Part shown: positions 1 through 62,439 of the stretch, piece after piece | Numbering within the stretch: the first letter of the stretch is position 1 | Layout: the number at the start of each line of letters is the position of its first letter | Assembly (NCBI GenBank): GCA_030264375.1 | Contig: JASCQW010000099.1 | Span: 75,127,551 to 75,189,989 of the forward strand | Direction: 5' to 3' | Length of the DNA: 62,439 nucleotides | Origin: Carcharhinus longimanus | Taxonomy: Eukaryota | Made by a program: the position numbers and the translations under genes | Notes under the pieces: generated by a model | What the model saw: only the letters and a program-made list of their open reading frames with translations | What the model was told of the DNA's origin: nothing | The model's database searches: none

Positions 1-11404: not shown

Positions 11405-12320
11405 GAATTGGAAATTACACAGAATTTACAGCACAGAAACAGGCTATCTGAACCAACCAGTCCATGCCATTCTTCATGCTCCACTCAAACTTTGACTAGC
11501 TAACGGCATACCCTCTATTTCTTTCTTCCTCATACATTTAGGTAACTTCCCCTTAAATACATCCATATTAAATACCATTTACCATGCCATTAAATATATA
11601 CCATTTGCCTTAGCTACCCTACATGGTAGCAAGTTCCACATTTGCACCACTGTCTTTGGTAAAGAGATTTCTTTTAAATTTCCTATTTGATTTTTTGAGA
11701 GTGTCATATTGATGACCTCTAGCTTTTCACTTCCTCATAACTGGAAACACATTCACTATCTCTTTTTGCCAATTCCATCTTTAAAGATGGACATTAGGTC
11801 ACTCTTCAGTCTTATCTTTTCAAGAGAAGAGATTCAGCCTATCCTGATAAGCATAACCTCACAATTCTAATCACACGCTTGGCAAACAGCAGAATTACCA
11901 TTGCTGAATTTCGTACCAACATCTTGGTCATTACTGACCAGAAATTTAACTAGGCCAGCTATATAAATATCATGGCTACAAGATCAGGTCAGAAGTTGAG
12001 AATCCTGCAGTGAGTAGCTCACTTCTTGACTCCCCAAAGCCTGTCTTAACAGCTACAAGGCACAAGGATGTGATGGAATACTTCCCACTTGTCTGGATGA
12101 GTGCAGCTCCAAAACGATCAAGAAACTCAACACCATCCAGGACAAAGCATATCATACACCAACTTCCATGTCCACTCCCTCCACTACAGCAGCAGCAGCG
12201 CATGCCACCTTACTGCAGCACCTCATTAAGGATCCATCAACAGCACCATCTAAACCTGTTACTCGACCATTTAGAAGAAGGGCATCAGGTTTAAGGGAAT
12301 ACCACCCATTGCACATTCTC
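11405..12320. mobile_element. Decayed CR1 (minus, to about 11870) followed by a CR1/L2-group fragment (plus)
   Basis: CR1-like tail and ORF2 remnants, then the VMEYFPLVWMSAAP motif at about 12070. Confidence 0.6.
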
Positions 12321-12380
12321 CTCCAAGACAGGTGTGCGGTTAGGTGGGGTGCAGTAGGTGTTGTGGGGACAGAAATACAA

Positions 12381-13026
12381 ATCTCAAGGAGGTTTGAATT
12401 CAGGATTGAGGAAGTGATTGCTTTTGTGTAGATCCTTGTGTCCCATTTGGACATGATGGGGGGAATTTTCCCATCCCACCCGCCACAGGAATCGTTGTGG
12501 GCAGACCACACAAAGTCTGTTGACCTCAGGTGGGATTTTCCAGTTTTGGGGTGAGCCTGATTTCTAGTATCTTTTGTGTGCGGGGGGGAAAGAAAGCTTT
12601 CTGATTTCACTCTGAAATGGCCTTGCTCTAATTTAAATTTTACTCTCTCGTGTTCTGGATTTACTCACAATATTTTTATTTTATAATTTTAAACAGCTTG
12701 ATGGAGACATCCTCAAGGCAATACAAATCATGTTTATGAAATCTGTCATCATTATTCAACCCTTTAAATCCCAATATTATTCTGCTGAATTTGCATCGTA
12801 TCCACTCCAATATAACCCGTCTGAGATGTGGGCTGGGATTTTCTGGCCATGCTCACCCCAAAACTGAAAAATCCTACCTGAGGTCAACAGACTTTGTGTG
12901 GTCTGCCCACAACGATTCCTGTGGCGGGTGGGATGGGAAAATACCCCCCATCATGTCCAAATAGGACACAAGGATCTACACAAAAGCAATCACTTCCTCA
13001 ATCCTGAATTCAAACCTCCTTGAGAT
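12381..13026. repeat. 176-bp inverted repeat (12381-12556 and 12851-13026)
   Basis: The arms are reverse complements with only a few mismatches, separated by a 294-bp spacer. Confidence 0.93.
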
Positions 13027-13659
13027 AAAGGCCAACATTCCATTAGTTTTTTTGATTACTTTGCATTCTTGTGCACTAGCTTTTAGTGATTTGTGTACAC
13101 AGACACCTAAACTCCACCACTTTCAGTCTTGCATCAAAATATTTAATCATCTTTCTTGGATCCGAAGTGGATGATCTCACATTTCCCCACAATGAACTCC
13201 AATTTTCAACATTTTGCTTACTCATTTTAGTTAGTTTCCATCCCTTAGTACTTTCCACCTCCCATCTACACAATTTACAGTGCTTTCTATTCAAAGAATG
13301 TGTTTTAGTTTGTTTGGTGAGGAAGAATTGGGGCCAGCAGGAGGGGAGGAAAGACAGAAGCATCTAAAAAGAAGCTTATCTGCTATGAAAGGGGAGCTGT
13401 GAGAAAGCTCATTTGGTTTTTTTCAAGATGCTATAATGTTTTTCAGGGTTCCTATCCCAGATTAAACCTGATGGAAAAGTGAAAAAAGTGTTTCAAAATT
13501 TGTAATCATAAACTTCCATCACCCTCCACACACTCACCAGGGGAGAAAGATTTTGGCATAATACTACTACCAGCTACCTGCACAGCATTCTTCAAGAACA
13601 ATGTTATAACTGGCGCTATGTGAATGAATTCCTAGCTCTCAATTTCCAAAAGCACCAAG

Positions 13660-14320
13660 ACAGAATCACAGAAACCACACAAAAGTTAGGGTTCAGAAAG
13701 AGGCCATTCAGACCATCATGTGTACGCAAGCCAAAAAATAAATAGAAACTAGCCTCTCATTTTAATCCTATTTTCCTACTCCATAGCCATTGCAGGTTAC
13801 CACCCTTCAGGTATAGATTCTTGTACCTTTTAAACGAATTGAGCATCTCTGCTGCAACCAATTTGGGCAGTGAATTCCAGACGCTCACCATCCTCTGGGT
13901 GAGGAAGCTTTTTGTCATATGCGCTCTAATCATTCTGCTAATCTATGCCTCCTAGTATTTGGTCCTCAGCTAGAGCCAACAAATCTTTCCTGTTTACACA
14001 ATCTAGGCCCCTCATAATTTTGCATACCTCAATTAGGTCACCATTCAGTTTCCTCTGTTCTAAGGAAAGCAACACTAGCCTATCCACTTTTTCCTCTGAA
14101 CTGCAATTTTCAAGCCCTGGCAACATTCTGGTAAATCTCCTCTGTAATCTCTCCACAGCAATTACATTGTTCCTGTAATGTGATGACTAGAACTGTAGCA
14201 AGATTCCAGCTGTAGCCTGACCAACATTACATCCTTGCTTTTGTATTTGATACCTCACCCAATAAAGGAAAGGATTCCATAGCTTTCTTTACCACCTTAT
14301 CCACCTGCCCTGCCACATTC
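13660..14320 (-). mobile_element. CR1 LINE 3' fragment
   Basis: ERLQRRFTRMLPGLE…LLSLEQRKLNGDLIEVCKIMRG, the CR1 ORF2 C-terminus. Confidence 0.85.
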
Positions 14321-15185
14321 CCAATCATATGCAAGCGCTACCCAAAAATCACAAATAGAACACAGAGCTAGTGTTCATTGTAGAGAATCTGGTCTGCTGG
14401 AAGACAGAGAATACACTTCAGGCCCTTATATTAATTAAAAAGATACAGGGCCTTAAAAGCTCATCCTCAATGTGATTTACCTCTAGGTTGGTTCATTATC
14501 CTGCAGCAATTTTACATTCCAGCTTTAGGGTCCATTAATGACTTTAGTTCCCCTAATTAGCTGTCCTATACATCACTAGAGACTTCAATTATTACAGATG
14601 TTAAGAAACCAAGTAATTTATTTCGAAGATGAGGCATGTCATTCCACGAAGGATGTGAGGGTTTCTCCCAATACCAAAAACTTCAGTGACTATATGTCTA
14701 GTTTATTTTTTCATTTAGTAAAAAGGCTCACTAACTGTACCAGATCTATGAAGATAAAAGCACAGCATGAATGCTGCTGCTTCCCATCCAAAGAGAATGC
14801 CATGCATATGTGAGAGAAAAAGAAGAACAACTTTTTGTGGAGAATAGGAAGTCAGGTGACTTATTACATAAGTTTACATTATAAACCTCTTTCTACTAGC
14901 AGTGCTGTGATGAAACATATCTGCTTGAGAGTGAAACACAAGGTATGGTATACATTGTATTAACAATGAATTGGTTAAAAGGTAGTTAATTAGAATGTCT
15001 GGGAAGGTGGTAAGCATGCATGAAATCCCTTCATTAGCATAACTCTCTCCCACTATCCAAGTAATAAATCCTTTTGCATCATGTTAAATGAGCAGGATAC
15101 CAGTTCCTAAGAACTGTATAAATATACAAGTTTTAGTTACATTAAACATCCCAGAGCCCCCTGTTCTTCAGACAAATACACAAAC

Positions 15186-15213
15186 CTCAGTCAATCCAGC
15201 CTTTATACGAGCG
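15186..15213 (-). CDS. FEZ2: Candidate 28-nt alternative FEZ2 microexon with in-frame stop (…ILKALV*)
   Basis: About 94-nt AG-free U-rich tract, branch-like CCTGAC (15245-15250), tgtgctag|CG CTC GTA TAA ... CTGAG|gtttgt. Phase 1 matches the preceding exon. Confidence 0.55.
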
Positions 15214-16129
15214 CTAGCACAACAAAAAAGCAAAACAAAGAAAAGTCAGGTAAAAGAGGAAAGAAAATGTAAATTCAACAGAAACAAAAATCAACAAAAG
15301 AAAAAAAATCTGAAGAGAATTAAAGACCAAAACAGTTTTTCAATCCACTTTACCACTGTTATTAAATTCATTTAGGTGACTTTGAGTTTATTAGTGTCAC
15401 AAATGATCTTTCAATTTTGAAGTGAATCCCCACTGGAACTATATACCTCCATGTGGTCAGTTATGTTCTCAAACAGAAAGGAAGCCAAAGCTTAGTTCTG
15501 GACCTTCCACACTAATCACCAGAAATGGTCAACAGGGAGCCCATAGGTGTAAAATGGAATAAATGTTAACTATCTCTATTCATGGGCAGCTCAGTTCTCT
15601 AAAGCTGTACCGTCTGATTGCTAACCTGAAAGGTTGCATGGTTGTCATAACCAAAGCTGAGTTGTTAAATAGGCTACAGACTCAAACCTGTATTCTGGGA
15701 GAAAATCACACTCTTCCTATCACCATAATGACTAATGGATTAGTCTGATATTAATTTTACAACTGCTTTTGAACATCCATACACTTAGGATCTTTGCAAT
15801 TCTGTTTGGTGAGTTTTTTTTTATAAGATATTTTGAACACCTTTAAAGAATGACTTCTGAAGCACTTCTATTCGGAAATATCTTCTGGATTATCAATTAC
15901 TTTCAACAATTCAAAGAAGTTCTGAACTGGATTTAAAAATGTTCCTTTACATGTATTAAATCTCACTGAATGACTCTATGGAGGTGATCACCCTCCCACC
16001 TCTTGCTTTTACTCAAGCACACTTGCTTCCCAGGTACAAGGCATGGTAAGGAGGGAGGGCCCTCAAATGCTGGGTTTACACCTCTTTGTTTTGCCCTCGT
16101 AATTGCTGGGGGTTCCCTGATGGAGTTTG

Positions 16130-16860
16130 CTCTCACAGAATTGTAACAGTGCAGAAGGCCATTTCGCTGATCATGTCTGCACCAACTCTCTGAACAAACT
16201 CATCTTGTGCTATTTCTCTGCCTTCTCCCCATAATCCTGCACATTCCTCCTTTTCTGATAACAGTGTAAGTCCCCCTTGAATGCTTTAATTGAACCTGCC
16301 TTTACCACACTCTCAGGCAGTGCATTCCAAACCCTAATCAACCACTGCGTGAAAATATTTTTCCTCATTTGACTTTCGCTTCTTTTGCCAATTACTTTAA
16401 ATTTGTGTCTCATCTTTGAATTTGTATTCTTGATCTTTTCATGACTGGAAATAGTTTCTCCTTGGCTACTCTGACCAGATCCCTTAAAATTTTGAATACC
16501 TTTATCAAATCTTTCAGCCTATTTTCTCTGAGGAAAACAGTCCTAACCTCCCCCATCTACTTTCATAACTGAAGTTTCTCATACCTGGAGCCATTCTCAT
16601 GAATCTGTCCTGCACTCTCTCTAAATCTTGCACATATTTCCTAAAGAGTGATGCCTAAAACTGGACACTCTACTCTAATTGAGGCCAAACTTGTGACTTA
16701 CAAAAGTTTAACATAAACTCCTTGCTCTGGTACTCTATATCCCCATTAGTATTGCCCAAGATACCGTATGCTTTATTAATCATGCTCTCAACCTGACCAT
16801 CTTCACTGATTTATGTATGTGTATATATATCCAGGTTCCTTAGCTCCTGCATCCACTTCC
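16130..16860 (-). mobile_element. CR1 LINE 3' fragment
   Basis: RKNIFTQWLIRVWNALPESVVKAGSIKAFK, the CR1 ORF2 C-terminus. Confidence 0.85.
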
Positions 16861-18876
16861 AGTCTGAGAAAATCCAAGGCCCAAGTCCTGAAGGCAGTGA
16901 AAAGGTAAGTCTTTTCTTTTTACAAGACTAAGAAGACGGCCATTATGACTGGAGGTCTTCCAATTAGTCATCTTGGACAGCCATCAACAGCCCAGAGCTG
17001 GTGGCTGTTACGTCAGGGTAATATTGGACATTTCTGTTCTCATTTCTGGATACACCCCTGCACTCCGGGAAGGTCAAACCAATGAAGAAAGCTTTAATCT
17101 CCAGAACTGCATGCAGCTTCAAGTCAGGTCAGGTAGAATGCACCTTGGGTATAGGTAGGCTGGGGGTGGGTATTCAATGAATGTTGTAAAGGCGATCTAT
17201 AAGAATTTTCCTTAAAAATTGAAGTGCCATCCCAGCCCTAACCATGAGGTTGAAAACACTGGCTAAATGATTAGACATAGGCCATATTTCCAGAAGTCAA
17301 TTGCAAAACTATCACTGACTGAATTATCCATTTCCACAGGTTCACAACAACAATGGGGGGAACAAATCCATCTGTCTACGTGGTACAATTTTCTATGAAG
17401 TGTATTTAGCTTTCTACTCTGTTCTTTTACTTTTTATTAATCATTTTTCTCTTTATCTTCATTGTCATGTGTTGAACAATTAGTTAGCTTGCTGTAATGT
17501 GTCTGAAGAGTAACTTAACAATGGCAAATTTGCTTACAGCAAATCAGTGCTGTAATCAGAGCTTTTTGTTGTACACCTATAGGCAATGAAGGTTGCTTAG
17601 TAACATGCCATATTGTTTCCAGATAATGCACATTGTGTGTGTAGCATGCAGAGAAAGGCTTTGTGTTTGTAGCGCTGTCACAGGATGAAAACCCTTCAAA
17701 TGAAATTTCTCTGCTACAAGCTTTCACTTTGACAACAATCTAGTTACATTTTAAGTTGTATTCATGAATAACAATTAATAAATTATTTCTAGTTTGGAAG
17801 GAAATAAAACCAGAAAGGAAAGAAGAGGAAGAGCATGCGGTAATTAATGTATTTGATGCCCTCAAGCTTTACAGGCACAGAATCACTTCTGAATGGTCAC
17901 CCCAATTTTTATATGCAAGTTGAAGGCATGGTCATCCCTCATGATTTACTGGTCATTAGTGCTGGAAAATAAAACATCTTTTCATCTGAACATGCAGTGT
18001 AAGCATTAGACACTACTAGATCAGTTATAGAATGAGCAAGATACACAGTATATCTATTAACATGTCCCAATAATAAACTCAGATCCAATTTTAGAAAGGA
18101 TCCTATAAAAATGTACTTAGCTGCCTGAGTAACAATATTACCAGCATACATTAATCATTGTCACCAAAAATATCCACAGCAATTCTTCAGATTACCCTCC
18201 ATTATTTTAGAGGAGTCTCTGAGGAATCACCATTTCATGGGATAACTCTGAACTTCTGGCCAACGGAGATTGGGGAAACCCCATGCAAATTTTGCCTAAA
18301 TGTAAGCACTTTACATGGCAATATAGTACTCAAACAGGTCTTGCACAAATTCCAGTTAATATTAGTTGGCAACACAGCAAGTGTTTTAATGTCACTGTGT
18401 TCATCATTTATTGGCAAAAATGGTTTGCCAAACACCTCCATGAACATATGGACTGTTTAACATCCAAGAAGATATCACTAGTTTACCTTTCTGACCTGGT
18501 AAAAGATGCAAGATAGTGATCTATCAGAATGCTTTCAATAGTCTTAGATTTTAGTAGGCCATTAGTTCTAAGTATAGTCACCAGATCTTGATTTTACATT
18601 TGGCTGATGCACAACCAAAATCTTAATTAAAGTATCTCACGTTATCAAATACAGCAAATTTTAGTCTTCTGCCTGTACTAACAAATGCTGACAGTCTCAA
18701 TATAGGTCAGAATCGCACCATACGTTTTGAATAAAGGAATTAGTTGAAGCATGTTAGAGATCATTGCAATAAATTTCAAAGCAGATATAAGACAATATCA
18801 AAGTACAGACCAAATTTATCAGCAATTTACTTATTAATGGATCAGTGAACAATTTAGAAAGTAATTCTGCACTAAC

Positions 18877-18942
18877 CTTTCAGAATGTAATCTGTCAGCA
18901 AGCTTGGCACTCTCTCACTATCTTCCTTCATTGCCTGAAGGA
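18877..18942 (-). CDS. FEZ2: FEZ2 penultimate coding exon (66 nt)
   Basis: (I)LQAMKEDSERVPSLLTDYILK plus G. Acceptor ctccttttaag|TC, donor AAG|gttagt, phase 1/1. Confidence 0.96.
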
Positions 18943-19813
18943 CTTAAAAGGAGATGCCAACAATTAGATTTCCAAATTAACGCTTTCTTAACTCAGGAAA
19001 AGCTAAGTACAATAGGCAAAGAACAGAGATCTTTTGCAATATTTTAAATAATCAGAGGACTAAACACATAGCAGTCGCAACTATAAAGTACAAACTATTT
19101 AAATGGAAATGGGCATGAATAAATGCACTGTATCAGTAATTGTTTTGTGCTCACTATTTTAGCAACAAACAATAATACATTAAAACTGCAGGTTGATTCA
19201 GATTTAGCCTCTAAATACATAAGCCCTTTTTGTAGTAAATATCATGAAGCATAAATCAGGAACAACATAAACCAGATAAGACCAATAAACCAATTTCATG
19301 GGACTATCTTTTGTACCATAATGGTGCCAGAGATATGTCCAGTGCTGTCCTGGACCACCAATTCAACTGCACCGAATGGGCTACCTGAAATTTTAATGGG
19401 ACAATATTTGGGAACAGTGAACCTAGTTCGCAAATATGTTTCTAGTTAATTCAAACACGGTGCACTTTCAGTCAGCAATGCTTTGAACCATTGGTCCTTT
19501 CTGTCTTTAGGACCATCTACTGGCAGCACCCATCATAAAGGCCACCTAATGCTATGTATACTATCCACTTCTGTATACCAATTTAGGGTCATCAAATTAC
19601 AGCTTAAGTTCTGCCACTTACTTGAATTGGTTTTAGCTCACTAACATGAGTAATTAGACACAATTGAACAAGGGTAATTCAATCTGCTCCCAGTAAATTA
19701 TGAGAATAAAAAAACATAATAATTTATTAGAAATAATGGTAAAATAAATTCTTCTCTCAGTGTTTTCAGAGTTCAGTTTAACATTTGGAATCTATAAAAT
19801 CATTTATACTCAC

Positions 19814-19889
19814 TTTTGGTCAAGATTTGAAGATCTTCTACAGATGGTGGGCCAGCCTTTTTCTCATAAGGAATGACTGTTGTCAAATA
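19814..19889 (-). CDS. FEZ2: FEZ2 coding exon (76 nt)
   Basis: YLTTVIPYEKKAGPPSVEDLQILTK plus 1 nt. Acceptor ttttatgacag|TAT, donor AAAA|gtgagt. Confidence 0.96.
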
Positions 19890-20374
19890 CTGTCATAAAA
19901 AGAGTGAAATAGATGGTAGTGATCTGCCATGTATAACATTAGGATATAACTGGTAACACAAGTTGCACTTATCCATCAAATCCGTCTGAATCACCACTGG
20001 CTGCAGGCTAAAGCCAGTGGGAGGAGAGGCTGAGGGAAAGCTTCTAGTAATGTCCAATCATACTAAATTCAATTACACCATTACATGCTTTTTACTCAGA
20101 CACTGGTAAATGTCAAATTAGCATCTGACATTAAACATCAAGCCTTCAAAATTCACCAAACATGCAGGTAAATAACTATCATACATCATAGTTGTTACTG
20201 CACCTGAACAGCACGATAGCAGACAGACAATATACTCAGGAGGTATTCCTCCACACGGAACAATGAGAAAAGAGGATGCATGAATTTATAACCACTGAAG
20301 GGCCATAATGACAGAGTGTCGTCAATTTATTCAGAGGATTGATAAGTACCATACAGTATGTACAGCTGCACAGA

Positions 20375-22600
20375 ATTGACAATCATTCCTCTCTGGTCAC
20401 AGGAGAGGTGCTGGAGCTCTGGAGGACAGCCAATGTGGCACCATTATTCAAGGAGGAAGGAAGGAAGGGACAAACCAGGGAAAAATACAAGCCAGTCAGT
20501 CTAACCTCAGTGTTGGGTAAATTATTGGAGGCAATTCTGAGAACGGAATTGGAGAGGCAAGGATTAATCAAGAACAATCAGCTTGGTTTTGTTAAGGGGT
20601 GGTCATGTCTGACCAACAATTGAATTTTTTGAAGAGGTGACCAGGTGTGTAGATGAGGGCAATGCATTTGACTTGGACTTCAGCAAGGCTTTTGACAAGG
20701 TAAGATAACTTCACATTTATCCACATTAACTGCCACTCCCCTAGCCAAGCACTTCCAGTACAGTTACAACACTGACATTTACCTGAAAATGTGCAAAATT
20801 GCCCAGGTATGTCCTGTACACAAAACAGGACAAATCCAACCTGGCCAATCACTGCCCCCTTCCATCCAGTCTTGATCATCAGTAAAGTGATGGAAAGGGT
20901 CATCAACAGTGCCATCAAACAGCTCCTGCTCAGCAATAACCTGCTCAGTGACGCCCAATTTGGGTTTCGCCAGGATCACTCAGCTCCTGACCTCATTATA
21001 GCCTTGGTTCAAACATGGACAGAACAGCTGAATTCTTGAGGTGAGGAATTAACTGTTGCAACGCACGTATTCATTCCTTAAATATTAGCCATTGCCTATC
21101 CACTGCCATAGCTTTTGATGAAGTTCCGCAATCTACTGTGACCAACTCATCCCTCATTGCTTCATAGTTTCCTTTGTTTAGATGTAGGACTCTAGTTTTG
21201 GATTGGACTACTTCACTTACAACCTAATGAAGAATTCCATCATCTTATGGTCACTGTTCCCTAAAGGACCCCTTACAACAAGATTATTAATCATTCTCAT
21301 TGCACAATATCAAATCTATGAGGGCCTGTTCCCTCATTGATTTCTTGGCGTACTGGTCTAAAAAAAATTCACACGCACTCCAGTAATCCATCTGCTACAA
21401 TACTATTGCTAACTTAACTTAATGTTGATTAAAGGCACTCATGATCACCGTAGCACCCTTGCTACACGCCTCTCTAATTTTCTGTTTATTGTTGTCCATT
21501 GCCTTACCACTATGTAGAATACCGAGTATTCCATCACACTCCAGACTTGTGCCTCATAAATGGGAGACAGTTTCTGGAGAATCAGGAAGCAATTTACTCG
21601 TCACAGGATCCCCAACTTCTCATATGCTCTTGTAACCACAGTATTAATGTGGCTAGTTCAGTTCAGTTTCTGCTCAATAATGACCCTCAGAACGTTAACA
21701 CTAGGGGACTCAGACGCCACTGCCATTGAATGTCAAAGGGCAATGGCTAGATCCTCTTTCTTGTTAGAGATGGTCATTGCCTGGTTACTTGTGTGGTGCA
21801 AATGTTACTTTTCACCTGTTAACCCAAGCCTGAATCCTGTCCCGATCCTGTGCCTGAATCCTGTCCCGGTCCTGTGCCACTTGATAGCACTGTTGATTAA
21901 CCCCTTCCCCCATTTTATTGAGATTGAGAGTATACCGATGGGGCAGTAATCAGCCAGGTTGAATCTGTACGGTTTCTTGTTTACGGAACATACCAAGGCA
22001 ATTTTCCATATTGCTAAGTAGAAATCAGTAGCTGTACTGGAACAGCTTGGCTAGGAGCTCAACAGGTTCTGGAAGTCTTTAGTACTAGAATATTGTCAGG
22101 GCCCATACCCTTTGCAGTATTCAGTGCTGTCAGTCATATCTTAATTTCATGTGCAGTTAAGCAAACTGGCTAAAGACTGGCACCTATGATGCTGCAGCCC
22201 CAGGAGGAGGCTGAGATGGACCATCCACCCAACACTCCTGGCTTAATATTGTTGCAAGTACTTCAACCTTATCTTTTGAACTAATGTGCTGGGCTCCCCA
22301 TCATTAAGTATGGGAATACTTGTGGAACCTCATCCTCCACTGAGTTTTTTAATTATCCACTGCTATTCATGACTGGATGTGGCAGAACTGGAGAGCTTAG
22401 ATCTGTTCTGTTATGGAACCACTTAGTTCTATCACTTGCTGCTTATGTTGTTTGGCTCGCAAATAGCCCCGTGTGGTAGCTTCACCAGGTTAACAACAAC
22501 TAATTTGTAGATTCGCCCGGTGCTCACTCACACCGCCCGTCTGCTCGCACCACCCGCCCGCTCACTCCCTCTCTTCAAGGTTGATTCCCTGGCTTGCACG
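20375..22600. mobile_element. Nested LINE cluster: CR1 RT (+, about 20375-20700), CR1/L2-group RT (+, 20700-21045), CR1-like piece (-), CR1/L2-group (-, 21500-22600)
   Basis: WRTANVAPLFK…YKPVSLTSVLGKLLE; IISKVMERVINSAIKQ…QFGFRQ; the minus-strand copy reads NLADYCPIGILSISIK. Confidence 0.8.
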
Positions 22601-23499
22601 TGTTTGACCTGATGCAATGAGACACTTCATGGAATCTGAAGTTAAAGTTGAGGACTCCCAGGATAACTCCATCCCAACTGCATACAACAGTGCTGCCATA
22701 CAGAGGGAACCTCAGTCTATTGTCCTGTTGAAAATATAGCACAAAGCACCTTCTTTTAGTATTGCACTGAGGTAGTGCCAACTTTAATCAAGGCATCAAA
22801 TTGTCAAGCTACATGTGGTTCAGCATTTACTATACGTTAAACAGCTCATGATTTTGCTTACTTTGTTGGACCATCTTTGAATTCATGGACAGTGCAAGGT
22901 GACATCAGGTCTGACCAATACAATTACGACAATTTTCTCACATATTGCCATTGCACTAATAGGAAATATTTTTATGCCAAAAATCATGAAAGAGGTGTAT
23001 TTCTTGTCAAATGAGACAACAACTTCAACATTTTTCAATAACATTCTTTGGTGAAATGAGGATGAAAATTACTTTCACATTTCATCAATAAGCAAAAGGC
23101 TAATGTAAACCTCAATGCACAATGTTTGATGCAATTTTCTACCCAGGAGACCTGATCAAACTATAATCCTGATCAAAGAATTCTTTTATTTATCAAATCA
23201 CTTCATATTCCCAACTATTCCCAAGTATTTATCAAGAAATAATTCTCAGCCAGTCAATTTAGTATTTTAATTATTTAACTTCACATGAAGACAAGAACTC
23301 TGGTTCTGTCATCTTTATATGAACGTGTCATGATTCAAAAAGGAACTGTGGCGTGAACAGCAAAACCCATCAAAGTATTATCTTTTGTGGCAGCTAATTC
23401 TAGATTTTGGCAATGCCCTGAGGGTGCTGAGTAAAGTCCAGGTGCTTCCTTATACTCAAATAATACAGTAATCTCACTGGCTATTAAACTCACTTCTAC

Positions 23500-23810
23500 G
23501 TGTAAGGGGCAGAAAGAGACATGGCAACAAGCAAACAAATTCCCACAAACAGCAATGTGATGATATCCTGCCTTTGCAAAGTTGATTGAGGAATAAACTT
23601 AGGCCAGAACACAGCAGAACCCTGCTGTTCTTCGAAATAGTGTCATGGCATCTTTTATGTCCACCTGATGTTTAACATCTCATCTGAAAAATAGCATCTA
23701 CGAGAGTACAGCACTCCCTCGGCACTGTATTAGAGTGTCAACTTTGATTTTTGTGCTCAAATTCTGGAGAGAGAAGTGAACCCAGAGCCTTCTAACTTGA
23801 TTAACACACA
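23500..23810 (-). mobile_element. Deu-domain SINE (SacSINE1/AmnSINE-related)
   Basis: Minus strand reads cagatgagatgttaaac..aggtggacataaaagatgccatgacactatttcgaagaacagcaggg...cacattgctgtttgtgggaa, matching the Deu domain as I recall it. Confidence 0.75.
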
Positions 23811-23879
23811 AATGCATTACAGTTGACTTCAGTATCTTCAGCCAAGAAAAGGCAATGTAAGCTTGGATTCCTGCTCCCA

Positions 23880-24940
23880 AAATATATCAAACAATCCTTG
23901 TGTAAACGCCAGATGAGAATGGTTGAAACTGATGCTCTCTCTGTTCATCTGATGCCCTGGCCCTTGAGTGGAGGTGGTCAAGGGGTTTGAAAAGTTCTTG
24001 TTTGCTGGAAATAAGAAGCTGAAAGAGAACATGTTGTAGGGGGTAACATTTTAGCATGGGTGAAGGATTAGTTAGCTAACAGGAACAGAGAGCAGGGATA
24101 AATAGGTCATCACCAGTGTCAAGACTGAATGTCTGGTAGCTAAGTTTGCTGATAACACTGGGATAGATAGGGAGAGTAAGTTGCCAAAAGCAGGCAGAGA
24201 CACCAAAAAGATATACAGACAGGTTAAGTGAACGATCAAAAATTTGGCAGATGGAGGACAACGAGAGAAAATGTGAAGTTATTCACTTTGGCAGAAGAAT
24301 AGAAAGCAATATACTATTTAATTGGAGAGCTATTTCAGAAGTAGCAGGTACAGCAAGTGATTCAAAAGGGAAATGAAATGTTGCCATTTACTGCAAAGGA
24401 AGAAGTTTGACCGCAATTGTACAGAGCATTGGTGAGACTACACCTTGAATACAGTTTTGGTCTGTTTATTTGAGAAAAAAATATATATAGAAGCACTACT
24501 GAGAAGGTTCCCATTCTTGGGTTGAGGAGCTCATCTTATGAAGAAACAGTGAACAGATTGGGTCTGTACCACTGAGTTTAGAAGAATGAGCGGTTGGTTA
24601 CCTTATTGAAACATAAGATCCTGAGGGAACTTGGCTCAGTAGATGATATGAAGGTGTATCCTCTTCTCAGGGTGATTAGGATTAGAGACGATCATTTAAG
24701 AATAAGAGGTCTTCCTTTTTAAGGCAAGCATGAGAGGAGAATTTTTTTCTTGCAAACGGTCAGTCAGTATGTGGAATTCTCTTCCCCAGATAGCTGTGGA
24801 GGCTAAGCCATTGAATTTATTCAAGGTTTTTGATAGACAAGGGACTCAAGATTTATGGAGTCAGAAAGGAGAGTTCAGAACACAACCAAATGGCGGAGCA
24901 GGCTCAAAGGGCCGAATGGCCTACTCATGCTCCTATACTC
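23880..24940 (+). mobile_element. Decayed CR1 LINE 3' region
   Basis: ORF2 remnants (…VSMWNSLPQIAVEA…) ending in the ggctcaaagggccgaatggcctactc tail. Confidence 0.8.
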
Positions 24941-25317
24941 AGCAGTCCAGTCACTTCTTCGTTTGCATATTGTTAACATATCTGATCATTTTTGGCCAAC
25001 AAAAATCTCCATAAATTGTAATTACTGAAAGAACAGGTTGTGCAAGGCATGCAGCATTCTTTACCAGTAGATGGCACCATTTCACAGCCAGGCAACCAAC
25101 CAGACATGCTATGCTTCTGTGTTTCTCCTAACCTGTGCTGCTGTTTGTTTCTCTCAATAAACTTTTCACGACTTACGAAACATGCTCTAAATCAAGATGC
25201 CAAGTTTGTTATAAGTCAAGAATTAGATTTGCCCTAATGAATTTATTCTTAGGATAATTAATGGTTGAATTAAAGTTCCTTATTCACAGCTAAGCTATTT
25301 CCTGCAGGCTGTTATGT

Positions 25318-25570
25318 TATAAGAACATAAGAACATAAGAAATAGGAGCAGGAGTAGGCCATCTGGCCCTTCGAGCCTGCCCCACCATTCAATAANNNNN
25401 NNNNNNNNNNNNNNNNNNNNNNNNNNNNNNNNNNNNNNNNNNNNNNNNNNNNNNNNNNNNNNNNNNNNNNNNNNNNNNNNNNNNNNNNNNNNNNNTTACA
25501 TAGCACCAGATCCAAGACAGCTCGCTCCCTCGTCGGCTCCAACACACACTGTTCAAGGAAATTATCCCGG
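25318..25570 (-). mobile_element. CR1 LINE collapsed in a gap (3' tail at left, endonuclease remnant at right)
   Basis: (aagaacat)n tail to the left of the gap; EPTRERAVLDLVLC to the right. Confidence 0.8.
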
Positions 25571-25884
25571 CATCAGTGGAATATCTTCTAATCATCAAGG
25601 GGGGATCCATTGGGGTGACATAGCAAATTACTTGCTATTTGAGAGACTGTCCTGCAGTCATTATTGCTGGCTGTTAAGGTACAACAAAAGATCTGCTTTC
25701 TTTCCCATGTTAGCGGGAGACCCAACTCTACAAAAGCATTTTAATCTTATTGGATAAACAGAGAAACTGTGTACATAAAATTTATGTAGCATCAACCCAG
25801 CGTATGATCACAAATGAAGCAGGCAGTAGCCACATGAAATAAGGTGACCGGAAGGGAAATAAAAATATAAACCATACAATGCAC

Positions 25885-25965
25885 CTGTTTTTCACCACCT
25901 GAGCTTCCAAATGTCTGGCGAAAGCCATTCTGAATGACATTTGAGAGTCCCTCCATGCTGAAACG
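25885..25965 (-). CDS. FEZ2: FEZ2 81-nt frame-preserving (probably alternative) exon
   Basis: RFSMEGLSNVIQNGFRQTFGSSGGEKQ, homologous to the RFSMEGISN...KQ segment of FEZ proteins. Strong pyrimidine tract ending ctgctgcttcag|CGT, donor CAG|gtgcat, phase 0/0. Confidence 0.93.
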
Positions 25966-26725
25966 CTGAAGCAGCAGAAAGCAGAAAAAGGACAGAGAAA
26001 GAGCACATGAAATCACAGGCTTGCAACCAACACACACAGCAAGGACAAGAGCAAGAAGATACAAGATGAGGACCAACTATTAAACATAAAGCATTAAACC
26101 AGACATTAAAAGATCACCTTTACAATGTTGAAAAATACACACTGTATTAACAAGCCCAAATTAAAATCCTGCCAGCAAGTTTCATGTTTCCGAATCTAGA
26201 ATTTATCTTTAAAAATCAGAACCTCTGCATCATTTGTGTGGAAAAATAATTGCCGTATCACTGTAATCAGCACTGTGAAATAATAAATATAATAAATAAT
26301 CTAATTTCTCAACTTCACTTTTGAGTTATTTAGTTAAATTCACCTGAATATAACACTAATTATAACATGATACATTGACCATCAGAGAAAAGTAAATAAT
26401 CTTAAGAATTCAACTTTGATGCAGAAATATATCTTGTCATCTGAATACTTCCATTCATTTCCAAAAATTGAATGAATTTGAGGGGTTTTTAAAATTTCTT
26501 TCTAAATTCCATCCTTGAAGATTTTCATGGCTGTGAACAAGAAGCTGTAAGAATATGAAAGCGACAGAACTTCTGATAGCAAAACTGGTGGAGATGAGGC
26601 AGATTGATAATTCTCATCATTTGAAAAAATCTAATTAGTTCACATAAAGCAGACTCTACGTGGCATATTCACTGCTCTGTCAACTGACATTGTTGAAACA
26701 CTTTCAACATGTGACCATCTTAATG

Positions 26726-26852
26726 ACCGAAATTTTACCATCCTGTCCGCCACAGGAATAGGAGCGGGCAAGGAGCGAACCATGGAAAGGTCGTTGACCT
26801 CCAGTGAGATTTGACAGTTTCAGGGCAAGTGAGGCTGGAAAATCTTGCCTAA
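26726..26852. mobile_element. Short MITE-like element
   Basis: gaaattttacc…ggaaaatcttgcc termini. Shares cgccacaggaat and gttgacctc with 12460-12556 and 12830-12948. Confidence 0.6.
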
Positions 26853-26896
26853 TATCTCTCTTTGTAAGAAGCCACTTTGATATTGCAGCTGATGTT

Positions 26897-27215
26897 CGGG
26901 ATGATACAGTGGCACGGTGGTTAGCACTGCTACTCACAGTGCCAGTGACAATTCCAGCCTCGGGTCGCTGTCTGTGTGGAGTTGGCATATTCTCTCCGTG
27001 CGCTTCCTCCAGGTGCTCCGGTTTCCTCCCAAAATCCAAAAGGTGTGTGGGTTAGGTTGATTGACCATGCTAAATCAACCCTAGTGTCGGGTGGTTAGCA
27101 AGGTAAATATGTCGGTTATGGGGATAGGGCCTGGGTGGGATTGTGGTCGACGCAGACTCGATGGGCCGAATGGTCTCCTCCTGCACTGTAGGTATTCTAT
27201 GAAGATTCTATGAAG
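26897..27215 (+). mobile_element. HE1-like V-SINE with CR1-type tail (type A)
   Basis: tRNA-like head and core, tail gcagactcgatgggccgaatggtctcctcctgcactgtaggtattctatga. Confidence 0.85.
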
Positions 27216-28010
27216 AGTAAGCTACATGTTACCAACCTTCATGGAAGTTGGCTACACTGTGGTGGCCATCATTTTGCATTGGCACAGACATTTTGGTCAG
27301 GATGCACAAGCAGAGTAAATGACAACATTGTATTGCTGGGAGGAAATAGTGGCATCAAAGTGTGCCGTACTGTTAAGCGTGCATGCTTGCACTGACCCAG
27401 GAAAACCAGGCACACAATCAAAGAGTCTAAATGGAACTGCTGGTCTAACAATATCTAATCAGTTTAAACTTTTAAACAGAAGTATCAACACTGCTTTCCT
27501 ACTGGTGGCATTATCATTAATACTCATTTAAGGCTTTTTTTGTAATTGTTTTTGAGAAAATGGTATTGGATCTTCTCCTTGAATGGCTCCAATTCTTGGG
27601 CTACCTAATAATGGTCTTGGATAGGAAATTCCATAATTACATAGGATTTTGATCCATAACAGGCTGGCATGCAGCTAGGGTTTTGATGTTCTATACTATC
27701 ACTGCTCTAGTTCTTTTGGATAGAAGGTCATCACAGGGATGAAGATATCTGCGATCTACTATCAAAGTCATTGCTATCCATTTTAGATGGTTGGAATAGG
27801 GGAGTTGGGAATCACAAAAAGACAAAAAATAACAAACACAAAATTAACTTACCAAATAATACAGTACTCTGAGTAGGACGTGCTAGCTTCAAGTATGTTA
27901 TTTCCTATCCTTTACTTTGTAGGGAATCAATCAGCTTAAATTAATGGATGACAGATATCTCACAACAAAGAAGAATCTATTTGAAGCTTAAACCTTCAAT
28001 TAAAGTGTTA

Positions 28011-28120
28011 GGCTGGGATTCTCTAATCTGATTCGCCCCACCATCTCTGCAAGCGAGACGGAGAATATGGTGTCAAGCCAAAACTCCATTCACCGCAGCG
28101 GGGCTGGAGAATTCCTGCCT
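28011..28120. mobile_element. Short MITE-like element
   Basis: ggctgggattctc…gagaattcctgcc terminal inverted repeats, flanked by tta/tta. Confidence 0.6.
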
Positions 28121-29600
28121 TAAGTTTGAATTCCGGAGGCACTGTCATTGAAACTTGCTTGCCTCGGTCGAAATAATTTTGCCACTTCCCTGCAGGTTGA
28201 AAAGATGAACCAGCCAGCACTCCAAAACAGGGTGAAGAAATTTTTAAAAATACATCTGAAAAAAGATGCTGGGAGGAAAAAAAGAGACCCACTTATCATA
28301 TCTATTATATGAATTGATCTTTTATTAGCTTTTGGAAGCTGCAGGAGGAAACTATCTGCATTTTGACAAGCTAAATACAGGGAGCTGTGTTTGATAACTG
28401 CACAGGCAGAACAAGGCATCTCAAATAACTAAACGAAGAGTTTCGATGACATGATTCTGTCTGTAAAATACTAATCAAAAAATCTCCCTGGGAAGGAGCT
28501 GTAGTTGCAGATCAACTTGAAAGCTTTTTCACTTGAGAAACAGAAATAGTACAAAGTCCTCATTTTGACATTGAGGACTGCTCACATGCATAAGAACAGG
28601 TGCGAAACTATCTTTCTTCTTCCAAGGAAACATTCTAGTTTTGCCATCACGTACTGCTGATTTCTTTGACATGTTAATTCACTGAATTTGCTTAGTGGTT
28701 TATTTGTGTTATCAGTCATGGATGTTGATGACAAAAGGTCCGTATAGCTTTTGCAACACCAGTCAACGTGACAACATGGAAGAAGGTCCACGTCCAGAAA
28801 ATCAGATGCAATTTAAACAACTTTGGGTAAGCTCATGCACAGACAACTTTGCTACCATGAAGTGGTAATGGGGAGGATTTGTTGCACTGGGAGCCCCAAC
28901 ACAATTTGGAACATCTATTAGAAGCAGTCATGCACTTCTCAACACTTTCATCTGGAAATTCATTCTACGAACATAAAAGAAAATCATTTGATTTGGGTCC
29001 TGTAAATAAACTTTCATCTCCTTAGCTGTCAGCCCGACTGTATAAAAAAAATTAAAATGATAAAATCTGACAGCACAACTGATTTAATGCAGCAATTGGA
29101 GTCTTAAAATTATCCATGTCCGAACATTAAAATGGGAGTTAAAATAGTGCATTAGATAAACCTGCAGCAAAACCATGTTGTTATGTGTGTATCCCCCTTC
29201 TCTCATTATTATTCTATCTGAGGAAATAAAGAAAGCACATCTCTGACAGCTTGCAGTCGACTAATAGGATAGCACCATCTCCCCTGCCAATAGATCAAAC
29301 AGTGTTACAGCCATAAAGTTTCAAATTAATGTTTTCTTCTCTGCTTCCTCCCTCAAGACTGTCCTCACAGGAGAGAAAGCTGGCTTGCTACATGCCACAA
29401 TAAGGCGTTGCTGGATGCAATTAGTCAATGTTTTTAATTGTGCTCCTCAATAACCTTCCTTCCACAAATAAATAGGGGAAAAAGTCACCGCATATTCTGC
29501 AAAATAGTTTGCTGATTTAATATTATTTGAATAAAAAATGCACATTAATCCCTGATAATGCTGAGAGCTTTGTTCTTGTAGTAATCTAGCCATGACTCAC

Positions 29601-29869
29601 CGTTCCTGGCATGTGACTTTTTTCCTGCTTTCCATTTTGCGGGCTTCCATTCTTTTGTTTCTTTTTCTTCTTCATTGTTTCCCTGTGCTCCTTCTGTTTG
29701 TTTTGGACCTCAATGAGTATGGAGATGAAGCTGTTTTTCACCTCTTTTTCAAACTCAAGCTCATCACGCAAGGCTAGCTGTTGAATCAGCTCCTCTGAGT
29801 AATCTTTTATTGCGGTCTCGATCTCTTCCAGAAGCTCATTTAATTCAGCCATAGGCAACCGCTTCACAC
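29601..29869 (-). CDS. FEZ2: FEZ2 coiled-coil coding exon (269 nt)
   Basis: (R)VKRLPMAELNELLEEIETAIKDYSEELIQQLALRDELEFEKEVKNSFISILIEVQNKQKEH...KNGSPQNGKQEKSHMPGT. Acceptor ttttttcag|GT, donor ACG|gtgagt. The split codon C+GT gives Arg and keeps the frame. Confidence 0.97.
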
Positions 29870-30309
29870 CTGAAAAAATGGTTAAGAGAAATGCTTGAAA
29901 GGTCAAGTGAAATGCATAATGCGTGGAATGAAGAATTCTGTAGCAGCTTGTAGAATCCAAAATTTAAGCAATTTTGTGTTTTGACTATTTGGCTGATCAA
30001 ATAAACCGGCTTTTTGCATTATTACAAACCATGAAATAGTATTTGGGAAAATAGGTATTATCTACAGTCATCCAAGAAGGTTAATGGAAAGCAGAAGAGT
30101 ACCGTCAAATACCTAATAACCTTCCATTTAAATAGTAACAGCATCCTCTCAGGATATCAAGAAATACGATTATCACAGAATTATTTGTCCAGTCACAAAA
30201 CCAGAAGTATAAATATGACAGTAGTAGTATGGTTTACTGCAATATCCTTCTCTTAGTTTACGTACACTCATTATGTGATTTGTTTCCCAGCATTAGCAAT
30301 TGTCCATCT

Positions 30310-30530
30310 ATTTTGATTTGATTTGATTTATTATCACACGTATTAGTATACAGTGAAAAGTATTGTTTTTTGTGCGCTATACAGACAAATCATGCTGTTC
30401 AGAGAAGGACAGTGTGCAGAATGTAATGTTACAGTTACAGTTAGGGTGTAGAGAAACATCAACTTAATGCATGATAGGTCCATTCAAAAGTCTGATGGCA
30501 GCAGAGAAGAAGCTGTTCTTGAGTTAATGG
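30310..30530 (-). mobile_element. Rex1/Babar-type LINE 3' end
   Basis: (tttga)n tail and the reverse complement of the 1400-1586 segment. Confidence 0.8.
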
Positions 30531-31156
30531 ACATGTAGCCAATAATGGGTTATCTTATATGATGCACCTTTATTGATAGTTAAAGAGGCCAATCCTTGAG
30601 GGGAAGGTTCTGCCACAAGTGCCATGCATGAAGCTATAAGGTGTCACTGCTAAGTGATCTAATGTAAAGTATTAGCCTTGATATCCTTGCATCCACACAG
30701 ATAAAAGTAAAAACATTTACCTGTATGTGAGCAAATTGCAAATTTCCTGTGTTACTTTTTGCTTCATCTGCTGCACAACTAATCATCCTAGGGACTCAAC
30801 AAAGCATAAAACTAAAAATATGAGCCTTCTAGATAACAGAAGATATATGCAGCAGCTTTCTTGTCCCACAACGCTGGTTTCAAAGATGCCTGCATCTATA
30901 TTATAAACATAAGAAATAGGAGCAGGAGTAGGCCATCTAGCCCTTCGAGCCTGCCCCGCCATTCAATAAGATCATGGCNNNNNNNNNNNNNNNNNNNNNN
31001 NNNNNNNNNNNNNNNNNNNNNNNNNNNNNNNNNNNNNNNNNNNNNNNNNNNNNNNNNNNNNNNNNNNNNNNNNNNNNNNNNNNNNNNNNNNNNTCTAATC
31101 AGTAATCTCTAAACTGTCTGTGCTTTATATGCTCTGCCTGAGGCCAGAACTCTCCA

Positions 31157-31196
31157 TTCACCTGACGAAGAGGCAGTCCCCTCGAAAGCTTGTGAG
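31157..31196 (+). ncRNA. Minimal hammerhead ribozyme motif in a Penelope-like end (element about 31100-31250)
   Basis: ttcac-ctgacga-a-gagg-cagtcc-cctc-gaaa-gctt-gtgag, followed by the same aataaa…ggact..aacctggtgttg tail as at 4470-4520. Confidence 0.68.
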
Positions 31197-32399
31197 TATT
31201 ATCAAATAAAATCGGTTGGACTAAAACCTGGTGTTGTCAGACTTTTTACTATAATAGATGTACAGCACTTCTTGTAGTATTCTGAAGAGAGCTCAAGAGT
31301 AATTAATCCCAACAAATGATGTCAAGTTATTTGGCTTTAAAATTAAGTAGTTAATCTAATCTTTAATTCTGCATGATTGCTCAACAGGATTTGATTGGTT
31401 TCAGCTTGCAGGAACCTGCAGGCTGATAACAGGAACATTCAATCAGCTTCCTGTAATTTGCCTCAGTTAGGTTGGCGGGTTGGAGCCAAGGAACTGGCAT
31501 GCAGGTCGGCCGGGCTATTTTTAACTCCTGCCATCTCTAATCACAGCCCCCAAATCTCAATTTTGTATTCAACAAAAAACAAACTTTACTCAAAACTGGC
31601 AAAATATAATGAAATGTCAGAAGATGCTCACTAATTTATAATTTGCAAAGATAAAATGGGTGCTTCTACTTTTGACACTAGTAATTTGGATTATTGGACA
31701 CCAGTAATCCAGGTCAACCTCCTGCCTCCACACTGGTTCAAACATACCAAATGCTCCCAATGTTTATTTTCCAGCAGCCCTTAATTCCATAAATCAACAC
31801 TGAAAAGCACACATAATTTAACTCCCTTGAACTTTTAGCTAATTGTTTTCCTTTATAACCATATTTAAAAGTTAATATCCAGCAACACAATTTCCACGTT
31901 TGAATTTGAAAAAAACATACTGGTTTCACAAGCACAACTGATAGTTTACAGATTTGTCTTATTTTACAGCCAAAGTAACCCATAGAATCCATGCAGTCAC
32001 AGCTGCAACATTAAATTAAAATTGTTTCTGTTGACCATGATGGAAACATTTTAAATAGCTATTTAAAAGTCTTCATTTTGAAATTAGTTTTATTGTGTCA
32101 CTGGTGGCTTTTGTAAAGAGTAAAACGTTTCCCAGTTTTGTTATGCTTTTCCCTTTTCCTGTGAGGAGAATTGTACAAACCAGGCAAACTTGCTTTGTAA
32201 ACAAACCTTAGAAACAGGATTTAGAAGCAGAAGTAGGCCATTTGAACTTACTGCAACATTCAAAAAGAATACAACTGCTTTGGTTGTGTCATTTAGTGGT
32301 GCATTTTACTTTGCAAGTTCTTTCACATAAAAATGCATAGGGCTGCACACATATGGCACAGTATTTCAACTTGTGTATTTCATTTCCCTGGATAATCCA

Positions 32400-32615
32400 C
32401 GGCTAATTCACCCAACCTACAGATCTATGGACACCAAGGAGCAATTTAACACGGCGAATCCACCCAACCTGCGCATGTTTGGACTTTGGGAGGAAACCGG
32501 AGCACCCGGAAGAAATCCACGCAGACACGGGGAGAACATGCAAACTCCAGTCGGTCACCCAAGGCCAGAACTGACCCCTGGCACTGTGATGCGGCAGTGC
32601 TAACCACTGTGCCAA
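32400..32615 (-). mobile_element. V-SINE/HE1-like SINE
   Basis: Head and core match the other copies. Confidence 0.8.
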
Positions 32616-33069
32616 CAAGCAGAAATGTCTGAAGGAACCCAGCTCTGGCTTTCACACTGATCTCGATGGGAACATTTGATTCACTTAAAGTCGTTATTTT
32701 CAGGAATGCAAACATAATTTTGAAGATAATTTACTGCAGTCATCAAGAAATCCAATAGAGAATTCAGAAGATTTTTTTTTACCCAAAGAGTGGTGGGAAT
32801 GTGGAACTCGCTTCCATAGGGAGTGGCTGATGCGAATAGTTATAATGCATTTAAACGGAGATTAAGCATACAAGGGAGACAGGGTTACGTTAATAGTTTT
32901 AGGCAAGGGAAAAGAGGAGGAAGCTCAAGTGGGGTATAAACATCAGCATGGTTCAGTTGGATCAACATTCATGTTTCCGTGCTCTATATCCTACACAATC
33001 CTGTGGAAACACTGGATACTTAGTCAGGATTGTGATTTGATGTGTTGCAACTTAATACTCATCACAAAA

Positions 33070-33312
33070 TTAAAGTTAAAGTTTATTAATCACAAAGGAA
33101 AGACTTACATTAACATTACAATGAAGTTACTATGAAATCCCCCTTAGTCATCACACTACTGCACCTGTTCGGGTCAATGCGCCTAACCAGGACGTCTTTC
33201 AGAATGTGGGAGGAAACTGGAGCACCCGGAGGAAACCTACGCAGACATGGGGAGATCGTGCAAACTGCACATAGACAGTGACTCAAGCCAGGTCCCTGGC
33301 ACTGTGCCACCC
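33070..33312 (-). mobile_element. V-SINE, tail type B, with an internally deleted head
   Basis: Closely similar to 3818-4093. Confidence 0.8.
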
Positions 33313-33810
33313 AATTAGAACATACAGCACAAGTAGAATGACTTTATGCATTGCTAGCTGTGAAACAAAGTGTTGTGTCTCAACCAGCATTTGAACTCAA
33401 ACATACAAAGCTAAAACATTGGCGTTTTGTGACAAAGATGGCTTAAAACTCCACAATGGCTGTATAGGTGCCTGTACTAAAAAGTATCCATCTAAATACA
33501 CTTTTTCCCTCATTTGTGGGTAACCTAGCGCCATTCCTAGCTGAGAACAAGAAGATAACATGTGCAGTCGTGCCAATTTGCCAAATTCCTCAAACTATGG
33601 CTGTTACACTTTTAAAGAAATGTAGGTAACATCAGTAACCTGAGGGCAAGAGTGATCACCTGGACTAGTTTTGATCACCTAGATGGGTCAGACAGAAATT
33701 TCCCCCAAATTAGTCTGGATTTTAATTTGATTTTTCATCTCGCCCAGAAGATCACATGGTTTGGGGAGGTATAGGGAGTGTACATTTTGTGAAGCAAAAT
33801 GTATCGCAAT

Positions 33811-34752
33811 TCTGGCAGGGTGACTATCTTTGATACGCAGCAGGGAAGAATTACAATATACTGCCTATGTTGGCCTAAGCTGATGAGGCCTCCTTCATAT
33901 GCTGAAACTGTAGGTATGGTGGGCTGAGAGAGTTAGCCAGCATGGCACCACACGAAGTGGCAGATGAAAGTTCAATGCTGACAACAGTTATGGTTTATTG
34001 CTGTCAGTGGCACTCCACGATCCAAGCAAATGGGTAATACTTGGTTGGCAGCAGAATTCTGCAGCTTACTTCAAAAGATTGAACCTGCAACTCTTTGGAA
34101 TTGATTGAGTATAACTACCTGCCTAGTTTCTGTGACATAATACAGAATATTGATATGTTAAGTTTGCAGATACATGTAAAGGGAAACCTGACAAGCTTAT
34201 GAAGAAGAGGAGAATAGAGGATTGTGATAATAAATTTAGATGGAATAATGGGAGAATATGGAGCATAACTGCCAGCATAGTCTGATTAGGCTGAATGGCC
34301 TTTTTCTTTGGCTTGTATCCCTTGAATGTAGTCCTAAATAACTGGGAGAAATTTATCATGCTTACACCAATAAATGGGATGCATTACAGCAATCTAAATG
34401 CATGAGCAACCCAACTCAATTAAAAAAATGTTCACTTTAAATCGAGTAAAGTAACATGCCTCAAGGCTAATAAATATTCCAACCAACAAATAAAGTAACA
34501 AGCATATCAAATGTTAGCCCTGGTAAAATCAATGGCTACTCTTAAAATTCCATTTAAACATACGTAACACGAAATGAACTACAGCCCTAATTGATATTCT
34601 GCAGCCCCTGTGCTTAATGAAAAGAAAACTGGCTCCAATATGCTTGGTGGTCTGTTTTCTTTTAAACACACAATGATCCACACAATGAGCATTTCTGTTC
34701 CCATCTGGCAGGGTGACTATCTTTGATACGCAGCAGGGAAGAATTACAATAT
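33811..34752. repeat. 49-bp exact direct repeat (33811-33859 and 34704-34752)
   Basis: tctggcagggtgactatctttgatacgcagcagggaagaattacaatat occurs twice. Confidence 0.92.
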
Positions 34753-35054
34753 TTTCAGCTAATAGACTCACAAGCATCAGCATTTTATCAAGAGGCTGAA
34801 GCTTGATGGGGCCTTCATAACGCAGTGACCGTATTTGGGTTTCCTCCTGACAAATTGCTATCAGAACATGCAATTGAATGAGCTGCTTAAAGAGCTTAAA
34901 TAATCTAAATGCATTTCACACAACATTGAAATCGCAAGTTCAAGTCTACCTCTGTGATCTACTTAAAAGATCTGGACCCATGTGCTCTGCGCTGATAAGT
35001 TCTGCTATTTGGTACAATTGCCAAGTAATTTGAAGGTGATGATCAATTTATCCC

Positions 35055-35262
35055 TTTTTTTTTCCAAAAATATACTTTATTCATAAAAATCTCAAGTAAA
35101 CTATTACAATGTACAGGTCTTCGAATAGCAAAACAATATGGAATCAAAACATTTTTGTAGATCTGTCCAAATTACAGTGACTACGTTTCAATACTTAAAA
35201 ACTATATCCATGTCTCAATATTTACAGATTTGTGCTAATTACAATGATTACATTTCAATACT
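35055..35262 (-). mobile_element. Poly(A)-tailed retroelement 3' end (L1/Tx1-like), continuing into a gap
   Basis: Minus strand ends aataaagtatatttttgg followed by an A run. Confidence 0.45.
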
Positions 35263-36904
35263 NNNNNNNNNNNNNNNNNNNNNNNNNNNNNNNNNNNNNN
35301 NNNNNNNNNNNNNNNNNNNNNNNNNNNNNNNNNNNNNNNNNNNNNNNNNNNNNNNNNNNNNNNNNNNNNNNNNNNNNNNNNNNNNNNNNNNNNNNNNNNN
35401 NNNNNNNNNNNNNNNNNNNNNNNNNNNNNNNNNNNNNNNNNNNNNNNNNNNNNNNNNNNNNNNNNNNNNNNNNNNNNNNNNNNNNNNNNNNNNNNNNNNN
35501 NNNNNNNNNNNNNNNNNNNNNNNNNNNNNNNNNNNNNNNNNNNNNNNNNNNNNNNNNNNNNNNNNNNNNNNNNNNNNNNNNNNNNNNNNNNNNNNNNNNN
35601 NNNNNNNNNNNNNNNNNNNNNNNNNNNNNNNNNNNNNNNNNNNNNNNNNNNNNNNNNNNNNNNNNNNNNNGTTGCAGACTTGGGGCAATGTTTGTGGGGG
35701 CTAGGGGGAGGCATTAGCTGGCCCAGGATGGATGTGGCAGGGGAGCAGCATGCTATCATTCTTTTTCTGCACACGTGCAGTTGGAGGTGCCAATCGGAGC
35801 TACAGGGTTTTGGATGCGTTAAGCAGCGTGATTTGGGATTGCTGATACTTTTTCAGGCAGAGTGCATATGGGGGTGCCTGAGAACGGATCTAAAATCTGA
35901 TCTGAAACACACTCAGTTTCAAGTCTGCCCAGCATGAGAATCAAAATGGTAAAATAGGGCCCAGAGAGTGCTAAACGCTAAAAACAAATGCAAAACATTA
36001 ATTCCAAGTAAAATCTTGGAAAGAGGAATTAAGATTTCAAATGAGTTAATCATCTTCAACTGCTTTATTAATGGCTTTTCTATTATTATATGATCTAGAT
36101 TGTGACTGTTTACTGATGGTTCCAGTGTTCTCCTCCAATAATGATGCAGCCCACATTGGCTTTAATTGCAGTTAAGTATCATCCAGGCTTGGGGTTACAA
36201 ATGACACATGACATTTATGCCACATAAAAGCCAGGATTGGCCAAAAAGAGAATCCAGCCCCTATCTCTTTCTAGAATTTCCACAATTCCCTTTTGTCAAG
36301 TCCCCCAGTAAATATCTGAAGTGTCACTATTCACCAGAACTTCAAGTGGATCAGCTGTGTCAACACTGCAGCTACAAGAACAGGACAGAGTTGGTACTAG
36401 TGGCTCATCTATTGACCAAAGGGTCAAGTGAGAAGTGTGATGCAATATTAATCACTTGCCTGGATGGCACAGCTGCAATAGTCAAGAACCTCAGGACCAT
36501 CTAGACCAAGCAGTGCACTTGATCAGCTGTAGTAAAGACTCAATTTAACCCCTCCACCACTACAGTACTATGGCTGCTACAGATGCTATTTGCAGATGCA
36601 GTGCAACAACTTATCAATCTTTCTTCAGTAGCAATCTCTCAGGCCTACTACCCTTACTGCTAAGAACTAAAGGTGGAAAATAGGAGCTCGAGTAGGCCAT
36701 TCAGCCCTTCAGGCCTGCTCCACCATTCATTATGATCATGGCTGATCATTCAACTCACCCCAATAGTACAATTGTGTGTTACTGGCCATCATTACAATTT
36801 GCAACTTCTGAAAACGTGTCTATCGAAGGCTCTTTTTCTCCCACAATGCTCCCTTGCCTTAGTAAACGTGTGACTTACTAATGCAAAATCAATTATTTTA
36901 AATA

Positions 36905-37360
36905 GAGACTAGAAGCAGCAGTAGGCCATTCATTTTGATCATGGCTGATCACCAAATTCAATATCCCCTCTTCCTTCCCATATCCTGATACTCCCCCTTG
37001 CCCCCCCATATCCCTTGGTCCCCTTATCCCAAGAGCTATATCTAATTTTTTCTTGAAATCAGACAACATTTTGGCCTCAACTACTTTGTGGTAATGAATT
37101 TCTTTCTGAAGCTACCCAGTCTAACTCTGTTAGAATTTTTGTAAGTTTCTATGAGATCTCCTCTAAACTCCAGTGAATATAATCCTAACTGACTTAGTCT
37201 CTCCTCATATGACAGATCTGCCATCCCAGGAATTAGCCTGGTAAACCTTCTCTGGGCTCCCTCTATGGCAAGGGCACCCTTCCTCAGATAAGGACACCCA
37301 AAATGCATGTAATACTCCAGGTGTGGCCTCATCAAGGCCTTATACAATTGGAGTAAAACA
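36905..37360 (-). mobile_element. CR1 LINE 3' fragment
   Basis: YKALMRPHLEY…QRRFTRLIPGMADLSYEERLSQLGLYSLE. Confidence 0.88.
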
Positions 37361-37949
37361 TCACATATTCATATTTCATACCTAAAAAGATTGGTGCTGG
37401 TTGCTTCTCTGGACTACATAATAGCAAGTGTACACAATATTTATTTAAATCAATTCATTCCATTAATTCTAATTACACTGTATGGCCCCTGTNNNNNNNN
37501 NNNNNNNNNNNNNNNNNNNNNNNNNNNNNNNNNNNCTTTGTGTCCTTCTCTTAAAAAGTAATCTGAACATTCTTCAGAAATGATTAGAAAATGCCTTTAT
37601 TTAAGGCAAGCTAAATGCATTTACTTAAACTTCAATGGATAACTCCCTTCCAAATGTGGTGAAGCAAGGAATTAGTGTTATTATCCAGATTAGTTTGTGC
37701 AGGGACTTTGTCCAACTTAGTATGCTCATTCACCTTTGATGTACTCTAGACATAAATAGTCGGCACAAGAAGAANNNNNNNNNNATGCTCAAGTCCTCCT
37801 GCAGGTAATCTTTAAAGCATGCACCTGATGATCAGTGAATTTTTGGTCATGGAAAGTTTACAACTTAATGAACTGGACAAAAATGGAACATTCAATAAAT
37901 TATACTAGCCTAATTTTTCTGCATGTTTTAATGTAGATAATGGATACTT

Positions 37950-38040
37950 CATCTGAAGAGTCATGTTTGACTCTAAATGTTAACTGCTTCTCTCCACAGA
38001 TGATGTCAGACCTGCTGAGTATTTCCAGCATTTTTTGTTT
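37950..38040 (+). mobile_element. Penelope-like terminal fragment of a second family, degenerate hammerhead
   Basis: ctgaaga-gtca-tgtt-tgac-tc-taaatgttaac…cagacctgctgagtatttccagcatttt. A reverse-oriented relative lies at 44255-44352. Confidence 0.55.
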
Positions 38041-38756
38041 TAAGAATGGATATTTTATAATTTGTTGATATCCCTCTACATTAATTTTCTTTTTGTTTGT
38101 ATTTTGCCCTAAATAACTAGCACCACAATGTTTCTGTGAAGTGCCTTGGGATATTTCATTGTGTTAAAGGTGCTATGTAAATTCATGTTGTTGAACAGGA
38201 GGCAAAAAAAATGCTGAAACATGTATGTCTAAATCTATACAATTTTATCCCAAAAATATTTATAAGTTAAACATAAAAAGCAATAAGCCCTGAGGAATAT
38301 TCAGTCATAGTGACTAAGTGACCATTAGAGCAAGACAGATTGAGCCCCAGACATCAGCATAAGTTTGCAACATTCTGAGACAGACTGCGCGAATCCAAAC
38401 ACAATCAAAATAAACTGTAGGACTTTAAATTCCACTGTGGCACAAAACAACCAGCTCAATATGTGCTTTATCGACCCGTCTCACGTCACAACCTTTACCA
38501 AATTTGGCAGTATTAAACTGAACAGTCAAATTTTTTACATCGGAATATTGGTTTTAAAATATGTACTTCAAACAATCTGTCTTATTCTGGTCATTCACCC
38601 TGCACCAAATAAAAACGACAACATTCTCTTACGAGATTTATACATCCACATTGTCTTTATGACAAAAACATTGAAAACTTTGTTTCGCTTTGATAGTTTT
38701 TCAAATATCACTGCTCTCACAACCCAGTTTTAATTACATGCATTCAATTTGCTTAC

Positions 38757-38901
38757 GTTCTTCATAGCTGTTGCTAGTGTTAGATCTCTTGAGCGTCTGA
38801 ATTTCCTGGGAAAGTATGGAAAGTCGGTCAGACTGTGTGGGTGTGTCATCTTCCTCAGGGTCAGGAGATTCTTGCATCATTTCCTCTATTTCCTCGATCA
38901 C
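38757..38901 (-). CDS. FEZ2: FEZ2 internal coding exon (145 nt)
   Basis: VIEEIEEMMQESPDPEEDDTPTQSDRLSILSQEIQTLKRSNTSNSYEE plus 1 nt; the TPTQSDRLS..SQEIQTLKRS segment is FEZ2-type. Acceptor ctttacaag|GTG, donor GAAC|gtaagc, phase 0/1. Confidence 0.96.
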
Positions 38902-39149
38902 CTTGTAAAGAAGCATGAAATTATGTTTTATAGCTGATTCAACATATTACCATTAGCTTTTAATGGCAGCTGCAGTACAAATAACAGTAATATACTTATT
39001 GTATTAATTTGATTTCTAAGTAAGTCTTTCATGCATGTACTGACTTACTCATGGGCTTATCCATATCAAAATACTTAATGCTAAAGAGCTTCCAACATCA
39101 ATGAGCTAAAGGCAAAGCTAAATGATGTAAAGGTAATCTACATCTCAAG

Positions 39150-42062
39150 TAGCTAGCTACAAACAAAGCAGCCTTCTCGAAGGTCAACCCATGGAAAGCA
39201 ATTGGGATACCCAAACAAGCACCCAGATCCTGCCTGGACCAGCTGCAGGGATATTCGCAAACATTTTCAACCTCTTTGGTACCGAGATGACAGTCACCGT
39301 CTTGAAGCGAAGAAAAGCCAGGGAGCATGCTTTAATGACTACTGTCTGGTGGCTCTGACATCCATCATTATGAAGTTCTTTGAAAGTTTAGTCATGACAC
39401 TAATCAATTCTGGCCTCCCAGATTGCCTAGATCAACTACAGTTCACCTACCGCTGCAATAGATCTACAGCAGATGTCATCTCCCTGGCCCTGCACTCAAC
39501 CCTGGGACACCTAGATAACAAAGACCCCTATGTCAGACTCCTATTTATTGACTACAGCTCAGCCTTCAACACCATTATTCCTACAAAACTCATCTCCAAA
39601 CTCTNNNNNNNNNNNNNNNNNNNNNNNNNNNNNNNNNNNNNNNNNNNNNNNNNNNNNNNNNNNNNNNNNNNNNNNNNNNNNNNNNNNNNNNNNNNNNNNN
39701 NNNNAATGAACAGATTGTCTTATGAGGGAAGATTGGATAGACTGGGCTTGTGTNNNNNNNNNNNNNNNNNNNNNNNNNNNNNNNNNNNNNNNNNNNNNNN
39801 NNNNNNNNNNNNNNNNNNNNNNNNNNNNNNNNNNNNNNNNNNNNNNNNNNNNNNNNNNNNNNNNNNNNNNNNNNNNNNNNNNNNNNNNNNNNNNNNNNNN
39901 NNNNNNNNNNNTTACACACACACTCACTCTCCCATACTCACACACACACTCACACACTTACATACTCANNNNNNNNNNNNNNNNNNNNNNNNNNNNNNNN
40001 NNNNNNNNNNNNNNNNNNNNNNNNNNNNNNNNNNNNNNNNNNNNNNNNNNNNNNNNNNNNNNNNNNNNNNNNNNNNNNNNNNNNNNNNNNNNNNNNNNNN
40101 NNNNNNNNNNNNNNNNNNNNNNNNNTTTAAGGTTAGGTTATGTGATGCAGAGGATATCATCTTTTTTATTCCAACTACCTCTGTCTGTCTGTTTAACTGA
40201 ATGGAATTTTAGTGTTCTGTAACAGCTGGGGTTCTCAGGAAGTCGAGGAGCAGTAATTTGTGTCAGTGTTGCAATAACTGCAATGGTAACATTGCAACAT
40301 GTGGTAAATATGCAAAAACATTACCTCAGCCCGCCTGGCTTTTACAACTGAAACTCCCAAAGAGAAACTGCAGCTCAAGAATCGAGTCATCTCACGACAA
40401 TGAAGATGTTTCTCTCACTCGTAAACCATTTCCACTGAATGATGTAAATTAACCAAATCCTGGTTTTCAAATATATTCACTGACCAGGAGAGGCAACGTC
40501 ACCAAAACAAATATTTAAACTCATTTGTTATATTCTGTTTTGCTACCTCTGATTTATTTGTTCAATAGTGTCTTCACTAAATGTCTTAGGGCACGGTGAC
40601 ACAGTGGTTAGCAATGCTGCCTCACAGCGCTAGGGACCCGGGTTCGATTCCTGGCTTGGGTCACTGTCTGTCTGCGTGGAGTTTGCATGTTCTCCCCGTG
40701 TCTGCGTGGGTTTCCTCCCACAGTCCGAAAAATGTGCTGGTTAAGTGCGTTGGCCTAAATTCTCCCTCAGCGTACCCCAACAGGCATTGGAGTGTGGCGA
40801 CTGGGGGATTTTCAAAGTAACTTCATTGCAGTGTTAATCTAAGCCTCGTGAAACTAATAAAATTGAGAAACTAGGGCAGAATTTTCGAGATCCTCTGAAT
40901 TTGAGACGAGAGGCTTACTGGTGTGCCGGTCTCCTGGGTCCATTCCCAGAGTTTGGGACCCAGATGCCTCTTCCAAAGGTCCGGTCACCAACTGGGATTC
41001 AATGTATTCTGGGAAGTTTCATCACATGACTTATGCCCACGCTCTAGCCATGAGGTGGCCAACACACCCCTGTGACTTCCCGCCTTCCTGCACCAATCGG
41101 AAAGCAAAAAGACTCATCACCCAATCGAATGACCCCCAAAAACTAACATCTTGAAACACGACAAAGGCTCCTACCCCAGCGACTACAGAAAGCCTAGTAA
41201 TCAGATTGCTCTGGAATGTGCAGCCAGCAGGAACTGGTTTGCCATGCCTGAGAGGACCTCATCAGAGGAAAAAGACTGCAGTAGAGGAACAAGCTGAAGA
41301 AATCTCTATGATATTCTCTGGGAATAAGCTCTCCCTCAGCGTCAACCAAATGAAAGAGATAGCCATCAACCTCAGGAAGAGTAAAGGAGAACATGCCCCT
41401 GTCTACATCAATGGGGACAAAGGAGAAATGGTCGAGAGCTTCAAGCTTTTAGATGTCCAGATCACCAACAACCTGTCCTGATCCCTGCAGGCCGACACTC
41501 ATTAAGAAAGACAGCCAACGCCTCTACTTTCTCAGAAGACTAAGGAAATTTGGCATGCCCGCTATGACTCTCACCAACTTTTACAGACGCACCTCAGAAA
41601 GCATTCTTTCTGATGGTATCACAGCTTGATACAGCTCCTGCTCTGTCCAAGACTGAAAGAAACTACAAAGGGTTGTAAACAAAGCCCAGTCCATCACTCA
41701 AACCAGCCTCCCACCCACTGACTCTGTCAACACTTCCCTCTGCCTCGGAAAAGCAGCCAGCATAATGAAGGACCCCACCCACCCGGACATACTCTCGTCC
41801 ACCTTCTTTCATTGGGAAAAAGAAACAGAAGTTTGAGAATACATATCAACTGACTCAAAAACAGCTTCATCCCTGCTGCCATTAGGCTTTCGAATGGATC
41901 TCCCTTTTATTAAGTTGATCTTTCTCTACACCCTGGCTACGACTGCTAACACTACATTCTACACTCTCTCCATTCCTTCTCTATGTTTAGTGTGCTTTGT
42001 CTGTACAGAGTGCAAGAAATAATACTTTTCACTGTATACTAATACGTGACAATAATAAATCA
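39150..42062 (+). mobile_element. Rex1/Babar LINE (RT 39150-39604; 3' part about 41240-42062) split by gaps and insertions
   Basis: [20 protein letters not shown]…[21 protein letters not shown], a Rex/Babar RT. The 3' tail is the same as at 1541-1586. Confidence 0.85.
40589..40862 (+). mobile_element. V-SINE, tail type B
   Basis: gggcacggtgacacagtggttagc…gggttcgattcc head, core and type B tail. Confidence 0.85.
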
Positions 42063-43169
42063 GAATGCAAAATTCTGGATTTTGTCAACACAAAATGCAG
42101 GAAAACTCATTCTTGGGAGTCTTCCAGGTCAGTAAAATGTGTGCCTATTCTATCAGCTGCATGCTTGGCTTGCAAGCAGATATACAAGACTTCTGAGAAC
42201 CCAGAAATAATGACATAATCTCAGTGCCTCTACACACTCATTTTGAGTCTCCTTTGTACAACAGGAAGGAACAATGTCTTCAATATGCAAACTGACAAAG
42301 AGCTTAGAAGTAGTTTTGTTTATTTGGACCCAAGTCAAGTCTTCTCAAAATAGCACCATTCTTAAGATAGAATGATTTCCATGCTCCATTCTGATGATTA
42401 AAGTTCTGGGTTGCTATAGTATCATGCCAATTATATAATGGATAGAAAGGTAGGCGACAGGGTTTTCTTACCACCCACATCCTGGAAAAAGCTGTGTGGA
42501 GAATTTCAGAGCCTGTTGTAAATTTTGTACAATGAGGAAATATCAACTAAAATTTAATCATGGATATTGCAAAGTATGGCTTAATTTTAAAATACCTAAA
42601 TTTACATGCACTAATACAAGGTACTTTGGGAAATTTAACTCATTTAAACTGCAGAGAGATTTCAACTCTTGGAGGTAACAGAATAACAAAAATGCTTTTC
42701 AAGAATTAAATTAAATTACCTCACATGCATTGCTGTGTAGCGTGAGCAAGAATGGATTATGAAATTTAGAACATGAAATAGAATTTCATGTAAAAGGTAA
42801 TTTGAGATGACACTACAAGCACCTAATGTGCTGAAAGCATAACCCATCACATTTGCATAACAGATGGATGTGTTTATAACAGCTCTAACAAATTTAATTA
42901 AATTTATAATTTTCTGCTCAATAACTGAATTGACAGCTATTTAACAACTTTTTGTAGCATTTATATCTCAACTTGGCTTTGTCAGAAATTCTTGTTTCTG
43001 AATCAGAAAAATTAGAGATTTAAGCCTCTTTCTAACAGATCAGCACTAAGGATGCAGGTGTGGAAAAATTTCATCAGACTACTGAAAGAGATGAAACAGT
43101 TTGACTCAGTTAATAACACTTCAAACATTTCTTATGTTAATTTCCAGACAGAGAGCTGGACATCACGAC

Positions 43170-44160
43170 AGGAATTCCTCGGGATAGTGTCCAAGGGCCA
43201 ACCACTTTTAGTTGTCTCATCAATTACCTTCCGTCCATCATTAGGTCAGAAATGGGGACGTTCGCTGCTGATTGCACAATGTTCAGCACCATTCATGATA
43301 CCTCAGATATTGAAGCCCATATGCATGACTTGGCTAACATTTCGGCTTGAGTTGATAAATGGCATGTGAGCCACACAAGTGCCAGGCAACAACCACCTCC
43401 AGGGAGAGAGAATCCAACCATCTCCCCTTGACATTCAATGGCACTACTAGACTTTCCCATTATTAACATCCTGGGGGTTACCATTGACCAGAAACTGGAC
43501 TGAACCAGCGATAAATACTATAGCTACAACAGAGTGTTCTGCAGAATTCACCCGATTGTTGAATCCTGCAGACAGTAATTCACCCCGTCTCCTTATCCAC
43601 CATCTAAAGATCCTTTACACAAGAAGCTGGACACCATCCAGGACAAAACAGCCAACTTGGTTGGCACCCCATCAACCACTGTCAACATTAACTACCTCCA
43701 CCACCTAAGTTCAATAGCAACAGTGTGTACCATCTACTAGGTACAACTCACCAAGGTTCCTTAGACAGCACCTCCAAACCCACGTTACTCATCATCCTGA
43801 CTTGGNNNNNNNNNNNNNNNNNNNNNNNNNNNNNNNNNNNNNNNNNNNNNNNNNNNNNNNNNNNNNNNNNNNNNNNNNNNNNNNNNNNNNNNNNNNNNNN
43901 NNNNNNNNNNNNNNNNNNNNNNNNNNNNNNNNNNNNNNNNNNNNNNNNNNNNNNNNNNNNNNNNNNNNNNNNNNNNNNNNNNNNNNNNNNNNNNNNNNNN
44001 NNNNNNNNNNNNNNNNNNNNNNNNNNNNNNNNNNNNNNNNNNNNNNNNNCTACACACAGACTACAACAGTTTGAAATGGCAGCTCACTATCAGTTTCTCA
44101 AGGACAATTAGGGGCGAGCAATAAATGCTGCTCTAGCTAGCAATGCCCACATCTCTTGAC
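43170..44160 (+). mobile_element. CR1/L2-group LINE 3' fragment spanning a gap
   Basis: RT remnants (gtgtccaagggcca…tcaattaccttcc…ttcgctgctgattgcaca) and the aataaatgctg…gcccacatc tail. Confidence 0.7.
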
Positions 44161-45662
44161 AGAATTAAGCTAGCCATCCATTTAATTTGCTATTCGTGTG
44201 ACCTTGTGGTATTTAACACCTTTCCATATTTGACTACAACAAGTCAATATATAACCAAAAGAGAAAATGCTGGAAAATCTCAACAGGTCTGGCAACATCT
44301 GTAAGGAGAGAAAAGAGCTGAAGTTTGGAGTCCAAATGACCTTTTGTCAAAGCGTCCAGCTTCCGTAGTAATTTGCTTTTAACAGTCAATATATTTTGCC
44401 TTGCAACGCAATTCTTTTTTCTTTTCCTGGGACACTAGTTACAGCTAGGTTTCATGTAGGCTTTGATTTAAAACAAATATATTGGAAGGCAGTGGTAGCA
44501 AGTAAGGATACTTTCTATTTCATTTTATCCAGATTCAACTAAACAGGAGTTAGTGCATCAAGGCATGAATTCCCTCTGCCCTAGAGATGGCAAATAACAA
44601 GAATCCCAATTGCCAGTGACTGGTCTACCCCCTCCAGGTGGCATAAATGAGCCCAGCTTGCTGATTAATCATCAAATGTGTACAGGTCTCACAGGCTCAG
44701 TTATCATCTTACCTAGTTCACCCCAAGGACTTGGTTCTAAAATACCATCGGGAGAGTTTCAACTTGCAGCTGGCCCCAAAGAAATATATTTTAACTCCTC
44801 ACAGATCCCTCAAGAAGAATGACATTAGAAAGCTATAAAGCTTAGATTTGAGCTCCTGCTCATGTCATCTACATACTGTGCCACAAAAGACATGGCTAAT
44901 AGACTGATTTTCTCTAGGGTACTGAGATAGGTCATTTCATTTTTTTTGTCAAAAACCTAACTCTCAGTTTTACCTACAGTCCTGCAAGTGGGAAAAACTA
45001 ACTCTTCTGAGGAATGCCATGGCATGCTGAAGCAAGAAAACTAATCCTAACATTTTACATACTGCCACCTAATCCTACATTGGAACTCTGGGCTTACTCA
45101 TCTGCATGCAGTCATAAGAAAGTGTTCTTTTATCCTAGAGGCTGAAATGGCACACAGGGTGCCCAGGCAAATCAACAGTTGGGATAAGTTTAACCTTCCA
45201 TTTGGAGCCACGAGTCAACATTTTCCATTGCTTAGTCAATTATTGAAGGTGATGAGTGGAGAGTTTTGAATCCAGAGGTGAATCTACTAATAACATAATA
45301 CCTTCAACAAAAGAACACCACACTGCTTTCTGAAATGTGTGGCACAAATACTGCAAAGCTGTCTTTCATGCTATGATTCAACATAGCAGTGGCTGTATCC
45401 TGAAATTATTAAATTCAAACTCTGGGTTTTTATTTGGCTGAAAAGAAGATTTTTTAGGCTAATGAAACTCGATCTTTCGACATTTTTCTGTCCACTACAT
45501 GTGCTTTAACTTCAGTAAGTTAACTTTAGGAAGTTAAAGGCTCTTTAAATTTTAGTTGAGAAATCGTCAAGAAAAAATGGGTAGAAAAAAGTAACATTGA
45601 AGATGAAACATCAAAATAGAACAAGAAAAATTGATAATAGAATTATTAGATTAGAATTATTA

Positions 45663-45958
45663 GGGGCAGCACAGTGGTTGGGGTGGCACAATGGTTAGCA
45701 CCGCTGCCTCATAGTGCCAGGGTCCCAGGTTCGATTCCTGGCTTAGGTCACCGCCCACGTGGGTTTCCTCTGGGTGCTGTGGTTTCTCCCCATAGTCCAA
45801 AGATGTGCGGATTACGTGGATTGGCCATGCTAAATTGCCCTTTAGTATCGGGGGGACTAGCTAGGGTAAATGCATGGGGTTATGGGTAGGATTGTGGTCA
45901 GTGCAGACTCGATGGGCCAAATGGACTCCTTCTGCACTGTAGGATTCGATGATTCTAG
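45663..45958 (+). mobile_element. HE1-like V-SINE, tail type A
   Basis: Head, core and gcagactcgatgggccaaatgg…ctgtaggattcgatgattct tail. Confidence 0.85.
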
Positions 45959-48437
45959 AACAGCAGGAGAAAACTAGAAGGACAGTTCAAGCAGAATTGT
46001 TGAGTACAAGCTCTAAAGGGTTAATATTCCAGTAACACTATAAACCTTGATATCAGAGTAATTTTATTATATCAGTCTTATTTTAGTGCTGCAGTATGGG
46101 AGCTGAAAATTGAAGTAGTTTTATTGTTGATACAATAAAGGAGAGTTTTCTCAGCTATTGTTATATGTTAAGCTTTATGACTCTGAAATAGGACAGTCAC
46201 TGGATCTAAAGGGGGATGAAAACCTTGGTTACAAAATTCATTCTTGATGAAGCACATTCAATTCTTTATTAGAGCGGTCAGTTTCTCTTGAATGTCGGGG
46301 CAGACAATATATGGAGCCATGTTTAAGAGTGACATGTATCAAATTAGATTATCGTGGGGAGATGGCAGCATAGTAGTAACCACTGGACTAATAATACGGA
46401 GGCTCAGGCAAATTTATGCCAGAAGAGAGAGTATAAAGGTAATCAAGCCTGGAGGTGACAAAACTTTCAGTGCTGGAAGGTTTAGTTAAGTTTGGAGGCA
46501 ATTATACTACCGATTGGGAAATAAATGGTCTGGGTGATCGATGGGAAGCAAGGTTTAAAGCAAAGCTCAGGGTCATACTGAATGGCATGCTTGTAATCAG
46601 TCTGGTTCAGCCTGGAAAAGTCAGTANNNNNNNNNNNNNNNNNNNNNNNNNNNNNNNNNNNNNNNNNNNNNNNNNNNNNNNNNNNNNNNNNNNNNNNNNN
46701 NNNNNNNNNNNNNNNNNNNNNNNNNNATACCTATGGCAGGTAGTGTCTCCCCCAAGACAGTGGCATCTGTGGTTGAGGTAGAAGACAACAATTTTGATCT
46801 TCTCAATGTTGAATTGGAGAAAGAAAATGCATGGGATACTTGCCTTTATTAGCCGATATGGCCACTCAGTTCAAGAGCAATTAGGGATGGGTAATAAATA
46901 CTGGCCCAGCCAGTGAATCCCATATCCCATAAATAAATAAAAATATATAAGAGCAAGAAAGTTACGATGGAGCTGTATAAAATGCTCATAAGGCCCAGCT
47001 AGAGTAGTGCGTAGTCTATTAAATTAATTTTATGGGATGTGGGTGTCACTGGCTAGGTCAGCATATATTGCCCACTCCTAGGTGGTGGTGAGCTACCACA
47101 CCCTCTGCATCAATGAACAGTGGTGGCAGCCATGTGTACAAGATGCACTGCAGAAACTCACCAAGACTCCTTCGGTAGCACCTTCCAAATTCACGAACAC
47201 TATCATTTACAAAGACAAGAGCAGCAGATACCCAGGAACACCAGCACCTGGAGATTCTCCTCCAAGTCACTCACCATCCTGACTTAGTGAAGGAACTGTG
47301 ATATATTTCTATTACTAGGTCAAAGTCCTGGCATCCCCTCCCTAACAACACATTGGGTGTACCTACAAAGATATAACAGTTCAAAAAAGCAACTCACACC
47401 ACCCTCTCAAGGGGATCTAGGGATAGATATTAAATGTTGGCCTAGTCAGCAACATCCACATCATTTAAACTTTTTTTATATAATGTCCACGAGTTGGCCA
47501 ACAGAGGTATTGAAGGAGAATGGCATGGCCACCCATGTTGAATGCTATGGAGAGGCTGAAGAGTACAAGGAGGGTTAATGTACTCTTAGCAGTCACGATG
47601 GACTTTACTGTTGAGTTTACAGCAAACTGCATACTCCTGCAAACTGTGGTTCACTCATCGACAGCCAATACATTTTTTTTAATTCAAAATTGGCATCAGG
47701 AAGGATTCACAAAAAGATGTAAAGATACTGAAGTTGTTTGTAATCAATGACCATTGACTTAGATCGGCCAATCAAGACAATACAACATTCAGCTCTAAGA
47801 AACGGGTTCCTACAATCAGAAGTTGAAACTGCTGAACTTTGCAGAAATACTCTCAACACTATCTTTTTGAAGAGAACACAATATTGAGATAGAGTAATTT
47901 TAGTCACTCGGTCATGAAGGGGCACAATATTCATATCAACTGACGCTGTAATAAAACAGAAACCTAACGCTGTCACTGCTGTCTGATTTGTTTATCAGGT
48001 TTACTGAATCCTACTTTTGACATGTTTAACTGGGCTGAGATTTAAAAACAGGATAGAATAACTTTAGCATAAATCAACAGGATAGAGAAACGGTGGACAA
48101 GATATTTTGCTAGGCATACTGAATGATGTGCAACCTCCGCCATGTAAAATTAGAGAAGCTGGGGAAGTGGATCATATTATGTCTGATGTGAGACAACACA
48201 GATATAATGGGGATAATATCTTGCTACAAACATACATCTATTTATCATTCTTTTCAATAAAAGACTGCTAATATTGAAACAATCAAATGAGCACTTTTAA
48301 GTAAATTAGTAAAATAACAGATACAATGACTTGAATAACTGAAAAGAGCTGAGATTAGGTCACACAATTTTAGTTGAACAATTACTTTGTTAATTAATTC
48401 ACATGATTTAAAAATATCTGTTTGAAACTGAAGTCAC

Positions 48438-48554
48438 CTGCTCAGCTGTGAAGAGTGGTTCATCGTTTATACAAGAGACGATAATGGAATGCATGTCCAA
48501 CTGATCCCGTAGCTCCTCGTCATCAGAAAGATCAAGGTTAAGGTTATCATTCAG
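48438..48554 (-). CDS. FEZ2: FEZ2 internal coding exon (117 nt, probably exon 3)
   Basis: Translates as LNDNLNLDLSDDEELRDQLDMHSIIVSCINDEPLFTAEQ, matching the FEZ-family SDDEELREQLDMHS motif. Acceptor ttttgttttctag|CTG, donor CAG|gtgact, phase 0/0. Too short for the ORF track. Confidence 0.95.
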
Positions 48555-49219
48555 CTAGAAAACAAAAATAAAATCAATGTTTAAATTGCCTAATCTTTGC
48601 TCACTGGAAAGCTAATAAATCAAAGTCTTCATTTATAATTCATCATATCTTTCACTTGCTTTTGTTCACTGCTGACGTTTTACTGCAGCCAATCATTAGC
48701 ACTATTGTCTATGTTGTATCACACAGGTATCAAAAAAGACCATATGTGATTACTTGAAGTGCAATGCTGTTCCAAATAGTAGTTTATGGGATAAGAACAT
48801 AAGAAGTAGGAGGAGTAGGCCATCTAGCCCTTCGAGCTTGCCCCACCATTCAATAAGATCATGGCTGATCTGAAGTGGCTCAGTTCCNNNNNNNNNNNNN
48901 NNNNNNNNNNNNNNNNNNNNNNNNNNNNNNNNNNNNNNNNNNNNNNNNNNNNNNNNNNNNNNNNNNNNNNNNNNNNNNNNNNNNNNNATCAGGAATTAGT
49001 ATTTCAGATGATTATCGCAAGATACTCAATTAAACAACACACCTATCTGCAGGATTGAAAATTAGGCTGATCTTTACTGGGCCCTAGGATATTGTTTGCT
49101 GATGAAACAGCTAATTACTGATAGTCATTCCCTTGAGGTTTAGAGGTCCAAACCAAGAGCAGTCATGAAAATTAAAGGTTTTTCTTATAAGTCAGTTGTA
49201 AATTTCCAACAATTGAACC

Positions 49220-49840
49220 ACTGGCCCTTCGTACCCTCAACATTTCTGCAGCTACCAATCTGTTCAACTACACCCTCACCTCCATCTCTGATGCTCTTTC
49301 CCTGCCTGTTTCCCTGATACATTCCTCAACTCTCCTCTACCCACCTCCAAAAACAAGTATGAGGAACTCATGAACTTTGGTCACTAAGATGGAGAATATC
49401 CACTCAGCTGTCTCTGCCACTTCTCTCCATTCCTCAACCCATCAAATGTTCAAGGTATCACTTGTCCCCTCACCATAATCTTGCACTTTTCTCTATATCC
49501 TGTTTTGCTCTAGGAGCTTCTTGTCCATGAAATCAACCCTTGCTTCGTGGATCCTATGCCCTCAAAACTGCTGACTACCCAAATTACTTCTTGGTCCTCA
49601 AGTAGCTAATATTCATAACTGTTCACTCTCTTCAGGCACTCTTCCCCTTATAATGTGGTCATCATCCCTCTTTCAAAATCCACCATGACCCTCTGTCCTT
49701 GCAAATTATTGCCCCATCCTTTCTTCTCCAAAGCCCCTGAACAAGTAGTCAATTCCCAAATCAGGGCCCAGCTTCCTCAAAACTCTACTTGGATCCCTTT
49801 CAACAGATTTTGGTACAACACCAAATGGTCCTAATCAAAA
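49220..49840 (+). mobile_element. Old L2 LINE ORF2 remnant
   Basis: gaccctctgtccttgcaaattattgccccat…ttcttctccaaagcccctgaa resembles the L2 motif LDPSVLANYRPI..FLSK.LE. Confidence 0.6.
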
Positions 49841-50829
49841 TCACTGGGTGAGAAAACAGTAGGTTTTTTCAATGAGTAAGTAACGTGAATCTCACGGGGT
49901 GGGGGGGCGCATGCTTGTGTGTGTGTATAGTCTCAGTTTGCATGGGAAGCCAGCTGAACTCTAGGTGCACCAATGCGCAGGGACCGCGATCTCCCAAGAC
50001 ATGGTCCACACCCCATCACACCTCAATTCCTCCCTGGCTGATAGCCACCCCCAAGCCCTGATTGCTGCCCCCACTGCTTAAGCACCCCCCTCCCTCCCAT
50101 CAGGCTCCTCCCATCATGGCCCTGTCCCTTTAGGCACAATCCCCTTCATGCCCCATGCACATTGCCTTCAAGTGAAGTAAAGCAGACATTCTTAGGCAAA
50201 CAATTTAAAAAATTAAAGTACAAAAACAATTTCATTCATAGACTATTAATATTTTAAATGTATTATTAGCAATAGCCAACAGCTATGAATAGACTATTTA
50301 AATCAGGACCAGGCCAGAATACACAAGCATTCTTTCTGAAGCTCTGTTGACAGCGGAAAAGTATTTAAAAACACCTCAGATTTCCTTTTATCTAAGGGAC
50401 ATTAATGAGGTTACAATTCACCAACTGGAATGAAAGAATTTTGTAAGTAAGATGAAAAATGAACTCTCAGTACCATGCTCTGCTACATCTTGCCTCAAAA
50501 TTCCATGTAACCTGCAGAAAAAGGATTCATAGTCCAGAAACTAACAACAGTACACCAATAGAAGACCACAGGTCTAGGGTCATGGGGAGACTAGCTACAT
50601 GGAAGGTATATGGAAACTGGTGTTACTGAGTGCGCTATACACCAAAAGAACTTTGTACTTTCAGGAAGTAAAGAAAATTTGGTAAAACTCAAGGGGAGTT
50701 AGCTAGAGAGTTTATCTTGATCTGTTTGGAAAAATCTATCTTTTTTTTACTAGCTACTTTGCTATTATTAATTCCCTCAGATTAATGAGGGGAAAGATAT
50801 TTAATGCCAAAGGCTTAAAGCCTTTTAAA

Positions 50830-51500
50830 GTCACAGTCAGAGTTTTACAACACAAAGATGCTATTCGGCCAACCATATCTGTGCCGGCCATCAACACCCA
50901 TCCACTCTAATCCCATTTTTTCACCACTTGTTCCCATAACCTTGTATGCAATGGCTCATCTAAATGCTTCTTAAATGCTGTGAGGATTCCAGATTCCCAC
51001 CACCAAATGGGTAAAAATGTTTTTCCTCAATCCCCTCTAAAACTTCTGTTTCTTACCTTAAATCTATGCCCCAGGTTATTGACCCCTCCAATAAGGATAG
51101 AAGTTTCTTCCTATCTACCCCTATCCATGTCCCTCAATTTTGTACACCATGATGAGGTTCCTCCCTCAGTTTTCTCCGCTCTAAGGAAAAAACCGCAGCC
51201 TATCCCTCTCTCTCTTCTTAGCTGAAACGTTCCAGCCCAGTCAACATGCTGGTGAATCTCCTCTGCACCCTTTCAAGTGCAACCACATACTTCCTAGTGT
51301 GGTGACCAGAACTATGCACAGTACTCTAGCTGTGGCCCTACAAGTGTTTTATGCAGCTTAACCTCCCTGCTCTTAAATTCTATGCCTCAGCTGATAAAAG
51401 TAAGTATCCCACGTATCTTTTTAACCACTTTATCTACCTATCTTGCTACCTTCAGGGATCTTTGGATATGTACCTCAAAGACCCTCTGTACTTCCTGGTG
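50830..51500 (-). mobile_element. CR1 LINE 3' fragment
   Basis: Homologous to 13660-14320 and 16130-16860. Confidence 0.8.
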
Positions 51501-52084
51501 TCCTACGTTTTTAAAATGTGCACTGGGACAAGGAAAGTCCTCGAACTATATCAGTTATCTTCTAAATGAAAACAAAAAAAAGTGATAATGGCAGCAGACT
51601 ACAGAAGGAAGAGCTGAACTCATAAGAGTCAGGTCTTGGTTAGTTAGTGAAGTACTGCAAATACAGTTCAGTTCTGCTCGCTTTCTACATACATCAAACA
51701 ATACTGCGGAATGCATGCAATACCGACAGTGGCGATGATATAGCGACATTTCAGAATCACTCAACAGAAAATTCAATGTAAATGTGAATTTTGTCTATTG
51801 AGACTGAAATGACGACTCCACTGTTTTACAGGAAAGTGCTGATGTCTGATCCACATGTACTTCAGGGTCATTGCTTATTTTTCTTGTATCAAAATCATTT
51901 GAATCCTACTTTGTTTGCTATTTTCAGCCTTAAGATACTGTGGCAAAGACTGACCAATGTACTCAAAATCAAAAATTTTAGTACTCAAACAGAATATAAA
52001 TCTTTTGTTATCTCTGCCTCAACTCACTTAGTACAAATTGTGCCTGGACACAATGATGGCATTTCTACAAGACAGTAAGAGATT

Positions 52085-53104
52085 AGGGGCAGAATTTTAT
52101 GAGAAAAATTCTAAATACCGAGATAGCATGTAAATGGGAGTGTTTCAGATCCGTTTTCTTGGGTGTATCCAAAATCACATTCTTACGCACTTAGACAAAT
52201 AAAAGAGGGCTAGACCATTTCTAGCCACTAGATGGAGTAGGCAGGGCTTAAATCACTAGTCGGTCTGCTATAGCAGAATAAGGAGCTATTGCACATGTGC
52301 AAACCTCTGTGGCTGCAAATTCACAATTGCAACCAACAGAGGGCTGACGGGCCTGACAGAGAGACAGAGAGCGAGCAAGCGCTATCAGGCCTCTGCTGCT
52401 GGCCTCGACCAGCCCATCCCCAGCCCCCAGTTATTGCAGGAGCCTGCAGCTAATCGCAAGCTGCATATCGTCCAGACATATCCCCCCCCCGGCCCTAACT
52501 GATTGCCGTCACTCTTCTCCCCCCACTGATTGCAATGCAAAGTCACAGCAGCCCCTTCTCCCCAGTGATTGCGATGCAGAGTGGCAGCAGGCTCCCTCTC
52601 TCCCTACCCAATCAGCCCGCCCTGGCCTCACCCCTTCAGGCCTCACCCCTGGCATTGCTCACTCAGCAGTGCCAGGATACCAAGCTGGCACAGGCCAAAG
52701 GGCCTTCCCTTACTCTTGAGCTCCGGGGGGGGGGGGGGGGGGGGGTTTNNNNNNNNNNNNNNNNNNNNNNNNNNNNNNNNNNNNNNNNNNNNNNNNNNNN
52801 NNNNNNNNNNNNNNNNNNNNNNNNNNNNNNNNNNNNNNNNNNNNNNNNAGGTTTGCTCAATAGCTTCTGATTGTGTCCTGGGCTCATTAAATCTATGTCA
52901 AATGCATTTTAAATAAATTTAAATACTTTATTTAGCCTCTCGTCAGAAATGGGCGGGAGGCTGAATGTGTTAGATGTCCAGTGCCAGTGGGATCATGAGA
53001 GGGGAGGAATGGGGTGCAAGCCTGATTTCTTGGCTCTTGCACTATTTTACTGGCTCACCCTGCCCATCGATGGGTGAGATGAGCAAGTAAAAAATCACCC
53101 CCTA
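52085..53104. mobile_element. About 1-kb non-autonomous TIR element (MITE-like)
   Basis: taggggcagaatttt … aaaatcaccccct(a) termini with a GC-rich interior. Its left end matches the reverse complement of 35770-35962 and its right end matches 53650-53702. Confidence 0.55.
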
Positions 53105-53149
53105 TGGGTTTGAATCCTATTCCAGACAACCAGGAAAATAAAGGCATGG

Positions 53150-53465
53150 GGTGGCATGGTGGCACAGTGGTTAGCACTGCTGCCTCACAGTGCCAGGGAC
53201 CCAGGTTCAGTTCCAGCCTTGGATCAGTGTGTGGAGCTTGCACATTCTCCCCATGTCTGTATGGATTACCTCTGGGTGCTCTAGTTCCCTCCTCACTCCA
53301 AAGATGTGTGGGTAAGATTGATTGACCATGCTAAATTGCCCCTTGGTATCAGGGGGACTAGCAGGGTAAATAGGTGAGGTTATGGAGATGGGGCCTGGGT
53401 GGGATTGTCCTTGGTGCAGTCGTGATGGGCCAAATGGCCTCCTGCTGCTCTGTAGAGAGTATATG
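53150..53465 (+). mobile_element. HE1-like V-SINE, tail type A
   Basis: Full head, core and CR1-type tail. Confidence 0.85.
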
Positions 53466-56400
53466 ATACCTTTCTTTCTCACTGACACCATTTATGAGGT
53501 GTCTGGTTAACTTGCTCGACAACATCCCTCATGCAAGCAACACCTATACTTGTACTGTCAGTTATCCTTTGACATTTAAATATTATAATCAGCCTCGCTT
53601 CCTTCCTGGATATGAGGCTGATCACACTGGCGATCCAGTGCTGGCAAGATCACTCACCCCGCCCATCGAATGGCGTGATAGGATAATAAGGGTGCCCCCA
53701 TAGGTATACATTACATACATCTTGAACGTTCCTTTGAACACAATTCATAGAAAGTAAATGGAAAATGTAAAAATCAAAGTATATCAATTGGAATTTGAAA
53801 ATAATCCATTTGAGCAAGTAGTAATCCTGGATTCTCAGTTCAAATTGTGAAAAAAAATCTAAAGCTTGGCAGGGGACCATGCATTTCCACCTTTGTTCAT
53901 AGTTTTTTTTTAAATAGGCAGTGATTATATTACATTTGAAACTTTGTTCTGTTACCCCAACTGGCAGAAACTTGACTATTTTCTGTTTAATTCATTACAT
54001 ATCTAGTTTACTGAATGAGAATTTGACATATATCCAAGCCAAATTAACTCACTTGGCTGCAAGCTGAATGTACCTTTTGTGTTTTGTTTATAAAATAGGT
54101 CGATCATGAATTACAGGCAACAAACAAATCTATCAGCTTCAAGATTATGTATCACAGCATAGTGATACATAAAGTCTTTGCCTTTTGTAGAAAAGATTAA
54201 CTCATTCAGCTTTGTGTTACCTTCTGAATCAAAGTGATTAGTGTCAGCATTACTGTTTCTAATTTTTAACTGAATGAACAAATTGAGTGCACGGAATAGC
54301 AACTTATATGAATAGGGAATTTACCTAAAGTTTAGGGGATAAAGATGTTTATTTTTTGACAAATGAAGGGTAATGAAAAGAGTCTGTATGGGCTTTGAGT
54401 TTCAAAAGAAAGTTTTGTTTACATATATTCCCAACTTCAGATCAATTTGGGATAATTTTTATGGAATGATATTTGTTTTGTTTGTGTTATCCATACTGAG
54501 TAAATGTTAACTCAGGTGTAACACAAATAAACATACAAAATCTGTTTTAATTATATATACTTAAACGCTAAAAAGTTGGGAACTTAGTGACTTTCTGTAA
54601 AAGGATAAGGACTCTTACATGTTCATGAGAAAGATGATCTGTAGGTGGGGAGGTTGTGTTAAATCTGGGCTTAATTCTGACTTGCTTAACGTAGTGTCGA
54701 TATATCTGTTTAATGTTGCCGGTTTCACTTTTACGTAATTTTTCACAGACTTCCTCTACAATGGCCTGTCTGCTCACGAAGGGCTCCCACATTCGTGCAC
54801 GAAGAGAACAAAGAAATTGCAGCACAGGAATAAGCCCTTTTGCCCTCCAAGCCTGCACCGATTATGCAACTCAACTGAACTAAAACCCTTCTTTCTCCCA
54901 CTCCTGTCCTTGCCACTTGACCTTGCTGACTCCCAACTCGCCGCCCAGCCTTCATTCTTCCCTTAGTCCTCAGGATCTGCAAATCACAACTTCTTGCTCC
55001 CCTGCTGGCCTCGCAATCTCACACTATAGTCTAGAACACCAAATGGTAGCATAAATTGATCAATGCAGGTCATCTTCAGACTTCGGCTGCTGTCTGCATT
55101 GATGAACCTCTGCAACTAGATGGAGCCTGGCGAATCTACAAGTACTGCACTGAGGTGAGTAGCAGAATTGTTTTAAAGCATTCAGTTGTATTGTATATTG
55201 TAGTTCTTCAATAATTAGTGACGTAATTTTATTTTGCAAGTTCTTTCAACTAGGACCACATAGTGCTGCACATGCATGGTAAAATATTTTCATCGTACAT
55301 TTTTCACATAGAAAAAAATCAATGTCCAAAAGAACCATAGGAACTTATGATTCACTTAGTCATGATTTTCAGGAATGTGGTCACAGCTTTAAGCAAGGGC
55401 TCGTACCTACCTAATGATTCGGTGTTATACAGCATTGCTCAAGAGCCAGCAGAGTGAATTTTGAGCATTATCATGACAACCATAAGTGATTGACAATCTT
55501 AATAACTTGGGTACCTAGCATGTTTGTGCATTTCTTAAAGGATGATAAAATAAAACTCCTGACTCACACTTCTTCTCATAGCATTATGCAATTGGTCATT
55601 TAAAGCAGATCCTTCTTGTGTTAAATGCTTAAAAGTAAAATTTGTCTTTTTATTTGAAGTACCATTTGCCTATTAACTCATGATTAGTTTGTGTTGATTA
55701 TGATGTGTGTTGAGGTAGAAGTTACAAAAAGTGAAATCCTGTAAGTAATTTTTTCTTTCAGCAGTTTGTTTGGTAAATTTGGTCATTTTGGTTACTGATT
55801 AACTCATGGGGGATTGTATCAAAATTGATGCAGTTACCAGATCCTTAATTTACTGAGACAGGAAGCATTGGAAAACTAAATGAGATAGCATGTTATAATG
55901 TTAACTACTGACACAAAGTAAGGCCAGCATGCAAGTATATATCCTAGATGGATATACACACAGAGATATACAAGCATACTTATAAATCTGGCCAAGAATC
56001 AAACACTATTTATTCAAATATTCAAATCTCAGTATGCTCCCAGTCCTTCTTATCTCCACACAAGTCCGAGGTGACAGTGCGTGAACTATGAATTCTTAAC
56101 CCACATTCTGTACAGAACTGTAGATGAGTGGTTGCTGTGCATCAGTAGGGGTCTCTTGGGATTAGTGTCTTCCTCGAATCACAGCAGTTAAATCCTCAGA
56201 CAGGAGTGCTGTAAGCTGCACTCTTAACACTGGATGGACAATGAGATTCAACAACTCTTTTGACAGGGATTGCTGTCCCATGGAATCTCAGACAGATAAA
56301 TGTTATAATGGGAAACTGAGATGGTATTTGGCTGCTAATTGGAATTCAATTTCATGACTATAAGTCAGTTGAATTGCAAATTCTTAACTGTGACTGACAA

Positions 56401-57369
56401 AAGTTAAACTCCCCACTGTGGTAGGATGCATGCTGTTCTGAATTGGACAGTTGCCACTACAAAGTGGCGATTGACTTCAATCCAAAACCTTTCCCATTTT
56501 TCTTTGAACTTGCTGCTTGTCTCTAGCCCAAAGCCAGCTGCCGACTCTTTCACAATCCACCATCAAAAATATTTTGCATGCTTTTATACAGATGAGAGGC
56601 ATAAAATTAACCACAGGTGTCAATCAGTGCATTAATAATCACCAATATATGCTAAATGGCAGTTCTACTGTGATTTCAATATAACATTATTGAGATTAAA
56701 GCACTGTGGGATTAACACTATTTAGCATAATATTTATGTTGTCATAGACATTCTCAGAAGTGTAAGAATCAGCATTGAGAACTGGAGAAAGGGAAATTAT
56801 AAATAAAATAACTACCTTTGTGCACTCTGTTTTAATGTACATCATGGTCTTGTATAATCATTACAGTCAGACAGTCTGCCTGTACTGCACTAAGTAACAA
56901 GACTTGGAGCCTGACTATTGTGTGCATTCAATCTATCAGTTTTTTCTTCTCTTTCGTGTGACACTTTGTCTCCAGGTATTGCTGGCAAGGTTGGAACTTG
57001 TTGCCCTTTCCTTGTCACCCTTGATAAGATGATGGTGAACCATTACTGTTGTAGAAAGCACTAGGTTGCAATGATTGACGACCAGGGACTTACAACAATA
57101 AAGATTTATTGATAACATTGAGCAGCTCTTACATGCTGTGTGTGTCTGCCTACGCTCCAGGGAGAACTCCCACGCTCCTGACACGTGACCTGTTTTGTGT
57201 CTATGTCATTCAGCATTCACAAGACCACTTGGTCTATGTCTTCCCTGTTTAAGTTAGGACGGAGGTGTAACAATCTAACAGAACAGTCACTGAATGTCAA
57301 CTATTTACAACATATAGAAGTTAACGTGCCAACAAGTAACTAATTACATTTTGCAAAACACTAATTAGG

Positions 57370-59590
57370 CTGCTGCAGCTGACTGAAAGCCCATTGCGTA
57401 CCCTCCTGACTCCCCCATTTTGTAAAACAAGGCCATTTGTTGATTAGTTCATCATATATTCCTGGAGCCTTGTATTTGGTTTATTCATTCACCTTTGGTG
57501 CGTGATTGTGCCAGCTGGCTGTGTTTGAGTTGCCCTTGGGTTGATGCCCTCAGTGTGGGTTGCATCAGTGTACCCTGTGACTGCAGGGTTTGCAGCCTTT
57601 GGCCTCTGTACGAGCTTCTATTTCCATTTGCTTAGGGAGCCCTTGACAAAGCAGCTAGCATAATTAAGGAATCCACACACTCTAGACACTCTCTTCCACT
57701 TTCTTCCATCAGGAAAAAGATGCAATAGTCTGAGATCACGTACCAACCAACTCAAGAACAGCTTCTTCCCTGTTGCCATCAGACTTTTGACTGGATTTAC
57801 CTTGCATTAAGCTGACCTTTCTCTACACCCAAGTTATGACTGTCAGACTACATTCTGCATTCTCTCATTTCCTTCTCTATGAATGATATGCTTTGTCTGT
57901 ATAGCGCACAAGAAACAATACTTTTCACTGTATGTTACTACATGTGACAATAATAAATCAAATCAAATCAAATCAGTCTGTCACAGCTGTGGGGGATCCG
58001 GACCGCATTACCAGGTGCTAACAGGAAGAGTCTGCGAGCATTTCGATCATAATCCCCCTTTCCCCTTTGTTGCCACTCCAATGAGGGCGCCATTCACGTC
58101 AGTTGGCTTTTGGTTGCAATAGGGTGTTAGCAGTGCGAATCGTGATCCTGGAGAACATTTGCTCTGCTGACAAGAACAGACCCTTATTACACATATTTCG
58201 CAGGCTGAGGAGTGCAATATTGATATCTGTGTGGTCTCAGGCACATTTCTCAAGTAGGTGCTTGGCTGAGCTTATTGTTCATTTTGCTAGGCCATTTGAC
58301 TGTAGGTATAGGAAACTACTCAATGTGCTCATCGTCCCATATTAATGCAAGTCCCTGAATTCACTGGTAACAAACTGGTGAGTGTTGTCCATCATTATCC
58401 TCTGAGGGATGCCGCATGTGATGAAGTACCTCCTGAGTTTGCCTATGACTATGTTACCTTTCACATCTGACAGGTGGTCAATTTCAAACCAAAGTACAAG
58501 TCGTCCAGGACCAAGTGCTGTTTACCATTCCATTCAAAGGTATCTGCTGCCATGAGTGACCATGCGAGGTCTGAGATGGTATAGTGTTTCTTTGGCTTAC
58601 TGTGGATTGAATGCATTGCACAGTACATGCCTGAATACTTCCTGCTCTATTTGCTCCCACTTCAAGAGCAAGTATAGGGATTTCTTTGCCCTGTATCTGG
58701 TTGCTTCCAGCCCTAGGTGCCCTTGTGCAGTTGCTGTGAGCAGTACCTCAGCAGAGAGATGGGACGACAAACTGTTGTTCATGCAGTATCAATAATTCTT
58801 CCAAGAAGAAGAATTTGTGAAGCTCATGGTGACGCTATGTTTGAGTACTTGGGCCAACCTTTCATGATGGCACTGTGGAGCTGCCTGCATGTGAGATCTG
58901 CCTGTAGGGCCTTCTTCAGTTCTTCAACTCAACAAGTGGAAAGTACCTCTATAGTCATGATGTTGATGTCTTCCCCTGTCTAGTCAGTGATGAGGTCTGG
59001 AAAGATCAGCATGGTAATAACTGCTTACCGCATTTGCAGATAACATAGAGGTTGTAGTATTGCAGCTTAAGCACCGTGTGTTGCAATCACACGGATAAAG
59101 TGTAAAAAGGCTTTTTAAGAATAGTTATGACTGGCTGATGATCAGTTTAAACAATTACGGACAATCACATATGAAGTCACGAAACTTCTGACAAGCAAAA
59201 ACTAGAGCAGGAGTTCTTTCTTGATCTGGACATAACAAGGCTCAGTGTCAGTGAGGGCAGTCAGTGCAGAGGCTACTAGACTGCCATTATGGATGCAATG
59301 CCAAGAGGGCATCTGCTGATAGGAGTATAGGTGCTCAAAAGTCAAAATACCGGAGGGGCTGAGAACGCCTGCTTGAGTTTGTTGAACGCTTGCCAACACC
59401 ATTCAACATCTTGGTGTAGAAGCTAACAAAGAGGTCCAATGACCTCACTATAGCAAGGAATGAACACAGGAAGATAATTAGTCATACTAAGGGAGCGCTG
59501 CAAAGCATGCTTGTCCTCACGAATGGACATCCGTCGTATAGCCAGTGTCATATCTGGACCTGGCTTCACACCATCAGCTGTAAATGATCT
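57370..59590 (-). mobile_element. Decayed Ty3/Gypsy LTR retrotransposon pol (RT end, RNase H, integrase)
   Basis: GVKPGPD…ALQRSLSMTNYL..FIP (RT thumb, about 59460-59585); LTDTE.CYVQIKKELL (RNase H); HLGLEAT.YRA…C (integrase Zn-binding); GIPQRIMMDN.HQF and YLQSNGLA (rve core). RT-RH-IN order indicates Gypsy; stops and frameshifts are present. Confidence 0.85.
57645..57975 (+). mobile_element. Rex1/Babar LINE 3' end nested in the Gypsy remnant
   Basis: ctcaagaacagcttcttccctgttgccatcagacttttg…gtgacaataataaatc followed by (aaatc)n. Confidence 0.85.
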
Positions 59591-60749
59591 TGGTTGATCC
59601 TGAATCTGCCTTTGGCAGGTTAATCTTTAACTGTATGGTCCTAATTCTGGACTTCAACTCCGCTTTCTTACCCACTCCCCATATCCTAATGCTGTCAAGG
59701 ACTAAGTCAGACAATGGTCAGGGAAGTGGAGCCGCAGTTGGCTCCTCCCCATTAGGGTTAGAATATCCTCTAACTCGACGAGCAAGTACGGAGAGATTAG
59801 CAACCATTTATTTAATTAGACGAGGTAACATACATATATGGGAACAGAGGATTATACTGATGGCCAAAAGATTGCAATTTGCATTTTATTTTTAAACCAG
59901 AATAGTTTTTAAATCGCATTTGTTCCCCTACAAATATGAAACCTGAATCAATTCAGGGAAATAGTCTAACTACTAATATAACATGGCAATTAAAATAGAG
60001 ATTCCCCTAATAGTTACCAAATAATACCAATTATTACCAGCTGCATCAAAAGGACATCATTCCAACACTTTGGGACAATAGGGCTTAGTTATAGCTGCAG
60101 TATTGGGTATTACATTTTTGGATTTGAGTAAATACTAATCATTTCGATTTGCATACATTTTTGATAGGTGTATTGCCATAAGTGAAATTCTGTGCATTTG
60201 TTGGCCAAACTAAATCTGGAATTATTTAGACGTCAACACAATTCACTGGTTCAACAGTGAAGATGCTCACTTTTAGACATGTGTCTCAATTAATGAAACT
60301 CATTGGTAGCCTTCTGATTTTTGCTTCTTACATTTTTCTGCAATTGGGTGAAATCAGCTATGAGCAAATGCTTGCTTGGAGTCAAAACTCAGTGTTCACG
60401 ATCAGAAAAAGCCAAGTTTAATTACCAGAACAATTTCTGAAGGAACAAATAAATAATAAATGCTTACAGCTGTCTTAATGAAGTATCTTCAATAGTTTCT
60501 ATCCAATGAACTTTGCTCCCTGCCTGTGACTCATGTGAGTGAAGGTAGGTTCTGCATCAATGATGTATTAGGGCAGAGCAATAATGAAATGCCCTTAGTA
60601 CCAAAAAGGAAAGTGGCTGTGTGCATCACATCAGGCCAGAAGTATGATGAGAATGACACTTCTAGATTTAATGCCACTTCTGAATTTCACCTTTTTGAAC
60701 AGAATTTTGCACTTTTATAGTAAAATCAGATAGCTTGTTTCATCAAGGG

Positions 60750-62439
60750 TCAGAGTCATAGAGGTTTACAGCATGGAAACAGGCCCTTCTGCCCAACTTG
60801 TCCATGCTGCCCTTTTTTTTGTAAAGATCTCTAAGCTAATCCCAATTGCCAGCATTTGGTCCATATCCCCCTATATCCATCATACCCATGTAACTATCTA
60901 AATGCTTCTTAAAAGATAAAATTACACCCACCTCTACTACCACCTCTGGCAGCTTGTTCCAGACACTCACCACCCTCTGTGTGAAAAAATTGCCCCTCTG
61001 GACACTTCTGTATCTCTCNNNNNNNNNNNNNNNNNNNNNNNNNNNNNNNNNNNNNNNNNNNNNNNNNNNNNNNNNNNNNNNNNNNNNNNNNNNNNNNNNN
61101 NNNNNNNNNNNNNNNNNNNNNNNNNNNNNNNNNNNNNNNNNNNNNNNNNNNNNNNNNNNNNNNNNNNNNNNNNNNNNNNNNNNNNNNNNNNNNNNNNNNN
61201 NNNNNNNNNNNNNNNNNNNNNNNNNNNNNNNNNNNNNNNNNNNNNNNNNNNNNNNNNNNNNNNNNNNNNNNNNNNNNNNNNNNNNNNNNNNNNNNNNNNN
61301 NNNNNNNNNNNNNNNNNNNNNNNNNNNNNNNNNNNNNNNNNNNNNNNNNNNNNNNNNNNNNNNNNNNNNNNNNNNNNNNNNNNNNNNNNNNNNNNNNNNN
61401 NNNNNNNNNNNNNNNNNNGTTCTGTAACTCTCCCCAACACCCTACCATTAACTGAGTAAGTCCTGCCCTGGTTCAATCTACCAAAATGCATCACCCCACA
61501 TTTGTTTAAATTAAACTCCATCAGCCATTCGTCAGCCCACTGGCCCAAATGATCAAGATCCCATGGCAATTGGGGATAACTTTCTTCACTGTCCACTAGG
61601 TCACCAATCTTAGTGTCATCCACAAACTTACTAACCATGCCTCCTATATTCTCAGCCAAATCATGAATATAAATGACAAATAACGGTGGACCCAGCACTG
61701 ATCCTTGAGGCACACCGCTGGTCACAGGCCTCCAGTTTGAAAAACAACTCTCTACAACCGACAGAAGCCACTTTTGTATCCGTTTAGATACGTCACCCTC
61801 GATCCCATGAGATTTAACTTTATACAACCACCTACCATATAGTACCTTGTCAAAGGCCTTGCTAAAGTCCATGTAGACAACAACAACTGCACCGCCCTCA
61901 TCTACCTTCTTGGTTACCCCTTCAAAAAACTCAATCAAATTTGAGAGACTTGATTTTCCGCTCACAAAGCCATGCTGACTGTCCCTAATCAGTACTTGCG
62001 TCTCTAAATTCTGTAGATCCTGTTTTTCAAAATACCTTCCAATAATTTACCCACCACAGATGTGAGGCTCATTGCCCTGTAGTTCCCAGGCTTTTCCCTG
62101 CATCCCTTTCTAAACAAAGGCACAACATTTGCCACTATCCAATCTTCAGGCACCTCACCCACGAGTATCGATGATTCAAATATCTCAGCTAGGAGACATG
62201 CAATTTCCGCCCTAGTCTCCCACAACGTCCTGGAATACACTTCATCAGGTCCCACAGATTTATCAACCTTGATGCGCTTTAAGACTTTCAGCACCTCCTT
62301 CTCTGTAATATGTACATTCCTTAAGACATCACTATTTATTTCCCCAAATTCCCCAACATCCATGCTTTTCTCAACAGTAAATACTGATGAGAAATATTCA
62401 TTTAGGATCTCACCCACCTCTTGTGGATCTGCACATAGA
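60750..62439 (-). mobile_element. Relatively young CR1 (HER1-like) LINE: ORF2 RT plus 3' UTR, disrupted
   Basis: KPGNYRAMSLTSVVGKLLE; YMDFSKAFDKV; SGVPQGSVLGP.LFVIYI.DL; KFVDDTK. Frame break near 61965-62004. Confidence 0.93.

Follow-up and report, generated by a model that had tools for sequence, protein, structure and literature searches.

Background

FEZ1 and FEZ2 both bind the tail of kinesin-1, a motor whose activation requires the C-terminal region of FEZ1; according to the accessible text of PMC2063617, FEZ1(1-308), a form without the last 84 residues, cannot activate kinesin-1. In the portions of the literature available, the partners of FEZ proteins have been mapped to the C-terminal half. 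Worm UNC-76 is described there with isoforms of 376 and 385 residues, and a C-terminally tagged UNC-76::YFP rescues the worm mutants (available part of PMC1561584), so that a free native end is evidently not essential for the core function. In the FEZ literature searched, nothing was found on a role for the near-invariant V-L-C-P end.

Two described kinds of alternative exon can be compared with the one considered here. The 81-nt FEZ2 exon (human isoform 2, HsaEX0025589), which according to the accessible part of PMC11142752 was checked by RT-PCR in brain and glioma, is an alternative cassette of the same gene, but it is a separate exon, in frame and internal; in the DNA analysed here it was found at 25965-25885, with an acceptor-like AG 8 nt within it. 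The other kind are the neural microexons controlled by SRRM3/4, which the present exon resembles in being short, in following a long AG-free pyrimidine tract and in having UGC before the AG, but from which it differs in its length of 28 nt, in its stop codon and in showing neither neural inclusion nor an SRRM4 response in the data found. This length exceeds the 3-27 nt of SRRM3/4 microexons while falling inside the 30-nt limit given in the available part of PMC7821500, and a shorter inner form of the exon measures 15 nt.

Our preferred reading, which we hold with a probability of roughly 0.68, is that FEZ2 contains a cassette exon conserved in jawed vertebrates that exchanges the VLCPT end for ALV in a minor isoform escaping nonsense-mediated decay (NMD), with altered contacts of the tail or altered cysteine modification as the consequence. 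The likelihood of the proposed tail function lies well under that of the existence and conservation of the exon. Events of this type are common and databases already contain the isoform, so that the exon represents a testable lead rather than a new mechanism.

A probable 28-nt exon in the last intron of FEZ2

The window, the whole stretch of 62,439 nucleotides from Carcharhinus longimanus that was analysed, holds the 3' part of the FEZ2 gene on the minus strand, to which all positions below refer. The gene belongs to the FEZ/UNC-76 family (Pfam match PF07763) with its nearest likeness to FEZ2, and its largest coding exon in the window shares 96-99% identity with most FEZ2 records from sharks and rays. 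The FEZ1 paralogue lies on a different contig, where its exon matches a named Mustelus record at 100% identity. The last intron of FEZ2 (18876-11374, 7503 nt) separates the penultimate coding exon (18942-18877, 66 nt), which reads ...LTDYILK and ends in phase 1, from the last exon, whose coding start (11373-11357) reads V-L-C-P-T-stop and which would serve as 3' UTR if the small exon were included.

The sequence-only reading had placed a small regulated exon in this intron, and when its elements were recomputed from the sequence each was found at the minus-strand position given for it. A U-rich tract of 94 nt free of AG (15309-15216) precedes the acceptor and contains a putative branch-point-like CTGAC (15249-15245, -36 to -32, with the A at -33) as well as two UGC motifs at -19 (15232-15230) and -6 (15219-15217). 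The outer acceptor AG, part of a TAG, lies at 15215-15214 and opens a cassette exon of 28 nt (15213-15186) that reads A-L-V-stop, with the stop codon at 15205-15203. The exon ends in ...GAG followed by the donor gtttgt (15185-15180), which matches the donor consensus at 6 of 9 positions and is thereby on par with the other donors of the gene (6-7 of 9). Downstream lie two candidate TGCATG elements at 15020-15015 and 14806-14801, 166 and 380 nt from the exon, and two AATAAA hexamers at 14707 and 14622 (14617..14707), which bear only on the possibility of an alternative last exon. The claimed phase match with the preceding exon and the rewriting of the tail also held, as splicing in silico gives ...DYILKALV* upon inclusion and ...DYILKVLCPT* upon skipping.

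The acceptor stands out from its surroundings: only 3 of 4103 AG sites on the minus strand and 1 of 3787 on the plus strand pass the same thresholds (no AG for at least 60 nt, a pyrimidine share of 75% or more over 40 nt, and YAG), which were chosen after the site had been seen. Used as a DNA query against the whole genome, the segment 15150-15330 matched this place alone. RNA contigs from 4 of 22 runs that fall on 10300-19300 consist mostly of repeats; the bins over the small exon have no cover, and the constitutive 66-nt exon has almost none. Among the 15 of 58 RNA-contig joints listed there was no FEZ2 junction, the constitutive exon itself being nearly uncovered. An origin of the small exon by duplication of the start of the last exon was considered and set aside, the likeness amounting to only four bases.

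Distribution of the ALV end among vertebrates

Whether the exon had already been annotated was left open by the sequence-only reading. A search of FEZ2 isoforms for the end LKALV* found it from sharks to mammals (e.g. XP_038670933.1), and since RefSeq and other database models carry the ALV end, the exon is already annotated in other species. Two FEZ2 searches, one FEZ1 search and three cluster look-ups yielded 491 FEZ proteins, 38 of which, from at least 36 species, end in DYILK-A[LF][VI] (28 ALV, 8 AFV and 2 ALI); these counts are a lower bound, as they come from the best 120 matches per search and at most 15 members per cluster. The remaining proteins end in VLCPT (313), VMCPT (3), VLCPS (1), GWID (2), GL (2) or G (1), stop at DYILK (10), carry other tails (53) or are without the motif (68). 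The A-[LF]-[VI] end occurs in sharks, rays, sturgeon, paddlefish, gar, bowfin, teleosts, frogs, axolotl and birds, and among mammals in monotremes, opossum, rodents, rabbit, dog, horse and macaque.

An end identical to that predicted here, ...DYILKALV, is found in FEZ2 isoform X2 of the catsharks Scyliorhinus canicula (XP_038670933.1) and S. torazame (XP_072368553.1) and likewise in opossum (XP_056669247.1), platypus (XP_028907487.1), dingo (XP_048952113.1), rabbit (XP_069925358.1) and macaque (UniRef100_A0A2K5UG66), whereas it was absent from the human records retrieved. Most of the ALV records are automatic gene models, which are generally built on RNA-seq introns. These relatives are known from database models alone, and no tissue pattern or function is visibly attached to them. 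No paper describing the ALV exon was found in the full-text literature on splicing or isoforms of FEZ2 and unc-76, a body of text in which subscription journals are mostly outside coverage, and the exon is thus apparently known as a database annotation and unstudied in the literature. We regard it as highly probable that the exon is real and conserved, and a cassette exon shared across jawed vertebrates is very likely the right description of the 28-nt segment. Other short FEZ2 ends among the retrieved records are DYQ (Narcine X3), GL (chimpanzee and orangutan, partial) and G (horse), in the proteins P0409, P0317, P0321 and P0353.

The paralogue behaves differently. Of 20 FEZ1-type records from sharks and rays, 19 end in VLCPT, one is truncated and none has the ALV end. 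The last FEZ1 intron of this shark (1514 nt) contains a sole AG that would give A-[LFM]-[VI]-stop; it reads AMI behind a poor tract with 38% pyrimidine and was rejected as a counterpart. On the sequences compared, the ALV exon looks specific to FEZ2. Another AG in the same FEZ1 intron, 133 nt ahead of the true last acceptor (L005:1844-1860, minus strand), would lead to the reading V-L-C-S-L-stop; this resembles a copy of the VLCPT end and is used in none of the 20 FEZ1-type records.

An inner acceptor and a probable third tail

A second AG, missed by the sequence-only reading, lies inside the exon at 15202-15201, 13 nt past the outer one, which makes the two AGs candidate short-distance tandem acceptors. 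Its use would leave an exon of 15 nt (15200-15186) in another frame, G-W-I-D-stop with the stop codon at 15189-15187, and splicing in silico yields ...DYILKGWID*. Exactly this end is carried by FEZ2 isoform X3 of the rays Mobula hypostoma (XP_062911593.1) and Hemitrygon akajei (XP_072906604.1), the two models on which the proposed use of the inner site rests. A third end, GWID, is the likely product of the weaker inner acceptor, in rays at least, and with the ALV and GWID frames in the same exon one short exon can encode two tails. The GWID end was found in these two rays only, and a search for further GWID-ended relatives added none among the best 120 of 669 matches, in which clustering at 90% hides such isoforms. 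Partial records from chimpanzee (PNI41333.1) and orangutan (PNJ25278.1) end in GL, which may or may not equal the GWID form.

A likely mouse counterpart

In the accessible part of PMC7821500, file 2 lists a MicroExonator row (chr17_-_78379869_78379898) for a mouse exon of 29 nt with 45 junction reads and a mean vertebrate conservation of 2.07. The row is tagged 'Missing in GENCODE', a label that by the text of the paper implies an entry in VastDB, and a search of the accessible supplements by gene name gave no match for FEZ2. When translated in phase 1, the mouse exon reads A-M-V-stop and has the same CTGAG end as the shark exon, with which it shares 19 of 29 columns in a hand alignment. By its coordinates, the row presumably lies near the 3' end of Fez2; as it bears a transcript identifier (ENSMUST00000070039) and no gene name, its assignment to Fez2 rests on this presumed position together with sequence likeness. 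The mouse exon is most likely the orthologue of the shark exon, from which it differs by one additional base, by Met in place of Leu, by having no inner AG and by its clustering as excluded. Without the inner AG in mouse, GWID is not a pan-vertebrate end. The Ala and stop codons of shark and mouse differ in their letters and agree in what they encode, an indication that the peptide is under selection.

The data behind the mouse row comprise, according to the available text, 17 tissues, mostly embryonic, plus cortex to an age of 21 months. The exon falls in cluster 'Excluded E1' and is not listed as differential in mid/hindbrain, forebrain, skeletal muscle, heart or adrenal (PMC7821500, accessible files). 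As it is mostly excluded in the 17 tissues, it may be too rare to matter. For the shark gene, too, the ALV form is probably a minor isoform.

Proposed consequences for mRNA and protein

A stop codon within about 50 nt of the last junction usually escapes NMD. The ALV stop ends 17 nt upstream of that junction, which supports the expectation of the sequence-only reading that the included transcript would likely escape; a poison exon would have its stop more than 50 nt upstream of this junction, a distance that neither ALV (17 nt) nor GWID (1 nt) reaches. The course of events in our preferred reading would be as follows. The exon is very short and would by default be skipped, the spliceosome being brought to it by the long U-rich tract and the branch point, and mRNA in which it is included would escape decay and keep its normal 3' UTR. 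In the protein, A-L-V would stand in for V-L-C in the last predicted helix and the Cys-Pro found throughout the family would be lost. Where the kinesin-1-activating region ends, this swap may alter contact with a partner or modification of a cysteine, the region itself being retained.

How widely the Cys-Pro is kept can be seen among 141 new representatives of 50%-identity clusters (from the best 150 of 1079 matches), 74 of which carry the last helix, many of them far from vertebrate sequences. In 56 of these 74, xxCP follows the helix; 11 ends start with G, probably through donor read-through, and 7 are of other kinds. AlphaFold models of both isoforms contain helices at 366-381 and 383-398 that end at the shared Leu, and in the VLCPT form Cys-Pro-Thr lies beyond the last helix, all at low confidence (pLDDT 56-64). 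Given the shared end point, the models suggest that the ALV swap likely keeps the predicted last helix and removes Cys-Pro-Thr, a point that, like the inner acceptor with its GWID end, goes beyond the sequence-only reading. When the last 52 residues of the VLCPT form from catshark were modelled as a homodimer, the score was 0.01, and a search of solved structures with the ALV isoform returned nothing below E 0.19.

An isoform found from shark to mammal that removes exactly the Cys-Pro would point to a function of these residues and offer a natural control. A more ambitious version can be put forward only tentatively: a FEZ2-specific splice switch as old as the jawed vertebrates by which a certain cell type makes a kinesin-1 adaptor lacking the otherwise family-wide Cys-Pro, and which in cartilaginous fish uses one 28-nt exon in two frames for a three-way choice of tail (VLCPT, ALV or GWID). 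If this version is true, nature provides a loss-of-cysteine variant with which the conserved end of FEZ/UNC-76 proteins could be probed.

Alternative explanations

The sequence-only reading had favoured regulation by SRRM3/4 or RBFOX in brain or muscle, a proposal that the excluded and unchanging state of the likely mouse orthologue in brain, heart and muscle does not support. A neural microexon activated by SRRM3/4, with high inclusion in neurons or in cells rich in SRRM3, photoreceptors and islet cells for example, would fit the 94-nt AG-free tract and the position of the UGC motifs (-19 and -6) after the branch point and ahead of the AG, a placement reported for 74-79% of SRRM3/4 microexons (accessible part of bioRxiv 10.1101/2024.09.17.613571), but TGC within 18 nt of the AG also occurs in 27 of 77 acceptor-like control sites. 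FEZ2 is absent from two human lists of 314 and 708 SRRM4-induced exons, which by the apparent file numbering are files 7 and 9 of PMC7935315 and may not have covered a human counterpart of the exon; among the 12 of its 19 supplementary files that were searched, the gene appears in file 6 only, with exons of 76 and 81 nt. Shark regulation could differ from that of mouse and bulk data dilute rare cell types, yet SRRM3/4 control is on balance unlikely. Activation by RBFOX in muscle, heart or brain, to which we assign only a slim chance, could draw on the two TGCATG elements within 400 nt downstream, an arrangement seen at 2.5% of sampled positions, but four further TGCATG lie upstream of the exon in the same intron and the mouse exon shows no differential inclusion in the tissues concerned. 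A single TGCATG in the next 200 nt is found at 11% of the 5425 sampled positions, and overall the regulatory motifs exceed chance only mildly. FEZ2 gave no match in the accessible supplements of PMC12626420 (12 of 13 files), PMC12868881 and PMC8797185, and the FEZ2 events in the available parts of PMC11142752, PMC8277521, PMC8499053 and PMC7935315 are other events than the 28-nt exon.

Perhaps the exon acts at the RNA level or is tolerated noise, its low inclusion altering the fate of the mRNA and the peptide being incidental. The low inclusion in the mouse data available, the conservation between shark and mouse of the part of the exon after the stop, and the enrichment of excluded clusters in frame-breaking exons (accessible part of PMC7821500) would agree with this, but the stop lies inside the NMD-escape zone and the reading A-[LFM]-[VI]-stop is maintained across at least 36 species, which makes such a role quite improbable. 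Alternatively, as the sequence-only reading had itself allowed, the donor could be read through to a poly(A) signal near 14707 or 14622, so that the segment would be an alternative last exon. The two AATAAA lie about 480 and 560 nt downstream, and protein records by themselves cannot separate the two structures; against this, the donor scores like the others of the gene and the mouse exon, with its conserved donor end, was found as an insertion in the junction of the flanking exons, the manner in which MicroExonator detects such exons within known junctions according to the available text of PMC7821500. This favours a cassette, and we consider an alternative last exon very improbable. Compatible with our preferred reading would be a PDZ-binding motif as the purpose of the ALV end, hooking FEZ2 to a scaffold, an idea also raised from the sequence earlier. 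Known PDZ classes I-III are distinguished at position -2 by Ser/Thr, a large hydrophobic residue or Asp/Glu. All 38 proteins, and the mouse reading as well, have Val or Ile as their last residue, but position -2 is Ala in 38 of 38, outside these three classes, the structural model places the ALV residues in a helix, and the term 'PDZ' does not occur in the accessible text of two FEZ papers, so that a PDZ role is doubtful. The conserved cassette exon with a minor ALV isoform remains the reading that we prefer.

Other features of the locus

For white shark, basking shark and rat there are models with the end LTK[MI]LCPT, as though the 66-nt exon at 18877-18942 were skipped in frame; such a skip would delete most of the last helix with Cys-Pro-Thr retained. 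About 30 kb past the normal last exon and outside the window, at L012:4933-5084 on the minus strand, lies a phase-1 exon that encodes an EF-hand-like loop and a stop codon behind a strong acceptor. It is 79% identical to the elephant shark model UniRef100_A0A4W3JUY5, and in this model as well as in that of the coelacanth (XP_005989778.1) the FEZ2 DYILK exon is joined to the homologue of the EF-hand-like exon. It may belong to FEZ2 as one more alternative last exon, or to an adjacent EF-hand gene whose final exon is reached via read-through. Decayed reverse-transcriptase fragments of LINE type, with the family assigned by eye, occur at 60967-62046, at 39157-39590 and at several spots in the last intron, and the RNA contigs pile up on repeats near 11800-13300, 13600-14500 and 16000-16600.
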